Assembly: GCA_965116665.1 (NCBI GenBank)
Contig: OZ220709.1
Location: 2,132,062 to 2,196,061 of the forward strand
Direction: 5' to 3'
Length of the DNA stretch: 64,000 bases
DNA from: Acidimicrobiales bacterium
GTDB taxonomy: Bacteria; Actinomycetota; Acidimicrobiia; Acidimicrobiales; Aldehydirespiratoraceae
Shown here: one piece after another, positions 1 through 64,000 of the stretch
Numbering within the stretch: the first letter of the stretch is position 1
Layout of the letters: the number at the start of each line of letters is the position of its first letter
The notes under the pieces: generated by a model
The model's input: the letters and a program-made list of their open reading frames with translations, nothing else
Databases searched by the model: none
Told to the model about the DNA's origin: nothing
Made by a program: the position numbers and the translations under genes

Positions 1-195
1 CTGGGCTCCTGGGACTACCTGGGTGCCCTGCTGGTGTGCACCGAAGCGGGCGTCGAGGTTCACGACGGGCTCGGTCGCGACCTGGTGGTGCTGGACCACC
101 AGAGCCGCCGGGCTCCGGTGGCCGCGCCACCGCCGCTGGCAGAACAACTGCTCGCGGTCTGGGCCTCGTTGAGCGGACGTACGGCCGCCGGTTGA
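1..195 (+). CDS. Inositol monophosphatase-family protein, C-terminal fragment (5' end outside window)
   Basis: Frame 1 reads ..SWDYLGALLVCTEAGVEVHDGLGRDLVVLDH.. to TGA at 193-195. The WD..A...lv.EAG pattern is typical of IMPase/SuhB C-termini. Third codon positions are GC-rich. Confidence 0.5.
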   Translation: MGSWDYLGALLVCTEAGVEVHDGLGRDLVVLDHQSRRAPVAAPPPLAEQLLAVWASLSGRTAAG

Positions 196-226
196 TCGCC
201 TGCGCCGGGACGGCGCCCGGCGACGC

Positions 227-922
227 TCAGTCGATCGAGAAGGGCGGGTACTCGTCGGTCAGCAGCATCGAGTACGCCCACAGCCGGGCATCGACCCGCA
301 CCCAGCCCGCCGCCATCCGGAACAGCCCCTCCGGCCACCGGCCCGTGACGGTCACTGCCACGATTCCAACGACGCCCGCCACATACACGAGGGCCCAGAC
401 GACCATGGAGTAGAGGGCACCCGGGATGAGCACCGCCCCCAGAACGAGCTGGACGATCCAAACCCATGCCGGCAGGGACGCGAACCCGAAGATGAGCCCC
501 AGCCCGCCTATCAGGGTCAGCCAGGCAAAGGGCACGATGAATCTGAACAGCACGTTCAGCCGGTTCTTGCCCTCGAGTCTCGGCGAGATGTCCACCGAGA
601 TTCCCGCTCCGCCCGGATCGCTGTTCGAGGGCGCGAAGTCGAACGGGGGATACTTGTCGGTCAGGAACGCCATGTAGGAGAACGTGCGGGCCCGGTAGCG
701 AACGTAGGTCGCATGGAACGCGGCGATGCCCGGCGGCACCTTGCCGGTGGCGAGGACCGAGAGCCATGCATAGATCGCGGTGAGGCTGGCCGCGGCGGAC
801 ACCACAGTGTGCAGAACGACGTAGTGAGGGAGCACCAGGATCATCTGGCCGATGGGGCGCCAGTTGGCGATCCGCTCGGGCCGGTCGATGGTGACGGTTA
901 CGGGATAGCTCATGGGGGACAC
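227..922 (-). CDS. DUF4389-like integral membrane protein
   Basis: 231-aa ORF with two internally repeated halves, each ending in ..TD(K/E)YPPF.. (DRPERIANWRPIG.., GRWPEGLFRMAAGWVRVDARLWAYSMLLTDEYPPFSID). Hydrophobic segments present. Confidence 0.7.
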   Translation of the reverse strand: MSPMSYPVTVTIDRPERIANWRPIGQMILVLPHYVVLHTVVSAAASLTAIYAWLSVLATGKVPPGIAAFHATYVRYRARTFSYMAFLTDKYPPFDFAPSNSDPGGAGISVDISPRLEGKNRLNVLFRFIVPFAWLTLIGGLGLIFGFASLPAWVWIVQLVLGAVLIPGALYSMVVWALVYVAGVVGIVAVTVTGRWPEGLFRMAAGWVRVDARLWAYSMLLTDEYPPFSID

Positions 923-985
923 CTTACACCGCGGTTCCGGCGCGGTCCGGCAAACCCGACGCCCACCGGCGCACCATCGAGGCGA

Positions 986-1672
986 TCAGTCGATCGAGAA
1001 CGGCGGATAGTCGTCGGTCAGCAGCAACGAGTAGGCCCACAGCCGGGCGTCGACTCGCACCCAGCCCGCCGCGAACCGGTAGAGCCCCTCCGGCCAGCGG
1101 CCCGTGAGGATCACCACAAAGAGGCCGAGGACCCCTGCGACGTTGGCGAAGACCCACCTGAAGGCGGAGAAGAAGGCAGCCGGGACCAGAACTGCTCCGA
1201 GCGTGATCTGGATGATCCACACCCACAGGGGTAGGGACGCGAACCCGAAGATGAACCCCAGCGTTCCGATCAGGGACAGCCAGGTGAAGGGCACGACGAA
1301 CCGGAACAGCACGTTGAGCCGGTTCTTCCCCTCCAGCCGGGGGGAGACGCTGACCGAAGTGCCGGCTCCGCCCGGATCCTCGAACGAGGGCGCGAAGTCG
1401 AACGGCGGGAACTTGTCGGTGAGAAACCTCATGTACGCGAAGGTTCGCACCCGGTAGCGCACGTAGGTCGCATGGAACGCGGCGATTCCCGGCGGCACCC
1501 TGCCCGTGGCGAGGACCGAGAACCATGCGACGGTCGCCGTGACGCAAACCGCAATATTCCAAGCCGTGTACAGGATGACATAGTGGGGCAGCACGAGGAT
1601 CATATGGCCGATCGGGCGCCAGTTAGCGATCCGCTCGGGCCGATCGATAATGACCGCGGCGGGGTAATCCAT
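986..1672 (-). CDS. DUF4389-like integral membrane protein (tandem paralog of 227-922)
   Basis: 228-aa ORF that aligns along its full length with the neighbouring ORF. It has the same DRPERIANWRPIG and GRWPEGLYRFAAGWVRVDARLWAYSLLLTDDYPPFSID motifs. Confidence 0.7.
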   Translation of the reverse strand: MDYPAAVIIDRPERIANWRPIGHMILVLPHYVILYTAWNIAVCVTATVAWFSVLATGRVPPGIAAFHATYVRYRVRTFAYMRFLTDKFPPFDFAPSFEDPGGAGTSVSVSPRLEGKNRLNVLFRFVVPFTWLSLIGTLGFIFGFASLPLWVWIIQITLGAVLVPAAFFSAFRWVFANVAGVLGLFVVILTGRWPEGLYRFAAGWVRVDARLWAYSLLLTDDYPPFSID

Positions 1673-1759
1673 GGGGTGACACTACCCGAGCGACGTGAGA
1701 GGCAGCGGGCACACGAACCGAAGGTCCCGGTGCGGAAGCAGGCGTTAGGCTCGGGCGAC

Positions 1760-1834
1760 GGGCGCGTAGCTCAGGCGGTGTAGAGCGCTTCCCTTACAAG
1801 GAAGAGGCCGGGGGTTCAAGTCCCTCCGCGCCCA
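1760..1834 (+). tRNA. tRNA-Val (anticodon TAC), CCA encoded at 1835-1837
   Basis: Manual cloverleaf: acceptor GGGCGCG/CGCGCCC, D arm GCTC..GAGC, anticodon stem CTTCC/GGAAG with loop CTTACAA, 5-nt variable loop, T arm GGGGG-TTCAAGT-CCCTC, discriminator A. Confidence 0.9.
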
Positions 1835-2171
1835 CCAGAGAGATGTCACACGGTTAGACCGATTTTGATACGGAGTTAGCAAGAAATCGGCATTTCGGCG
1901 GCAGACTCGGGATATTGGCGGCTTCAGCGAAACTGCTGGCGGGTTCGTCGCCGGGATCTTCACCGTCGGCGGGTTGGTTACTGGGTGTTTCGCTGGTTGA
2001 GGCTCACTGTGGCGGTGGTCGGGTTCCCGAATCTCGCGATTCGCGTTTCGAGATCTACAGGCGAGCAGGCATGGGGCCGACCTGACACTCTGAGGGACGA
2101 GATCGGCAGCATCACCAAACCCGCCGGATGGTTACACCTTTCCGCTACTCCGAGGCCCATTCACGCCCATA

Positions 2172-3394
2172 GTGCCTCAGCACCAGGCCGCGAACCTGCT
2201 ATGGGATCCTGTGTTGTCACACCATGTGGGTATGGTGCGAGTTTGTGCACATAGATCGGTCACTGCTGTCGGCCCCTTCGGAAGCCTAGGCCTCGGCTGG
2301 GGAGTCGTGGAGTCTCGGTCTCGACGACGGGACCGGAGTGCGGGTGGCGCGTTCGTCCGCGACAAAGCCTCCCAGCAGATCGACCCAGACCTGTTGACGG
2401 GACGAAGCCAGCCCGTCGAGATGGAAGAGACGCCTGTGCTGGCCGGTGACCGGCCCAGCATTGTGCTGGTCGGCGACGACGCACCGGCGATGGAAGACGC
2501 CACAGACGCGATCCGCCGCAAAGCCAAGTCGCTGCGCAACCAGATCGGGCCGCATCTGCCCGCGGTGCGCCGCGACACCCAGACCCTGAACCCGGATCAC
2601 AAGACCCGCATCCGGCGCGCCCTGCGGAACCAGCCCCGAGACGCCACCGAACCAGCCGAGTTTTCTATCTCGACCGACACCAGGACCGCCACCTTCGCCG
2701 GGGCGTCGTTTCCGCTCGACTACGACCCCGCTCTAGCGGTGTCGGACGCACAACTGATGGTCGAGTACTTCGCGGGCTTCGAAGGGTTTGCAGGCACACC
2801 CGAGGAGGTGTGCGAGCTCCAGGAGGAGTACTTCGCGTTCTGGGCTTGGCTGTACTTCTCGCCATTCATGTGCGATCTGCGCACCTCGACAAGCTCGACG
2901 AAGATGACCAGCCCGAGGACTGGCTGCTGCTCTCATCTACAGTCCTCAGCGAACTGCTCCAAGACCGCGCAACCGGAAGCGTCCCGGGGTGGGCTGCACC
3001 CCAGTCACGCACCCGCTACGCTGAGCGGCGCTACAAGAGCCTCAGGGCCAAGTTCCACCACCTGCTCAGGCCTCCCGCACGGATCGATGCGGACAGCCCC
3101 AAACCCGAGGGATGGTGGATCGACGCCGACGCCGGGCGGGTGGTCGTGCGCGAACGGGTGAACCAATACGGCCAGAGCGCCTTCAACTGGGAACAGGTGC
3201 CCTCCACCATCATCGACGCCGACGCCTCCAGCAGCTGCCACACATCGCTCGTGCTGAGCGAACTCGACAAGTTCCTCCCCAACTGGAAGCACCACAGCCC
3301 TCTATCGGCCCCGGCGCCCGAACCCGAGGTACCAACGGACAAGCTGAGACGCCGCCGCTGGGGGCTCCGGCGTCGCCACGCCCGACGATCCTAG
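2172..3394 (+). pseudogene. Hypothetical protein, apparently frameshifted (two overlapping frames join near 2870-2885)
   Basis: GC3-rich coding signal follows the 2172 frame (likely from ATG 2421) up to about 2880. It then continues in the 2810..3394 frame. Neither frame alone covers the whole coding-like stretch. No recognisable domain. Confidence 0.3.
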
Positions 3395-3649
3395 AGTCTC
3401 AGATGAAGCCTATGGTCCGCTCTGACCGGCGGAGTCCACGGTGGTGATTCGATGATTCCGTCCTTGTAGCCGGGGGCCGGATGCTGGCCCGTTGGCGCTG
3501 ACGGCCAGGCCAGAGCAAGTCGGCAGAATCAATGAACTACCGACCCGGCAGAATCGCCTCGGAGCGCCCCTGCGCAGCATCCACTCATGCGGTGTGTCTT
3601 GGGGCGCAAGGTGGTATCGTTATTGCATCATTCCGAGTAGAACCAGAGT

Positions 3650-6600
3650 GTGCAGCGGATACGATACGGCCCAGGGACGGGACGAATGGTGACAATCTTG
3701 CGAGAGCCACAGCGTAGTTCAGGCGTGTCCGAGGAGTTGTTCCTAGCAGCGCGCCCCTCCAACGGCGGTCAGGCAACCTTCGTGTTGAAGGTGTTTGTGT
3801 CGTCGGTTCTTCAGGGCTACGAGGAGCACCGCGCAGCCATACGTCGGTTGGTTGAGGCGCTCGGCCATGAGGCCGTCCTCATTGGGGAGACCTCACCTGC
3901 GCTCCCGCGTTCTGCACAGCGGGCGTGCCTGGATGCCGTTGCAGCCTGCGATGTGATGGTGCTGGTGCTCGGAGCAAAATACGGCACCGAGCAGCGGTCC
4001 GGGAAGTCGGCGACGCATGAGGAATGGACCCGCGCGCGCGATCTCGGCAAGGAGATCTTGGCCCTCAAGGAGCGAGTCAAGCCCGCCACCAAACAACAAG
4101 CGGACTTCATCCAAGAGGTGCGCGACTACGAGACGGGCGTGTCTTACAAACCGTTCTCGACGCTGCCCGAGATGCAGGAAGAAGTCGTGCGGGCGCTGCG
4201 TCGTGTAGAGCAAGAACGCCGTCGGGCATTCGACTTTGCCCAGCGACTCCCGGAGTCGGTGAGTTCACTGCTCGAGTCGATGCGGACACTGTTCGCGGAC
4301 TCGCTTATCCGAACCCAAGAGGTGATGAGATCCGCTGCTGAGGACACCGGAGCAAACGTTCTTGTGCGGCTTGCCGAGCATCCCCCAGCCTGGGCAACCG
4401 CTCCTGGGCCGCTGGTGTGGGAGGCGCTGTCAGAGTTCGTCGGTGCGGCCGGGCTCGCTGGCGGGAGTCGGATCAGGTCACTGGCGATCGAGGCTGGCTC
4501 CCAGCGCAGCGGTCTCTATTCGGCGCTTAACGCCATCGGGGCAGCCGAGGCCAGCGAAGAGGTGGAACGAGCCTCAGCCGGTGAAGGCGACGATGCCCGA
4601 GATGCCGAGACGCTGGCAGATGCGATCCCGAACGACGATCCGTTGCGCGAGGCGACCGTGGCCAGAGTGCGTCGTGATCCCGACGGAGTGTTGGCGGCCG
4701 TGCGTTCAGCGGCACCCCAAGACTCGGACGATCCTGGAGTGGCTGAGTTGGGAGCGATATTGCTCGCGTGGGCTCACTGCGAATTGGAACGTCCAGAGGA
4801 GGCGCTTTCCGTGCTCGCGGCCGCCAGTGAGACCTATCCCGGCAAGACTCGGCTGCTGTTGGGGCAGGCACGTCTCGCGTTGGCTCTTGGTCTGGCCGCC
4901 GCCGCAACCGAGAACCAGCGTCCGGCCCTTCTCGATCAGGCGCATCGCCGAGCCATGGAAGCTAGAGAGCGCTTGCGGCAATGGGGTGGTCCCTCACGCC
5001 AAGCCGTGTCGATAGCTTGCACGGCACTCGTCGCACTCCATGATCCCAAGCAGGCGCTTCGCATTGGGTTGCCGCTCTCTGAAGGAGAGGCAACCCAGGC
5101 CGAGGCCGCCGACGCAGAAGTCCAGCGGGTCGTTGCCGATGCTCTGCTGTTGACAGGGCGGCACGATGATATAGATCGACTCGCCGTCGAGTCGTTCGAG
5201 CCTTGGCGTCAGGACATGATCCGCGCAATGCAAGCCCACGAACGAGACGATCGGCAGGGTGCGATCCGCATGATGCGCAAGGCACTTGCTCAAGCCTCCG
5301 ACGATGACGCCCGCAAACACGCCACCTTTGGACTCGCGTTGTTCGGCGAGACCGCTGACATGGCAGGCCTTACCCTCACGGACGAGGAGTCAGCGCTGCT
5401 CACCGGGGTTGCCGCGATCCAGCGCGGCAACCCCGATGAAGCCATCGAAGCACTTAAGCAGCATTGGCGAGCCTCACAGATGCATGCGGACTGGCTATGC
5501 CGCGCCCAACGGGACCGCGGCGACATAGCCGCGGCGGTCGAGACACTGCAAGACGCGGTGGCCCATTTCGGGCCTGATCCGCTAAGTGCTGATCTCGTCG
5601 AACTGATGACAGAAGACGGCAGCAACAACAAGGAAGCTGAAGCTGTAGCCGTTGACGCTCTGGCGCGACGCGCCTCGCCAGAAACCAAGCGCCGGCTCAA
5701 GCAGGCGCTCGTGCACCTGGCCCAAGCATCCCAAGCTTGGCACAAGGCCTACGAGCACGCAGCCGCGATGCACAGCGATGACCCGCAGGACTACGGAGCG
5801 GGATGGGCGGCCGTCTTAGCTCTGTATCAGGACGGCCGCTACGACGACGCCCGCCGCTACCTGCTCGCTCACGGCCTGCCTCCAACCACCGAAGACGCGG
5901 CGCGTCTCGCGGCACTCCTGCTCGGGGGTCCTACGGCACCGCAGGTGGACGCGCCGAGTCTGCTTGAGTTGGCAGAACAGTTCCCCGACTCCGAGAAGGT
6001 TCTCGGTTCGATCCTTCAGGCATTGATGACCGGCGGAGAAAGAGTCAGCCTCACGGATGAGCAGGCAGAAGCCACCCGGGAACTACTGGAGGAATTCATC
6101 GAGAGGTTCGAATCCAGCGAGATCCTGTGGCAGGTATCGGCAACCAGTCTCCCGGAACTGGCCGAGCAGTTTCGAGACATGGCGCGCGAGCGCCACAGCG
6201 CTATCAACTGGCAGTTGGTTGGCGATGTGCGGTCCGGGCGAGCCCCCCACGGCTTGTTGTGGGCGCCCACGCGCCCGTATGCGACCGTGCTGCTGGGCAC
6301 GGGGGGGTGCCTGACCGCGGTGAGCGCGAACCCTGAGACGCGACAACGCGAGATCGCAACAGCCCGTGCTGCTCTGGGCGCCACCGTTGTCCTTGACACC
6401 AGCGTCGCTGTTGTGGCTTCGCGCATTGGGATCACCCTCGATCACCTGACCAGGGGATTCGATCGTGTCTTGGTGCCCGATCAGCTACTCACGGACGCCA
6501 GCCGCGCCATCACATACGCCAAGATGACGGGCAACGCGAGTTTGTCCTATGAACCCTCTCTTGACCGGATCATGGTCACGGAGTTCTCCCCAGAGGACAA

Positions 6601-8023
6601 GAACCGCATGGTCGAGTCCGCCGAGACAGTCCTCTCAGGGCTGAAAGCCCAGCAACGACTCCCAAGCAGCGACATCAGACCCGAGTGGTACCCCGTACCA
6701 TCGGATCTCCCGCACACCCTCGACTGGGACGCTGCTCTGCGCATCGCCGCCGTAAAGGGGCTCGCTCTGTGGTGCGACGACGCCGCGATGCGGCATCTCG
6801 CCGACACTGCAGGAGTGGCAACCTTCGGGACATACGCGCTCCACGAGGCACTTGACGAACAGCAAGTGCGCGACCTGCTGCCTGAAAGCATCGACATGCG
6901 CATGCAGTTCATACGGGCCCACCTTGCCGATATCCCGATCAACCTGGAGGAGATGATCCAAGCCACCGACGACAGCGAAGGCCCCGACACGGCTTGGGCG
7001 TTGTGGCTCACACGACCGGCCAGTTGGCAAGACCCGGGCATCGCGTTTACGCGCCATGTGCATCGAATGGAGATGCTCGTAGACGGTCATCTCCTGCGCC
7101 ATGTCCCCGAGTTGGTCTACGCCTCCTGTCTCGGGCTTGGATCCGCTGTGACCGACAGCGAACGGCCAAACGCCATGGGCGCAGTGCTGGCAGGCTCCCT
7201 ACTACAGCTAGAAGACGCAGAGGGGGTGGCAGACCTGCTGGTCGCCAACGCCCGGGCTGCTAGCGCACACCTCGACCCGCGAGGCCGCCCTGACCCGCTG
7301 CCATCCGCAGCCACCATGCTGCTGCAAGCCTACGAAACGGCGACCGATGCATCCGTAGCCGCCCAGAAACTCATCCACGTCTTTTCGCGTCTGCCCTCTG
7401 AGGACCGTCGAATCGTTACCTCTGTGATCCCACATGCCCCCACGAGCGGCAACGAACCAGCCCGAGCGACAACCAGTTCCAAACGCGCCAAGGGTCAGCA
7501 ACGACACAGCGGGCCCCGTCAACAGGCACGTCTCCCTGGTGAGGACGACCTAGCGGCGGCATTGAGAGCGCGACGGAAGAATCTCGGGCTAACCCAACAG
7601 GCTCTTGCCGAGCGCTGCGGCATGCCACGACCTCGCGTTTCCAGCGTCGAGTCCGAGATGGCGCGCCCTCGCATCAGTACTGTCCTGGCACTCGTTCGTG
7701 CGATGCGAAGCTCCCTGTCGCTCGTACCTTCATCTGAGTGCCCGGTCTATCCACGGACCGGCATTACAACCCCCAGCGGTCTCGGACATGCGATTCGCTC
7801 CGTCCGCGGACAACTGCAACTGCGCCAACAAGACCTCGCCGAGCGATCTGGGGTGCACCGAAGCCAGATCTCCAAGATCGAAGCGGGCGGCGACGCCATC
7901 ACCGGAACTGTCCTGCGGCTCGTCGGCGCTTCTGGACTCACACTGCGCCTTGACCATGACGATCCCGAAGCGTTCGTGCTCGAAGATGTCATCGACGCCC
8001 ACACCGGACTCAAGGGATCATGA
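3650..8023 (+). CDS. Giant multidomain protein: DUF4062-like N-terminus, TPR-like helical repeats, PIN-like domain, two C-terminal XRE/HipB-type HTH units
   Basis: Uninterrupted 1457-aa ORF with GC3 bias throughout. N-terminus: KVFVSS..(30 aa)..CDVMVLVLGAKYGTEQRSGKSATHEEW, the DUF4062 pattern. PIN-like signature: VVLDTSV ... DAALRIAAVKGLALWCDDAAM. HTH units: LGLTQQALAERCGMPRPRVSSVE and LQLRQQDLAERSGVHRSQISKIEAG. The stop TGA at 8021-8023 overlaps the hipA ATG. The start is uncertain (ATG 3650, ATG 3686 or GTG 3782). Confidence 0.8.
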   Translation: MQRIRYGPGTGRMVTILREPQRSSGVSEELFLAARPSNGGQATFVLKVFVSSVLQGYEEHRAAIRRLVEALGHEAVLIGETSPALPRSAQRACLDAVAACDVMVLVLGAKYGTEQRSGKSATHEEWTRARDLGKEILALKERVKPATKQQADFIQEVRDYETGVSYKPFSTLPEMQEEVVRALRRVEQERRRAFDFAQRLPESVSSLLESMRTLFADSLIRTQEVMRSAAEDTGANVLVRLAEHPPAWATAPGPLVWEALSEFVGAAGLAGGSRIRSLAIEAGSQRSGLYSALNAIGAAEASEEVERASAGEGDDARDAETLADAIPNDDPLREATVARVRRDPDGVLAAVRSAAPQDSDDPGVAELGAILLAWAHCELERPEEALSVLAAASETYPGKTRLLLGQARLALALGLAAAATENQRPALLDQAHRRAMEARERLRQWGGPSRQAVSIACTALVALHDPKQALRIGLPLSEGEATQAEAADAEVQRVVADALLLTGRHDDIDRLAVESFEPWRQDMIRAMQAHERDDRQGAIRMMRKALAQASDDDARKHATFGLALFGETADMAGLTLTDEESALLTGVAAIQRGNPDEAIEALKQHWRASQMHADWLCRAQRDRGDIAAAVETLQDAVAHFGPDPLSADLVELMTEDGSNNKEAEAVAVDALARRASPETKRRLKQALVHLAQASQAWHKAYEHAAAMHSDDPQDYGAGWAAVLALYQDGRYDDARRYLLAHGLPPTTEDAARLAALLLGGPTAPQVDAPSLLELAEQFPDSEKVLGSILQALMTGGERVSLTDEQAEATRELLEEFIERFESSEILWQVSATSLPELAEQFRDMARERHSAINWQLVGDVRSGRAPHGLLWAPTRPYATVLLGTGGCLTAVSANPETRQREIATARAALGATVVLDTSVAVVASRIGITLDHLTRGFDRVLVPDQLLTDASRAITYAKMTGNASLSYEPSLDRIMVTEFSPEDKNRMVESAETVLSGLKAQQRLPSSDIRPEWYPVPSDLPHTLDWDAALRIAAVKGLALWCDDAAMRHLADTAGVATFGTYALHEALDEQQVRDLLPESIDMRMQFIRAHLADIPINLEEMIQATDDSEGPDTAWALWLTRPASWQDPGIAFTRHVHRMEMLVDGHLLRHVPELVYASCLGLGSAVTDSERPNAMGAVLAGSLLQLEDAEGVADLLVANARAASAHLDPRGRPDPLPSAATMLLQAYETATDASVAAQKLIHVFSRLPSEDRRIVTSVIPHAPTSGNEPARATTSSKRAKGQQRHSGPRQQARLPGEDDLAAALRARRKNLGLTQQALAERCGMPRPRVSSVESEMARPRISTVLALVRAMRSSLSLVPSSECPVYPRTGITTPSGLGHAIRSVRGQLQLRQQDLAERSGVHRSQISKIEAGGDAITGTVLRLVGASGLTLRLDHDDPEAFVLEDVIDAHTGLKGS

Positions 8024-9276
8024 CCAGACTGATCGTTCTGATGCATGGCCGCGTTGCCGGGACTATCAACGACAGCGCTGGAGGTCGCGCTCTGTTTTCC
8101 TATGCCGAGGGCTACAGCGCCACACCCCTGTCAGTCTCAGCCCCCACAACCCGTTCTCAGTTCGATGCAACGCACTGGATCGACGGACTGCTCGCGGACA
8201 ACGAGGACGTCCGCGCACGCTGGCGCTCAGACTATGAAGCCGTATCGGCGCGCCCGATGGATCTTCTAGCGACCCCCATTGGCTGGGATTGCGCTGGCGG
8301 GATCCAATTCTGCAAGCCCGAACAGCTTGACATCCTGTCAGAGCGCGGCGGTTCTATAACGACGCTAAGCGAATCCCAGGTTGCCAGGATCATCGCTCGT
8401 CTCCGATCTGACTCCTCCGCATGGAGCAGTGACCCCGCGGCGGCCGCGTTCAGCCTCGCGGGAGCTCAGTCCAAGACAGCACTTCGCCACACCGATGGCC
8501 GGTGGTCCCGACCGATCGGGGACGCTGCAACCACCCACATCCTCAAACCGGCGCCCGATCGATTTCCGGACCTCGATATTGTCGAGCACCTTTGTTGCGC
8601 AACTGCCTCCAACCTCGGGCTGACGGTCGCCCACACCGAGTGCGTCACGATCGGGGGTGAGCGGGTGCTGAGCGTCACACGCTATGACCGCCGCACCACC
8701 TCGGACGGCGACATAACCCGCGTCCACCAAGAAGACCTATGCCAAGCGCTGGGCATGCCCCCAAGCAAGAAGTACCAGCATGCCGGTGGCCCGACCCCCG
8801 CAACGATTGCGTCGCTGCTAAGGACATACAGCACGCAGCCGGATGAGGATGTGGAGAGATTCAGAGACGCTCTGATCTACAACTGGCTCATCGCTGGCAC
8901 TGACGCTCACGCAAAGAACTACAGCCTCATCCTCGCTGGCGATCAAGCACGACTCGCGCCGCTCTATGACATCTGCTCCTACCTTCCTTACAGGGACACG
9001 AAGCCGATCGGCAAGCTTGACATGGCCATGAAGATCGGACGCGACTACACCATCACTAAGACAAGCCGCCGAAGCGCTTGGGAACGCACAGCCGATGCGT
9101 TGGGGCTAGCGCGCCCCGAGACCCTCGAACGTGTGACAGACCTTGCCAACCGTTTGCCAGCCGCCATGGCGCAAGCGATCGACTGTCTACCTACAGACCA
9201 GCGTTCAAGTGATAAGGTCGCCCTGCTGGCCAAGGACATCAGTAGCCACGCTCCACGATGCGCCACTTTCGCCTGA
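8020..9276 (+). CDS. hipA: HipA-family serine/threonine kinase toxin
   Basis: 418 aa. Contains an N-terminal HipA coupling region (LIVLMHGRVAGT), a GAQSKTAL P-loop-like motif, the catalytic loop DAHAKNYSLIL, and LAPLYDICS (Mg-binding Asp). An SD-like AAGGGA lies upstream. There is a 4-nt ATGA overlap with the upstream ORF. Confidence 0.9.
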   Translation: MTRLIVLMHGRVAGTINDSAGGRALFSYAEGYSATPLSVSAPTTRSQFDATHWIDGLLADNEDVRARWRSDYEAVSARPMDLLATPIGWDCAGGIQFCKPEQLDILSERGGSITTLSESQVARIIARLRSDSSAWSSDPAAAAFSLAGAQSKTALRHTDGRWSRPIGDAATTHILKPAPDRFPDLDIVEHLCCATASNLGLTVAHTECVTIGGERVLSVTRYDRRTTSDGDITRVHQEDLCQALGMPPSKKYQHAGGPTPATIASLLRTYSTQPDEDVERFRDALIYNWLIAGTDAHAKNYSLILAGDQARLAPLYDICSYLPYRDTKPIGKLDMAMKIGRDYTITKTSRRSAWERTADALGLARPETLERVTDLANRLPAAMAQAIDCLPTDQRSSDKVALLAKDISSHAPRCATFA

Positions 9277-9451
9277 GCTCCTACTCAGCTAAAGCAGCCA
9301 CGCTAGAAGAAGGACAGCGAACCCACAGTAGGGACAAAGCAGAGGAGCCTTGAACCGGGCACTCGTCTTGGAGAACGACCTACTGGCTGCAACTGTCGGC
9401 TGGTCGTGCATTTCTGGGGAATCGGGCCTCGCGATTTGGGGAATGTCCCAA

Positions 9452-9510
9452 AATCGGCGCTAGAACACCCTCGATGACCTCCCCGAACGTAACTGTGTGA
9501 CAACTCACCA
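9452..9510 (+). repeat. Left copy of an imperfect direct repeat (partner at 12540-12613)
   Basis: AATCGGCGCTAGAACACCCTCGATGACCTCCCCGAACG..AACTGTGTGACAACTCACCA matches the leader of the crotonase gene, apart from a 19-nt gap and a few substitutions. Confidence 0.8.
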
Positions 9511-9572
9511 GATACAGAAATAGGCGCTGCGCGAATTCGTGGGATGTGAGGTTGCTGGCACCGGTGGGGTGA

Positions 9573-10284
9573 TTATGTCACGAGGAGGCCGCGGGCTTCG
9601 AAGTTGTCGGGGTTGGTGAAGCCGTGGGCGGTGCGCCTGAGGACTTGCAGCAGGTTGTTGGTGCCTTTGATTCTGCCGTTTGAGGGGCGGCCTGCGTGGT
9701 GCCATGCGAGGATCTCGTCTGACCAGGCGATGAAGGTGTCGACGATGTCGTGGAACTCGGGCAGCTCGCCGGTCTCGTAGAGGTCGCGGAACCGTCCGAG
9801 GGCGCCGTGGTGGTCGCCGGCGGGGCAGAGGCCGTGCAGCTCCTGGAGGGCGGCGCCGCTCGGCGACGATCCCGGCGAAGGCCCGCACCAAGGCGTTGAT
9901 CTTGTGCCAGCCGACACCGCGCCGGCGCGCCGCGGCGCGCAGCGTCATCACCTTGGCGTCCGCCACCAGAGCCCGCGCCAGCCGCGCCGTCAGCGCGCCC
10001 TCGAACGCGCAATGGTCCCCCAAGAACCGGCTGCCGCAACTGTCACAGACCATCCGCCGCCGCACCCACAACAGCGTCGTGCGCCGACCCGACACCTCCA
10101 GATCGGTGACCTTCTTGTCGCGGCGGTCATGGACCCTGTGACAGCGGAACCCACACATCGCGCACCGCAGCCGCCTCAGCGTCGACTCGACCGCCACCAC
10201 AGGGCGCGCCGCGGTGTCCTCGACCACCCCCAACACCCGAATCTGCCGCAGATGAAGCCGCACCGACACAACATCGCTGGCCAT
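9573..10284 (-). mobile_element. ISL3-family transposase remnant (internal deletion/frameshift; DDE core missing)
   Basis: N-terminal zinc-finger/HTH part: CAMCGFRC..VCDSCGSRF, LTARLARALVADAKVMTLRAAARRRGVGWHKINALV. It is joined out of frame to the C-terminal part: ..FIAWSDEILAWHHAGRPSNGRIKGTNNLLQVLRRTAHGFTNPDNFEARGLL. About 200 aa of catalytic core is absent. Confidence 0.75.
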
Positions 10285-10497
10285 CGAGGCCCTCCTGGAT
10301 CAGTGGATCTGACAATCACCGATCCCAGCAGGGCCTCGACCCCTCAACGGGGACCCTCAACCACCCCGCTCCCCACGTTCACGCGCAGGCTCGACAACTC
10401 ACCAACCAACAGCAATTCGCGACTGGGGTCGGTGGCAGCCCGCCGGGGCTGCGTAGTAGATTGTTCGTACTGCCCCTATCGCTTCGCCGGTAGGGTC

Positions 10498-10523
10498 GAG
10501 ACCGCCCTTCGAAGGGCGGTCTC
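10498..10523 (+). terminator. Perfect 10-bp stem hairpin, possible orphan intrinsic terminator
   Basis: GAGACCGCCC-TTCGAA-GGGCGGTCTC followed by TGTCTTTGG. There is no convincing upstream plus-strand gene, so its function is unclear. Confidence 0.3.
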
Positions 10524-10732
10524 TGTCTTTGGAGGTGCGGCATTGATCGCGAGAGAATGAGAACGAGAGCAGATCAGGATAGTGGTGGTCCTCGTAGACG
10601 TTGAGAGCATGTTCAAAGTCGCAGTTGAACAGCGTGGAGTAGACTGAGCAACAGCTTCCGAGGGTCGAGCCCTAGGCGCTGGTAGCGGGTCGCTACGTCT
10701 CTCAGTTGAGGCACGGTTGGACGGTCGAGCCC

Positions 10733-11275
10733 CTACGCGCTTGTAGCGGGTTGCGAGGATGCCTGCTCTGAAATGTTGGTCTCGAAGCGCTGCACGAGGT
10801 CACGGTATATGTCCTCCGATTCTTGGAGTCTGGTCCCCAGGTCCGCTAGCAGACACCTTGCCTCGCGCTGCTCTTCCGCGTATTTCGCGCCTACGGGTAG
10901 GTGTAGCAACATCGCTGCGAACAAGGAGCCGGGCATCTCCTCGCTCTCTTGGTGGGCTCTGCGGGTGTTGGTGGTCAGCGGGATGCGCTCGTTGTCGAAC
11001 ACGGCGGTCACCTCGAGGTGGCCACCCATTCCTTCGACCGCCATCCGCAGAGTCGACACCAGGTTGTCGGCGGCGGTCTCCATTGCCGACACGGACGCCT
11101 GGGCGCGTTCAAGGCGCCGAGCCAACTCGGTCTGGGTGAGATTGCGGTGCTGGCGCAGTTCCTTGAGGGTGTAGGCCACCGTCTCGGCGCGGGCTTCTTC
11201 CTTGAGAGCCTCAACCCGGGCGCGCTGCTCAGGGGTCAAGTCGCCGACGAGTTCATCGAAGTCGTAGTAGGTCAT
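10733..11275 (-). CDS. XRE-family HTH antitoxin-like protein with an extended C-terminal domain (HigA-like)
   Basis: 180 aa. HTH motif: LKELRQHRNLTQTELARRLERAQASVSAMET. Located 50 nt downstream of a RelE/HigB-like toxin ORF on the same strand. Confidence 0.7.
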   Translation of the reverse strand: MTYYDFDELVGDLTPEQRARVEALKEEARAETVAYTLKELRQHRNLTQTELARRLERAQASVSAMETAADNLVSTLRMAVEGMGGHLEVTAVFDNERIPLTTNTRRAHQESEEMPGSLFAAMLLHLPVGAKYAEEQREARCLLADLGTRLQESEDIYRDLVQRFETNISEQASSQPATSA

Positions 11276-11324
11276 GTGAGGGGTCTCCTGTGGTGGGTTG
11301 AGGGGCGCATCGTGGGGCTGCTGG

Positions 11325-11696
11325 CTACGGGTCTGGGAGTTCGCCTTGGGATCGGAGATCGGCCAAGTACTGCTCGTACAGGCGCTCTGCTTTCGGGATG
11401 GCGCTCCGGTACCAGTCGTTCCATTGTCGGGCTTTGCTGCCTCCGAACAACAGGATCGCCTGCCGGAGTGGGTCGAACATGAACAGGATGCGCAGGTCCC
11501 TGCCCGCGCCGCGGGGTCTGAGTTCCTTCATGTTCTGATATCGGGAGTTGTGGATCCGTTCGACGATGGGACGCCCCTGCGTCGGGCCGCCTTCGCGTAG
11601 CAGATCTAGGGCTGCGATGAACGAGAGCCTCTCTTCTTCGTTGAGCGACTCCTGCCATGACTTCACCTGGGCTGTCGCCTTGATCTCCCACGCCAC
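11325..11696 (-). CDS. RelE/ParE-superfamily toxin (HigB / Gp49-like)
   Basis: WEIKATAQVKSWQESL..GGPTQGRPIVERIHNSRYQNMKELRPRGAGRDLRILFMFDPLRQAILLFGGSKA matches the Gp49/HigB-type pattern. The likely start is GTG at 11696; the ORF track extends to 11816. Confidence 0.7.
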   Translation of the reverse strand: MAWEIKATAQVKSWQESLNEEERLSFIAALDLLREGGPTQGRPIVERIHNSRYQNMKELRPRGAGRDLRILFMFDPLRQAILLFGGSKARQWNDWYRSAIPKAERLYEQYLADLRSQGELPDP

Positions 11697-11838
11697 CAAC
11701 CCAGTATAGGGTTGACTTGATATAGGTGCTACTTGTGCCAATGGCCGGTCACGGCCCGTTGCGCTATACGGCCGCGACTGGCATGGCGAAGCACACTCTG
11801 TGTGAAAGCTCACCAACCATCAGTCGTCGCGATTCGCG

Positions 11839-12255
11839 CTATGCGTGGACGATGAAGGCTTGACGGCGGTCGCGGCCGAACCGGTAGATCGAGTAGTCCC
11901 GGTCGAACGAGATCGCCCCGTGCACGCCGAGGCGCTGCATGATCGACCAACTCGTGCGATCGACGATCGAGAACTGCTGGTCCGCGAACGCGTCGTGGGT
12001 CTGCGCGGCGATCTCGAGATCGGCGATCGTGGCGGCCTCGACGCGGGCCCTGCCGGCGCGGATCGCGGTGACCAGTGTCTCGGCGACATCGACGCCGAGA
12101 CGGCTCGCGGCCAGGAACCACGTCTCGACGAGCACGTGGTCGCTCGTCAGCAGATCGCCGGAGAACTCGCTGAGCCGCTCGACGGCTCGGCGGTGATGGG
12201 CGTCGCTGAGGTCGGCCGCCGCGTACCACGCAGACGTGTCGACGAAGACGCTCAC
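11839..12255 (-). CDS. vapC: PIN-domain ribonuclease toxin VapC
   Basis: 138 aa. Motifs: VFVDTSAWYA (first acidic residue), SDHVLVETW, FSIVDRTSWSIM, AISFDRDY. There is a 4-nt overlap with the upstream RHH antitoxin. Confidence 0.85.
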   Translation of the reverse strand: MSVFVDTSAWYAAADLSDAHHRRAVERLSEFSGDLLTSDHVLVETWFLAASRLGVDVAETLVTAIRAGRARVEAATIADLEIAAQTHDAFADQQFSIVDRTSWSIMQRLGVHGAISFDRDYSIYRFGRDRRQAFIVHA

Positions 12256-12494
12256 CGCGGCGCAGCTAGCGCGGAAATCGCCTCGGCCGTGGCCCTCTTG
12301 CGATCGACGGCGATGTCGCTGCCGCCGGAGTCTCCGATGCCGAAGATGTCAGAGATGTCGGAGCTGGGGCCCGTCCGCGCGAGGTCGCGCTCGACGAGGC
12401 GGCGGATGTACTCGGCCATGCTGATGCCCAGATCGGCGGCCTTGCGCTTGATGAGCGCATGCTGTTCGGACTCGAGATCTATCTGTGTGCGCAT
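12252..12494 (-). CDS. vapB: Ribbon-helix-helix (CopG/VapB-type) antitoxin
   Basis: 80 aa. N-terminal MRTQIDLESEQHALIKRKAADLGISMAEYIRRLVERDL is a typical RHH fold pattern. Overlaps the vapC start. Confidence 0.8.
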   Translation of the reverse strand: MRTQIDLESEQHALIKRKAADLGISMAEYIRRLVERDLARTGPSSDISDIFGIGDSGGSDIAVDRKRATAEAISALAAPR

Positions 12495-12539
12495 GATGCT
12501 ACATCATAGCATCATGCGACGGGGGCGCTGCACCCGTAG

Positions 12540-12613
12540 AATCGGCTCTGGAACACCCTCGATGACCTAGCCGAACGATGACCTCGCCAGACGCAACCGT
12601 GTAACAACTCACC
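12540..12613 (+). repeat. Right copy of the imperfect direct repeat (partner at 9452-9510); native leader of the crotonase gene
   Basis: AATCGGCTCTGGAACACCCTCGATGACCTAGCCGAACG(+19 nt)AACCGTGTAACAACTCACCA lies immediately before ATG 12614. Confidence 0.8.
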
Positions 12614-13396
12614 ATGACCAGTCCCTTCAGAACCGAGGTCAGCGACGGCATCGCCGAACTCGAGCTTTGCAACCCGCCGGTGAACGCGTTCGGCGTCGAC
12701 GCCCAGTTCGCACTGGCCGCGGAGATAGAGGCCCTCGGGCGGCGCGACGACGTGCGGGTGATCATCATCGCGGCCGTGGGCAAGGGCTTCTTCGCCGGGC
12801 TCGACATCAAGGAGATGGCCGCCGATCCGAGCCGCATCGTCGGTGCCAACCGGGCCAACTACGACACCTTCGCCGCCATTCACCTGAACCCGAAGCCCGT
12901 CATCGCCGCCGTGCACGGCTATGTGCTGGGGGGTGGCATCGGCATCGCGGGCGCGGCCGACGTGGTGGTGGCCGCCGACGACGCCTACTTCGGCGTGCCC
13001 GAGATCGACCGGGGCGGCATGGGCATGGGGGCCCATCTGCAGCGCATGTTCAGCCTGCAGAAGGTGCGCTACATGTACTTCACCGGCGACACCATCGACG
13101 CGGCCGAGGCATACCGGCTCGGGGCGGTGGAGCGGGTCGTGCAGCGGGCCGAGCTGCGGGCCACCGCCCGCGAGATCGCAGGCCGCATCGCCTCCAAGTC
13201 GCCCCAGATGATCCGCATCGCCAAGCGGTCCCTCAACGGAGTCGAGGACGGCAGCCTCGAGGACAAGTACCGCTGGGAGCAGGGCTTCACCTTCGAGGCC
13301 TACCTTATGAGCGACTCCGCCGAGGCCCGGGAGTCCTTCGCGGAGGGCCGTGACCCTAGATTCGACACGCCGGGCCCCCCGGGAGGGGCCGGTTAG
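12614..13396 (+). CDS. Enoyl-CoA hydratase/isomerase (crotonase) family protein
   Basis: 260 aa. Crotonase signatures: NPPVNAF, FFAGLDIKEM, PVIAAVHGYVLGGGIGIAGAADVVVAADDAYFGVPEIDRG. Confidence 0.9.
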   Translation: MTSPFRTEVSDGIAELELCNPPVNAFGVDAQFALAAEIEALGRRDDVRVIIIAAVGKGFFAGLDIKEMAADPSRIVGANRANYDTFAAIHLNPKPVIAAVHGYVLGGGIGIAGAADVVVAADDAYFGVPEIDRGGMGMGAHLQRMFSLQKVRYMYFTGDTIDAAEAYRLGAVERVVQRAELRATAREIAGRIASKSPQMIRIAKRSLNGVEDGSLEDKYRWEQGFTFEAYLMSDSAEARESFAEGRDPRFDTPGPPGGAG

Positions 13397-13403
13397 GAGG
13401 ACC

Positions 13404-14258
13404 GTGACCAGCACCAACATCGTGCAGCACTTCGAGGGCGTGCGGCTGTCGGGCATGAGGCTGTCCTCGCTCGTGGTGGTCCCCAGCGGCCGCAAGGTCG
13501 CCAGCGTCGTGGCGGCCATGGCCGCCCAGCACACGGGGTGCGCGGTGGTGACCGAGGGCGCCCGGCTGGCCGGCATCTTCACCGAGAGGGACGTCACCAA
13601 GCACGTAGTGCGCTCGCCCGACGTGTGGGGCGCGGCAGTCGACGACTTCATGACGGCCGACCCGGTCGTGATCGACCACGACGCGTCCGCCATCGACGCA
13701 CTGAGGAAGATGAACAGCCGCCGGTTCCGCAACCTGCCCGTGACCGGCGCCGACGGCGACCTGCTGGGCAGCGTCACCCACTACGACCTCATCCGGCTGG
13801 CGGCATCGTTCCTGGGGTCGCGGAGCAAGCTGAGCCCGGACCTGTCCCCCGAGCACAACCTGCACTTCGTGGACCTCACCGGGCTGCCGGCCCGCGATCC
13901 CCTGCTGGTGCTGTCCGGCGATTCCCTCGGCTCGGCCATCGACGAAATGACTGCCGCCGAGACCGGACTGGCGTCGGTCGTGAACCGCCGAGGGACGGTG
14001 ATAGGCGAGCTGACCGAGCACGACGTGTTCTTGAAGATCGCCTGCCGGGTCGAGGACCTCGACAGCGAGTCGGTCGGCGACTGGATGAACGAGCAGATCG
14101 CCGCGGCCGCGCCCGCCACGCCGATCAGCGAGGCGCTGCTCACCATGGCCGGACTGGGCCACCGCTATCTGGTGCTCATCAATGAGGTCGGCCGCGCTCT
14201 GGGCGTGGTGACGTTCCGGGAGATCACCGAGTACTTCGAGGTCGTGTGCGCGTCCTGA
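13404..14258 (+). CDS. CBS-domain protein (two Bateman modules)
   Basis: Four CBS-like units (..GIFTERDV.., ..LLGSVTHYDLI.., ..VIGELTEHDVF.., ..ALGVVTFREI..). AGGAGG at 13395-13400 precedes GTG 13404; the ORF track start at 13350 overlaps the upstream gene. Confidence 0.8.
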   Translation: MTSTNIVQHFEGVRLSGMRLSSLVVVPSGRKVASVVAAMAAQHTGCAVVTEGARLAGIFTERDVTKHVVRSPDVWGAAVDDFMTADPVVIDHDASAIDALRKMNSRRFRNLPVTGADGDLLGSVTHYDLIRLAASFLGSRSKLSPDLSPEHNLHFVDLTGLPARDPLLVLSGDSLGSAIDEMTAAETGLASVVNRRGTVIGELTEHDVFLKIACRVEDLDSESVGDWMNEQIAAAAPATPISEALLTMAGLGHRYLVLINEVGRALGVVTFREITEYFEVVCAS

Positions 14259-14354
14259 CCGGCGTGTAGCCGGCGCGCGCCACCGTCTAGGGTTCAGCCG
14301 GGGCCGCCAGCCGACGGCCCCGACCCGCCTGAAGCGACGAAGGGAGCCAAGCAA

Positions 14355-15719
14355 ATGGCCGACGACTACTACCGAGTGATGCTTCCGGAATCCGAGATGC
14401 CGACCCAGTGGTACAACGTGATCCCCGACCTGCCCGCGCCCCCGCCCCCGCCGCTGCACCCCGGCACCCTGGAGCCGGCCGGGCCCGACGACCTGGCCCC
14501 GCTGTTCCCTATGGGGCTGATCCTCCAGGAGGTGGCCGGCGACTCCTTCATCGACATCCCCGGCGGGGTGATCGACGTGCTGCGCCTGTGGCGCCCGAGC
14601 CCGCTGTTCAGGGCTCGCCGCCTGGAGAAGGCACTCGACACGCCGGCCAAGATCTTCTACAAGTACGAGGGTGTGAGCCCGGCCGGCTCCCACAAGCCCA
14701 ACACGGCCGTGCCCCAGGCGTACTACAACCACGTCGAGGGCGTCACCAAGCTCACCACCGAGACCGGCGCGGGCCAGTGGGGAAGCGCCCTGGCCTTCGC
14801 CTGCGCCCAGTACGACATGGAGTGCGAGGTCTGGCAGGTGGCCGCGTCGTACCGCCAGAAGCCCTACCGCAAGACGATGATGGAGGTGTGGGGGGCCACC
14901 GTTCATCCCAGCCCCTCGGAGGTCACCGAGTACGGCCGCGGCCTGCTGGCCGCCGACCCCGACCATCCCGGCTCGCTGGGAATCGCGATCTCTGAGGCCA
15001 TCTCGGTGGCGGCCGCCGACCCGGCGGTCCGCTACTCGCTGGGCAGCGTTCTCAACCACGTGATCCTGCACCAGACCATCATCGGCGAGGAGGCCCTGCG
15101 CCAGCTGGCCATGGTGGGGGAGACCCCCGACCTACTGGTGGGCTGCACCGGCGGCGGATCCAACTTCGGCGGGCTGGCCATGCCGTTCCTGCGCGAGAAG
15201 CTGGCCGGCAACATGGCGCCGACCATCCGCTGCGTGGAGCCCGCCGCGTGCCCGTCGCTGACCCGGGGCGAGTACCGCTACGACTTCGGCGACACCGCCT
15301 GCACCACGCCGCTGCTGAAGATGCACACCCTGGGGTCGGCGTTCATACCCGAGCCGATCCACGCCGGCGGCCTGCGCTACCACGGCATGTCGCCGCTGAT
15401 CTCCCACGTCTACGAGCTCGGCCTCACCGAGGCGGTCGCCATCGGTCAGATGGAGTGCTTCGCGGCGGCCCTGCAGTTCGCCCGCACCGAGGGGATCGTT
15501 CCCGCGCCCGAGCCGACCCACGCCCTGGCCGCGGCGATCCGCGAGGCGCAGGCCTGCAAGGAGTCGGGCGAGTCGAAGACCATCCTCACCGCGCTCTGCG
15601 GCCACGGCCATCTCGATCTGGCCGCCTACGAGGACTACATCGCGGGCGCCATGGCCGACCTCGACCTGTCCGACGAGGCCCTGGCGGAGTCAATGCAGGC
15701 CATCCCAGCGCTGGCCTGA
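14355..15719 (+). CDS. TrpB-like PLP-dependent enzyme (tryptophan synthase beta, TrpB2 type)
   Basis: 454 aa. N-terminal PTQWYN..DLP.P..PPLHP extension typical of TrpB2. Motifs: [17 protein letters not shown] (PLP lysine), [11 protein letters not shown]. Confidence 0.85.
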
Positions 15720-15729
15720 GACCCGGCCG

Positions 15730-16095
15730 ATGGGTGACGCGCCGGGGGCACCGCCGGTGTCGCGAATCGAAGTGGGCGCTGCTCAGACGCGGGTGCGCGT
15801 GAGCGTGGCCGGCGTGACGGTGGCAGACTCGCAGTCAGCCAAGGTGCTGACGGAGGGCTCGCTGCCGCCCCGCTACTACCTTCCCCCGGCTGACGTCCGC
15901 ATGGACCTGCTGGCTCGTACCGACACGTCCACGCGCTGTCCCTACAAGGGTGTCGCCGAGTACTGGTCCCTCACCGTGGCGGGGGAGACGCACGACGACA
16001 TCGTGTGGTCCTATCCACATCCTGTGCCCGAGGCTGCCGGCATCGCAGGCCTGCTCTGCTTCTACAACGAGCGTGTAGCCATCGAAGAGGGGTAG
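15730..16095 (+). CDS. DUF427 domain protein
   Basis: 121 aa. Motifs: PPRYYLPPADVRMDLL..S.T.T.CPYKGVAEYWS..VWSYPHP....IAGLLCFYNERV. Confidence 0.75.
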   Translation: MGDAPGAPPVSRIEVGAAQTRVRVSVAGVTVADSQSAKVLTEGSLPPRYYLPPADVRMDLLARTDTSTRCPYKGVAEYWSLTVAGETHDDIVWSYPHPVPEAAGIAGLLCFYNERVAIEEG

Positions 16096-16108
16096 GCGCA
16101 GGGACCGG

Positions 16109-17485
16109 TCAGATCTGCTGGAGAGCCTTGGTGATGTTGACCACGGCCTCGCGGCCGTCGCCGAAGAGCATCATCGAGTTGTCCGCCGCGAACAGGGGAT
16201 TGGGGATGCCCGCGAACCCGGGGCTCAGGCTCCGCTTGATCACCACCACGACGCCGCTCTTGTCGACGTCGAGGATCGGCATCCCCGCGATGGGGCTGGA
16301 CGGGTCGGTGCGGGCGATGGGGTTCACCACGTCGTTGGCGCCCAGCACGATGGTCACGTCGGTCTGCTCGAACGTGGGGTTGATGTCGTCCATCTCGATC
16401 AGCTTCTCGTAGCTGATCTCGGCCTCGGCCAGCAGCACGTTCATGTGGCCGGGCATGCGACCGGCCACGGGATGGATCCCGAACACCACCTCGGTGCCCC
16501 GTTCCTCCAGGCGCCGGGCCAGGTCGCGCACCGCATGCTGGGCCTGGGCCACCGCCAGCCCGTAGCCGGGAACGACGGCGACCCGCTCGGCCGACTCGAG
16601 CAGCATGGCCACGTCGTCGGCCGAGGTCGAGCGGACCTTGCCCGCATACACGTCGTCGGCGCTGGGGCCGCCCGCACCCGAGGGCGCGGGACTGAACATC
16701 ACCGCCGGCAGCGACCGGTTCATGGCGACGCACATGATCTGGGTGAGGATCAGGCCGCTGGCGCCCACCAGCGAGCCGGCGATGATCAGCAGCGAGTTGT
16801 CGAGCACGAAGCCGGCTGCGACGGCCGCCATGCCCGACAGCGAGTTGAGCAGCGCGATCACCACCGGCATGTCGGCCCCGCCGATGGGCGACACCACGAG
16901 CACGCCGAGCAGGGCCCCGTCGGCCACAAGCAGCCACAGCCACAGCGGGTTGCTCGCGTCCACGACCATCAGGATCCCGAACACCACCGCCGCTGCCGCG
17001 CCGGTGACGCTCACGATCCTCATCCCCGGGAATCCGGACCAGCGCAGGGACTCCTGGAGCTTGCCGAAGGCGATCAGGCTGCCGGTGAACGTCAGCGCGC
17101 CGATCAGCGAGGCCAGCGCGGCCGCGGCCGAGAGCCGGGCCGAGGCGGTGTCGAGGTCTGCGGCCTCTAGGTACGTCGCGGCCGCCACCAGGACCGACGC
17201 GCCGCCCCCGAAACCGTTGAACAGGGCCACCAGTTCCGGCATGGCCGTCATCTGCACCCGAACGGCCAGCAGCGCCCCGACAGCCGCTCCCAGGACCAGC
17301 CCGCCGACGATCCACTCGAAGCTCAGAATCGACTTGTCGGCGAGGGTGACCACCACCGCGATGAGCATGCCGGTCGCACCGAACTGGTTGCCCCGGACCG
17401 CGGTGCGGGGGCGGCTCAGCCGCTTGAGGCCGAGGATGAACAGCACCGCCGCGGCGAGATAGCCGAGCGTGGTCCAGTCGTCCAT
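16109..17485 (-). CDS. pntB: NAD(P) transhydrogenase subunit beta
   Basis: Starts MDDWTTLGYLAAAVLFILGLKRLS. The C-terminal dIII domain has YGLAVAQAQH, GIHPVAGRMPGHMNVLLAEA and VLGANDVVNP. The track ORF (to 18025) is over-extended. The ATG at 17485 overlaps the pntAB stop. Confidence 0.9.
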   Translation of the reverse strand: MDDWTTLGYLAAAVLFILGLKRLSRPRTAVRGNQFGATGMLIAVVVTLADKSILSFEWIVGGLVLGAAVGALLAVRVQMTAMPELVALFNGFGGGASVLVAAATYLEAADLDTASARLSAAAALASLIGALTFTGSLIAFGKLQESLRWSGFPGMRIVSVTGAAAAVVFGILMVVDASNPLWLWLLVADGALLGVLVVSPIGGADMPVVIALLNSLSGMAAVAAGFVLDNSLLIIAGSLVGASGLILTQIMCVAMNRSLPAVMFSPAPSGAGGPSADDVYAGKVRSTSADDVAMLLESAERVAVVPGYGLAVAQAQHAVRDLARRLEERGTEVVFGIHPVAGRMPGHMNVLLAEAEISYEKLIEMDDINPTFEQTDVTIVLGANDVVNPIARTDPSSPIAGMPILDVDKSGVVVVIKRSLSPGFAGIPNPLFAADNSMMLFGDGREAVVNITKALQQI

Positions 17486-17814
17486 CACGACTCGCCCGCT
17501 ACTTCGCCTCGACCGTCGCCGGAGGGCGCGTCCCGGCGGCGCTTGGGGCGGAACATGTGCAGCATCCGGTGGGTGACCAGGAAGCCGCCCACCACATTGA
17601 TCATCGCCAGTGTCACCGCCGCGAACCCGAGCACGGTCGTGAACGTGCGGTGATCGGCGCCCGCAGCCACCAGCGCGCCCACGATCGTGATGCCCGAGAT
17701 GGCGTTCGAGCCCGACATGAGGGGTGTGTGCAGCGTCGGGGGCACCTTGGTTATCAGCTCGACCCCGAGGAACACGGCCATCACGAACAGCGTGACGGCA
17801 ACCAGAAGATCCAT
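17485..17814 (-). CDS. pntAB: NAD(P) transhydrogenase subunit alpha part 2
   Basis: 109-aa membrane protein. Motifs: LHTPLMSGSNAISGI.VVG and NVVGGFLVT.RML.MF. Confidence 0.85.
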   Translation of the reverse strand: MDLLVAVTLFVMAVFLGVELITKVPPTLHTPLMSGSNAISGITIVGALVAAGADHRTFTTVLGFAAVTLAMINVVGGFLVTHRMLHMFRPKRRRDAPSGDGRGEVAGES

Positions 17815-17817
17815 GGT

Positions 17818-18981
17818 CTAGCCCTCCGCGTCCGCTTCGTGGGAGGCTGCGCCCCCGTCGAGCGCCGCGGCCACCTCCGGGTTCACCACCTCGCCGTCGA
17901 GCGACACGAGCATGGCCGCGAGGATCTCGTCGTCGGTGCGGAGGTCCATCTCGCCGTCGGGAGCGAGATGAAGCAGGACCGCGACGAGGTTGCGGGAGAA
18001 CATCTGGCTGGCGTGGCGAGAGCACCGCGACACCAGGTCGGTGGGGGCCAGCACGGTCACGCCGCCCCGGTCGATCTCTGCGTCGGACTGCGACACGGCG
18101 CAGTTGCCGCCGCGCTCGGAGGCCAGATCGATGACGACCGAGCCGGGAGCCATGGCGTCGACCATCGATGCGGTGAGCAGCAGGGGCGAAGCTCGCCCGG
18201 GGATGGCCGCGGTGGTGATGACCACGTCGGATGCGGCCACGTAGGGGGCCAGCAATTCCTGCTGCCTGCCGGCGACATCGTCGCTCTGGGCACGCGCGTA
18301 GCCGCCGGCGTCCTCGGCGCCGGCCGCGCCGGCCCCCGCCTCGTCGAGGTCGAGTTCCACGGCACGGGCTCCCATCGAGCGGATCTGCTCGACGGCCGCG
18401 GGGCGCACGTCGTAGCCCTCGACCACCGCGCCGAGACGGCGAGAGGTGGCGATGGCCTGCAGGCCGGCCACGCCGGCCCCCAGCACTAGGACCCGAGCCG
18501 GCGCCAGGGTCCCGGCGGCCGTCATCATCAGCGGGAACATCTGCGGCAGCCGGCTCGCAGCCAGCAGGACCGACTCGTAGCCGGCGATGGTTCCCATCGA
18601 TGACAGCACGTCCATGCTCTGGGCCCGGGTGATGCGGGGGACCAGGTCCAAGGAGAAAGCGGTGGTGCCATCATCGGCGTACCGTTTCGCTCGGGACGGC
18701 ACCCACAGCGGGTCGAACACGCCGACGAAGGCGGCCGGGGCCGCACCGCCCTGTGAAAGGTCGCGCACCGAGACCACCAGGTCGGCCCCGGCCACCTTGG
18801 CGGCTGGGGCCACGGATGCCCCCGCCTGGAGGTAGGAGTCGTCGTCGATTCCGGCATCCCGACCGGCGCCCTGCTCGACCACCAGCTCGAAGCCGTGCTG
18901 CGTGAGCGTCTCGACCCCGGCGGGGACGAGGGCCACGCGTTTCTCCCTAGGCGCGGATTCGCGCAGCAGTCCCAGGCGCAC
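17818..18981 (-). CDS. pntAA: NAD(P) transhydrogenase subunit alpha part 1
   Basis: 387 aa. Alanine dehydrogenase/PNT N- and C-domains: E.R(V)ALVP, VLVLGAGVAGLQAIATSRRLGA, AIPGR.SP.L. GTG start. Confidence 0.9.
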   Translation of the reverse strand: MRLGLLRESAPREKRVALVPAGVETLTQHGFELVVEQGAGRDAGIDDDSYLQAGASVAPAAKVAGADLVVSVRDLSQGGAAPAAFVGVFDPLWVPSRAKRYADDGTTAFSLDLVPRITRAQSMDVLSSMGTIAGYESVLLAASRLPQMFPLMMTAAGTLAPARVLVLGAGVAGLQAIATSRRLGAVVEGYDVRPAAVEQIRSMGARAVELDLDEAGAGAAGAEDAGGYARAQSDDVAGRQQELLAPYVAASDVVITTAAIPGRASPLLLTASMVDAMAPGSVVIDLASERGGNCAVSQSDAEIDRGGVTVLAPTDLVSRCSRHASQMFSRNLVAVLLHLAPDGEMDLRTDDEILAAMLVSLDGEVVNPEVAAALDGGAASHEADAEG

Positions 18982-19077
18982 GAAGCATGGAGCCTAGCCG
19001 GGGCAAGACTTGAACTCGCCCCCCACCTCCTCGGCCCCTAGTCTCCGGCTGTTCGCATCCCGTCGATGCTCTGAGAG

Positions 19078-20634
19078 GTGAGCGTGAGCACCATCATCCA
19101 CTCCAGCCCGCTGCCCGATGTGGCCATTCCCGAGGTGTCCATCACCGACTGCGTGTTCGCGTCGGCCGCCGAGCGCGCCGACGAAGTCGCCATCACCGAC
19201 GGGGACGCCTCGTCCTACACCTACTCGCAGCTGCACGGCGCGATCCGGAGCCTCGGCGGTGGTCTGAGCTCGAACGGTGTGGGCCCGGGCACCACCGTCG
19301 GCATCCTGGCGCCAAACATCCCCGAGTACGCCATCGCCTTCCACGGCATCGCGCTGGCGGGAGGCACGGTCACCACCATCAACCCCACCTACCGGCCCGA
19401 GGAGGTGGGCTTCCAGCTCCAGGACGCGTCCGCGTCGCTGCTGGTGACCATCCCGATGTTCCTCGAGACCGCCCGGGCCGCGGCGAAGGGCACCGGAGTG
19501 GAGGAGATCGTGGTCATGGGCGAGGCCGACGGCGCGACGCCGTTGGGATCATTGTTCGGCGAGCCCATCGACCAGGTGCCGGTCGACTACGCGGAGCATG
19601 TGGTCGTGCTGCCCTACTCGTCGGGCACTACCGGTCTGCCCAAGGGGGTGATGCTGACCCACCGCAATCTCGTCGCCAACATCGCCCAGATGGAGCACAC
19701 CTTCATCCCCTCCGACGGGGAGGCGGCCCTGGCCGTGCTGCCGTTCTTCCACATCTACGGGATGCAGGTGCTGATGAACATGCTGCTCGCCCTCGGTGTG
19801 AGGGTGGTGACCATGCCCCGCTTCGACATGGTGCGAGCGCTGGAGCTCGTGCAGAGCGAGAAGATCACGCGGTTCTTCGCGGTGCCGCCGATGGTGCTGG
19901 GACTGGCCAAGCATCCGGTCGTGGACGAATTCGACCTCTCGTCGGTCAAGCAGATCTTCTCGGGCGCGGCCCCGCTGGGTGCGGACCTGGCCGCGGCAGC
20001 CGCGGCCCGGGTGGGCTGCGAGGTCGTGCAGGGCTACGGGATGACCGAACTCAGCCCGGTCAGCCACTGCACGCCCGCCGGCCAGTTCCGGCCGGGAACA
20101 AGCGGGGTGACCATCTCCAATACCGAGATCCGGATCGTCGACCCCGGAACGGGCGCCGACCTCGACGTGGGCGGGCGGGGCGAGCTGCTGGTGCGGGGCC
20201 CGCAGGTGATGAAGGGCTATCTGAACAACCCGGACGCCACCGCCGAGACCCTCGACGCCGACGGTTGGCTCCACACCGGAGACGTGGCCGTGCTCGACCG
20301 CGAGGGCCACGTCTCGATCGTCGACCGCATCAAGGAGCTGATCAAGTACAAGGGCTTCCAGGTCGCTCCCGCGGAGCTGGAGGCGGTGCTGATCACCCAT
20401 CCGGCGGTGGCCGACGCAGCGGTGATCGGCGTCCCCGACGAGGAGGCCGGGGAGCTTCCCAAAGCCTTCGTCGCCCTTGCTCCGGGCGCGGAGGCTCCAA
20501 GCCTCGCCGAGATCCAGTCCCACGTGGGGGAGCATCTGGCCACCTACAAGCAGGTGCGGGAGATGGAGGTGCTGGAGGCCATCCCCAAGAGCGCCTCCGG
20601 CAAGATCCTGAGGCGCGAACTCAGGGACCGCTGA
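19078..20634 (+). CDS. AMP-dependent acyl-CoA ligase (4-coumarate-CoA ligase-like)
   Basis: 518 aa. AMP-binding motifs: LPYSSGTTGLPKGVMLTHRN, GYGMTE, TGD, KYKGFQVAPAELE, PKSASGKILRR. Confidence 0.85.
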   Translation: MSVSTIIHSSPLPDVAIPEVSITDCVFASAAERADEVAITDGDASSYTYSQLHGAIRSLGGGLSSNGVGPGTTVGILAPNIPEYAIAFHGIALAGGTVTTINPTYRPEEVGFQLQDASASLLVTIPMFLETARAAAKGTGVEEIVVMGEADGATPLGSLFGEPIDQVPVDYAEHVVVLPYSSGTTGLPKGVMLTHRNLVANIAQMEHTFIPSDGEAALAVLPFFHIYGMQVLMNMLLALGVRVVTMPRFDMVRALELVQSEKITRFFAVPPMVLGLAKHPVVDEFDLSSVKQIFSGAAPLGADLAAAAAARVGCEVVQGYGMTELSPVSHCTPAGQFRPGTSGVTISNTEIRIVDPGTGADLDVGGRGELLVRGPQVMKGYLNNPDATAETLDADGWLHTGDVAVLDREGHVSIVDRIKELIKYKGFQVAPAELEAVLITHPAVADAAVIGVPDEEAGELPKAFVALAPGAEAPSLAEIQSHVGEHLATYKQVREMEVLEAIPKSASGKILRRELRDR

Positions 20635-20750
20635 GAGCTCCAACAATCCGCGCCCGGCATGCATGGTTGCCGTGCGGTTCGTCTAGGGTGCTACGCGATG
20701 TCCGCAGCCGGCTGAGTTCCGGCCACGAGAACACGAAAGGAACGCGACCG

Positions 20751-21665
20751 ATGGCAACACCGCAGGCGGCGATTCTCACCGATTTGGAGAAGTACCAGTG
20801 GTACACCCACATGAGCCGGGTCGACGGCGCCGACCTCGACGTGATCCGTCAGGCGCTCAGCGACTGCCGCGCCGACGCCGCAGCCCAGGGTGTGAACCTC
20901 TGCATCCTGCTGGGCCCGACGCTGGCCGCGGACCTCGGCATCGAGACCGGCGAGGACTTCCAGCCCTACCCCGGCTACACCTCGCCCGACGGTTCCCGGG
21001 TGGCCAAGGGCACCCAGGAGGAGCTGCTCATCTGGGTCCACGACGACGAGAAGGACCTGATCTGGGAAGTCCAGCACACGTTCCGGCGCGCCGTGGCCGG
21101 CCACATGGCGGTGGCCCGCGAGACGCCGACGTTCATCTACAAGAACAGCCTCGATCTCACCGGCCACATCGACGGCACCGGCAACCCGGAGCCCGAGGAC
21201 CAGCACGACCGGGCCATCATCGGTGACGGCGACGCGGGCGCGGGAGGTTCGTTCTGCATCGCCCAGCGCTGGGTGCACGACATGGATTACTGGGCCTCGC
21301 TGTCGCTGGAGCAGGAGGAGAACACCTTCGGCCGGACCAAGGCCGACTCCGTCAAACTCGACGTGCAGGTGCCGACATCGCACCTGTCCCATGTGGAGCT
21401 GCGGGAGGGCGCCACTGCCGACGAGTCAACCCCGAAGCGGGGCGAGATGGTGCGGCGCTCCACGCCGTACGCCTTCCACGATGGAACCGTCGGGCTGTAC
21501 TTCATGGGGTTCTGCAAGACCCAGGCTCCGATGCGGGAGCGCATGCATGCCATGTACGGCATCAACGGCCAGGAGCCCGACGCCATCACGAACTACTCCA
21601 CGCCGGCGTCGGGGTCGTTCTACTTCGCCCCGTCGGTGGAGGCACTCGACGCGGCTTTGCCCTAG
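20751..21665 (+). CDS. Dyp-type peroxidase family protein
   Basis: 304 aa from ATG 20751; the track ORF from 20265 is over-extended. Contains the GxxDG motif (LTGHIDGTGNP), SHLSHV and VRRSTPY. Confidence 0.8.
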   Translation: MATPQAAILTDLEKYQWYTHMSRVDGADLDVIRQALSDCRADAAAQGVNLCILLGPTLAADLGIETGEDFQPYPGYTSPDGSRVAKGTQEELLIWVHDDEKDLIWEVQHTFRRAVAGHMAVARETPTFIYKNSLDLTGHIDGTGNPEPEDQHDRAIIGDGDAGAGGSFCIAQRWVHDMDYWASLSLEQEENTFGRTKADSVKLDVQVPTSHLSHVELREGATADESTPKRGEMVRRSTPYAFHDGTVGLYFMGFCKTQAPMRERMHAMYGINGQEPDAITNYSTPASGSFYFAPSVEALDAALP

Positions 21666-21757
21666 CGGCGCCCGAGACCGAGCGGACAGGCGCGAGCGCC
21701 GGGGCGGCACCCCGGCGCCGGTCGGGGCCGGACCATTCTCAAGTTGACGGCAGCGAC

Positions 21758-22447
21758 GTGACATCGCAGTTCGTCTTCGGCGTCGACCTCGACGGGGTGG
21801 TCGCCGACTACACGGTCGGGTTCGCGAAGATCGTTGCCGAGATCAGGGGGGTCGACCCGGCGTCGCTGCCGGACGAGAGGTCCTACGACTTCCGCGAGTG
21901 GGGGCTGAGTCCGGACGAGTTCGAGCGATACCACGCCACGGCTGTCACCGAGCACCGGATGCTGGCCGAGCTGCCCGCCATCGACGGCGCGGCCGAGGCC
22001 CTGTGGCGCCTGTCCGACGCGGGCGTGTGGATCCGGGTCATCACCCACCGCCTCTACGTCAACTGGGGCCACGCCGAGGCGGTGGGAGACACGGTGCAGT
22101 GGCTCGACGCTGAGCGCATTCCGTATCGCGACATCTGCTTCCTGGGGAACAAGCCCGAGGTGGAAGCGGACTGCTATGTCGACGACGCTCCCCACAACAT
22201 CTCGGCACTGAGGGCCGGCGGGAACGACGTCATCGTGTTCGATCAGCCCTACAACCGTGACGAAGCCGATCCGAGGGCCCGTAGCTGGCGCGAGGTCGAG
22301 CAGCTGGTCATGGACCGGTTCACCGAGTGGAGGGGCGCAGCGGGGGTCCAGCCGCAGCTCCCCGGAATTGACGCCGGCAAGGACCGTCTGACCGAGCGCC
22401 GGTCCGCCAGCGTAGCGGCCCCAGCGCCCTCCGAGCACGAGAGCTAG
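21758..22447 (+). CDS. HAD-superfamily 5'(3')-deoxyribonucleotidase-like (NT5C) protein
   Basis: Contains the HAD motif I (VDLDGVVADY) and a downstream YVDDAPHN motif. Size and layout fit the NT5C family. Confidence 0.65.
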   Translation: MTSQFVFGVDLDGVVADYTVGFAKIVAEIRGVDPASLPDERSYDFREWGLSPDEFERYHATAVTEHRMLAELPAIDGAAEALWRLSDAGVWIRVITHRLYVNWGHAEAVGDTVQWLDAERIPYRDICFLGNKPEVEADCYVDDAPHNISALRAGGNDVIVFDQPYNRDEADPRARSWREVEQLVMDRFTEWRGAAGVQPQLPGIDAGKDRLTERRSASVAAPAPSEHES

Positions 22448-22616
22448 AGCTACCCGGCGGGGGAAGCCTGCCCAACCGAAATATGTAGCGAAACCCGTCG
22501 CCTAGGAGCAATAGCCGCTCTGATAATGAAGCCAGCCGCGCGCCGGCCGGTCAGGCCTGGAGTTGGCTGGGCGCCTCGCCGGGCCCGCTCATGCACTGCG
22601 GCCTCGCCGACTGGTG

Positions 22617-23642
22617 TCAGGCGCTGAGGATCTCGAAGGGCGACGCGTCGCCGGGCACCTCCCGGACGTTGACGGCCCCACCGCTGCGCCGGACCGACAA
22701 GGCGGCTGCCGACGCGATCGTCAGGGATGACGAGGCGACGGCAAGGTCGGGCCATGGGCGGGCCCCGCCCTCACCGGTTCGGGCCAGCCGTTCGATCTGG
22801 GCCACGAATCCGAGGGCGGCGAGAGGATGCGACGAACCCGGGGACGCATCAACCACCGCACCGTCGATCTCCGCGACGGGCACCGGCCAGATGTCCACCC
22901 GGGCCACGCGGGCCGGATCGGCCGCCTCTACCGAGGCCTCGGCTACCCGGGCACCCCAACTCAGCTCCGCTCGGGCTCGGCGCCCGCCCGCGGCGTGCAA
23001 CACCACCTCTGCCGCGTGGTCGAGCCCGCCGGTGATGCCGGCTCGCGGCGTCGAGACGGACTCAACTGCGGCTCCCATGGCCGCGAGCAGGATCGGCCAG
23101 AATCCGGCGCCCGGATCGACCGTCACGCCGCCACCGAAGGCCCGGCCCGCGCCGGGACCGCGGTCAGGGCGGGGCACAGCCAACCGCAGCTCCAGATGAT
23201 GCGGATCCATAGTGGCAACCGCCTCCAGCATCCGGCGCACAGCGGGAGCGTGCAGCAGGTTCGCCGAGGCCATGATGGGCGGACCCTCGACCAGCGCGCC
23301 GAGTTCGGCCGCCCCGCGGATGGTCGTGGACGCGGGCGATTCGACCAGCGCGGCCCGCAGCCGTCCGGACGAGCTCAACCCGGCCAGCGCCTCAGCACAC
23401 GCGGCCGGAGGAGTGGCGATCACGGCCACATCGCAGACGCGGGCGAGTTCAGCCAACGTGAGGACGGGACAGTCCACCGCTCCGGCGAGAGCCGCGGCCC
23501 TCGGCGAGTCGGCCGAGGATGCGCTCACCCCCGCCAGCGTCACGCCACGGGCCGCCCGTACGGCCTCGGCGTGCAGGGTCGCGGCCCGGCCCGCCCCGAC
23601 GATCCCCACTGCGGTCACGCCAAGATGCTCGCACAGCCTCAT
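22617..23642 (-). CDS. Gfo/Idh/MocA-like NAD(P)-binding oxidoreductase
   Basis: From ATG 23642 (MRLCEHLGVTAVGIVGAGRAATLHAEAV..): Rossmann GxGxxA motif followed by a C-terminal alpha/beta domain. The track ORF to 23885 runs into the repeat array. Confidence 0.65.
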   Translation of the reverse strand: MRLCEHLGVTAVGIVGAGRAATLHAEAVRAARGVTLAGVSASSADSPRAAALAGAVDCPVLTLAELARVCDVAVIATPPAACAEALAGLSSSGRLRAALVESPASTTIRGAAELGALVEGPPIMASANLLHAPAVRRMLEAVATMDPHHLELRLAVPRPDRGPGAGRAFGGGVTVDPGAGFWPILLAAMGAAVESVSTPRAGITGGLDHAAEVVLHAAGGRRARAELSWGARVAEASVEAADPARVARVDIWPVPVAEIDGAVVDASPGSSHPLAALGFVAQIERLARTGEGGARPWPDLAVASSSLTIASAAALSVRRSGGAVNVREVPGDASPFEILSA

Positions 23643-23985
23643 GGTGGGTTGCGGCTCCTCCGCTCGGCCTCTTGCACTCCCGCTCCTGTTCGCTGCGCTC
23701 ACGGGCCGCTCGGGCCACGGCCTCACTACCCCCACCGCGCAACCACCATGGTTTGCGGCTCCTCCGCTCGGCCTCTTGCACTCCCGCTCCTGTTCGCTGC
23801 GCTCACGGGCCGCTCGGGCCACGGCCTCACTACCCCCACCGCGCAACCACCATCGTTTGCGGCTCCTCCGCTCGGCCTCAAGCACTCCCGCTCCTGTTCG
23901 CTGCGCTCACGGGCCGCTCGGGCCACGGCCTCACTACCCCCACCGCGCAACCACCATCGTTTGCGGCTCCTCCGCTCGGCCTCTT
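23640..23985 (-). repeat. Tandem array, 104-bp unit x about 3.3, abutting the oxidoreductase start codon
   Basis: The CAT(G/C)GTTTGCGGCTCCTCCGCTCGGCCTCTTGCACTCCCGCTCCTGTTCGCTGCGCTCACGGGCCGCTCGGGCCACGGCCTCACTACCCCCACCGCGCAACCAC unit recurs with its anchor at 23747, 23851 and 23955. The first unit (from 23640) is 107 bp. Confidence 0.9.
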
Positions 23986-24005
23986 AGTGTCTCGCCGTGC
24001 CCGAT

Positions 24006-24294
24006 GCCAATCCCCATGACGGTGACGCCCCTGACAGCGTCGACGAAGGCCCTGAGAGCGTTCATCCCTCGACACCGAGACCGAGCAACTCCACCACCGG
24101 CGGGACAATCTCTCCCAGCGCCAGGACTTGAGCACCGCCCGCCAATCCCCATGACGGTGACGCCCCTGACAGCGTCGACGAAGGCCCTGAGAGCGTTCAT
24201 CCGCTGTTGCAGATCCAGCGGCTCGACACCGAGACCGAGCAACTCCACCACCGGCGGGACAATCTCTCCCAGCGCCAGGACTTGAGCACCGCCC
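24006..24294 (+). repeat. Tandem segmental duplication (135 bp + 154 bp) covering the 5' end of the COG1579-like gene
   Basis: 24006-24140 and 24141-24294 are near identical. The exception is a 19-nt segment (GCTGTTGCAGATCCAGCGG) present only in copy 2. Confidence 0.85.
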
Positions 24295-24899
24295 GCACCG
24301 AGCAGGCTGAGCTGCAGGCCCAGATCGACACGGTCGCTCTGCAGCGGATCGAGGTCCTCACCCGCCAGAAGCGCCTCGAGGACGAGGCCGCCATCATCCA
24401 GGCCAAGGCCGACGTCGACGACAACCGCCTCTACTCCGGCGAGATAACCGCCATACGGGACCTTCAGGCTCTGCAGGACGAGATCGCTGGACTGCGATCC
24501 CGGCAAGGGATGCTGGAAGAGCGAGCGATCGAAGCGCTGGTGGAGGCGGAAGAGTTGACCGAGCAGGCCGAGACGCTGGAGGAGCAGCGCCGCGCCGGCG
24601 ACGAACGGATCACCGTGCTCAAAGCTGAGCTGGTATCGGCGGAAGCGGCCATTGACGAGCAGCTCACCGCGCTCTCGACGGCGAGAGCCGAGGCGGCCGC
24701 AACTGCTGAGACGGCCGCAGTGGCCCAGTATGAGCGGATGCGCGAGATGTTCGGACCGAGCACCGCGGTGCCTTTCGATCCGTCGTCGGGCTGTGGATGC
24801 CCCCATCAGATGCCCGCCGTCGAGGTGGCCCGCATCAAGCGCTGCGCGGAAGGCGAGGTACTGGACTGCGCCGAGTGCGGCCGGCTGGTGCTGCGCTGA
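24207..24899 (+). CDS. Coiled-coil protein with C-terminal C4 zinc ribbon (COG1579/DUF164-like)
   Basis: 230 aa. N-terminal LQIQRLDTETEQLHHRR, a long coiled coil, and a C-terminal CGCPHQM...CAECGRLVLR zinc ribbon. TTG start, uncertain. Confidence 0.75.
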   Translation: MQIQRLDTETEQLHHRRDNLSQRQDLSTARTEQAELQAQIDTVALQRIEVLTRQKRLEDEAAIIQAKADVDDNRLYSGEITAIRDLQALQDEIAGLRSRQGMLEERAIEALVEAEELTEQAETLEEQRRAGDERITVLKAELVSAEAAIDEQLTALSTARAEAAATAETAAVAQYERMREMFGPSTAVPFDPSSGCGCPHQMPAVEVARIKRCAEGEVLDCAECGRLVLR

Positions 24900-24928
24900 G
24901 AGGCCGCGCCGCGTAGGCAGCCCCTGAG

Positions 24929-25420
24929 GTGTTCTTCTGGTTCGCGGCGTGCGGGGTGGTGGCGGTAGCCCTGGTGTTCGGCAGCAGCGGCGTCGACTAC
25001 CGGGTCGTGGCCCTGGGCTCGCTGGTGCCCCTGACCGAGAACTTGACGGGGTCGCCCTGGGTGCTGCACACCCTCGCCGGCAGCGTCGTGCTGTTGACGG
25101 CCGTGATGCTCATCACCGCCGGCCGGGGCCGCAGGCTGCTGCGGCGGCGCTGGATCGGCCTGCCCATCGGCACCCTGGTGTTCCTGGTGGCCAGCGGGGC
25201 GTGGTCGCGAACCGCCCTGTTCTGGTGGCCGCTGGGCGGCAGCGGGGGAGTGGGCCACGACTCGCCCCCTGAACTCGGCTGGCCCCTGGCGGTGATGATC
25301 CTGCTGGAACTTACCGGGATCGCGGCGCTGGCTTGGACGGCCCACCGCTTCGGCCTGTCGGACCCCGACCGCCGCCGAGCCTTCCTGAAGTCAGGCCGCC
25401 TAACCCGCCCGACCACCTGA
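24929..25420 (+). CDS. Hypothetical polytopic membrane protein (possibly YdjM/DUF457-like)
   Basis: 163 aa with four hydrophobic segments, GC3 bias and a GTG start. Confidence 0.55.
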   Translation: MFFWFAACGVVAVALVFGSSGVDYRVVALGSLVPLTENLTGSPWVLHTLAGSVVLLTAVMLITAGRGRRLLRRRWIGLPIGTLVFLVASGAWSRTALFWWPLGGSGGVGHDSPPELGWPLAVMILLELTGIAALAWTAHRFGLSDPDRRRAFLKSGRLTRPTT

Positions 25421-25459
25421 TCCTCGCGAGGCCCCGGCAACCCGGGGAGTCACGAGGGG

Positions 25460-25818
<359 letters not shown>

Positions 25819-25892
25819 TTAGAGGTTAGTTAGCCTGAAGGACTGACGCGACGGCGACACCCGTTCAGCCGGCACGGGCCGGGAGGAAGGCA

Positions 25893-26933
25893 ATGACAAC
25901 GCTCGACACCTACGGCGGATGGCCCGGCGTACTGGGAACGCTCGCAGGCGGACAGGACATCGGCCCTGACGAGGCCCGGGCCGCGCTCGGTTCGATCCTC
26001 GCGGGTGAGGCGACCGACGCCCAGGTGGCCGCGTTCATCGTCGCCCTGCGGCTCAAGGGAGCAAAGGTGGGGGAGTTGAAGGGGCTGGTGGACGCCATGC
26101 GGGACGCGGCCACCCCCCTGGACATCCCGGCGGACTCCATCGACATCGTGGGCACCGGCGGCACCGCCGGTCGCAAGGCCCATGCGCTGAACGTCTCGAC
26201 GATGGCCTGCTTCGTCGCTGCGGGGGCGGGGGCGACGGTGTGCAAGCACGGCAACGTCAAGGCCTCGTCCAGCTCAGGCAGCTTCGACCTGCTGGACGCG
26301 GCCGGAGTGCCCATCGGCGTATCGCCGGAGCAAGTGGCCGAGATGGTCCGCACCGTGGGTCTGGGTTTCGCGTTCGCCAAGGCCTTCCACCCCGCCATGC
26401 GCCATGTGGCCGGCGTTCGCTCCCAGATCGGGATTCCCACGGTCTTCAACCTCTTGGGGCCTCTATCCCACCCGGGCCGCGTGCAACGCCAGGTGATCGG
26501 CGTACCCCAGGGGTCGCTGGCTCCCACCATGGCCGCGGTCCTGCAGGCCACGGGATCGGTGCGGTCGCTGGTCGTGCACGGCGACGGACTCTTCGACGAG
26601 CTCACCACCACGGGACCGAACCTGGTGGTGGAACTCAACGAAGGCAAGGTCACCGAATACGAGATGGACGCCGCCGACGCCGGGCTGGCCGCAGCGACAC
26701 CCGAAGAGCTGAGGGGCGGCGACGCGGTGGCGAACGCCAGGGTTCTCGCGGGTGTGCTGGCGGGCGAGCCCGGACCCAAGCGAGACATGGTCGTTCTCAA
26801 CGCGGCCGCGGGCCTGGTGGTAGCCGGCATCGCCGACGATCTCACCCAAGGCGTAGAGGCGGCTGCCGCCGCCATCGACGACGGGCGGGCCGCGAGGAAG
26901 TTCGACGAGGTGACCGCAGCATCGACCGGATGA
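25893..26933 (+). CDS. trpD: Anthranilate phosphoribosyltransferase
   Basis: 346 aa. Motifs: VDIVGTGGTAG..HALNVST, CKHGN, GPLSHP. The SD GGGAGGAAGG precedes the ATG. Confidence 0.9.
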   Translation: MTTLDTYGGWPGVLGTLAGGQDIGPDEARAALGSILAGEATDAQVAAFIVALRLKGAKVGELKGLVDAMRDAATPLDIPADSIDIVGTGGTAGRKAHALNVSTMACFVAAGAGATVCKHGNVKASSSSGSFDLLDAAGVPIGVSPEQVAEMVRTVGLGFAFAKAFHPAMRHVAGVRSQIGIPTVFNLLGPLSHPGRVQRQVIGVPQGSLAPTMAAVLQATGSVRSLVVHGDGLFDELTTTGPNLVVELNEGKVTEYEMDAADAGLAAATPEELRGGDAVANARVLAGVLAGEPGPKRDMVVLNAAAGLVVAGIADDLTQGVEAAAAAIDDGRAARKFDEVTAASTG

Positions 26934-26963
26934 CCCGCCCGACGGCCGAGAACGGCAGGCAAG

Positions 26964-28166
26964 GTGCCTCACCGCGAGGCGCTCACACGCGGCTGCGGGA
27001 TCCCTGAGCCCGTGACCGTCGATGCTGCCACTCTGGCCGCTATCGGCCGGAGCGCCGGGCTGGGCGCGGTGGGGGTCTGCCGGGCTGATCCATTCAGAGA
27101 GGTCGCCCAGGTGCTGCACGAGCGCAAGCGGGCCGGGCTCCACGCCGGGATGCAGTTCACCTACCGCAACCCGAGTCGCTCTACCGACCCGGGGCGCCTG
27201 GTGCCCGGCGCGGCGGCACTGATCGTCGGGGCGCTCGAGTTCGACGCCGACGCCGGCGACCCGCCGAGCGACGCAGGCCCCTACGCCCGGGTGGCGGCCT
27301 ACGCGCGCGCCGATCACTACACCGCCCTGAGGGCTGCCCTGGAGACGATGGCCGAACCCCTGCGGGCCGCGGGGCACCGAGCGGTGGTATCGGCCGACGA
27401 GAACGGCCTCGTCGACCGGGCCGCCGCGCATCGGGCGGCCATCGGCTGGTGGGGCAAGAACTCGAACATCCTGGTGCCCAACCTCGGCAGTCTGGTGGTG
27501 CTCGGAGCCGTCGTCACCGACGCCCCGATCTCGCCGGAGGAGCCCGACGGTGCCGTGGCCGACGGCTGCGGATCGTGCCGCCAGTGCCTGGACGGCTGCC
27601 CGACAGGGGCGATCATCGCTCCAGGCACGGTCGACGCTCGACGTTGTCTGGCCTGGCTCGTGCAGACCGACGGCGTCTTCGACGCCGACTACCGGGTGGC
27701 GCTCGGCGACAGGATCTACGGGTGCGACGACTGCTCCGAAGTGTGCCCGCCTAACCGGGTACGGGTCCGCCTCACTCGTCGGGCCCGGCCTCGCGCCGAA
27801 CCCCTCACCGAGGCTGACCAATCGTCACCGCCGGTCGGCGGCGCATGGGTGCCGATCCTGGAGATGCTGGACGCAAGCGACGACGAGCTGCTGGCCGGCT
27901 TCGGACGCTGGTACATCCCGAGGCGCGATCCCCGCTACCTGCGCCGCAACGCCCTCGTGGTGCTGGCCAACGTGGGCGATCCGTCCGACCCCCGGGTGCG
28001 GGCTGCCGTCAATCGGGCGCTCTGCCACGACGACCCGCTGATACGGGCCCACGCTGTGTGGTGCGCCCGACGGCTGGGACTCGGACTCGAAGCGCTGTCG
28101 GGGCGCGACGACCCGCTGGTTGGAGCCGAACTGGCGCGACCTGTCCAGCCGCGAGACGCGGCGTGA
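26964..28166 (+). CDS. queG: tRNA epoxyqueuosine(34) reductase
   Basis: Contains two 4Fe-4S motifs (CGSCRQCLDGCPTGAI and CDDCSEVCPPN) and C-terminal HEAT-like repeats. The start is uncertain. Confidence 0.8.
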   Translation: MPHREALTRGCGIPEPVTVDAATLAAIGRSAGLGAVGVCRADPFREVAQVLHERKRAGLHAGMQFTYRNPSRSTDPGRLVPGAAALIVGALEFDADAGDPPSDAGPYARVAAYARADHYTALRAALETMAEPLRAAGHRAVVSADENGLVDRAAAHRAAIGWWGKNSNILVPNLGSLVVLGAVVTDAPISPEEPDGAVADGCGSCRQCLDGCPTGAIIAPGTVDARRCLAWLVQTDGVFDADYRVALGDRIYGCDDCSEVCPPNRVRVRLTRRARPRAEPLTEADQSSPPVGGAWVPILEMLDASDDELLAGFGRWYIPRRDPRYLRRNALVVLANVGDPSDPRVRAAVNRALCHDDPLIRAHAVWCARRLGLGLEALSGRDDPLVGAELARPVQPRDAA

Positions 28167-29335
28167 CCCGCCACCTCCTGGTCACCAACGACTTCCCTCC
28201 GAAGGTGGGCGGCATCCAGAACTACCTGTGGGAGCTGTGGAGGCGGCTGCCTCCTGAAGACGTCGTGGTCCACACCACGCCGTACGCCGGTTCGGCCGCG
28301 TTCGACGCCGAACAGCCCTTCACGGTGGTCCGTTCAACCGAGCCGTGGCTGCTGCCCGGCCCGCACCTGGCTCGCCGGGTCCGCCGCCTCGCCGAGCGCC
28401 ACGATGTCGACCTGGTGGTGATTGATCCAGCCCTCCCCGCGGGGCTGATCGGCCCGGGCCTGGGCCTGCCCTACGCGGTGGTGGTCCACGGGGCCGAGGT
28501 GGCCATCCCCGGCCGGCTGCCCGGGCTGCAGCGGCTGCTCCGGCGAGTGCTCGACTCCGCGGCGGGAGTGATCGCGGCGGGCGGCTACCCCGCTCTCGAG
28601 TGCGAGCGGGCGCTCAGCCGGCATGTGGCTGCGTTCGTGATCCCGCCGGGCGTCGACACCGAGCGGTTCAGCCCGGTGGGCGACCAGGAGCGCGTCGGGC
28701 TGCGCGGCCGCCTGGGACTCCGGCCCGACCGCTCGACGGTGGTGAGCGTGTCGCGACTGGTGCCCCGAAAGGGTATGGACACCCTGGTGCGGGCGGCCGC
28801 GGTCCTGGCCGCGCAGGGCCGCGATCTTCAGGTGGTGATCGCCGGGGACGGCCGGGAACGGGGCCGCCTGAATCGCCTGGCTGCCCGGACAGGTGCGCCG
28901 GTCAGATTGCTGGGACGGCTCGACGATGACGATGTGACCGCTCTGGTCGGGTGCGCGGACGTGTTCGCGATGCTGTGCCGAACCCGCTTGGGGGGCCTGG
29001 AGCAGGAAGGGTTCGGGATCGTGTTCCTGGAGGCGGCGGCCGCGGGCGTGCCCCAGGTGGCCGGGCGCAGCGGCGGAGCCCACGAGGCCGTGTCCAACGG
29101 CGAGACGGGAATCGTGCTCGACCCGGCAACCCCGGAGGCAGCGGCCACCGCCATCGGCTCGCTGCTGGACGACGGCGAGCGCCGCGCCCGGATGGGCGCC
29201 GCGGCGCGGCAGAGGGCTGTGACGACCTTCTCCTACGACCTCCTGGCCGATCGGCTGCGCCTGGCCATCGAGGAGATATCCAGGGGATCGCCGCGCCGGC
29301 CGGCGGACCGCGCCGTCTACCGCAAGCACGAGTGA
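28163..29335 (+). CDS. GT4-family glycosyltransferase (PimA/PimB-like mannosyltransferase)
   Basis: VTRHLLVTNDFPPKVGGIQNYLWEL N-terminus plus a C-terminal EGFGIVFLEAAAAGVPQV motif. GTG 28163 overlaps the queG stop (GTGA). The track ORF from 27845 is over-extended. Confidence 0.85.
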   Translation: MTRHLLVTNDFPPKVGGIQNYLWELWRRLPPEDVVVHTTPYAGSAAFDAEQPFTVVRSTEPWLLPGPHLARRVRRLAERHDVDLVVIDPALPAGLIGPGLGLPYAVVVHGAEVAIPGRLPGLQRLLRRVLDSAAGVIAAGGYPALECERALSRHVAAFVIPPGVDTERFSPVGDQERVGLRGRLGLRPDRSTVVSVSRLVPRKGMDTLVRAAAVLAAQGRDLQVVIAGDGRERGRLNRLAARTGAPVRLLGRLDDDDVTALVGCADVFAMLCRTRLGGLEQEGFGIVFLEAAAAGVPQVAGRSGGAHEAVSNGETGIVLDPATPEAAATAIGSLLDDGERRARMGAAARQRAVTTFSYDLLADRLRLAIEEISRGSPRRPADRAVYRKHE

Positions 29336-29403
29336 CGTTGTTAGGGTCATTCGCCACGCGGCCGCAACCAGGCCGCGGTCGTTGAGAAGCACTCCGAGGA
29401 GCG

Positions 29404-29868
29404 GTGCCCGCCGTGGTCGATCAGGCAACCCAGCGCACCACCATCATGGCCTCCCCCGAGCGCTGCTACGGCGCGGCCACCGACTTCGAGCAGTACCCGC
29501 GATGGGCACACGACATCAAGGAGGCGAAGATCGTCGCCCGGGACCGCGACGGACGGGCCGTCGATGTGGAATACCGGGTCACAGCGATGGGCCGCTCCAC
29601 GACGTACACGCTCAGGTACTTCTACGGGTCGGACCCTCTGCGTCTGGCGTGGCGGCTCCAGCGGGGAGACGCCACTACCAGGCTCGACGGCGAATACGAG
29701 TTCGTGCCCTTGCCCGGAGAGACCGACGTCACCGAGGTGACCTACCAGCTTGCGGTCGAGTTGGCCGTACCCTTGCCCAGCTTCGTGAAGCGGCGGGCCG
29801 AATCGCGCATCATGCACACCGCGCTGGACGAGCTGAAGGGCTACGTGGAAGCGGGCACCCGAACCTGA
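29404..29868 (+). CDS. SRPBCC (cyclase/dehydrase-like) family protein
   Basis: 154 aa. Motifs: A.PERCYGAATDFEQYPRWAHDIKEAKIV.. and EYEF.P.....T.VTYQL. Confidence 0.7.
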   Translation: MPAVVDQATQRTTIMASPERCYGAATDFEQYPRWAHDIKEAKIVARDRDGRAVDVEYRVTAMGRSTTYTLRYFYGSDPLRLAWRLQRGDATTRLDGEYEFVPLPGETDVTEVTYQLAVELAVPLPSFVKRRAESRIMHTALDELKGYVEAGTRT

Positions 29869-29880
29869 GCGGGACCCTCT

Positions 29881-29977
29881 GAGGCCGAGCGAAAGGCAGC
29901 GAGTAATGATGGTCTCCGGACGCGCCGAGCGAGGCCGTGGCCCGAGCGGCCCGTGAGCGCAGCGAACAAGAGCGGGA
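29881..29977 (+). repeat. Single (rearranged) copy of the dispersed repeat family, directly upstream of the ROK kinase gene
   Basis: GAGGCCGTGGCCCGAGCGGCCCGTGAGCGCAGCGAACAAGAGCGGGA (29931-29977) is the reverse complement of the core of the 23.6-kb array. GAGGCCGAGCG at 29881 matches another part of the unit. Confidence 0.75.
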
Positions 29978-29990
29978 AACCTTAGGCATC

Positions 29991-30932
29991 ATGTACTGCG
30001 GCTTGGATATCGGCGGGACCAAGGTGCTGGGTGTGGCCGTCCACCCCAGCGATCCCACCACCCCCGTCGCGGTGCGGCGCGACACCACGACAGCCGACAG
30101 CGAGGCGCTGGTCGAGACGATCAGGCGCATGGTCGCCGGTCTCGAGGCCGAGTGCAGCGCCCCGTTCTCGGCGGTCGGTGTCGGCATCGCCGGACTGGTC
30201 GATTCCGATGGGGTGCTCAAGTACTCGCCCAACATCGACGGCGTCCTGGACCTCGACCTTCGTCGCCGCCTGCGGGCGGAATGGCGACGGCCCGTGGTGG
30301 TCGAGAACGAGGCCACCGCCGCGGCCTGGGCCGAGTCCCTCCACGGAGCGGCCCGGGGCTCACGGCATGTGGCCCTCGTGGCGCTGGGCACCGGGCTGGG
30401 AACCGGGTTCGTGTTCGACGGGAGGCTCTACCGGGGCTGGAACGGCTTCGCGGGCGAGTCCGGGCACATGACTATCGAGATGTCGGGCCCCGAGCATGTC
30501 ACCGGCGCGCCCGGACCATGGGAGTACTACGCGTCGGGGACCGGTCTCGGTCGCCTGGCCCGCCAAGCTGCCGCGAGGGGCGATTTCGACAGCGCCCTCG
30601 ACGAAGCCGGCTCCCTCAGCGCCATCCGGGGCGAGCATGTCCACGCGCTGGTCGCGAAGGGCGACCCGGACGCGCTTGTCGTTCTCGACGAGTTCTGCCG
30701 GTGCGCCGCGGTGGGCGTGGCCAACATCGTGCACGTGCTCGACCCGGAGGTGATCGTCATCGCGGGGGGCCTCATCGACATCGGCGAGCCGCTGGTGCGG
30801 GGCATGGAGTCGTGGACTCACCGTCTGGTGCTCGGCGGCGACCAGCGGCGGAACGTGCAGATCGTGCCGGCGCGGTTCGGCAGCCGGGCCGGTGCCATCG
30901 GAGCTGCCCTGCTCGCCTCGGAAGCGCTCTGA
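29991..30932 (+). CDS. ROK-family sugar kinase (glucokinase-like)
   Basis: MYCGLDIGGTK N-terminus. Motifs: VVENEATAAAWAE, ALGTGLGTG, GFAGESGHM. The track start at 29937 lies inside the repeat. Confidence 0.85.
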   Translation: MYCGLDIGGTKVLGVAVHPSDPTTPVAVRRDTTTADSEALVETIRRMVAGLEAECSAPFSAVGVGIAGLVDSDGVLKYSPNIDGVLDLDLRRRLRAEWRRPVVVENEATAAAWAESLHGAARGSRHVALVALGTGLGTGFVFDGRLYRGWNGFAGESGHMTIEMSGPEHVTGAPGPWEYYASGTGLGRLARQAAARGDFDSALDEAGSLSAIRGEHVHALVAKGDPDALVVLDEFCRCAAVGVANIVHVLDPEVIVIAGGLIDIGEPLVRGMESWTHRLVLGGDQRRNVQIVPARFGSRAGAIGAALLASEAL

Positions 30933-31960
30933 TGCGGGTCGGGATCCTCACCGGGGGAGGCGACTGTCCCGGGCTCAACGCGGTGATCAGAGCGGTGGTG
31001 CGCAAGGCTGAACGCCACTACGGCGACGAGGTCATCGGCTTCCGCGACGGGTGGAGGGGCGTGGTGGACAACCACTGGATGTCGCTCGATGTGGAGTCCT
31101 GCCGGGGCCTGCTGCCGAAGGGAGGCACTGTGCTCGGGACCTCCCGTCACACTCCGTTCAGCCTCCCGGACGGTATGGCCCGCGCCACCGAGACCATCCA
31201 CACGCTGGCACTGGAGGCGCTCATAGCCATCGGCGGCGAGGGCACGCTGTCGTGCGGGTGCGAGATGTCCGATCGGGGCTTCGACGTGGTCGGGGTGCCC
31301 AAGACGATCGACAACGATGTCGCCATGACCGAGCGGACCTTCGGGTTCGACACCGCCATAACCGTTGCCACCGATGCCATCGACCGTCTCCACACGACCG
31401 CGGAGAGCCACGACCGGGTGATCTTCGTCGAGGTGATGGGGCGCAATGTGGGCCACATCGCTACTTGGGCCGGGATTGCCGGGGGCGCCGCCTACATTCT
31501 CGTGCCCGAGGAGCCCTTCGATCTCGACGACCTGTGCGGGGCTCTACTGCGGCGCCAGCGCAGAGGCCGCTTCGCATCCATAGTGGTGGTAGCAGAGGGC
31601 GCCCGGCCCCGGCCCGGCACCCTGGAGGTGGCAGAGCCCTCGATCGACGCCTACGGGCACAAGCGTCTGGGCGGGATCGCCAACATCATCGCGGCGGAGG
31701 TCGAGGCTCGCACCGGGCTCGAGACGCGGGTCACCATCCTCGGACATGTGCAGCGGGGCGGCACGCCCACGCCGTCGGACCGGGTGCTCGCAACCCGTTT
31801 CGGGGTGGCGGCCATCGACGCTGTCCATGACGGTGCCTTCGGGCAGATGGTCGCGCTGCGCAACGGCGCCATCGAGCGGGTGTCCCTGCGGGACGCGACC
31901 GCGAAGCTCAAGCCCGTGAGCGACGACCTGCTCGGCGTGGCCCACACGTTCTTCTCCTGA
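30932..31960 (+). CDS. pfkA: 6-phosphofructokinase
   Basis: Motifs: MRVGILTGGGDCPGLNAVIRAVV, IGGEGTL, PKTIDNDV, MGR..G, LGHVQRGG. The ATG overlaps the ROK stop (TGATG). The 602-aa track ORF is over-extended. Confidence 0.9.
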   Translation: MRVGILTGGGDCPGLNAVIRAVVRKAERHYGDEVIGFRDGWRGVVDNHWMSLDVESCRGLLPKGGTVLGTSRHTPFSLPDGMARATETIHTLALEALIAIGGEGTLSCGCEMSDRGFDVVGVPKTIDNDVAMTERTFGFDTAITVATDAIDRLHTTAESHDRVIFVEVMGRNVGHIATWAGIAGGAAYILVPEEPFDLDDLCGALLRRQRRGRFASIVVVAEGARPRPGTLEVAEPSIDAYGHKRLGGIANIIAAEVEARTGLETRVTILGHVQRGGTPTPSDRVLATRFGVAAIDAVHDGAFGQMVALRNGAIERVSLRDATAKLKPVSDDLLGVAHTFFS

Positions 31961-31981
31961 GCCCTCCGCTCGCGCGGGGCG

Positions 31982-32677
31982 TCAGGCGTCCTCGACGTCG
32001 GGGGAAGTAGTGGTGGTCGTCGGGGCGAAGTCGGGTTGGAACTGCTCGTACGCGCTGGTCCGCAGCACCGACCCGGGCTCGGCGTCGGCATCGCTGGTGG
32101 GGACCGACACCTCCTCGCCGTCAAGCAGGATCCTGACCCCGTCGACGCCCTCGGTCGCCGCCGCGGTGAACACGAGCTGGGCCGCCGCGAACCGCAACTC
32201 GTCGGCCGAGGGTGCCGAGTCCTCGCCCTCCGGCGACTGGTGCACGATGTCGATGGTGGCGACCCCGTCGATGACGGTGGCGCTCAGGATCTCGAACAGC
32301 TCCAAGGTGTTGAAGTACCCGGCGTCGGACTCCTCGGCCAGGGTGGCCTCTCCGAACAGCGAGTCCAGCACCTCGCCGAGAGTGGCGTTGCGGTCCACCT
32401 GGCGCTCCACTTCGACCACGATCGTGCGCTCGATGTCCTGCGGGTTGGTCAGAAGGTAGACGGACCGGGACTCCGTCAGGGGAGCGGGAACGGTGGTGGT
32501 CGTCGTGGCCGTGAACCCGGGCCTGAGCGTCTCGGGAAGGTCTTCGGGGTCGATCGCATGGGCCTCATCGTCGGTGGGGAGGCCACAGCCGCCGGCCGCG
32601 ACCGCAGCCAGCAACAGGACCGCTAGCCCACCAGCGGCACGGCGCCGCCGGCGACGGAGCAGGACGGGCAGCCTCAC
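31982..32677 (-). CDS. Lipoprotein, GerMN/LpqB-like (short form)
   Basis: 231 aa. Signal peptide with lipobox-like AAGGC. The GTG start overlaps the histidine kinase stop, so this gene occupies the third position of an mtrA-mtrB-lpqB-type operon. Confidence 0.65.
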   Translation of the reverse strand: MRLPVLLRRRRRRAAGGLAVLLLAAVAAGGCGLPTDDEAHAIDPEDLPETLRPGFTATTTTTVPAPLTESRSVYLLTNPQDIERTIVVEVERQVDRNATLGEVLDSLFGEATLAEESDAGYFNTLELFEILSATVIDGVATIDIVHQSPEGEDSAPSADELRFAAAQLVFTAAATEGVDGVRILLDGEEVSVPTSDADAEPGSVLRTSAYEQFQPDFAPTTTTTSPDVEDA

Positions 32678-34179
32678 AGCGCCGACGTCTCCTCCCGCTC
32701 CTCATCCGGTACCGGGTCCGGCACCGGCAGCTCGACCACGAAGCGGGCACCGCGGGTCGAGTTCGGGCGGTCCTCCACCCAGACCCGGCCGCCGTGCAGC
32801 CCGACATGCTCGGCCACCAGGGCCAGACCGAGACCGGATCCCGAGTCGCGGCCCCGACGCCCGCCGGCCCGGCCGCGATGGAACCGGTCGAAGATCAGCT
32901 CGCGCTCTGCAGGGATCACTCCGGGCCCGTTGTCCTCGACGCCCAGCTGCACCAGACCGTCCACCCGCTCGAGGAGGACCAGCACCTTTCCGTCCCCGTA
33001 CTTGGAGGCGTTCTCGACCAGGTTCGACACCACCCGGCCCAGGCGGCGCTTGTCGGCCATCAACACGGTGTCCTCCATGCCGGAGGCCGCTTCGAAGTCG
33101 ACCTCCGCGGTCGAGTCGAGCCCGAACTGGAAGATGGCGTGCTGCACGAACTCCACGATGTGAATCTCCTCGGCCTCGAGGTCGGCGGTGCCCACGTCGT
33201 ACCGGTTGATCTCCAGCAGGTCCTCCACCAGCCGCCGGAAACGGGCGATGTCGTCGCTGAGCAGGTCCAGCGCAGTGCGACCGCGATCACCGAGGTCGTC
33301 GGCCATGTTGTAGAGCACCTCCACCGACGCGGTGAGAGTCATCAGCGGGGATCTCAACTCGTGGCTCACCTCGGACGCGAAGCGCGCGTCGCGGGCGATC
33401 CTCTCCTCGAGGGCCCGGGCCATCTCGTTGAACGAAGCGGTCAGCGAAGCCAGGTCTGCGTCGTCGGGTGGCGTCAGGCGGGTGTCCAGCGCACCCGCGG
33501 CCAGCGCCTCGGCGGCTGTCCGCACCTTGAACAGCGGGTTGAGCAGCCGGCCCGCGGCCCACCACCCGAAAGCGGCCGCGAACAGGGTGGTGACTGCGGC
33601 CACACCGAACAGGATGATGGCCAGCGTGTCCAGGGTGTCCTCGATATCGTCGAGGGGGGCGGCCTCGAAATAGATCGCGTTGGTAGGCGTGCCCGGTATG
33701 GGGACGCCGGAGACGATGGCGGTGCTGACGCCGATCGTGGTGCGCATTCGCGCCGGGATCCCCGACTCGACCAGCTCCAGCAGCGAGGCGGGCACCGCCT
33801 CCCGGTTGAAGACCAGCGGGTCGGCCGAGGTCCACTCATCGCCGACCCTCAGCAGCGGGAAGGTGCCCGAGGTCTGCCTGAGCCGCTCGACGATGGCTCG
33901 GCGGCCCTCGTCGTCGGTCTCAACCGTGAGCTCGTTGCGGACCCGCCGGCCGTTGTTGGCGAACACCGAGAAGGCGGTGTCGTCTCGCTCCTCCAGGAGG
34001 TTCTGGCGGGTGAGGGCCAGCGTGGCGAATGAGATCGTGGAGGCCAGCAACAGCCCGCCCACCGCGAACGCGGAGGTGATGCGGCGCCGGAGTCCCCTCC
34101 GGACGAAGAAGGGGAGGAAGATCGGGCGGCGCACCGGGGTCCGGCCCCTAGAGGTCCCGCTCTTGCTCGCTGCGCTCAC
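32674..34179 (-). CDS. mtrB: Sensor histidine kinase, MtrB-like
   Basis: Contains two TM segments, a HAMP domain, an H-box (FASEVSHELRSPL), N (NLVENASKY), G1 (VEDNGPGV) and G2 (GSGLGLALV). The start is uncertain: GTG 34179 lies inside the repeat, and GTG 34134 is an alternative. Confidence 0.85.
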   Translation of the reverse strand: MSAASKSGTSRGRTPVRRPIFLPFFVRRGLRRRITSAFAVGGLLLASTISFATLALTRQNLLEERDDTAFSVFANNGRRVRNELTVETDDEGRRAIVERLRQTSGTFPLLRVGDEWTSADPLVFNREAVPASLLELVESGIPARMRTTIGVSTAIVSGVPIPGTPTNAIYFEAAPLDDIEDTLDTLAIILFGVAAVTTLFAAAFGWWAAGRLLNPLFKVRTAAEALAAGALDTRLTPPDDADLASLTASFNEMARALEERIARDARFASEVSHELRSPLMTLTASVEVLYNMADDLGDRGRTALDLLSDDIARFRRLVEDLLEINRYDVGTADLEAEEIHIVEFVQHAIFQFGLDSTAEVDFEAASGMEDTVLMADKRRLGRVVSNLVENASKYGDGKVLVLLERVDGLVQLGVEDNGPGVIPAERELIFDRFHRGRAGGRRGRDSGSGLGLALVAEHVGLHGGRVWVEDRPNSTRGARFVVELPVPDPVPDEEREETSAL

Positions 34180-34282
34180 GGGCCGCTCGGGCCCGAGGTC
34201 CGCTCTTGCTCGCTGCGCTCAGGGGCCGCTCGGGCCTGTGCTCCGCTCTTGCTCGCTGCGCTCACGGGCCGCTCGGGCCCGG
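34153..34282 (-). repeat. Three tandem copies (about 43 bp) of the dispersed repeat core, between mtrA and mtrB
   Basis: (G)GTCC(C)GCTCTTGCTCGCTGCGCTCA(C/G)GGGCCGCTCGGGCC occurs three times. It is followed at 34321-34339 by CCTCCGCTCGGCCTCT, which is also part of the 23.6-kb unit. Confidence 0.85.
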
Positions 34283-34335
34283 GGGCCTCGCTCTGGACTC
34301 CTCTGGTCACCGTGCTTGACACCTCCGCTCGGCCT

Positions 34336-35016
34336 CTAGGGCACGAGCTTGTAGCCGAGCCCGCGCACCGTCACCACATGGCGGGGGTTGGCCGGATCGG
34401 GCTCGATCTTGGTGCGGAGCCGGCGCACGTGCACGTCCACCAGCCGCCCGTCCCCGAAGTATCCGAGGCCCCACACCCGCTCCAGCAGGACTTCGCGGCT
34501 GAAGATGTTCCCCGGGTTGGAGGCCAGCTCGACCAGCAGGCGGAATTCGGTCTTGGTGAGGTGGGCCTCGACGCCCGACACTCGAACTATGCCCGCGTCG
34601 GGCAGGATCTCGAGGTCATTGAAGACGATCTCGTCCGCGCCGGCGTCGGAGGCGCGGGCCCTGCGCAGAAGGGCCCTTATGCGGGCCGACAGTTCCTTGG
34701 GCGCGAAGGGCTTGGTCAGGTAGTCGTCGGCCCCTGCCTCGAGCCCGGCGACCACGTCGTGAGTGTCCGAGCGGGCTGTGATCATCACGATGGGCACGTC
34801 GCTCGACTTGCGGATGGCCCGGCATATGTCGAAGCCGTCGATGCCGGGCAGCATGATGTCCACCAGCACGACGTCGGCGGGAACACGGCCGAACGCGATC
34901 AGCGCCTCCTCGCCCGAGGCGACCTCGTCCACCTCCCAGCCCTCGTCCTCGAGCGCGAGGCGCAGCGCGGTACGGATCCGCTCATCGTCCTCCACGGTGA
35001 GGATGCGGGTCGTCAT
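34336..35016 (-). CDS. mtrA: OmpR-family response regulator, MtrA-like
   Basis: MTTRILTVEDDERIRTAL.. receiver domain (phospho-acceptor region VLVDIMLPGIDG, TKPF) plus a winged-helix output domain (LTKTEFRLL..VDVHVRRLRTKIE..VRGLGYKL). ATG at 35016. Confidence 0.9.
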   Translation of the reverse strand: MTTRILTVEDDERIRTALRLALEDEGWEVDEVASGEEALIAFGRVPADVVLVDIMLPGIDGFDICRAIRKSSDVPIVMITARSDTHDVVAGLEAGADDYLTKPFAPKELSARIRALLRRARASDAGADEIVFNDLEILPDAGIVRVSGVEAHLTKTEFRLLVELASNPGNIFSREVLLERVWGLGYFGDGRLVDVHVRRLRTKIEPDPANPRHVVTVRGLGYKLVP

Positions 35017-35333
35017 CGCCGGTGACCCCCGCCGGAACGATGGCCGCCGCCGGATGGGTCGGCTGAGCCGGCAGGCGACCGGGCCCGCCATTCAGCGGCC
35101 GCCCTCAGAGTCAGCACGGCCACGATTCCCGTTCCGATCGCGGCGATCACCGCTGTGCCCAGCCCGACCAGCCCCGCAGTGGTGGTGCAGCCGTCGTCGC
35201 AGCCCAGGTCCATCACCGCGAATCCGATCAGGCCCCCGCAGACCCCGGCCACGATGATGGCCGAGAACGCCAGCACCCGGGCCGTCAGCGAGGGTGAGGA
35301 GTCCGGCGGTACGGCGTGGGGATGGTCCAGCAC
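35013..35333 (-). CDS. Small hypothetical membrane protein, translationally coupled to mtrA
   Basis: 106 aa with two hydrophobic segments. Its stop overlaps the mtrA ATG (ATGA). GC3 bias present. Confidence 0.55.
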   Translation of the reverse strand: MLDHPHAVPPDSSPSLTARVLAFSAIIVAGVCGGLIGFAVMDLGCDDGCTTTAGLVGLGTAVIAAIGTGIVAVLTLRAAAEWRARSPAGSADPSGGGHRSGGGHRR

Positions 35334-35497
35334 CGACTGAATCCTAACCGAGCCCCGGCGAGGCCCGAGAGAGCATGCAGCAGCACGCCAACAGCGTCGG
35401 CTCAGCCAGCGGTCAATGTCAGCTGCCCGCCCCGTGCGGGGCAGACGGAGGCTGGGGATTTGGGATTCTTTGGGCTGCCGAGGAGGTCGGGTCGGTC

Positions 35498-36364
35498 TCA
35501 GTAGCTGTCTAGGTCGATTCCGGTGTGCGCAGCCAGGTCATCCAGCAGGCGTTCGGCATGCCGCAGCATGGTGGCGACTTCTTGAATGGGGTCGGGGTTG
35601 ACGTTCTCGTCTGCTAGCACCTGGGTGTAGTCGGAACCCTTGCGGTGCGCTGTGGCCTTGCTGCGGAGCAGTTGAAGCCGCCGAAGGAACGCTATGTCAC
35701 GGTCAGCCGAGGGGTACTGCTCCTGGTCCAGCCATCGCTGCAGCTTCCCGATGCTCTTCTCGCCCTGGACCTTGGTGGGCAGCTGGTCCTGGATGGTCCG
35801 CTCGTTCAGGGCGTCAACCATGACCTTGGCCAGGCCCATCACCTGGTCCTCGAACTCGGGCTGGCTGGTGTTCAGCGGGACACGCAGCCGCTGAAGGACG
35901 TGGGCATCGTCGGGCTCAGGCTCCTTGAAGAGCGACCAACCCAACCGCTCTTGCCACTTCGTGTTGAATCGTCTATATGCCGACTTGAACCTCAGGTCGG
36001 GGGCCTCCGGGGCGGTAGGTTGAGCTAGGAGCGCCCGCATGATTACCGTTCGGCTCGGTCTGCCCGTAGGGACTACGTTGAAGCTCCGCCAGTAGGGTCG
36101 CTCCATCTCGGGAAGGTCGCGTCCGAGGTCACCCAGAAAGACCATCACATGGTCAGGGTGGTCGTTGTCGATGTCTAGGCCCCAGAGGCCGCCGCAGGAC
36201 ACGTAGCTGCCTTCGATCAGAGACTTCTCGGGTAACTCGTAATAACGCTTAAGAACCTCACGGCGGAAATAGACCGGCGTCAGGTAGTGGGGTGCGCCCG
36301 GGTTTGCTCCAAAGTTGTTGTCAAGGCGGTCGGGGTCACAGGTGTGCGAACCTTCGACACGCAC
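35498..36364 (-). CDS. Hypothetical protein (orphan, visibly lower GC); C-terminal Rx5H motif may indicate a HEPN-like domain
   Basis: 288-aa ORF with no recognised family. YFRREVLKRYYELPEK motif; C-terminal LRRLQLLRSKATAHRKGSDY. The GTG start lies immediately after an in-frame stop, so the N-terminus may be truncated. Confidence 0.55.
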   Translation of the reverse strand: MRVEGSHTCDPDRLDNNFGANPGAPHYLTPVYFRREVLKRYYELPEKSLIEGSYVSCGGLWGLDIDNDHPDHVMVFLGDLGRDLPEMERPYWRSFNVVPTGRPSRTVIMRALLAQPTAPEAPDLRFKSAYRRFNTKWQERLGWSLFKEPEPDDAHVLQRLRVPLNTSQPEFEDQVMGLAKVMVDALNERTIQDQLPTKVQGEKSIGKLQRWLDQEQYPSADRDIAFLRRLQLLRSKATAHRKGSDYTQVLADENVNPDPIQEVATMLRHAERLLDDLAAHTGIDLDSY

Positions 36365-36654
36365 CGCGAAGCTAGGAGTACGGCAATGCTGCTACCGTCG
36401 GGATCCATGAGCTTGTTTCGTCGCCGCCGAGACCTCGGTCTGAAGCCTCTCGCAGAACTGCATGACGAGTTCCTCAGCAGGCCCAATGCAGAGGAACTGC
36501 TGACCGAGGCCGAGGACTACCTCGCTGGACGCGAGGACGAGCAAGCCGCGCGAACCGAGCGGTAGCGGCAAGCGCCCCCACGCGGTCGGCTCTCGGCGCG
36601 CTGCGCCGACGGCTGGCGACCAACCGTGTCGTTGGGCGCTGGCAGACTGGAGCG

Positions 36655-37986
36655 ATGCCAGGCGGTGGGATGGAAGCCCCCGTGACCACGGAGCTCAGGG
36701 GACGGCCCCCGGACGGGACGGTCGGGTTCCTCCACGTAGACATGGACGCCTTCTACGCCGCGGTGGAGGTGCGGCGCCGTCCCGAGCTGCGGGGCAAGCC
36801 CGTCGTGGTCGGCGGCACCGGCAGCCGGGGCGTGGTGGCCGCGGCCAGCTACGAGGCCCGGGTCTTCGGTGTCCACTCGGCCATGCCGTCGGTCCGGGCG
36901 CGCCGGCTGTGCCCCCACGCGGTGTTCCTGGCCGGCGACCACTCCTACTACGGGGAGGTGTCCGACCGGGTGATGGGCGTCCTGCGGGACGTGAGCCCGC
37001 TCGTGGAGCCCCTGTCGCTCGACGAGGCCTTCATGGACGTGCGGGGAGCGGCCCGCCTGCTCGGTCCGGCGCCGGAGTTGGCCGCTGAGATCCGGGCCCG
37101 GATCCTGGAGCAGGAGCAGCTCACCTGCTCGGTGGGGGTGGCCTCCACCAAGTCCATGGCCAAGCTGGCCACCGAGGAGGCCAAGCCTCGGATCGGTCCG
37201 TCGGGGCCCGTGTGGGGCTCAGGTGTCCACGTGGTCGAGGCGGGCACCGAACTCGACTTCCTTCACCCGCTGCCCGTCACCGCTCTCTTCGGGGTCGGCC
37301 CCGCCACCTCCCGCCGGCTGCAGCGCCTAGGTGTCGAGACGGTCGGCGATCTGGCCTCCCTGCCGGAGACTGCGGCCGTCGCCGCGCTGGGCGCGGCCTC
37401 CGGTCGCCAGCTTCACCAGCTGGCCAACGGCATCGATGACCGGCCGGTGGTGGTGAATCGGCTGGCCCGCTCCATCAGCCATGAGGAGACCTTCGCCCGG
37501 GACCTGCACCTCGCCAGCGAGCTCGAAGCCGAGGCCACCCGGCTGGCCGACGCGGTGGCCCGCCGGTTGAGGACCTCCAGCCTGCAGGCTCGGACCATCA
37601 CGCTGAAGCTGCGCTTCGGCGACTTCAGGACCATCACCCGCTCGGTGACGCTGCCCGGTCCCACCGACGGAACCCGCGACCTGGTAGCCGCCGCCCGCGA
37701 GCTTCTCGGGAGGGTCGATGTCGCGCCGGGAGTGCGGCTGCTGGGCGTGGGCGCGTCGGGGCTGGTGGAGACGGCCGCCCGCCAGCTGACATTCGGGCTC
37801 GACGTGAGCGAGGACGAACCCCAGGACCACGAAGCAGCCGAGAGGGTGACCGACCGGATAAGGGACCGTTTCGGCGAGTCGGCCATCGGCACCGCAGCCG
37901 CCATCCGCGACGCCAGAGGCATGCGATCTCCCTCCGACGCGGATCAGCGATGGGGACCGGCCAGCGACGAGCCGGGCCCGAAGTGA
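36655..37986 (+). CDS. dinB: DNA polymerase IV (Y-family)
   Basis: Motifs: FLHVDMDAFYAAVE, GKPVVVGG..RGVV.AASYEAR.FGV.SAM, SLDEAFMDV, CS.GVA..K..AK.A. Confidence 0.9.
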   Translation: MPGGGMEAPVTTELRGRPPDGTVGFLHVDMDAFYAAVEVRRRPELRGKPVVVGGTGSRGVVAAASYEARVFGVHSAMPSVRARRLCPHAVFLAGDHSYYGEVSDRVMGVLRDVSPLVEPLSLDEAFMDVRGAARLLGPAPELAAEIRARILEQEQLTCSVGVASTKSMAKLATEEAKPRIGPSGPVWGSGVHVVEAGTELDFLHPLPVTALFGVGPATSRRLQRLGVETVGDLASLPETAAVAALGAASGRQLHQLANGIDDRPVVVNRLARSISHEETFARDLHLASELEAEATRLADAVARRLRTSSLQARTITLKLRFGDFRTITRSVTLPGPTDGTRDLVAAARELLGRVDVAPGVRLLGVGASGLVETAARQLTFGLDVSEDEPQDHEAAERVTDRIRDRFGESAIGTAAAIRDARGMRSPSDADQRWGPASDEPGPK

Positions 37987-38082
37987 CACAAATGGGTTTG
38001 GCGCAACGCAGTTGCGCTCGATTCCGGCTATCGTCAGGACGAACACGCACAGCTGCGAAGCCAACGTGCCGGAGGTGATGGC

Positions 38083-38469
38083 GTGCCGTTGTCGGAGGAC
38101 GAACAGCGGATTCTCAGCGAGATCGAGTCGCACCTCTATGAGAGCGACCCCGAACTGGCACGCGAGGTAGCCGAGACCACGGTGTACACCCACGCTTTCC
38201 GCAACATCAAGTGGGCCGCGCTCGGCCTGCTGATCGGCATCGTGATCATGGTCTGGCTGCTGTCGGTGTCGTTCCTGCTGTCGTTCGGCGGATTCCTGGT
38301 GATGCTCGTCTCGCTGCTGTTCCTCGAGCGCAACGCGCGCCGGGTCGGCCGGGCCGGACTGGGCCAGATGACCCAGTCGATGCGGGGTGGGGGATTCCGC
38401 GACATGGTCGGCGGAGCCGGGTCACGGATGCGGGACCGCTTCGACCGCGACAACCGGAACGGCAACTGA
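38083..38469 (+). CDS. DUF3040 membrane protein
   Basis: MPLSEDEQRILSEIESHLYESDPELA N-terminus followed by two TM segments. Confidence 0.8.
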   Translation: MPLSEDEQRILSEIESHLYESDPELAREVAETTVYTHAFRNIKWAALGLLIGIVIMVWLLSVSFLLSFGGFLVMLVSLLFLERNARRVGRAGLGQMTQSMRGGGFRDMVGGAGSRMRDRFDRDNRNGN

Positions 38470-38493
38470 GCCCCGGCCGGCGCCCCCGAAGCT

Positions 38494-40956
38494 CTAGCGA
38501 CGGCGGCGACTGAAGAGCGTTGACGGATCGACCGCCGAAGCCAGCCGGTTGAGCAGGTTCGCCTGCCGGCGGCACGCGCCGACCACCAGCGAACCCGCGA
38601 CACCGGCCCTGATCGCCATCAACGACGGCGTCTCGCGGGCATAGCGCCCGTGCGTGGCGATGACGGCCAGCTCCTGTATGGGTCCCACTGCGGGACGGAC
38701 CGCCACGACCCGGCGGGCCAGTTCTTGGGGGGTCTCCGAGGGCATGGGACTGAGTTCGACCAGCGCCAGCGCCTCGAGAACGCTGGTCCACCAGAAGTCG
38801 ACCAATCCGGCCGGATCGTCGGCGAGGCGGTCTCTGCGCCTGCGCCACTGCAGGCGCTTGAGCAAAGGCACCAGTCCGACGGCCGACCCCAGCGCGAGCG
38901 CAGCCACCAGCGCGGGGCTGAGCCGGCGGGCGCCTCCAGAGTCCTCACCCCCCGAATCGGCGGCGGGCGAGGACTCAGACCGGCGGGCCAGACCCGAGCC
39001 CGCCTCGGAGTCGTCGCTGGAGGCACCGGCCGGGTCCGGTCCGGCGGAGCCCGGGCTTCCGGGTGCCTCGGCAGGCTCAAACCCCTGATCGAAGCCGGCC
39101 GCCGCGTCCCGGCCGGGACCCGCCTGGTCGGCGACATGGCCGGTGATGGCGAAGTCGCCGGGAGCGCCCCTGCCGGGCGTCGGCTCGAACCGGACCCAGC
39201 CGGTGCCCGCGAAGTACACTTCGGGCCAGGCGTGGGCATTCCTGCCCCGCACGACGTAGGCGCCGTCGACGAAGGCCCCGTCGATGCTGCGCTCCGGCTG
39301 CCAGTCGCCCCAGGTGAATCCCACCGCGACCCGGGTCGGCAGGCCGATGCTGCGGGCCAGGGCCGCAAAGGCCGACGCGAACTGCTGGCAGTAGCCGGCC
39401 CGGACATCGAACAGGAAGTCCTCCAGGCCGTCGACTCCCTCGGTGTGGATTTCCAGGTCGTAGCGGAAACCGCCGTCCAGCCTGAAATGGTCTTGCAGCA
39501 GCAGCGCCCGGTGGTAGTCGGACCGTGCACCCGCGGTGATCCGCTCCGCCTCGGAACGGACGAGTTCTTGCACATCGTCGGGCAGTTCGGTGTTCGTGGC
39601 CAGGAACCCTTCCTCCAGCATCGACGTCTCGGACCGGCGCAGGCGGTCAGGATCCCCGATCGCGGGCACTGCCGAGTCGACCGCGTAGATGAATCGTCTC
39701 GGTCCTGCTAGCGCGGCACGGCGCGACTTGATGAGCGAACCCGAGAGAGCTTCGTATTCCATGGCCACCCCGCCGTCGTCGATGACCCGACGGAGTTCGT
39801 AGGCGGCCGGCAGGTACGAGTTCCCGAGTCCTGTCAGCATCACTGTCTGCGACAGCTGGGTTCCCGACGCCGCCGACGGGTCCAGGGTGGCCGCCAGCGG
39901 CCCCGACACGTCCTCGTACTGCGAACGCGCCCTCCACGCGTCGCCGTCGAACTCATCAAGGGACGTCAGCCTCCAGTACTGGCGCTCCTCCTCGGGCACG
40001 GCCACCGCGAAGAGCTCGACATCGGAGAGATCGATGAGACGGCTGCGAACCTGGACGAGGGGGCTGACAAGAACCCTGGCCCCGCCGCCGGACCCCTCCA
40101 GTGAGGCGGGCGGGCCATCGACGGCAGCGGCAAGGTCGGCCCACGGCTCCGGGTGAGGGGGCGGGGCATCGACCCAGGGAGCGGCGTCGGTGACCTCCAG
40201 GCTCTCAAGATCGATCCAGGGCTCGGCCCGGGCCCCGGGAAGAGCCGGGCCGGCCACCGCGCCGGCCGCCACCGCCAGCGCCAGCGCGGCGCCCGCGACG
40301 CGGGCCATGGCCATCGTCCCGCGACCCGGTCCAGCCTCGATCCAGACGTCGGCCCGCCGGTTGCGGAGCCACAGCGCGACCATCGTCGACCCCATGGCGC
40401 CACACGCCAGTGTCCCGTAGAGAACCGCCGCGTCGCCGGTGCCGACCGCGGCCGTGAAGCCGTACACGGCGGCGGCCGGGGCGACCGCCCATCCTGCGGA
40501 GCGGAGCCGGAAGGCGGCCGCATCGGCCAGGTAGGCACACAACCCCAGCACCGTCCCGGCGATCAGGACCAGTCCCGGCACCGGGACAACCGGTGCAGGA
40601 CTGCCGTTCACCACGTCCCAGCCGTCCACGAGGTGATCGACCGCAGCCGAGACGGTGTCGGGCGTGGGCACGACGAACCAGGCCGTCTCGGCGTAGAGCA
40701 GCACCGTTGCCGTGATTGCGAAGCTGGCGACGCCGACCAGCGCCGCGCCGGCGGCCGGCATCGCCACGCGACGGGTCGCCGCGGCGACCACATGGCAGGC
40801 GAGAGCCAGAGCCAGCACGTCGCGCAGGAACGACGTGTCGGTGAACAGCCTCGACATTCCCGCGGCAACCACGACGGTGACCGCGATCAGCGCAGTCTCC
40901 GCCAGCCAGTCGTAGCCTTCGCCACGGCCGGAACCCGGCCCGCCGGGGTTGCTCAC
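38494..40956 (-). CDS. Transglutaminase-like membrane protein (TgpA-type)
   Basis: N-terminal polytopic region. Transglutaminase core: GYCQQFASAFAALARSIGLPTRVAVGF ... NAHAWPEVYFAGTGWVRFEPTP. The GTG at 40956 overlaps the DUF58 stop (GTGA); the track start at 41001 is an alternative. Confidence 0.85.
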   Translation of the reverse strand: MSNPGGPGSGRGEGYDWLAETALIAVTVVVAAGMSRLFTDTSFLRDVLALALACHVVAAATRRVAMPAAGAALVGVASFAITATVLLYAETAWFVVPTPDTVSAAVDHLVDGWDVVNGSPAPVVPVPGLVLIAGTVLGLCAYLADAAAFRLRSAGWAVAPAAAVYGFTAAVGTGDAAVLYGTLACGAMGSTMVALWLRNRRADVWIEAGPGRGTMAMARVAGAALALAVAAGAVAGPALPGARAEPWIDLESLEVTDAAPWVDAPPPHPEPWADLAAAVDGPPASLEGSGGGARVLVSPLVQVRSRLIDLSDVELFAVAVPEEERQYWRLTSLDEFDGDAWRARSQYEDVSGPLAATLDPSAASGTQLSQTVMLTGLGNSYLPAAYELRRVIDDGGVAMEYEALSGSLIKSRRAALAGPRRFIYAVDSAVPAIGDPDRLRRSETSMLEEGFLATNTELPDDVQELVRSEAERITAGARSDYHRALLLQDHFRLDGGFRYDLEIHTEGVDGLEDFLFDVRAGYCQQFASAFAALARSIGLPTRVAVGFTWGDWQPERSIDGAFVDGAYVVRGRNAHAWPEVYFAGTGWVRFEPTPGRGAPGDFAITGHVADQAGPGRDAAAGFDQGFEPAEAPGSPGSAGPDPAGASSDDSEAGSGLARRSESSPAADSGGEDSGGARRLSPALVAALALGSAVGLVPLLKRLQWRRRRDRLADDPAGLVDFWWTSVLEALALVELSPMPSETPQELARRVVAVRPAVGPIQELAVIATHGRYARETPSLMAIRAGVAGSLVVGACRRQANLLNRLASAVDPSTLFSRRRR

Positions 40957-42128
40957 ACCAGATCGACGACCCCGCGACCGGCCAATGCGGGCACCCGCCA
41001 CAGGCTCGGCAGCTGGCCTGGGCCGGTCAGGTGTATCCAGCCGCCCTCGTGATCCACCGCCGGCGCCGAGGCCGATCGGTGCCCGGAGCCGTAGGTGACG
41101 ATCAGGGAGGCCGCCAGACGCTGGGCCAGATCATGGCGGGCACCGTCATCGTCGATGGCGTCGGGGGAGGCCGAGACGGCCACCACCACCGACCCCTCGC
41201 CGAGCGACTGGACATCGATGCCGGGCCGCCCGCCCGCCAGCAGGGCAAGGAACTCGAGCGCGACGCCCAGCTCGGAGTGGTGCGACAGCAGCGGCGTCCG
41301 GCGGCCGTCGGTGGTCAGGATCTGCGCCTCGTCGCCGGAGCGCAGCACGGCGTTGACGATCGACGCGGCCACCGAGGTAGTGCGATCCTGCACGCTGACG
41401 AGGTCCCCCGGGGGTCGGGTGTCGATGATCACGGTCATGCGGCCCGGGCGGGACGGCTGGAACCGCCTCACCGTGAACTCGTCGAGTCTCGCCGTGGAAC
41501 GCCAGTGGATATGGCGGAGATCGTCCCCCTCCACGTACGGGCGCAGGACGTCGAACTCGTCGCTCTCGAGCCCGAGCGACCGGCGATGGAAGTCGCTGGG
41601 CAGTGACAGAGCCCCACCGACGGGCAGCCGGGGCGACACCAGCGTCTCGATGGGCGGATGCACGATCACACGGGTGCGCGTCTCGAAGACCCGTCGCCGG
41701 TGTGCCAGTCCGAGGCCGTCGATGTCGCTGACGGTCGTGGGGCCGATCTCGAGCACACCGCGGCGCGTCGGCTGAAGCCGGTAACTCCCCGTCGCGGTCG
41801 AGGTGCCGCCCACCGGCGACAGGTTGAAGCGGTGGTCGGGCTCCCCGCTGACGTGCTCGTTGAGACGAACCGTCGGGGACGGCAGCCTGGCCAGGTTCGT
41901 GACACGCAGCGTCACCTCGACAGGCTCGTTGACCGTGACCATCTCCGACGACACCAGACGGCTGAGCGACAGGCGGGACGGGTGCACCAGCCGCAGCGCC
42001 AACGCGACGACCACCGCAGAGGCGGCCGCGGCCCCGATGACGTAGAACTCGAGGATCCCGAAGGCCCGGCCCGCGCCGACCGCCAGGACGCCGAGTACCA
42101 GCAGCCTCCAGCCGATCGAGGTCGGCAC
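40953..42128 (-). CDS. DUF58 (vWA-like) protein
   Basis: Motifs: LRPYVEGDDLRHIHWRSTARLDEFTVRRF. Two N-terminal TM segments. Positioned between MoxR and TgpA. Confidence 0.85.
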   Translation of the reverse strand: MPTSIGWRLLVLGVLAVGAGRAFGILEFYVIGAAAASAVVVALALRLVHPSRLSLSRLVSSEMVTVNEPVEVTLRVTNLARLPSPTVRLNEHVSGEPDHRFNLSPVGGTSTATGSYRLQPTRRGVLEIGPTTVSDIDGLGLAHRRRVFETRTRVIVHPPIETLVSPRLPVGGALSLPSDFHRRSLGLESDEFDVLRPYVEGDDLRHIHWRSTARLDEFTVRRFQPSRPGRMTVIIDTRPPGDLVSVQDRTTSVAASIVNAVLRSGDEAQILTTDGRRTPLLSHHSELGVALEFLALLAGGRPGIDVQSLGEGSVVVAVSASPDAIDDDGARHDLAQRLAASLIVTYGSGHRSASAPAVDHEGGWIHLTGPGQLPSLWRVPALAGRGVVDLV

Positions 42129-42129
42129 G

Positions 42130-43074
42130 TCAGCGCCCCTTGCGGGGCACGGGCACGGAGTCGATTATCTCGGTGACGATGTCGGTCGAGCGCAGGCCCC
42201 GCACCCGGCTGTCGGGCTTGGCCAGGAGCCGGTGCGGCAGCATCACCGGCGCCAGCGCCTTGATGTCGTCAGGGGTCACGTAGTCGCGGCTCAGCGAGGC
42301 CGCCCGGGCCCGGGCCACTCTCAGCAGGGCCAGCACCCCCCTGGGTGACAGGCCCAGAGACAGGCCTGGATGGCGCCGCGTCGCCCCGGCGACATCCAGG
42401 AGATAGGAGCGCAGGGCGCCCGAGACGTGAACCTCTTCGAGCCGTTCGGACATCCACCGGATCACGGCCGCGTCGGCCACCGGCGCGATGAGGTCCACAG
42501 GCTCCTGAGCGCCCCTCGACACGAGGATCGAGTCCTCGGACACGGCATCCGGGTATCCGACGTGAAGTCGCATGAGAAAGCGGTCCATCTGGCTCTCGGG
42601 CAGGGGGTAGGTGCCCTCGTACTCCAGCGGGTTCTGGGTGGCGATCACCGTGAAGGGTGGCTCCAGCATCCGGGTGACACCGTCGACGGTGACCTGCTGC
42701 TCTCCCATGGCCTCCAGCAGGGCCGACTGGGCTTTGGGCGAGGCCCGGTTGATCTCGTCGGCCAGGACGATGTTCGAGAAGACCGGCCCGGGCCGGAACT
42801 CGAAGGATCCAGTTGCTCGATTGAACACCGACGTTCCGGTGATGTCCACGGGCAGCAGGTCCGGTGTGAACTGGATCCGGCCGAAGCTGACGTCGATGCT
42901 GCGGGCCAGTGCCTTGCCGAGGCTTGTCTTGCCCACGCCCGGCACGTCCTCGATGAGCACATGCCCCCCGCTCACCAGAGCCAGGATGAGGTGCTCGATG
43001 ACGGTGGGCTTGCCTTTGACGGCGAACTCCATGTTCTGATGGATCAACCTGAACTGCTCTTCAAAGTCAGCCAT
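42130..43074 (-). CDS. MoxR-family AAA+ ATPase
   Basis: Walker A (GVPGVGKT), Walker B (LADEINR), and QNP.E.EGTYPLPE.Q.DRF. Confidence 0.9.
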   Translation of the reverse strand: MADFEEQFRLIHQNMEFAVKGKPTVIEHLILALVSGGHVLIEDVPGVGKTSLGKALARSIDVSFGRIQFTPDLLPVDITGTSVFNRATGSFEFRPGPVFSNIVLADEINRASPKAQSALLEAMGEQQVTVDGVTRMLEPPFTVIATQNPLEYEGTYPLPESQMDRFLMRLHVGYPDAVSEDSILVSRGAQEPVDLIAPVADAAVIRWMSERLEEVHVSGALRSYLLDVAGATRRHPGLSLGLSPRGVLALLRVARARAASLSRDYVTPDDIKALAPVMLPHRLLAKPDSRVRGLRSTDIVTEIIDSVPVPRKGR

Positions 43075-43164
43075 CGCGGGCCAGCGTACCGCTCCGAAGG
43101 CTCCGCAATCGCTGGAGGCCCGAAGCGCCGGACGGCCCCGACGGTGCTCCGGTAGGCTCCGGCC

Positions 43165-43428
43165 GTGGGCGCGATTCTGGCGGGCAGGCTGGTGCTGCGC
43201 TCAGCCCGTGCGGTTGCGACCCGGCCGCGGCTGTGGCCGACCGCGATGGCCCTGGTGCCGCGCTTCGCCCCGGACCGCTGGTGGAGGCGGCCCCCGTTGG
43301 TGCCCCTGCCCCCGACAGACCTCCTGCGCTTCAGGTCCGAGACGATGTACGGCGACCCCGGCCGGGCTCCCTCGCCCGCGGACTTGGCCGTGTGGCTGGA
43401 GTGGTGCAGAGCTCAGCGCCGTCGCTGA
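43165..43428 (+). CDS. Hypothetical protein
   Basis: 87-aa ORF with strong GC3 bias and no recognised domain. Confidence 0.45.
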   Translation: MGAILAGRLVLRSARAVATRPRLWPTAMALVPRFAPDRWWRRPPLVPLPPTDLLRFRSETMYGDPGRAPSPADLAVWLEWCRAQRRR

Positions 43429-43465
43429 CTGCATCTCCCACCAGCAGACGGCTAGCCTGCCCCCG

Positions 43466-43978
43466 ATGTCCGGGGTGCTCGTTCTCAACGCGACCTTCGA
43501 GCCGCTCGCAGTGGTGAGCGCCCGCCGCGCCGTGTGCCTGGTGCTGGCTGAGAAGGTCGAGATGCTCCACGCCACCGGGCGCGCCTTTCGATCCGAGCGG
43601 AGATCGGTGGAGGTGCCGTCGGTGGTCCGGCTCAGCCACTACGTGAGCGTGCCCCGCCCCCGGCATCGTTCCCCCAACCGGCGGGCGGTGTTCGCCAGAG
43701 ACCGCGACGCCTGCCAGTACTGCGGCGCGCGGGCCGAGACGATGGACCACATCGTGCCTCGCAGCCGGGGCGGGCAGCACACCTGGGAGAACGTGGTGGC
43801 CGCGTGCCGCCGCTGCAACGCCAAGAAGCGCGACCGCCTCCCGAGCGAGAGCGGAATGATGCTGCGCCGCCGGCCTGAGCCACCGCTGCCGTCGACCTGG
43901 GTCGAGATCGCCGCGGGAGCCGTTCCCGAGGTGTGGACGCCGTACTTGAGACCCGGAAGCGGCCGCCGCACGGCGTGA
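43466..43978 (+). CDS. HNH endonuclease
   Basis: Motifs: RAVFARDRDACQYCG...DHIVPRSRGGQHTWENVVAACRRCNAKK. ATG at 43466. Confidence 0.85.
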   Translation: MSGVLVLNATFEPLAVVSARRAVCLVLAEKVEMLHATGRAFRSERRSVEVPSVVRLSHYVSVPRPRHRSPNRRAVFARDRDACQYCGARAETMDHIVPRSRGGQHTWENVVAACRRCNAKKRDRLPSESGMMLRRRPEPPLPSTWVEIAAGAVPEVWTPYLRPGSGRRTA

Positions 43979-44739
43979 GCGCGAGCGGCGAACCGGCTGG
44001 GCGGGCCCCGGCCGGAGACCCACCCCCCGGTCGAGTAGGAGTCGACTGGACGATCGAGCACTCCCACGGCCCGGTCTCCGACCTTCTTGCGTTGGACGAT
44101 CCGCCGACGGGCACATCGCGCCTGGCCAGGATGCACACCGTCGACGAGCCGGGCCTCGTGCTGGGGAGTACCCAGAAGGCCGGCGCAGCCGACGGGCGCC
44201 GCGCCGCGAGCTCCGGGGTGGAGGTGCTGCACCGGCGCAGCGGCGGGGGAGCGGTGCTGCTGTGGCCCGGGCGCCAGGTGTGGGCCGACTTCTTCGTGAC
44301 TTCGACCGATCCACTCTGGCACGATGACGTGACCCTGGCAGCCGGTTGGGTCGGCCGGCTGTGGGCGGCAGTGGTGGCCCGTTTCTCCACCGCCGGATGC
44401 TCGGTCCACACCGGCCGCCTCGTCGCCGACCGGTGGGGCAGGCTGGCGTGCTTCGCAGGAACGGGTCCGGGCGAGGTTTTGGTGAGCGGTCGCAAGGTTG
44501 TGGGAGTCAGTCAGCGCCGCAGCCGGGATCAGGTCCGGATACAGACGGCGGCCCGGCTCCGGCCGGCCGGCCCGCCCGCCCCGGCCGCAGGCGAGCTCGA
44601 CGAACTGGATCTGCTGGATCTCAGCCCGGCCGAGCGGGTAGAGGGTCAGGCAGTCCTGGCCAGTCGCAGCACCTTCATTTCGGCGACCGAGGCTGAGCTG
44701 ACCGGGGCCCTGCTGCAGGAGCTGCAGCACCCGGGCTGA
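43975..44739 (+). CDS. Biotin/lipoate A/B protein ligase-family protein
   Basis: Contains the LplA-like motifs RRSGGGAVLL and GRKVVGVSQRR. GTG 43975 overlaps the HNH stop (GTGA). Confidence 0.6.
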   Translation: MSASGEPAGRAPAGDPPPGRVGVDWTIEHSHGPVSDLLALDDPPTGTSRLARMHTVDEPGLVLGSTQKAGAADGRRAASSGVEVLHRRSGGGAVLLWPGRQVWADFFVTSTDPLWHDDVTLAAGWVGRLWAAVVARFSTAGCSVHTGRLVADRWGRLACFAGTGPGEVLVSGRKVVGVSQRRSRDQVRIQTAARLRPAGPPAPAAGELDELDLLDLSPAERVEGQAVLASRSTFISATEAELTGALLQELQHPG

Positions 44740-44792
44740 TCCCGGTCCGGCACCGGCCGAGCCTGGGACACAGCTCGCGACGGCACCCATTC

Positions 44793-44856
44793 CACCAGCG
44801 GCCACCATCGCCACCGGCCACCATCACCAGCGGCCACCATCACCAGCGGCCACCAT
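44793..44856 (+). repeat. Four tandem 16-bp repeats upstream of the mraZ promoter region
   Basis: CACCAGCGGCCACCAT / CGCCACCGGCCACCAT / CACCAGCGGCCACCAT / CACCAGCGGCCACCAT, contiguous. Confidence 0.9.
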
Positions 44857-44870
44857 GTGGAGAGATTTCT

Positions 44871-44899
44871 CTGGCAAGGCTTGCATCGTGGTGTGAAAG
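44871..44899 (+). promoter_or_regulatory. Candidate sigma-A-type promoter of the dcw cluster
   Basis: TTGCAT (44871-44876), a 17-bp spacer, then TACTGT (44894-44899; TAnnnT). It is flanked by phased GTGG boxes. Confidence 0.35.
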
Positions 44900-44992
44900 G
44901 GAGTACTGTGGTTTGCTGTGGAGTACTTAGGAGTCGAAAGTGGTGCCCCGAAGAGGGCCCTGGCTCGATGTGGACGAGCGTGAGCGCCGACC

Positions 44993-45442
44993 ATGAGTTC
45001 CCCCCGCACGTTGTTCGTCGGCGTCCACGAGCACACCATCGACGGCAAAGGCCGGCTGATCCTGCCGGCAGGGTTCCGCAGCCACCTGGCCGACGGCGCC
45101 TACATCACCGCCCTGGACTCCTGCGTGGGAATCCTGCCGGTCGACGAGTTCGCACACACCGCCGAGGAGCTCCGGTCCCAGGTGGGCCAGGAGCAGGTGG
45201 ACCTCAACGCGCTGCGGAGCTTCGCGGCCCAGGCCGACTTCGTGGTACCCGACGCGCAGGGACGCATGCGGATCCTGCCCCACCTGCGGGCCCGAGCCGG
45301 ACTCGACCGCAGAGTGATCGTCACCGGCATGATCCGCCGCATCGAGATCTGGAACCCCGAGCGCTGGACGGAGGTGCAATCCGTCGGCACGGAGCGTCTC
45401 GCCGAGGCCATCACCCACGGCCGGGGGATCGCCAGTGCCTGA
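44993..45442 (+). CDS. mraZ: Transcriptional regulator MraZ
   Basis: Two SpoVT/AbrB-like halves with DGKGRLILPAGFR and DAQGRMRILPHLR. The true start may be the TTG near 45011 (LFVGVHEHTID). Confidence 0.9.
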   Translation: MSSPRTLFVGVHEHTIDGKGRLILPAGFRSHLADGAYITALDSCVGILPVDEFAHTAEELRSQVGQEQVDLNALRSFAAQADFVVPDAQGRMRILPHLRARAGLDRRVIVTGMIRRIEIWNPERWTEVQSVGTERLAEAITHGRGIASA

Positions 45443-45511
45443 TCGCCCCACTCACCGAATCAACCGAAACCACAACGACCCCCGCAGTCGTCGACGACTC
45501 GCCCGGTCATG

Positions 45512-45614
45512 TGCAGTTCCCCGATTGGCAGATGGAAGACCCGTACTCCGCCCGCTTGCCATTAGCTCGATCGGGGGAGAAATCCCGACGTGCGCCGTCG
45601 GTCGGGGAACTGCA
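45512..45614 (+). ncRNA. Structured element in the mraZ-rsmH spacer (possible cis-regulatory leader)
   Basis: A perfect 13-bp long-range helix pairs TGCAGTTCCCCGA (45512-45524) with TCGGGGAACTGCA (45602-45614). It encloses smaller hairpins, e.g. TCGGG-GGAGAAAT-CCCGA. Confidence 0.35.
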
Positions 45615-45695
45615 GATGACCGGGCGTTGCCTCACGCCAGCACTCGACGCCGCTACACGAGCCGCCGGGCCGAGCGTGCTGTGGCCCAGCCGCAC

Positions 45696-46655
45696 ATGAG
45701 CGGAGGGACCGGAGCCGACCAGCCCCCATACCACCACCAGCCGGTGATGTGCCGCGAGGTGGTGAAAGTGCTGCGCGACGTGCCCGAAGGCGTCGTTGTC
45801 GACGCCACCGTCGGGGACGGCGGCCACGCCGAAGCGCTCCTCGAGAGCCTCCCGCACATACGCCTCGTGGGCCTGGACCAGGATCCTGAGGCCCTGAGGA
45901 CGGCGGCCGAGCGCCTCACCCCTCACGGGGACCGCGTGACACTGCACCGCGCCACCTTCGATGCGCTCGGCGCGATGCTCGACAGCATCGGCCACGCCGA
46001 GACCTCGGCGTGCCTGTTCGACCTCGGGGTCAGCTCGCGGCAGCTCGACCGGCCCGAGCGCGGCTTCAGCTACCGGCTCGACGGCCCCCTCGACATGCGC
46101 ATGGACCCCGACGGCCCGGTCACCGCGGCCGACATCGTCAACGGCACCAGCGAGGACACCCTCGCCGCCATGATCCGGCGCAACGCCGACGAGCGGCACG
46201 CCCGCCGCATCGCGGCGGCCGTCGTCGCCCAACGGCCCTTCACTACCACTACCCAGCTCGCCAGGGCGGTGGCAGCAGCCGTTCCGGCCACGACCCGCCG
46301 GCGCGCCCACCCCGCCCGCCGCACCTTCCAGGCCCTCAGAATCGAGGTGAACAAAGAGTTGGAGATGCTCGAACGAGCCCTCACCGGCGCTATCGAGCGT
46401 TTGAGCGACTCCGGGCGCTGTGCCGTGCTGTCCTATCACTCGGGCGAGGACCGGATCGTCAAGTCAGTCTTCAGAACGGCGGCCGGTGAGGTCCCGCCGC
46501 CTCGTCCGGGTCTGCCGCCGCCGCCTGCCCCCGCCGCAACCGTGCGACTCCTGGGGCGACGGGCCCGCACCCCGACCGACTCCGAGAAGGCGGCCAACCA
46601 CAGGGCGGGTTCGGCCCGGCTGCGGGCCGTGGAACGCCTTGCCAGGGATGTCTGA
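45696..46655 (+). CDS. rsmH: 16S rRNA (cytosine1402-N4)-methyltransferase
   Basis: Motifs: HQPVM..EV, VDATVGDGGHAEALL, DLGVSS.QLD...RGFSY, SYHSGEDRIVK. Confidence 0.9.
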   Translation: MSGGTGADQPPYHHQPVMCREVVKVLRDVPEGVVVDATVGDGGHAEALLESLPHIRLVGLDQDPEALRTAAERLTPHGDRVTLHRATFDALGAMLDSIGHAETSACLFDLGVSSRQLDRPERGFSYRLDGPLDMRMDPDGPVTAADIVNGTSEDTLAAMIRRNADERHARRIAAAVVAQRPFTTTTQLARAVAAAVPATTRRRAHPARRTFQALRIEVNKELEMLERALTGAIERLSDSGRCAVLSYHSGEDRIVKSVFRTAAGEVPPPRPGLPPPPAPAATVRLLGRRARTPTDSEKAANHRAGSARLRAVERLARDV

Positions 46656-47173
46656 TGGCACGGGGGGCTCAAGGGCGCGCGACGCAGCGGGCATCAGGCA
46701 CGCCGGCGTCACGACCTGAACGCAAGCCCCGAAACCTAAGGGTTGCCGAAGCCCCCGCCACGGCCCGCCGATCCATCACCGATGTCGGCACGCTGCTGGC
46801 TCTGGGAATGTTCGCGGTGTGCCTGGCCCTCGCGGCGCTGCACGCCGTGCTCGTGGAGAACCAGGCCACCCTCGACGATCTCATCGAGCGCAACCAGCAG
46901 AGCCAGGAGCTGATCGACCAGTTGCAGGCGGAGATCGCCTTCCTGGACTCGCCCGAGGGCCTGGCTGAACACGCCCACTCGGCCGGGCTGGTACCGGCGG
47001 CAGAGCTGATCCTGCTGACCCCGGTCGGGCCCGGTCTGCTGCAGCCCCCCGCCGGCGACCCGTTCAGCCTCGAGTCATCAGGCTTCCAGCCGGCCACGGC
47101 CACCGATGCAACCGGCAGTGGCGGCACCACCCCGACCCTCGGGGGCTTCGCCAGAGGGAAGTCGGCCGGGTGA
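46655..47173 (+). CDS. ftsL: Cell division protein FtsL-like (single TM + coiled coil)
   Basis: 172 aa with a basic N-terminus, one TM segment (LLALGMFAVCLALAALHAVLV) and a coiled coil. The call rests on its position between rsmH and ftsI. Confidence 0.6.
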   Translation: MARGAQGRATQRASGTPASRPERKPRNLRVAEAPATARRSITDVGTLLALGMFAVCLALAALHAVLVENQATLDDLIERNQQSQELIDQLQAEIAFLDSPEGLAEHAHSAGLVPAAELILLTPVGPGLLQPPAGDPFSLESSGFQPATATDATGSGGTTPTLGGFARGKSAG

Positions 47174-49059
47174 CACCACCGGGGCCACGCCCTGACGCAT
47201 CGGCGCGGCATCCGAGCCAGTGGGGCTCCGGCCGGCCCCCCCGCTCCATGACCGGTCGTCAACTGGTGGGCCGGGGCCGCATCGTGGCCGTGCTGGTGAT
47301 ACTGCTGCTGGCGCTGGGCGCTCTCGTGTACCGCATCATCGACGTTCAGGCGACGCCCGACCAGCGGATCCTCGAAGACGTGGCCATCCCCATCGGCGAG
47401 ATCACCGTGCCCGCCCCCCGCGGTTCGGTGATCGATCGCAATGGCCGGACCATCGCCCTGTCGCTGCCGGCCGCGACGGTCGTCTCGAATCCCCGTGTCA
47501 TCGAAGACCCCCATGGCGCGGCCGCGGCCCTGTCCGAGGTCCTGGGCATCGAAGCCTCCGAGTTGCTGGGAAAGTTGCAGGGAGACGGCGCGTTCCGCTA
47601 CATCGTGCGCCAGATCGATCCAGAGGTTGGAGAACAGGTGGACAGCCTGGGAATCGACGGCATCAAGGTCATCTCGGAACCGCGGCGCGAGCACCCCAAC
47701 GGTGACTGTTCAGCCCTGGCCGCCGTGGGACGGGTCAACATCGACCATGTGGGGATGAGCGGCATCGAGGAGACCTACGACACACACCTGTCGGGCGTTC
47801 CCGGCCGCGTGATCAAGGAAGTAGGGGTGGACGGGACCACGATCCCCGGCGGCATGCAGCAGGTGACCGAGCCGACCGTGGGGCAGGACATCACCGTGAC
47901 CCTGGACCGCAACATCCAGTTCCAGGCCGAGTCGATGCTGTTCGACGTCGTGGCCTCCGCGGGCGCGTCGTCGGGGGTGGCCCTGGTCTCGGTTCCCTCC
48001 ACCGGGGAGATAGTCGCCATGGCCAACGTGGCCCGCGGGTCCGACGGCATCGTCGACTGCACCCGCCAGAACCTGGCCGCCACCTGGACCTACGAGCCCG
48101 GTTCGGTGTTCAAGCCGGTGACCGCAGCCGCCGCGCTGGCGAGCGGGGCGGTAGTGGAGAGCACGGGAATACAGGTGCCGTCATACCTCACCATCTGGGA
48201 GCACCGCTTCGAGGACACCCCCACCCACCCCGACGTGGAGTGGACTCCCGTCGAGATCGTCACCCGGTCGTCGAACATCGGAACCATCAAGATGGCTCAA
48301 CTGACGGGAGAGGAGCGGCTGTACCACACCATCCGCGCCTTCGGCTTCGGCTCCCGCACCGCCCTCGACTTCAAGGGCGAATCGAAGGGGATCATTCCTC
48401 CGCTGAGCCGCTGGAACGGCCTCAGCCTGCCCAACATGGCGATCGGCCAGGGGCTGGCGGTCACTCCGCTGCAGATGCTGCAGGTGTACAACACGATCGC
48501 CAACGACGGCGTGCGAGTGCCGCTGCGACTCATCGACGACGGTTCCTTCCCGTCCGGGGAGGAGAGGCCGGCGCCGGTGCGCATCCTCAGCCAGGAGATG
48601 GCGTCCTCGCTGATGCGAATGCTGGAGTCGGTGGTGCAGTTCGGGACGGGCCAGCAGGCCGTGGTAGAGGGCTTCTCGGTGGCCGGCAAGACCGGCACCG
48701 CCTGGCAGCCCTGCGACATCGGCTACAAGTGCGTGAACGAGCGGGACGAGCTGATCGGCCGTCACCACACAGCCACCTTCGCGGGGATCGTCAGCAACGA
48801 CGAAGGGCCTGCCATCGTCGTGCTCGTCGTCGTCGACGCGCCCAAGGGCGACGTCATCTCGGGCGGACGGCTGGCGGCGCCTACCGTCAGCAGGATCGCC
48901 GAGTACTCGTTGCGCCAGCTGCGCATCCCGGCGGTGCTCGACACCGGGCTCGGCAACCGGCGCAGAGCCGAACCCGCCACCGTGCCCACAACCACCGAAG
49001 CCCCGCCGGACCCGAGCGGCACCGCCGCGGCGGGCAACGCCGGAGAGTCCCGAACATGA
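47170..49059 (+). CDS. ftsI: Peptidoglycan D,D-transpeptidase FtsI (class B PBP)
   Basis: Contains SxxK (GSVFKP), SxN (RSSNIG) and KTGT (AGKTGTA). It has an N-terminal TM segment and a PBP dimerisation domain. Confidence 0.9.
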   Translation: MTPPGPRPDASARHPSQWGSGRPPRSMTGRQLVGRGRIVAVLVILLLALGALVYRIIDVQATPDQRILEDVAIPIGEITVPAPRGSVIDRNGRTIALSLPAATVVSNPRVIEDPHGAAAALSEVLGIEASELLGKLQGDGAFRYIVRQIDPEVGEQVDSLGIDGIKVISEPRREHPNGDCSALAAVGRVNIDHVGMSGIEETYDTHLSGVPGRVIKEVGVDGTTIPGGMQQVTEPTVGQDITVTLDRNIQFQAESMLFDVVASAGASSGVALVSVPSTGEIVAMANVARGSDGIVDCTRQNLAATWTYEPGSVFKPVTAAAALASGAVVESTGIQVPSYLTIWEHRFEDTPTHPDVEWTPVEIVTRSSNIGTIKMAQLTGEERLYHTIRAFGFGSRTALDFKGESKGIIPPLSRWNGLSLPNMAIGQGLAVTPLQMLQVYNTIANDGVRVPLRLIDDGSFPSGEERPAPVRILSQEMASSLMRMLESVVQFGTGQQAVVEGFSVAGKTGTAWQPCDIGYKCVNERDELIGRHHTATFAGIVSNDEGPAIVVLVVVDAPKGDVISGGRLAAPTVSRIAEYSLRQLRIPAVLDTGLGNRRRAEPATVPTTTEAPPDPSGTAAAGNAGESRT

Positions 49060-50513
49060 TCAGCCTGGGACAGCTGTCACGGGCGCTCGGCGCCGACATG
49101 GTGTGGCCCCGCAGCCCCGGCCATCGGCAGGATCCGTCGCAGGCAGACTCGACACCGGTGCGCGACGTGGAGCACGACAGCCGGCTGGTGGGACCCGGCG
49201 CGCTGTTCGCGTGCATCCCCGGCGAGTTGCACGACGGCCACCGCTTCGCGGGCGACGCCGTCTCTGCCGGCGCGATCGGGCTGCTCGCGGAGCGGCCGCT
49301 GCCGGCGGGCGTGCCATGCCTGGTCGTAGAGTCGGTACGAGCCGCCGTCGGACCGGCCGCCGCGGCGGTGCACGGGAACCCCAGCCAGCGCCTCGACGTT
49401 GCCGGAGTCACCGGGACCAACGGCAAGACCACCACCGTGCGCCTCCTCGCGGGGCTCCTGCGGGACGACGGCACCGGCACGGCCGAGATCGGCACGCTGA
49501 CCGGGACACTCACCACACCGGAGGCCACCGACCTGCAACGCGAGCTGGCGCTGGCGTTGGGCCAGGGCGCGGGCGCCGCGGCCGTCGAGGTCACATCGCA
49601 CGGGCTGGTTCAGCACCGGTTGGACGGATGCCGGTTCCGGGTGGCCGCGTTCACCAACCTCGGACACGACCATCTCGACTACCACGGGTCGATGGAGGAC
49701 TACTTCGCGGCCAAGGCCCGGTTGTTCAAGCGCGAGCTCGCCGACCGTGCTGTCGTGGACACCACCACCGAGTGGGGACGGCGCCTCGCGAAGGTGGCCG
49801 CCACCGAGATTCCCGTCACCGAGGTGGACCAGCGCCGGATCGAGGTCATGGAGGCCGACGCCCGATCGAGCACGTTCTGCTGGCGAGGCCGGAAGGTGAG
49901 GCTGCCACTGGCCGGAGCCTTCAACCGGGCCAATGCCGTCCTGGCCGCGGAGGTGGCGGCCGCGCTCGGCATGGACCCGGCCGCGGCCGTCGCGGGCCTG
50001 GCCGCGGCCGAGCCGGTGCCCGGCCGGTTCGAGTCCGTCCAGGCCGGACAGGACTACGCGGTCATCGTCGACTACGCCCACACCCCCGATGGGCTCGCAG
50101 CCGCCCTGCGAGCCGCCCGAAGCCTCACCGACGGCGACCTCACGGTGGTGTTCGGCGCGGGCGGCGACCGGGACCGCGCCAAACGCCCCGAGATGGGCGC
50201 CGCCGCGGCCAGACTGGCGGACCGAGTGATAGTCACGAGCGACAACCCCCGCTCGGAGGATCCCGACCAGATCATCTCCGAGATCGTCGAGGGGATGGGG
50301 CGCGTCCCCGACCGGTGTGACGCCGATCGGCGCCTGGCTCTGCGGCATGCGTTGTCGGTGGCCCTCCCCGGCGACACGGTGCTGGTCGCCGGCAAGGGGC
50401 ATGAGACCAGCCAGACGATCGGCAGCGAGCGGCTGCCCTTCGACGACCGGACCGTGATCCGTGAGGAGATCGAGCGCCTGGCGGCCTGCGACGGGATGGG
50501 GAACGAGCGGTGA
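49056..50513 (+). CDS. murE: UDP-N-acetylmuramoyl-L-alanyl-D-glutamate--2,6-diaminopimelate ligase
   Basis: Motifs: GVTGTNGKTTT, HGL...R, DYAHTPD, and a DNPR motif (TSDNPRSEDP). The ATG at 49056 overlaps the ftsI stop. Confidence 0.9.
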   Translation: MISLGQLSRALGADMVWPRSPGHRQDPSQADSTPVRDVEHDSRLVGPGALFACIPGELHDGHRFAGDAVSAGAIGLLAERPLPAGVPCLVVESVRAAVGPAAAAVHGNPSQRLDVAGVTGTNGKTTTVRLLAGLLRDDGTGTAEIGTLTGTLTTPEATDLQRELALALGQGAGAAAVEVTSHGLVQHRLDGCRFRVAAFTNLGHDHLDYHGSMEDYFAAKARLFKRELADRAVVDTTTEWGRRLAKVAATEIPVTEVDQRRIEVMEADARSSTFCWRGRKVRLPLAGAFNRANAVLAAEVAAALGMDPAAAVAGLAAAEPVPGRFESVQAGQDYAVIVDYAHTPDGLAAALRAARSLTDGDLTVVFGAGGDRDRAKRPEMGAAAARLADRVIVTSDNPRSEDPDQIISEIVEGMGRVPDRCDADRRLALRHALSVALPGDTVLVAGKGHETSQTIGSERLPFDDRTVIREEIERLAACDGMGNER

Positions 50514-51562
50514 TACGGCTGTTGCTGGCGGGCAGCATCGCCATGTTCGCGTCCCTGCTGGGATGCTGGGTGCTCATCCGCTTGCTGGTCCACTACGGCA
50601 TCGGGCAGCCCATCCGCGACGACGGCCCGCAGGAGCACCGGGTGAAGTCGGGCACGCCCACGATGGGCGGCATAGCGGTGGTGGCCGCCGCTACCGCCGG
50701 TTACGTCGTCAGCGACGTCTTCGGCGGCATCTACACCCGGTCGGGCATCATCGTGATGCTCACCATCATCGCCGCCGGGGTGGTGGGACTGCTCGACGAC
50801 TGGATCAAGGTCGTGGCGGCCCGCAACCTCGGCCTGAACAAGACGACGAAGATCATCGGCCTGCTGGCCGTCGGCGCCGGCTTCGCCTGGGCCATGACGC
50901 AGTTCACGTCGATCCACACCACCGTCTCGTTCACCCGATTCGACTACCCGGGCCTCGAGCTGGGACGGATCGGCTGGTCGATCTGGGCCATCCTGCTGAT
51001 CATCGCCACCACCAATGCGGTGAACCTGACCGACGGCCTGGACGGTCTGGCCGCCGGCGCCAGCGGGGTCGGCTACGGCGCGTTCATGTTCATCGGCTTC
51101 TGGCAGTTCGACCACTACGACTCCTACCAGGTGGCCCACGCGCTCGACCTGGCCATCGTGAGCGCGGCCATGGTGGGGGCGATCATCGGATTCCTCTGGT
51201 GGAACGCCGCCCCGGCTCGAATATTCATGGGCGACACCGGCTCGCTGGCGCTCGGCAGCGGGCTGGCCGCGCTCGCCCTGGCCACCAACACCCAGTTCCT
51301 GCTGGGAATCATCGGCGGTCTCTTCGTCATCGAGACCCTGTCGGTGATCATCCAGATCGTCTCGTTCCGAGCCTTCGGCCGGCGGGTGTTCCGCATGGCG
51401 CCCCTGCACCACCACTTCGAGCTGCGGGGATGGCCGGAGACCACCGTCATCATCCGCTTGTGGATCCTGTCGGGACTTTGCACCGGGCTGGGGCTGGGAC
51501 TGTTCTACGGGGATGCCGTCAGCACCGGCATCGTGGACTCGATCTCGAGGCTGACGCCGTGA
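50510..51562 (+). CDS. mraY: Phospho-N-acetylmuramoyl-pentapeptide transferase
   Basis: Motifs: K.GTPTMGG, NAVNLTDGLDGLA, FMGDTGSLALG, APLHHHFEL.GW.E. Confidence 0.95.
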   Translation: MIRLLLAGSIAMFASLLGCWVLIRLLVHYGIGQPIRDDGPQEHRVKSGTPTMGGIAVVAAATAGYVVSDVFGGIYTRSGIIVMLTIIAAGVVGLLDDWIKVVAARNLGLNKTTKIIGLLAVGAGFAWAMTQFTSIHTTVSFTRFDYPGLELGRIGWSIWAILLIIATTNAVNLTDGLDGLAAGASGVGYGAFMFIGFWQFDHYDSYQVAHALDLAIVSAAMVGAIIGFLWWNAAPARIFMGDTGSLALGSGLAALALATNTQFLLGIIGGLFVIETLSVIIQIVSFRAFGRRVFRMAPLHHHFELRGWPETTVIIRLWILSGLCTGLGLGLFYGDAVSTGIVDSISRLTP

Positions 51563-52932
51563 GCGTCACGGCCGCCGACGCGATGGTTGAGGTGCCCCCG
51601 TCGCTGCTGCTCGCCGGACTCGGCGCGACGAACCGGGCTGTGGCCCGGGCGCTGCTGGCGAGGGACCACACCGTGACCGCCTTCGACGACGGACCGGACG
51701 CAGCCACGGTCGCGGCCGCCGAGGCCCTGGGACTGGAGCTGCAGGTCGCCCCCGACGACCGCCGGCTCGATCAGATGGTCCGGGCCGCAGACGCCATGAT
51801 CCCCACCCCGGGGCTGCCCGAGCACCACCGGGCCCTGGCCGCGGCTCGGGCCGGAGGCGTGCCTACCGCCAGCGAGTTCGATCTGGCCCGATGCTGGGAC
51901 TCCCGGCCGATGGCGGCCGTGACCGGAACCAGCGGCAAGACGACCGTCACCGAGATGGCGGTGGCCGCGCTGCGGTACTCGGGCGTGGAAGCAGCCGCGG
52001 CGGGCAACAACGACCTTCCCCTCGTAGCCGCCATCGAGGAGACCGGCGTCGAGGTGTTCGTGGTCGAGGCGTCGTCGTTCCGCCTGGCCCACAGTCGGTG
52101 CTTCCAACCCGAGGCAGCGTGCTGGCTCAACTTCGCGCCCGACCATCTCGACATCCATCGCGACCTGGACTCCTACGAGACATCCAAGGCCCGGCTGTGG
52201 CGATGGCTCCCGCCCAGCGGGACCGCGGTGGCCAACCGGCTCGACCCGACCGTCATGGCCCACCTGCCCCAGGACCGTGCCACCTGGACGTTCGCGCCGG
52301 AGGGACCGGCCGATTGGCGACGCCACGCCGACATGCTGACCGGACCCTTGGGGCCGGTGGTGAGCGTGCGGGAGTTGCGCCGGGCCATGCCCCACGACCT
52401 CGCCAACGCCCTGGCCGCGGCGGCCACCGCCGCCGCGGTAGGCGCGACGGTGGAAGGACTGGGCCAAGCCCTCCGCGCTTTCGAGCCCGGGGCTCACCGC
52501 GTTCAGATGGTTGCGTCGATAGGCGGCGTCACCTTCTACGACGACTCCAAGGCGACGACACCCCACGCCACCGTCGCCGCCCTGAGGGGATTCGACGCGG
52601 CCGTGCTGATCGCGGGCGGGCGAAACAAGGGTCTCGACCTCAGCGGGCTGCTCGACGCCGTCGACCACGTGATCAGCGTCGTCGCCTTCGGCGAGGCCGC
52701 CGAAGAGGTGGCCGGGGTCTTCGCGGCTGATCGGCCGGTGCGGCTCGCGGCCGGCATGGCCGAGGCCGTCGAGCTGGCCGCCTCTGCGGCCGAGCCGGGC
52801 TCTGCGGTGCTGCTGTCTCCTGCCTGCGCCTCCTTCGACCTCTACACGGGCTACGCGGCCCGCGGCGACCACTTCGCCCGCCTGGTCAGGGGCCTGGCCG
52901 GCCGATCCCGATGCGGGACGGTGCCGGCATGA
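51559..52932 (+). CDS. murD: UDP-N-acetylmuramoylalanine--D-glutamate ligase
   Basis: Motifs: AVTGTSGKTTV, H.R...V...GGV.FYDDSKATTPHA. The GTG overlaps the mraY stop. Confidence 0.9.
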   Translation: MSVTAADAMVEVPPSLLLAGLGATNRAVARALLARDHTVTAFDDGPDAATVAAAEALGLELQVAPDDRRLDQMVRAADAMIPTPGLPEHHRALAAARAGGVPTASEFDLARCWDSRPMAAVTGTSGKTTVTEMAVAALRYSGVEAAAAGNNDLPLVAAIEETGVEVFVVEASSFRLAHSRCFQPEAACWLNFAPDHLDIHRDLDSYETSKARLWRWLPPSGTAVANRLDPTVMAHLPQDRATWTFAPEGPADWRRHADMLTGPLGPVVSVRELRRAMPHDLANALAAAATAAAVGATVEGLGQALRAFEPGAHRVQMVASIGGVTFYDDSKATTPHATVAALRGFDAAVLIAGGRNKGLDLSGLLDAVDHVISVVAFGEAAEEVAGVFAADRPVRLAAGMAEAVELAASAAEPGSAVLLSPACASFDLYTGYAARGDHFARLVRGLAGRSRCGTVPA

Positions 52933-54131
52933 TCGTGACCAGGTACTCCCAGACCCGTCAGGTGGCACTGCAGGATGCCCGCCGCAGTCACCCGACCGCC
53001 AGACGGGCACCGGACGGTCGCGGCCCGCGTCCCCCGATCGGCCGCCGGAGCGGGCCGTTCCTGGTGCTGATCGTGGCCCTGGCCGCGCTGGTGCTGCTCG
53101 GCCTGGTGATGGCACTGTCGGCCACGGCCGCTCCCAGCCTGTCGGGCACGGATTCGGCCTGGTCCCTGTTCAAGAGCCAGGCCTTGTGGCTCGGTGTCGG
53201 GTCGGTGGGAGTGCTCGTGCTGTTGCGGCTGGACTACCACCGATGGCGGCGGCCGGCTGCGATGGGCATGGGCTTCTGCCTTCTGCTGCTGGCCCTGACC
53301 GCGGTGCCCAGCGTGGGCCTCAGCGCCAACGGGGCCCGCCGCTGGCTCGGTACCGGCTCGATCGTCTTCCAACCGTCGGAGGTGACCAAGCTCGCCTTCA
53401 TCGTCTTCGTGGCCGAGTTGCTGTCCCGGCCCGAGCGTCACATGGAGGACACCCGCGCCACCCTGCAGCCGGTCCTCCTGTTGACGGGAGTCGTCAGCGC
53501 GCTGCTGATGATGCAGCCCCACCTGGGGGCCTGCCTCCTCATCGCCGGCGTGGCCACGACCATGCTGTACTTCGGGGGGGCGCGGCTGTCCCATCTGGCG
53601 CTGTCCAGCGCTGTCGGGGCCTCGTTGGCCGCGCTCATGGTCGCTTACTCTCCCTGGCGCCGGGCCCGCGTGCTGGGCTTCCTCGACCCTTGGGAGGATC
53701 CTCTCGGGAACGGCTACCAGACCCTCCGGTCCCTGCATGCGCTGGCTGCCGGCGGCGTCGACGGGCTGGGGCTGGGCTCGGGCCGGGCCAAGTGGGGGTT
53801 CCTGCCGTACGCCCACACCGACTTCATCTTCGCGGTGATAGGCGAGGAGCTCGGCATCGTGGGCTCCCTGTTCGTCGTGACGCTCTTCGTGGTGATCGCC
53901 GGAGCAGGACTCACCGTGGCGCTGCGGGCCCCTGACCGCTTCGGGATGCTCCTTGCGGTGGGCATCACGTCCTGGATCGTCCTGCAGGCCGCGCTGAACA
54001 TCGGCGCCGCGGTCGCCGTCTTCCCGGTCGTCGGGATCACCCTGCCGCTGCTCTCGTTCGGCGGAACCTCGCTGGTGACCACCATGGCCGCGATGGGGGT
54101 GCTGCTGAACGTGGCGAGGCAGATCCGATGA
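52929..54131 (+). CDS. ftsW: Peptidoglycan glycosyltransferase FtsW (SEDS family)
   Basis: Polytopic membrane protein. Motifs: QPSE..K, HTDFIFAVIGEELG, LPLLSFGGTS. The ATG at 52929 overlaps the murD stop. Confidence 0.9.
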   Translation: MIVTRYSQTRQVALQDARRSHPTARRAPDGRGPRPPIGRRSGPFLVLIVALAALVLLGLVMALSATAAPSLSGTDSAWSLFKSQALWLGVGSVGVLVLLRLDYHRWRRPAAMGMGFCLLLLALTAVPSVGLSANGARRWLGTGSIVFQPSEVTKLAFIVFVAELLSRPERHMEDTRATLQPVLLLTGVVSALLMMQPHLGACLLIAGVATTMLYFGGARLSHLALSSAVGASLAALMVAYSPWRRARVLGFLDPWEDPLGNGYQTLRSLHALAAGGVDGLGLGSGRAKWGFLPYAHTDFIFAVIGEELGIVGSLFVVTLFVVIAGAGLTVALRAPDRFGMLLAVGITSWIVLQAALNIGAAVAVFPVVGITLPLLSFGGTSLVTTMAAMGVLLNVARQIR

Positions 54132-55306
54132 GCGCGCCCGCGCCGCGCCGGCAGGGCCAGCGCCCCGGCTCGTCGTGGGCCGTCATCGCGGGGGGCGGGA
54201 CTGCCGGCCACGTGCTGCCGGGAATCAGCATCGCCCAGCAGATCGTCGCCCGGGGCGCTCCCCGCGAAGCGGTGCACTTCGTCGGCAGCTCCCGCGGCGT
54301 CGAGACCCGCCTGGTGAGCGAAGCCGGATTCGGACTGACGGCGCTTCCGGGGCGGGGCCTGCAACGGCGGCTGGCTCTCTCCAACCTGGCTGCCGCCATC
54401 GGACTCCTACGGGCCTTCGTGCAGGCCCTCATCGTGCTGCGGCGCCGCAGGCCTGCGGTCGTGCTGGGCCTGGGGGGCTATGCGTCGGCGGCCTGCGGGG
54501 CGGCCGCGGCCCTGCTGCGGGTTCCGCTCGTGATAACCGAGCAGAACGCGGTTCCGGGCCTGGCGAACCGGGTGCTGAGCCGGTTCGCCCGCGGTGCGGC
54601 CACCGCCTTCGAGGACACCGACCTTCGGGGGGCCACATGGACCGGCAACCCGGTGCGGACCGAGGTGCTGGCCGCTGACCGGGCATCGGGGAGGGCGGCA
54701 GCCCGGGCCGCCCTGGGGGTCGACGGTGATCGCCGCTTCGTGGCCGTCTTCGGAGGCTCGCTCGGGTCCCGTCGCATCAATGAGGCCGTGGCCGCCGCGA
54801 CCGTGCTCTGGCAGGCCCGAGGCGACCTTCACATCCGCCACATTGCAGGGCGGCGCGACTACGACGAGCTCGCAGGTCGCACCGCACCCGATCCTGCCAG
54901 CCCGCTGGGCTACGACCTGGTCGCCTACGAGGAGCACATGGCGACGGTGTACGCCGCGGCCGACCTCGTCGTGAGCCGCTCCGGGGCCACCACCGTCGCC
55001 GAGCTGGCGGCCGCGGGCGTGCCGGCGGTGCTCATCCCGCTACCGGGAGCGCCCGGCGACCATCAGACGGCCAACGCCCGGAGGCTCGTCGAGGCGGGCG
55101 GGGCGGTCATGGTGAGCGACCCGGAACTCGACGGGACCCGGCTCGCGGCCGAGGTGGACGCATTGCTGGGCGATCCCGACCGCCTCGATGCCATGGCGGG
55201 TGCGGCCAGGGCGCTGGCCCGGCCCGACGCGGCCAGCGCCGTCGTGGATCTGATCGAGCGGTGCGCCCTTCACCCGCAGCCCCGACAGCAGGAGGCCGCC
55301 TCGTGA
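54128..55306 (+). CDS. murG: UDP-GlcNAc--undecaprenyl-PP-MurNAc-pentapeptide GlcNAc transferase
   Basis: Motifs: AGGGTAGHV.P, GGY.S, SR.GA.TV.E, HQ..NA. Confidence 0.9.
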   Translation: MSAPAPRRQGQRPGSSWAVIAGGGTAGHVLPGISIAQQIVARGAPREAVHFVGSSRGVETRLVSEAGFGLTALPGRGLQRRLALSNLAAAIGLLRAFVQALIVLRRRRPAVVLGLGGYASAACGAAAALLRVPLVITEQNAVPGLANRVLSRFARGAATAFEDTDLRGATWTGNPVRTEVLAADRASGRAAARAALGVDGDRRFVAVFGGSLGSRRINEAVAAATVLWQARGDLHIRHIAGRRDYDELAGRTAPDPASPLGYDLVAYEEHMATVYAAADLVVSRSGATTVAELAAAGVPAVLIPLPGAPGDHQTANARRLVEAGGAVMVSDPELDGTRLAAEVDALLGDPDRLDAMAGAARALARPDAASAVVDLIERCALHPQPRQQEAAS

Positions 55307-56715
55307 GCGCCATCGACCTCTCCACCCCCCAAGCCATCCACGTGGTCGGTGCGGGCGGGGCCGGTATGGGAGCCATCGCGTCGGTCCTGCGGTCGATGGG
55401 CCACCAGGTGTCGGGATCAGACCTGCGCGACGGGCCCGTGGTGGCCCGGCTGCGGGCCGAGGGAGTGCCGGTCGCCATCGGCCACGACCCCGACAACCTC
55501 GGCCGCGCCAGCCTGGTCGCAATCTCCTCGGCCATCCACGACAGCAATGCTGAGGTTCGGGCGGCCCAGGCCCGCGGCGTCCCCGTCGTGCGGCGAAGCG
55601 ACATCCTGCCCGCCATCGCCTCCCACCGCAGAACCATCGCGGTGGCGGGCACGCACGGCAAGACGACCACTAGCTCGATGCTGGCGCTGGTGCTGCGGGA
55701 GGCTGGCCTCAACCCCTCGTTCATCATCGGAGGCGACGTCAACGAGATCGGCACCGGAGCGGTGTGGGACGCCGGCGAATGGTTCGTGCTGGAGGCCGAC
55801 GAGAGCGACCGGACCTTCCTGGCCATCGACGCCGAGGTGGCGGTGGTCACCAGCGTCGAGCCCGATCACCTCGAGGCCTACGACGGCGTGCCCTCGGCCC
55901 TCTTCGACGCCTTCGGCGAGTTCCTGGCCGCGGCCCGCCACCGGATCGTGTGCGCCGACGACCCGGTTGCCGCCCGGGTGGGCGCGGCCACCGGGGCCAC
56001 GACCTACGGCACCAGCACAGACGCCGACTTCCGCATGAGCGACGTGTCGCTGGGGATGCCCGAATCGGCCTTCGACCTGCACCACGGGCGAACCAGGCTG
56101 GGGCGCATAACCCTGCCGACACCGGGCCTGCACAACGCCCGCAACGCGGCCGCCGCGGTGGTGGCCGGTGTCGTCGCGGGTGCCCCGTTCGAGGATGCGG
56201 CCCGCGCGCTGGCCCGCTTCGGGGGCGTGGCCAGGCGTTTCGAGTTCCGCGGCGACTCCGCCGGTGTGACGTTCGTCGACGACTACGCCCACCTTCCGAG
56301 CGAGGTCGCGGCAGCCCTCGACGCGGCACGCACCGGTCAGTGGCGCAGGGTGGTGTGCGTCTTCCAGCCGCACCGCTACAGCCGGGTCTCTTCCATCGGC
56401 GCCGACTTTGCGGGCTCCTTCACCGGTGCCGACCACCTGGTACTCACCGGGATCTACCCGTCGGGCGAGGCTCCCCGTCCCGGCGTGACCTCCAAGATCG
56501 TGCTCGACGCGGTGCTCGACGCCCATCCGTGGTCCTCGGTGACTTGGCTGCCCCGGCTCGACGAGGTCGCTGACTGGCTGGTGGGCCGGCTGCGCCCCGG
56601 CGACCTCTGCCTGACGCTCGGCGCCGGGGACCTCACCTCCGTGCCCGACGTCGTGATCGAGCGCTTGGAGTCCGCCCGCGGCACCGGGCCCGAGCCGGCG
56701 GGGGCCAGACGTTGA
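55303..56715 (+). CDS. murC: UDP-N-acetylmuramate--L-alanine ligase
   Basis: Motifs: IHVVGAGGAGMGAIA, AVAGTHGKTTTSSM, DDYAH.P.E. The GTG overlaps the murG stop. Confidence 0.9.
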   Translation: MSAIDLSTPQAIHVVGAGGAGMGAIASVLRSMGHQVSGSDLRDGPVVARLRAEGVPVAIGHDPDNLGRASLVAISSAIHDSNAEVRAAQARGVPVVRRSDILPAIASHRRTIAVAGTHGKTTTSSMLALVLREAGLNPSFIIGGDVNEIGTGAVWDAGEWFVLEADESDRTFLAIDAEVAVVTSVEPDHLEAYDGVPSALFDAFGEFLAAARHRIVCADDPVAARVGAATGATTYGTSTDADFRMSDVSLGMPESAFDLHHGRTRLGRITLPTPGLHNARNAAAAVVAGVVAGAPFEDAARALARFGGVARRFEFRGDSAGVTFVDDYAHLPSEVAAALDAARTGQWRRVVCVFQPHRYSRVSSIGADFAGSFTGADHLVLTGIYPSGEAPRPGVTSKIVLDAVLDAHPWSSVTWLPRLDEVADWLVGRLRPGDLCLTLGAGDLTSVPDVVIERLESARGTGPEPAGARR

Positions 56716-57671
56716 CCGCCGCCGTGCGGGACCTGCTGGCCGACCTGGACCGGCGGTTGACCGGCTCGGAGCTCGGGCCGTCGCTGAGGCGGGACTATCC
56801 GCTGGCAGCCCACACCACTTACCGGGTGGGCGGGCCGGCCCGACTCTTCGTGACAGCCGACAGCCGGCGCGAACTCGAGACGCTGGCCTCGATCGTGGCC
56901 GGCTCATCCGGCGAGGGCGGGCCTCCGCCCGTGCTGGTCGTGGGAAGGGGCTCCAACCTGCTGGTCGCCGACCGCGGCTTCGACGGCCTTGCCGTGGCCC
57001 TCGGCAGCGGACTGGCGACCTTCGAGATCGAGGCGACGACGGTCAACGCATCGGGCGGGGCGCTGCTGCCGGTGCTGGCCCGGGCCACGGCCGACGCCGG
57101 CCTGACCGGCTTCGAATGGGCGGTCGGGGTCCCCGGGACCGCTGGGGGCGCAGTGAGGATGAACGCGGGCGGCCATGGTTCGGACATGTCCGAGTCGCTG
57201 GTGGAGGCGGTCGTGGTCGACCTGCGCCGCGGGGGCTCCACGGTGCTCGGCGTCGATGACCTGAGTCTCGGCTACCGCTCGAGCAGCATCACCGCTCACC
57301 AGGTGGTGGCGACCATCAAGCTCCAGTTGAGGTCCGGAGACCGCCAAGCCGCTCGGCGGGAGCTGGCCGAGATCGTCCAGTGGCGCAGGGCCAACCAGCC
57401 CGGCGGCCGCAATACAGGGTCGGTGTTCACCAACCCCGAACACGCCGCGGCCGGTGCCCTGATCGAGTCCGCGGGCGCCAAGGGACTGCGGATCGGTTCT
57501 GCGGAAGTCTCGCCCAAGCACGCGAACTTCATCCAGTCCGACGAGGGAGGGTGTGCCGCGGACATCGTCGAGGTGATGCGGGAGGTGCGCCGCCGGGTGA
57601 TGGCGCAGCACGGTGTGGCCTTGACGATGGAGACCCACCTCGTGGGCTTCAAGCCCTGGGAACTGCCGTGA
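56712..57671 (+). CDS. murB: UDP-N-acetylenolpyruvoylglucosamine reductase
   Basis: Contains an FAD-binding PCMH domain (GRGSNLLV, GVPGTAGGAVRMNAGG) plus GS.F.NP and K.ANF. The TTG start overlaps the murC stop. Confidence 0.85.
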   Translation: MTAAVRDLLADLDRRLTGSELGPSLRRDYPLAAHTTYRVGGPARLFVTADSRRELETLASIVAGSSGEGGPPPVLVVGRGSNLLVADRGFDGLAVALGSGLATFEIEATTVNASGGALLPVLARATADAGLTGFEWAVGVPGTAGGAVRMNAGGHGSDMSESLVEAVVVDLRRGGSTVLGVDDLSLGYRSSSITAHQVVATIKLQLRSGDRQAARRELAEIVQWRRANQPGGRNTGSVFTNPEHAAAGALIESAGAKGLRIGSAEVSPKHANFIQSDEGGCAADIVEVMREVRRRVMAQHGVALTMETHLVGFKPWELP

Positions 57672-58459
57672 GCGGCGCGGCCGTGACCGTGGACCCGCGC
57701 ATGAGGGCGCGCCGCATAGCAGTGCTGCGGGCCCAGGGCCGCCGGCGCCTGCATATCCTGACCGCCCTGGCAGCCGTCGCGCTGGTGGCCGGACTGGCCT
57801 TCGGCATCAGCCGCACACCGCTGATGGACGTGGACCGGATATCCGTCGGGGGAGACGGGGCCCGTGCGGCCGAGATCCTGGAGAGCACGGGTTTCTCCAC
57901 GGGGATGCCGATGCTCTCGCTGGACCTGGACGCGGCTGAGAGGTCCGTCGCTTCGCTGCCCTGGGTGAGATCCGCCCGGGTCTGGCGCGACTGGCCGGGC
58001 ACCGTGCGCATCACGGTCGAACCCCGCGTGCCGGTGGCCGAGGTTCCCGCTGCTGCGGGGCGCACCGTGCTGATCGACGCCTACGGGTATGCGGTCGACT
58101 GGGCGCCGGAGGTGGCCGAACCGGGCGGGCTCACCCACGTCGCGGTGCCCTTCGCCGGCCAGCTCGGTGACATCCACACCGCCGCGGACGGACCGCTGGC
58201 CGTGGTCGCCGCGATGCCCGACGACCTGCGGGCCTGGGTCAGTGCGGTAACCCTTGATCCCAGCAACGGCCGGCTGGGGCTGCAACTGATCGGCGGGGCC
58301 CGCGTCGTTCTCGGCGAGCAGAACCTTCTGGACGACAAGATCAGCGCGGTGCGGGCCCTGCTGGCGGGAACCGAACTCGACTGCGTCACCGAGATCGACG
58401 TGATCATGCCCGACATCGCCACCGTGACCCGCCACCAGCCGTGCCTACCCAGCGGGTGA
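57668..58459 (+). CDS. ftsQ: Cell division protein FtsQ
   Basis: Basic N-terminus, one TM segment, and a POTRA-like region (VDRISVGG......LP.VRSARV.R.WP.TV.I.V.ER). The call also rests on its position before ftsZ. The GTG overlaps the murB stop. Confidence 0.75.
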   Translation: MSGAAVTVDPRMRARRIAVLRAQGRRRLHILTALAAVALVAGLAFGISRTPLMDVDRISVGGDGARAAEILESTGFSTGMPMLSLDLDAAERSVASLPWVRSARVWRDWPGTVRITVEPRVPVAEVPAAAGRTVLIDAYGYAVDWAPEVAEPGGLTHVAVPFAGQLGDIHTAADGPLAVVAAMPDDLRAWVSAVTLDPSNGRLGLQLIGGARVVLGEQNLLDDKISAVRALLAGTELDCVTEIDVIMPDIATVTRHQPCLPSG

Positions 58460-58552
58460 AGGCTCAAGGGAGACTTCACACCCCGTGACCCGTCGTCGGG
58501 CATGCGGGCTCTAAGATGCAGTGATCGCAAGCCAGGGAGGTTCAACACGGTG

Positions 58553-59671
58553 ATGGCCGATTCTCACAACTACATCGCCGTCATCAGGGTGGTCGGAGTC
58601 GGGGGCGGGGGCGTCAACGCCGTCAACCGGATGATCGATGCGGGCCTGCGGGGCGTGGAGTTCATCGCAGCCAACACCGACGCCCAAGCCCTCGGCATGA
58701 GCGACGCGGACCTGAGGATCGACATCGGGAAGAACCTGACTCGCGGCCTGGGCGCGGGCAGCGACCCCGAGATCGGAAGGCAGGCGGCCGAGGAGCACGT
58801 CGACGAGATACGGGAGTCCCTCAACGGATCCGACATGGTGTTCATCACCGCGGGCAAGGGCGGCGGGACCGGCACCGGCGCCGCTCCGGTGGTTGCCGAG
58901 GTGGCCAAGAGCCTGGGCGCGCTCACCATCGGCGTGGTCACCCGGCCGTTCAGCTTCGAGGGGTCCCGCCGCTCGGTTCAGGCCGAGGAGGGGATCCAGC
59001 GCCTCAAGGAGAAGGTCGACACCCTGATCGTGATCCCCAACGACCGGCTCATCGCCATCGCCGACGAGAAGACCTCCATGCTCAACGCGTTCCGCATGGC
59101 CGACGAGGTACTGATGCAGGGGGTCGGTGGCATCACCAACCTGATCACCACGCCGGGGTTGATCAATGTCGACTTCGCCGATGTTCGCACAGTGCTGACC
59201 GAGGCCGGCAGCGCCCTCATGGGGGTCGGGTCGGCCACCGGCGAGGGACGGGCGGTGGCCGCGGCCCGCGGTGCCATATCGAGCCCGCTGCTCGAATCGT
59301 CGATCGACCGCTCCCAGGGCGTCCTGCTCAACATCTCGGGCTCCTCGAGCCTCGGCCTGATGGAGGTGAACGAGGCGGCCGAGGTGGTGCACTCGGTCGC
59401 CCACCAGGACGCCAACATCATCTTCGGGACGGTGATCGACGACGCGCTCGGAGACGAGGTGCGGGTGACCGTCATCGCGGCAGGGTTCGAGAGCGACCGG
59501 CAGACCTACGGCACCAAGGACCGCCGTGGCCGCCGGGACCGCAGGCCGACCTCGAGGACGGCAGAGGAGGACCTGAAGATCGCCGACGTGTTCGCCACGG
59601 CCGAGCATTCCGGTACTTCCGGCGGTCTCGACCTCAACGACGAGTTCGATGTGCCCGACTTCCTGAGATGA
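58553..59671 (+). CDS. ftsZ: Cell division GTPase FtsZ
   Basis: Motifs: [48 protein letters not shown]. Ends in a C-terminal D(I/V)PDFL tail. Confidence 0.95.
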
Positions 59672-59699
59672 CCCCGCCGCCGGTCCAGCCGCTCTCCAA

Positions 59700-60410
59700 G
59701 TGATCGAGAGGGTGGTGCCGGCGGGCGACGGATGGCTCGTCCGGGTCCGCTGCTCGCAGATCCTCGAGGGCGACTTCCGCTGGGATCACAACGGTGGGGC
59801 CGGCGCCGAGGGCGACGAGTCCCTCGAGCAGCGACGGCAGAGTCTCATGAGCGGTCGATGGACCTGGCTCGAGCAGGTGCACGGCGCCGATGTGGCCTAC
59901 ATCACCGAGCCCGGCGGCTGTGCGGGGACAGTGGCCGACGGAGCGGTCACGGCTGTGCCCGAGGCCGTGCTCGCCCTGCACACCGCCGACTGCGCCCCGG
60001 TGGTGGTCGTCGGGGGCGGAGCGCTGGGCGTGGCCCACGCCGGCTGGCGGGGCATCGTGGCCGGAGTGATCGGTCAGGTCGTCGACGGCGTGCGCCGGGC
60101 CTCGCCCGCGGGGGCGGCGACGGACCTGCGGGCCGTGATCGGTCCGGTCATCAGGCCCTCGAGCTACGAGTTCGGTGCCGACGATCTGGCCGCAGTGGCC
60201 GCGGCCGCCGGCTGCGACGTGTCGGGCGCAACATCCTGGGGCACGCCGGCCCTCGACCTCTGCGCGGCGGTGTCCGGCGCGCTGAGCGCCGCCGGCGTCA
60301 GCGACGTGGAGGACCTCGGGCTCGACACCGCGGGGCGCGGCTTCTTCTCGCACCGGGCCCGCGGCGACCGCGGCCGCCAGGCGACCGCGGCCCGCCTGGA
60401 GAGACGGTGA
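59700..60410 (+). CDS. pgeF: Peptidoglycan editing factor PgeF (YfiH/DUF152 laccase-domain protein)
   Basis: Motifs: QVHG, TADC.PV, GVAHAGWRG, C......FFSHRA. Confidence 0.85.
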   Translation: MIERVVPAGDGWLVRVRCSQILEGDFRWDHNGGAGAEGDESLEQRRQSLMSGRWTWLEQVHGADVAYITEPGGCAGTVADGAVTAVPEAVLALHTADCAPVVVVGGGALGVAHAGWRGIVAGVIGQVVDGVRRASPAGAATDLRAVIGPVIRPSSYEFGADDLAAVAAAAGCDVSGATSWGTPALDLCAAVSGALSAAGVSDVEDLGLDTAGRGFFSHRARGDRGRQATAARLERR

Positions 60411-61114
60411 GCGCGCCGCCGGCGCCGTCCGGCTCCGTGGCCGGACGGTACGAGGCGCTGCAGGCCCGGATCGCGGGCGCGGGCGGGCAGGGTGTCACCG
60501 TCGTCGCGGTCACCAAGGCGTTCGGGGCGTGGGCCGTCGATGCGGCCGCCGCGTGCGGCATAGGCGACATCGGCGAGAACTACGCCCAGGAGTGTGTGGC
60601 CAAGGTCGCCGAAGCGTCCGCGGTGCCCATGCCCCGGGTCCACTTCGTCGGCCGCCTGCAACGCAACAAGGTCAGGATGCTCGCCGGCTGCGTCGACGTC
60701 TGGCAGACCGTCGACCGGGTCGAGGTGGCCCGCGAGATCGGCCGGCGAGCCCCGGGAGCGGAGGTGATGATCCAGGTGAACATCTCCAGCGAGGACACCA
60801 AGGCAGGCTGCGCGCCCGCCGACACCGAGTCGCTGGCCTCGGCAGCCGACGACGCCGGACTCCAGTTGACGGGCCTCATGGGCATCGGTCCGCTCGGGCC
60901 TCCCGAGGCGGCCCGAGACGGCTTCAGGATGCTGCGGCGGCTGGTCGACCACCTGGCATTGCCCCACTGCTCCATGGGCATGACCGACGACCTGGAAGTG
61001 GCTGTGGCCGAGGGCGCGACGATGGTACGAGTGGGAACGAGCCTGTTCGGGGTGCGTCCCCGCCACAGGTCGCGCGGCGTGCCACAATATGACGCGCCGC
61101 CATGGGATCGGTGA
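60407..61114 (+). CDS. yggS: PLP-binding protein YggS/YlmE family
   Basis: Motifs: VVAVTK (PLP Lys), FGENY.QE, HF.G.LQ.NK, LMGI, LSMGM..D...A...G...VR.G...FG. The GTG overlaps the pgeF stop. Confidence 0.85.
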   Translation: MSAPPAPSGSVAGRYEALQARIAGAGGQGVTVVAVTKAFGAWAVDAAAACGIGDIGENYAQECVAKVAEASAVPMPRVHFVGRLQRNKVRMLAGCVDVWQTVDRVEVAREIGRRAPGAEVMIQVNISSEDTKAGCAPADTESLASAADDAGLQLTGLMGIGPLGPPEAARDGFRMLRRLVDHLALPHCSMGMTDDLEVAVAEGATMVRVGTSLFGVRPRHRSRGVPQYDAPPWDR

Positions 61115-61157
61115 GGCTCGCAAGCGCGCTAAAGTCTTCGCAAGGAGCGACGTATCG

Positions 61158-61697
61158 ATGCTGAAGAAGGCGATGATCTATCTCGGGCTCGGTCCGGACG
61201 AGCACTACGAGAGCTACGAGGACCCGATCCGCCAGACACAGTCTCACAACGTGACGACGGGCCGGTACCCGCCGGAGACCGCGCAGCCAGGGGTCTCGGT
61301 CGCGTCGGGCTCCGCTCCCGGAGACCCGGTGCTGGGTCGGACAGTCCGGCCGGTGCACCTCACGCCGGCCGAGGGCGGGGCGGGCTCGGAAGCCGATTAC
61401 GACGACCCGGTGCGGGTGGTGCATCCCGTGGCCGCGAAGAGCATGAAGCCCCACGCGGTCTCCCCGGATGCCTTCAACGACGCCCAGGAGATCGGGGACC
61501 GGTTCAAGTCGGGCCAGCCCGTGATCGTGAACCTGCAAGCGGTTGATCGGGACTTGCAGCGGCGGCTCGTGGACTTCTCGAGCGGCCTCTGCTACGCCAT
61601 GGGCGGCAAGATGGACCGAGTCGCCGACCAGGTTTACCTGCTCACCCCCGCGGACGTGGAGGTGTCGAAGGAGACCGCAAGGCCCAAGCGCTCCTGA
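61158..61697 (+). CDS. sepF: Cell division protein SepF
   Basis: MLKKAMIYLGLG N-terminus. Conserved C-terminal domain: DAQEIGDRFKSGQPVIVNL...D..L.RRLVDF.SGL.YA.GG....V....YLLTP. AAGGAG SD at 61143-61148. Confidence 0.85.
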   Translation: MLKKAMIYLGLGPDEHYESYEDPIRQTQSHNVTTGRYPPETAQPGVSVASGSAPGDPVLGRTVRPVHLTPAEGGAGSEADYDDPVRVVHPVAAKSMKPHAVSPDAFNDAQEIGDRFKSGQPVIVNLQAVDRDLQRRLVDFSSGLCYAMGGKMDRVADQVYLLTPADVEVSKETARPKRS

Positions 61698-61702
61698 CAT
61701 AA

Positions 61703-61969
61703 GTGCTCTTCATCTGCCTGCTGCTCAACGTCTACCTGTTCGCGGTCTTCGGTCGCGTCCTGCTGAGCTGGTTCCCGCTCAATCCTCACGGAGCGATGGC
61801 CACCGTCGCCGGGTTCCTGATCACCGTCACCGACCCGGTCATGAGGCGGGTCCGGCGGATCCTTCCGGCGGCGCGCTTCGGGGGCATGGCACTCGACTTC
61901 TCGCCGGTGGTGGTGATCTTCGGCATCATCCTCCTCATGAGGTTCCTCAGGGCAGCCGGCATCTGCTGA
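61703..61969 (+). CDS. YggT-family membrane protein
   Basis: 88 aa. Motifs: LLSWFP......V..FL..VTDP.....RR..P....GG.DFSP. Confidence 0.8.
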   Translation: MLFICLLLNVYLFAVFGRVLLSWFPLNPHGAMATVAGFLITVTDPVMRRVRRILPAARFGGMALDFSPVVVIFGIILLMRFLRAAGIC

Positions 61970-62080
61970 GAGGCCGCGTCCGGGCCGCTCTCCGGGGGCT
62001 GCCCGGAGCCGGGACGACCGCCGGCCCGCCACCGCGGGGCATCCACCATTTGCGAGCATGCCCGTGGCATCATCGCCCGC

Positions 62081-63442
62081 ATGAATGCTCTCAACGATCT
62101 CACCACCGAGGTCCGGTTTCGCGAGCGCATGCGCGGCTACGACTTCGAGGAGGTCGACAGCTACGTCAAGGCTGTGAACCGGGCAGTGGCCCACGGCAGG
62201 GATCAGATCTCGGACTTGCAGCATCGGCTGTCTCAGACGGAGACGGACAGCGGCAACGGCGACGGTCTGAACGAGACCCGCGAGATGCTGCTTCGCACCC
62301 TCGTGCTGGCGCAGCGCACCGCCGACACGGCAATCTCGGAGGCCCGGACCGAGGCCAAGTCGATCACCGACTCGGCGCAGCAGCGGGCAGCCAAGACGGT
62401 CGCCGAGGCTGAGGCGGCCGCCAACGAGCGGCTGCGTTCGTCGGAGGAGCGGGCCGCCCAGACCCTGGCCGAGGCCGAGGAGAACTGCCAGTTGATCCTC
62501 AGCGAGGCGAAGCGGACAGCGGCCGCGGAACTGGCCGCCGAACGCTCCCGCAAGATCGAGGAGATCGAGGCTCTCGAGGCGACGCGCGCCGACCTCGAGG
62601 CGGCCACCGCCGCCATCCAGGCCAGGCTCGACAGCGAGCGGTCCCAGTTGCGCAGTCTGGCCGCCGCGTTCCAGTCCTTCGTGGAACAGTTCGAGCCCAT
62701 CGCCGATCCAGGCGATTCCACCGGGGAGCCCACCGAGGCCGGCGGCTCGGACCTGGACATGGAGGCCGGCGAGGTCACGATGCCCGGCGAGGGTCAGCCG
62801 GCATTGCCGCCCGACGACGCTGCCGACCCGGATGCCCAGCACGAACCGGCCATCGAGTCCTCACAGGACCCCGACGACGGCGCTGCGGCCGCCGAGCACG
62901 ACCCCGACACCGAGGCTGCGGCCGCCGAGCACGACCCCGACACCGAGGCTGCGGCCGCCGAGCACGACCCCGACACCGAGGCTGCGGCCGCCGAGCACGA
63001 CCCCGACACCTTGGCTACGGCCGCCGAGCACGCCGGCGACGCCGTCGAGGACGCCCGCACGACCGGCACGCTGCATGCCGACACGCTGCCCGATCTCTCG
63101 CCGGTGAGATGGGCCGGGGAGGACACAGGCACGTCGGAAGCCGCCCCGGACAGCGCCTACCCGGCCCGGACTGCCGGCTCCGAGCGAGCCCACCCGGAGC
63201 CGGCGGATCCCCGCACCGTCGACGGGTCCGAGACTGTGGCTGCACCGGTGATGCGCTCGGCGGAGGCCCGCGGCCCGGAGCTCTTCGATATCGAGGCCGA
63301 GGAGGACGACGAGTTCATAGAGCAACTCCGGCAGGTCGTCAGCAGCGACGCCCCCTTGCCCAGTGCCGACGCTGCCATGGCTGCCTTCTTCGACCACGAT
63401 GAGGGCCCCGGCCGCGGCGGTAGGCTCGGCCAGCGGGCTTGA
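62081..63442 (+). CDS. divIVA: DivIVA-domain protein (Wag31-like) with a long acidic repeat-containing C-terminus
   Basis: N-terminal F....RGYD.EEVD.YV motif, a coiled coil, then a D/E/A/P-rich tail. Confidence 0.85.
62882..63013 (+). repeat. In-frame tandem repeat, 33 bp x 4, inside divIVA ([11 protein letters not shown] x4)
   Basis: GCTGCGGCCGCCGAGCACGACCCCGACACCGAG is repeated four times. The last copy ends ..ACCTTG. Confidence 0.9.
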
Positions 63443-63511
63443 TCGCCGCACACGTCTGAACCGCCGATATAACCGGGGGTCCTTGATCTGACGGCAGGAC
63501 GGGAGCTTGAT

Positions 63512-64000
63512 ATGGCCAAGTCCGACAGGGCACAAGCCGGCAAGACCGCGAACACCAAGCCGGCTGATTCGAAAGCGTCGGCCAAGAAGTCCGGCGCGCG
63601 GCCGTCGGGGGCCAAGGCCGGGCCCAAGCCCCGCTTCGACGCCAAGTTCCTCGAGGACATGAGGCGGAAGCTGCTCAAGGAGCGGGCCAAGTACCTGCAC
63701 TCGGCCGAGGAGTACCAGGCCGAGGCAGAGTCGCTGCTGGCCACGCGGGAGCCCGGCGACGTCCAGTTCGACGAGGAGGGCGGCGAGGGCACCACCGTGG
63801 CGGTGGAACGCGAGCGGGACCTCGCACTGTCCAGCCAGGCCCGCCACACGGTAGGCCAGATCGACGCCGCGCTCGAGCGCATCGACAACGGCACTTACGG
63901 CTACTGCGTCACATCGGGCGCGCCGATTCCCATCGCCCGCCTTCGAGCCATCCCCTGGGCCGCCGAGCGTGTAGAGGTCAAGGCGGGCGGCCTAGGTCGC
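63512..64000 (+). CDS. DksA/TraR-family C4 zinc-finger protein (3' end outside window)
   Basis: From ATG 63512: MAKSDRAQAGK.., ..ERERDLALS......I..AL.RI..GTYG.C...G..I...RL.A.PWA. The ORF is open to the window end. Confidence 0.75.
   Translation, partial: MAKSDRAQAGKTANTKPADSKASAKKSGARPSGAKAGPKPRFDAKFLEDMRRKLLKERAKYLHSAEEYQAEAESLLATREPGDVQFDEEGGEGTTVAVERERDLALSSQARHTVGQIDAALERIDNGTYGYCVTSGAPIPIARLRAIPWAAERVEVKAGGLGR

Follow-up and report, generated by a model that had tools for sequence, protein, structure and literature searches.

Genes and domains at the locus

The window, i.e., the whole stretch of 64,000 nucleotides that was analysed, carries a large fusion gene (3686..8023) and a full-length hipA gene (8020..9276), preceded by an operator-like imperfect palindrome (3614..3667). 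These features, and all domains and motifs within the two genes, lie on the plus strand. A tRNA-Val is located at 1760-1837, and the GC content is 0.62-0.645 over 2-12 kb of the window compared to about 0.70 elsewhere, in agreement with the tRNA-adjacent island proposed in an earlier note on this DNA. The other toxin-antitoxin modules which that note had placed nearby were not confirmed; what was found there amounts to an ISL3 transposase fragment and a single XRE-HTH ORF. PADLOC models gave no defence-system assignment and returned only generic HTH and weak PDC-M03A (HipA) matches.

The large ORF is uninterrupted from a GTG at 3650 to 8023 (1457 codons). As this GTG lies inside the palindrome and an identical protein (1445 aa, 100% identity) is called from the ATG at 3686 in gene calls, we corrected the start; the gene likely begins at ATG 3686 and encodes 1445 aa. 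The same uninterrupted architecture is present in 22 protein clusters with 46-100% identity from independent assemblies (ENA, JGI, Logan), some on multi-megabase contigs, and all members of this fusion subfamily come from uncultured Acidimicrobiia-type MAGs or metagenomes. The single large ORF described in the earlier note is thus real, and its possible split into separate ordinary genes is countered by these clusters. An artefact in which a frameshift or misassembly joined such genes found no supporting point. The independently assembled clusters, diverging down to 46% identity, refute it, and we consider its probability negligible.

The domain order in the large protein is DUF4062, TPR repeats, PIN, and two XRE-type HTH units, so Pfam and family profiles bear out the layout first read from the letters. 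A motif scan found no Walker A motif ([AG]xxxxGK[ST]), and neither Pfam nor NCBIfam gave a match to an NTPase family. The protein is therefore not a classical STAND/NLR protein, as had been stated; the P-loop NTPase domain of STAND/NLR-like NTPases is missing.

The N-terminal DUF4062 / NIR TIR-like NADase domain (3788..4210) matches PF13271 at aa 47-129 in ORF numbering (E 3.9e-19, Pfam). DUF4062 is an experimentally characterised TIR-like NADase effector, and phage-triggered DUF4062 NADases occur in Swarozyc, Avs2, Vulcan, and Vesta (2026 preprints). In the fusion, the domain is a putative NADase effector. Its putative catalytic residue by alignment, E129 in the 1445-aa numbering (4070-4072), is invariant in 16/16 family members aligned. 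The best PDB sequence match to the domain is the DUF4062 of KpSwz, a weak pairwise match (E 0.27), and in this weak alignment the KpSwz catalytic Glu falls no more than one residue away from E129. The KpSwz paper (2026 preprint) numbers the KpSwz Glu as E97; in the PDB chain it was taken as E101, assuming a 4-residue tag offset.

The following TPR-like helical repeat region (4253..5995) is the putative sensor or scaffold. Pfam matches to TPR were weak on the single sequence; TPR_14/19/16 were matched in 7-12 of 25 family members, and a profile built from aa ~660-830 of the family finds consensus TPR proteins with E 2.6e-44. The TGP-type PIN nuclease domain (6374..6871) is assigned by PF20698 ("PIN-TPR-GreABC"; aa 914-1052 in ORF numbering, E 2e-10, above the curated cut-off), which was matched in 38/38 relatives scanned. 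Its AF2 model (pLDDT 91) resembles PIN/VapC/SMG6 structures in Foldseek (3ix7 at 4e-4, 1o4w, 5h4h, 5ecw). The acidic residues D904 (6395-6397), D937, and D1031/D1032 (6776-6781) are conserved in the family. The domain is possibly an RNase and, on the basis of sequence and model, a second putative effector. A post-PIN helical domain (6908..7435; AF2 helices, pLDDT about 70-90) ends the constant core.

Judged by this domain content, the first ~1250 aa of the fusion belong to the described TPR-GreA/B-C-PIN (TGP) conflict family. The earlier idea of a sensor scaffold is supported; its orphan status is not, as PF20698 places the scaffold in the TGP family. TGP proteins are conflict systems in which the N-terminal effector can be exchanged (Kaur et al. 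2021, eLife 10:e70394; PMC8195603), and most members stand alone as genes with few conserved neighbours (PMC8195603). One TGP system, Bab/Agp, has been experimentally shown to act in antiphage Abi (bioRxiv 2024.11.07.622273). The TGP core region is common to 746 representative relatives. When the N-terminal regions were grouped in 108 relatives, >15 unrelated groups resulted, among them PNP_UDP, DUF4062, DUF4365, and NNH1, and the neighbours of tail-less relatives are defence-like or mobile (Fic/Abi_C/DUF1156, SIR2_2/ISL3, type I R-M).

The pre-PIN segment (5996..6373) is the position where TGP proteins reportedly carry the GreA/B-C domain, the basis of the published RNAP-sensing model (PMC8195603). 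In the fusion subfamily, this domain was not detected by Pfam, profile, hhalign, or AF2 with Foldseek: PF01272 was matched in 0/63 member slices (38 of aa ~800-1062, 25 of aa ~660-830), hhalign against E. coli GreA, with an approximate query sequence, gave a probability of 0.1, and Foldseek found no GreA/Gfh1 fold in the AF2 model of the pre-PIN/PIN slice. The model (pLDDT 91) shows short helices and coil over the ~100 aa before the PIN domain (slice residues 1-97), and the ~40 aa at aa 760-800 were modelled at low confidence only. The pre-PIN segment is homologous across the whole TGP family; hence, whatever feature the published members have at that position is common to the fusion.

The C-terminal tail and HipA

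Among 108 full-length relatives, 104 end ≤30 aa past the constant core, where the linker of the fusion begins. Within this set, the ~195-aa C-terminal tail is restricted to the fusion subfamily, in which the extension measures 195-224 aa. It starts with an R/P/S-rich low-complexity linker (7436..7546), recognised by composition and in the family alignment. Across the family, this linker is 37-70 aa long, consists to 73-95% of R/P/S/G/T/A/Q/K, and is poorly conserved; it is probably a disordered tether.

Two HipB-like units follow. Unit 1 (7547..7741; HTH_3, TIGR03070) is an XRE HTH with a predicted beta-strand (SLSLV), and unit 2 (7772..8020; HTH_3/HTH_19, family profile) is an XRE HTH with a beta-strand (LTLRL) and an acidic C-terminal tail, DHDDxxAFxLEDVI, which is conserved in the family alignment. 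The units are 40% identical, and Pfam places HTH_3 at aa 1300-1357 and 1379-1422 in ORF numbering. TIGR03070 (couple_hipB) is matched with E 1.8e-18 and 66.2 bits, slightly below the cut-off of 71.65, and the family profile matches residues 7-71 of the E. coli HipB chains 2wiu_B and 5k98_B with E about 5e-5. In BLASTP, the tail had no pairwise match to E. coli HipB, so the similarity exists at the profile level only. These profile matches identify the HTH region as HipB-type, the point for which the earlier note had proposed a profile check. The reading of the tail as a covalent double HipB antitoxin, a single-chain pseudo-dimer, is well supported by sequence comparison.

The product of hipA (418 aa) is a full-length HipA Ser/Thr kinase with HipA_C (E 4e-53) and the HipA N-terminal domain (Couple_hipA) in Pfam. 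Its alignment with E. coli HipA (2wiu_A, E 5e-46) runs from one end to the other, and the motifs GAQxKTAL, DxHAKN, and PxYD are in register, which confirms the earlier identification. By alignment, the P-loop/autophosphorylation motif is encoded at 8449-8484, the catalytic loop DAHAKN at 8899-8925, and the Mg-binding LYD at 8953-8973. The hipA ATG and the TGA of the fusion gene share the ATGA at 8020-8023, a 4-bp overlap that had been noticed before. The HipA partners of the fusions form a group of their own (66-100% identity); more distant HipAs (54% identity) are paired with ordinary single-HTH HipBs of 98-114 aa.

Recurrence and the operator-like palindrome

The fusion and HipA, with the 4-bp overlap, occur together in six different neighbourhoods (the window, L001, L002, L003/L004, L006, and L018/L019), and the fusion copies in these unrelated contexts are 46-91% identical. 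Adjacency of the large ORF to HipA in other genomes, which the earlier note had made a point to check, was thus found. The pair thus co-occurs; as to defence islands, several of its surroundings are instead of the housekeeping kind (trp operon, polA, uvrD).

The sister locus L012 occupies the same trp-operon site as L001, and the flanking TrpF is 86% identical. It encodes a 174-aa double HipB, which shares 66% identity with the L001 tail, and a HipA with 78% identity, and lacks the immune part by secondary loss. As the double HipB and HipA are kept alone, the tail by itself appears to be a viable HipA partner, and the hipBA unit has no need of the immune part.

The palindrome of the window (GTATCGT...N40...ACGATAC), found by inverted-repeat search, spans 54 bp with inner TGCAyCA-type half-sites; both promoter and 5' end are probably overlapped by it. 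Directly upstream of the fusion gene in L001, L002, L003, L006, and L018, the two-part palindrome GTAyCGwTT..GCAACAT-N18-ATGTTGC..AACGnTAC is present, so that all six fused loci, the window included, have it. In L012, two copies of it precede the free-standing double HipB and HipA. The arms each contain two sub-sites spaced about 11 bp from one another, an arrangement that would suit the binding of one tandem tail to each arm. From its sequence and position, the palindrome is operator-like and a candidate autoregulatory operator. As L012 has the same palindrome, the tail, HipA, and operator make up a self-sufficient hipBA cassette. We consider it well supported by these comparisons that the locus is a two-gene mobile cassette in which the TGP immune protein is inserted in frame into a hipBA module, downstream of the promoter/operator and ahead of the antitoxin.

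The palindrome upstream of all copies would also suit a purely regulatory role, in which the double HTH tail mainly represses its own transcription, so as to limit the amount of a dangerous NADase/PIN protein, and HipA is a co-repressor or an ordinary persistence-type toxin without a role in immune signalling. HipA is said to act as co-repressor with HipB in E. coli, where the HipA-HipB-operator complexes seen in structures by Schumacher et al. are reportedly the established repressing species. Some TGP relatives (P0024, P0079) also have other HTH domains, at the N-terminus. For autoregulation, however, an HTH by itself would be enough, and every copy keeps a full-length kinase with all catalytic motifs, which speaks for selection on the kinase activity. 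We therefore regard a purely regulatory role as improbable.

Proposed working of the module

We propose, with a probability of roughly 0.55, that the module is an autoregulated abortive-infection system which holds HipA on the sensor. The double-HipB tail would bind the 54-bp palindrome and repress the operon. Translation of hipA would occur by re-initiation at the ATGA overlap, and the tail of the newly made protein would capture HipA immediately, leaving the kinase inactive on sensor and DNA. The hold on HipA would then be broken by a phage cue that the TPR/PIN core senses, or by a cut in the disordered linker. In E. coli, HipA phosphorylates GltX. Freed HipA would likewise phosphorylate an aminoacyl-tRNA synthetase and stop translation; the NADase, possibly also the PIN RNase, would act in parallel, and the outcome would be an abortive-infection-type growth arrest.

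The disordered linker in front of the tail would be accessible to proteases, and this also suits a different role for HipA, in which the TGP part defends alone and the sensor does not actively release the kinase. The hipBA part would then be a fail-safe and stabiliser: upon shut-off of host expression by a phage, inhibition or degradation of the fusion, or loss of the cassette, the labile antitoxin would disappear and the stable HipA would arrest the cell, thereby punishing neutralisation or loss of the TGP part. This follows classical type II toxin-antitoxin logic, with the antitoxin as the labile partner. The mobility of the cassette, which is found in six contexts and adjoins IS elements, the standalone function of tail-less TGP relatives (PMC8195603), and the autonomous toxin-antitoxin part in L012 are all in its favour. 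Adjacent genes would be enough for such a role, however, and a covalent in-frame fusion is unnecessary; the fusion is nevertheless kept over 46-100% identity. We consider this explanation rather unlikely, at about one chance in four.

The Ser/Thr-rich linker adjoins the putative HipA docking site, and autophosphorylation as well as several substrates have been described for HipA kinases (PMC11717353; PMC9948734). The kinase might accordingly phosphorylate the fusion (linker, NADase, or PIN) and thereby activate or silence its effectors instead of poisoning translation. No conserved Ser/Thr position is prominent in the linker alignment, however, the HipA is of the canonical long type and shares 54% identity with HipAs that are paired with ordinary HipB, and the free-standing version in L012 is without any such substrate. 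Such a role is very unlikely in our view.

Every test that could be run supported the core of the earlier reading, namely an antitoxin that is fused to a sensor scaffold with effectors and coupled to HipA.

Comparison with known systems

The module shares with E. coli-type HipBA the full-length HipA with N-terminal subdomain and all kinase motifs, an XRE-type HipB HTH with beta-strand encoded immediately upstream and translationally coupled, and, as far as the sequence tells, the palindromic operator(s) upstream. E. coli HipB is a free homodimer of ~90 aa, whereas here two HipB-like units are joined in one chain and tethered by a disordered linker to a NADase-TPR-PIN protein of ~1250 aa. Gerdes et al. 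2021 list 10 organisations of HipA operons, and this architecture is not among them. As in the variant Hip systems HipBST and HipH/YjjJ, the HTH/antitoxin functions are redistributed among polypeptides. In contrast to tripartite HipBST, HipA keeps its N-terminal subdomain and no HipS is split off, and unlike in the HTH-fused HipH/YjjJ kinases, the HTH is fused to an unrelated immune protein and not to the kinase.

With TGP systems, the fusion shares the PF20698 PIN domain, the preceding TPR, the constant C-terminal core, the swappable N-terminal effector, and relatives in defence-like contexts; it differs in the ~195-aa C-terminal linker and double HipB and in the conserved HipA partner. In the portion of the Kaur et al. 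2021 supplement text (PMC8195603) that was searched, "HipA" and the strings "GreAB-C+PIN+HTH" and "DrHyd+TPR+GreAB-C+PIN" had no match. Swarozyc, NIR-Avs2, Vulcan (NIR + HEAT repeats), and Vesta have, like the fusion, an N-terminal DUF4062 with conserved catalytic Glu and a helical-repeat putative sensor in one large polypeptide. Compared to these NADases, the fusion adds the TGP PIN core, the HipB tail, and the HipA partner, and the three DUF4062 NADase preprints (2026) mention no PIN, HipA, or kinase partner.

A toxin-neutralising element that is part of, or bound to, a phage sensor, with sensing releasing the toxin, is known from CapRel(SJ46), where it is fused, and from PARIS AriA-AriB. 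The likeness is one of concept only, as neither the proteins nor their folds are related; in the present module, a HipA kinase serves as the toxin, and the sensor has two further putative effectors (NADase, PIN). The earlier description of the whole as undescribed thus holds for the fusion with HipB and HipA and not for the TGP core and the DUF4062 NADase, so that the novelty is limited to the C-terminal ~195 aa, i.e., this fusion with HipB and its HipA partner. Through it, a toxin that causes growth arrest seems to have been connected to a sensor of phage defence, a combination that had not been described before.

The fusion gene and its coupled hipA

The large ORF runs uninterrupted on the + strand from 3650 to 8023 (1457 codons counted from a GTG), and the hipA ORF (418 aa) lies on the same strand at 8020-9276. 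The hipA ATG (8020-8022) and the upstream TGA (8021-8023) share an ATGA (GGATC-ATGA-CC, 8015-8025). Both ORFs and the 4-bp overlap are thus present as claimed in the earlier note, and the arrangement shows a predicted translational coupling of the fusion gene and hipA. A database copy of the identical protein begins at ATG 3686 and has 1445 aa, while GTG 3650 lies inside a conserved palindrome. Hence, we adopted ATG 3686 and the 1445-aa numbering.

The possibility that the large ORF splits into ordinary genes was checked by a search of 5.8 billion proteins. It returned 22 clusters (46-100% identity) with the same full-length architecture, drawn from independent ENA, JGI, and Logan assemblies and aligned as A1. 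As the uninterrupted architecture recurs in these assemblies, misassembly was rejected. A profile search of contigs with the single large protein as query gave zero relatives. Repeated with A1, it gave only two Candidatus Aldehydirespirator MAG loci and one spurious HTH match, and a protein search with the core sub-alignment A2 returned one fragment.

The product of the second ORF contains HipA_C (Pfam, E 4e-53) and the HipA N-terminal domain. Its residues 1-396 align with E. coli HipA structures (2wiu_A, E 5e-46), and the motifs S-x-AGAQxKTAL, TDxHAKN, and PxYDI are in register with E. coli HipA. The partner HipAs form their own group with 66-100% identity. Identity to the next HipAs does not exceed 54%, and the genes in front of these encode ordinary HipBs of 98-114 aa with a single HTH.

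We also checked whether a HipA beside a large HTH protein recurs elsewhere. Six different settings have hipA directly behind the fusion gene, overlapping it by 4 bp: the tRNA-Val/low-GC island of the window, the inside of a trp operon (locus L001), next to polA (L002), next to uvrD (L003/L004), a Candidatus Aldehydirespirator MAG of the Acidimicrobiales (L006), and beside EPSP synthase/IS1595 (L018/L019). Judged from these neighbourhoods, the fusion-HipA pairing is evidently conserved and mobile. So far, the fusion is restricted to uncultured bacteria of Acidimicrobiia type that form a small clade, a narrow taxonomic range.

In the window, the cassette lies in a stretch of about 10 kb (about 2000-12000) with a GC content of 0.62-0.645 vs about 0.70 elsewhere, and tRNA-Val(TAC) is located upstream of it at 1760-1837. 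This bears out the tRNA-adjacent island proposed previously; a tRNA-derived direct repeat of at least 13 nt bounding the island was not found. Just downstream of hipA is a truncated ISL3-family transposase (9505-10284, - strand), whose match covers only the N-terminal ~137 of ~370 residues plus a zinc ribbon. IS elements also adjoin relatives (IS1595 in L018, ISL3 in L017). Other TA modules had been reported nearby; Pfam and NCBIfam scans of ten neighbouring ORFs did not support this. The sole candidate is located at 10733-11691: an XRE-HTH ORF of 180 aa (10733-11275, - strand) with weak HipB/MqsA-type matches, and, upstream of it with a 4-bp overlap, a 139-aa ORF without a family match (11272-11691, - strand). 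The two may constitute a small TA-like pair.

The immune-type core and the three predicted enzymes

PIN domain: PF20698, the "PIN domain associated with the TPR-GreAB-C-PIN system," matches aa 914-1052 of the large ORF with E 2e-10, which exceeds the curated cut-off; weak TPR matches (Pfam) are located at aa ~370-650. PF20698 originates from Kaur, Iyer, Burroughs and Aravind (eLife 2021; PMC8195603), who described a core preceded by one of 13 interchangeable effectors, e.g., TIR, PNPase, SIR2, REase, and HNH. A 2024 preprint named these proteins TGP and showed for one of them, Agp with its partner Bab, that it is an abortive-infection system against T5. In our AlphaFold2 model from a 38-sequence alignment, aa 800-1062 reached pLDDT 91. 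An earlier run with eight sequences had given pLDDT 67 and an unresolved pre-PIN segment, both of which the 38 sequences remedied. Foldseek matches of the model are PIN/VapC/SMG6 structures (3ix7 at 4e-4, plus 1o4w, 5h4h, and 5ecw), and the acidic PIN residues D904, D937, and D1031/D1032 (1445-aa numbering) are conserved.

Core and variable N-terminus: With alignment A3 (aa 770-1262) as query, an exhaustive HMMER search gave 746 representative relatives of the core. Their N-terminal regions sort into many unrelated groups, with an unknown helical module (29), HTH+PNP_UDP (26), DUF4062 (10), and REase-like domains (10), besides DUF4365, NNH1, and others. Such a variable N-terminus on a TGP core is the published pattern. 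We placed the large protein in the TGP family for four features: PIN marker, TPR region, constant core, and variable N-terminus. The first ~1250 aa of the fusion protein are thus assigned to a described family, and the core is shown by homology to belong to a family in which antiphage activity has been proven by experiment for one member.

DUF4062: This domain is found at aa 47-129 (Pfam, E 3.9e-19). Three 2026 preprints have shown DUF4062 to be a TIR-like NADase effector in the antiphage systems Swarozyc, NIR-Avs2, Vulcan, Vesta, and Evangelion. The best PDB match of the domain is KpSwz. E129 (in "ILALKE," window 4070-4072) is invariant in the family alignment and lies within one residue of the KpSwz catalytic Glu, in a pairwise match that is weak (E 0.27). 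The interpretation of the earlier note, an antitoxin module on a large sensor scaffold with effectors, is supported in amended form: the scaffold is an immune protein of the TGP family whose type of NADase domain is now characterised. A motif search found no Walker A motif in the large protein, in agreement with what had been noted before, so a STAND/NLR protein was rejected.

HipA: The catalytic residues are shown to be intact in all three predicted enzymes, namely E129 of the putative NADase, the Asp residues of the PIN domain, and the HipA motifs. Another, less likely reading of this kinase is that it regulates the sensor.

GreA/B-C domain: This feature, which is part of the definition of TGP proteins, was not detected. 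None of the 63 member slices matched PF01272 (Pfam, up to E<=10). A profile of aa 660-830 against the PDB found TPR proteins and no GreA/B-C, and hhalign against an E. coli GreA sequence was negative. Foldseek with the confident AlphaFold2 model gave no match to a GreA/Gfh1 fold; in this model, the ~100 aa preceding the PIN domain consist of short helices and coil. As every GreA/B-C search was negative, we do not claim RNAP sensing for the fusion protein.

Relatives: Among relatives without the tail, the closest are DUF4062-TPR-PIN proteins with about 1200 aa, e.g., P0028 and P0033, the latter adjoining a SIR2_2 protein and an ISL3 transposase. P0028 (L009; 1208 aa) lacks the tail and is located among Fic, Abi_C, and DUF1156 genes. 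A 407-aa Fic-domain gene precedes it with a 4-bp overlap with its start (both at 3781-8627), and a second Fic gene is present in the region. Here, too, a TGP protein is coupled with a TA-toxin-like enzyme. P0037 (L010, 5001-10768) combines an REase-like N-terminus with a C-terminal extension of 385 aa carrying an MNT-type nucleotidyltransferase (NTP_transf_2/Polbeta). It is followed by an overlapping 226-aa ORF, between the type I R-M genes hsdM and hsdR, and may represent a second, independent antitoxin-like fusion to a TGP C-terminus. The P0037 fusion and the translationally coupled Fic gene of L009 hint at similar recruitment in relatives.

In a second Candidatus Aldehydirespirator MAG, region 3352-13555 of L007 holds a 1311-aa TGP paralogue with an unassigned N-terminus and with neither tail nor HipA; a RelA_SpoT-domain protein lies on one side of it and a 1195-aa Eco57I/MmeI-like methyltransferase-type protein on the other. 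P0024 from Kribbella (L005, 6001-10554), a TGP relative of 1517 aa, has an N-terminal IclR/MarR-type HTH with a PNP_UDP phosphorylase and is located near a caspase-like (Peptidase_C14)/EACC1 pair. Of the 108 relatives, 26 have HTH+PNP_UDP, which ranks second in frequency among the N-terminal modules.

The double-HipB tail, its putative operator, and a tail-only locus

The new part of the fusion protein is, as judged by alignment, the C-terminal tail. Among 108 aligned full-length representatives, 104 end within 30 aa past the post-PIN helical domain, and a tail of 195-224 aa occurs only in the fused subfamily (P0001, P0016, P0022). The one further extension, in P0037, is unrelated. The tail begins with a probably disordered, R/P/S-rich linker of variable length (37-70 aa, 73-95% low-complexity residues). 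Two HTH_3 units follow (Pfam; aa 1300-1357 and 1379-1422 of the large ORF), which are 40% identical to each other. Each consists of an XRE HTH and then a short hydrophobic strand (SLSLV; LTLRL), the same order as in HipB, and the acidic end DHDDxxAFxLEDVI is conserved. The best NCBIfam model is TIGR03070 couple_hipB (Y4mF/HipB-type antitoxin), with 66.2 bits vs a cut-off of 71.65. E. coli HipB chains are found with the tail family profile (match over residues 7-71, E about 5e-5); pairwise BLASTP against E. coli HipB gave no match, the likeness being at profile level alone. Both profile results agree with the antitoxin-like tandem HTHs noticed previously. In one chain, the two HipB units would amount to a covalently linked HipB dimer.

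Every locus examined carries, immediately before the fusion gene, an imperfect palindrome, GTAyCGwTT..GCAACAT-N18-ATGTTGC..AACGnTAC, at 3614-3667 in the window. Its 18-nt arms are perfect in L001. It is shown by this recurrence to be a conserved putative operator. Within each arm, two sub-sites are spaced about 11 bp from each other, an arrangement that would accommodate one tandem HTH pair per arm. A purely regulatory role of the tail is considered less likely. A sigma-70 promoter scan found nothing, as expected for an actinobacterial genome, and is uninformative. A perfect 10-nt direct repeat, CGGCAGAATC, occurs at 3521-3530 and 3546-3555 (25-nt spacing), about 60-90 bp upstream of the palindrome.

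The key locus for comparison, L012, occupies the same trp-operon position as L001 (flanking TrpF 86% identical). Its HipA is 78% identical to that of L001 and is preceded by a free-standing double HipB of 174 aa, 66% identical to the L001 tail. Two tandem palindrome copies (5325-5380 and 5414-5470) precede this double hipB/hipA; the fused loci have one. When L001 and L012 are compared, DNA homology spans the operator, breaks off, and resumes at the first HTH. From this pattern, operator, double hipB, and hipA are a cassette that is complete in itself, and the fused loci carry the immune ORF between its operator and its antitoxin. The autonomy of the tail/HipA unit is thus shown at the level of gene structure. 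In a neighbour-joining HipA tree calculated without bootstrap, the kinases of L012 and L001 group as sisters, and this pair is basal to the remaining kinases of the fused family. Most parsimoniously, L012 has secondarily lost the immune part in frame. Whichever direction the change went, L012 shows the tail alone as a putatively sufficient partner for its HipA, and it is a likely natural equivalent of the tail-only experiment proposed in the earlier note.

Proposed mechanism and comparison with known systems

We infer the following mechanism. The tail would bind the operator and HipA, and HipA, tethered in this way to the sensor, would be inactive until a phage cue, or proteolysis of the linker, frees it. 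The freed kinase would block translation by analogy with HipA-GltX and HipT-TrpS, while the NADase would deplete NAD+. With a probability of roughly one in three, the system is a three-armed effector: infection is sensed by the TGP core, HipA is freed from the single-chain HipB when the linker changes conformation or is proteolysed, and kinase arrest of translation, NAD+ depletion, and RNA cleavage result from one autoregulated complex.

Against a defence role stand the absence of a PADLOC system-level match for the locus, several neighbourhoods of housekeeping type (trp operon, polA, uvrD), and the GreA/B-C domain that Pfam, PDB profile, hhalign, and Foldseek did not find. The main rival is a guard or addiction module, in which loss or destruction of the labile fusion protein, without active signalling, sets off HipA. 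If the three-armed effector is correct, an innate-immune sensor would have a persistence-type kinase as a genuine output. The tail would also be the first classical TA antitoxin domain, in the literature searched, to serve as a "toxin holster" of a large defence protein, and the case would show how TA modules are recruited into immune sensors, via insertion between operator and antitoxin.

What HipBA, the textbook TA system of persistence, does in nature is still under debate. In the fusion, the HipB antitoxin is covalently part of a recognised immune-type protein (NADase and PIN, TGP), operator included. This provides a directly testable link between HipA kinases and phage defence, with L012, a tail-only derivative from a sister lineage, as a built-in natural control, and a concrete case of a TA module welded to a defence sensor by insertion of the sensor ORF between operator and antitoxin. 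The single-chain double HipB should be useful for structural studies of HipA inhibition and operator recognition.

All sequence features listed in the earlier note proved real by Pfam, NCBIfam, alignment to E. coli HipA structures, and the Walker A search. Its claim of an undescribed HipA partner architecture is in line with the literature searched. Gerdes et al. (mBio 2021) catalogued 10 genetic organisations of HipA-family kinases, none with a large multidomain HipB fusion, and their text does not contain "fused," "tandem," "PIN," or "TPR." The accessible portions of the supplementary files of Kaur et al., in which DUF4062 is named DrHyd, hold thousands of TGP entries and contain no "HipA," "GreAB-C+PIN+HTH," or "DrHyd+TPR+GreAB-C+PIN." PIN and HipA are unmentioned in the three DUF4062 preprints, and a full-text literature search found no paper describing the TGP-HipB fusion in combination with HipA. 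The components are each known; what appears to be undescribed is their combination, together with the single-chain double HipB and an insertion that separates operator from antitoxin. With them, the TGP family, so far described as standalone, gains a conserved partner gene, and the rapidly growing DUF4062/NIR effector family gains another architecture.
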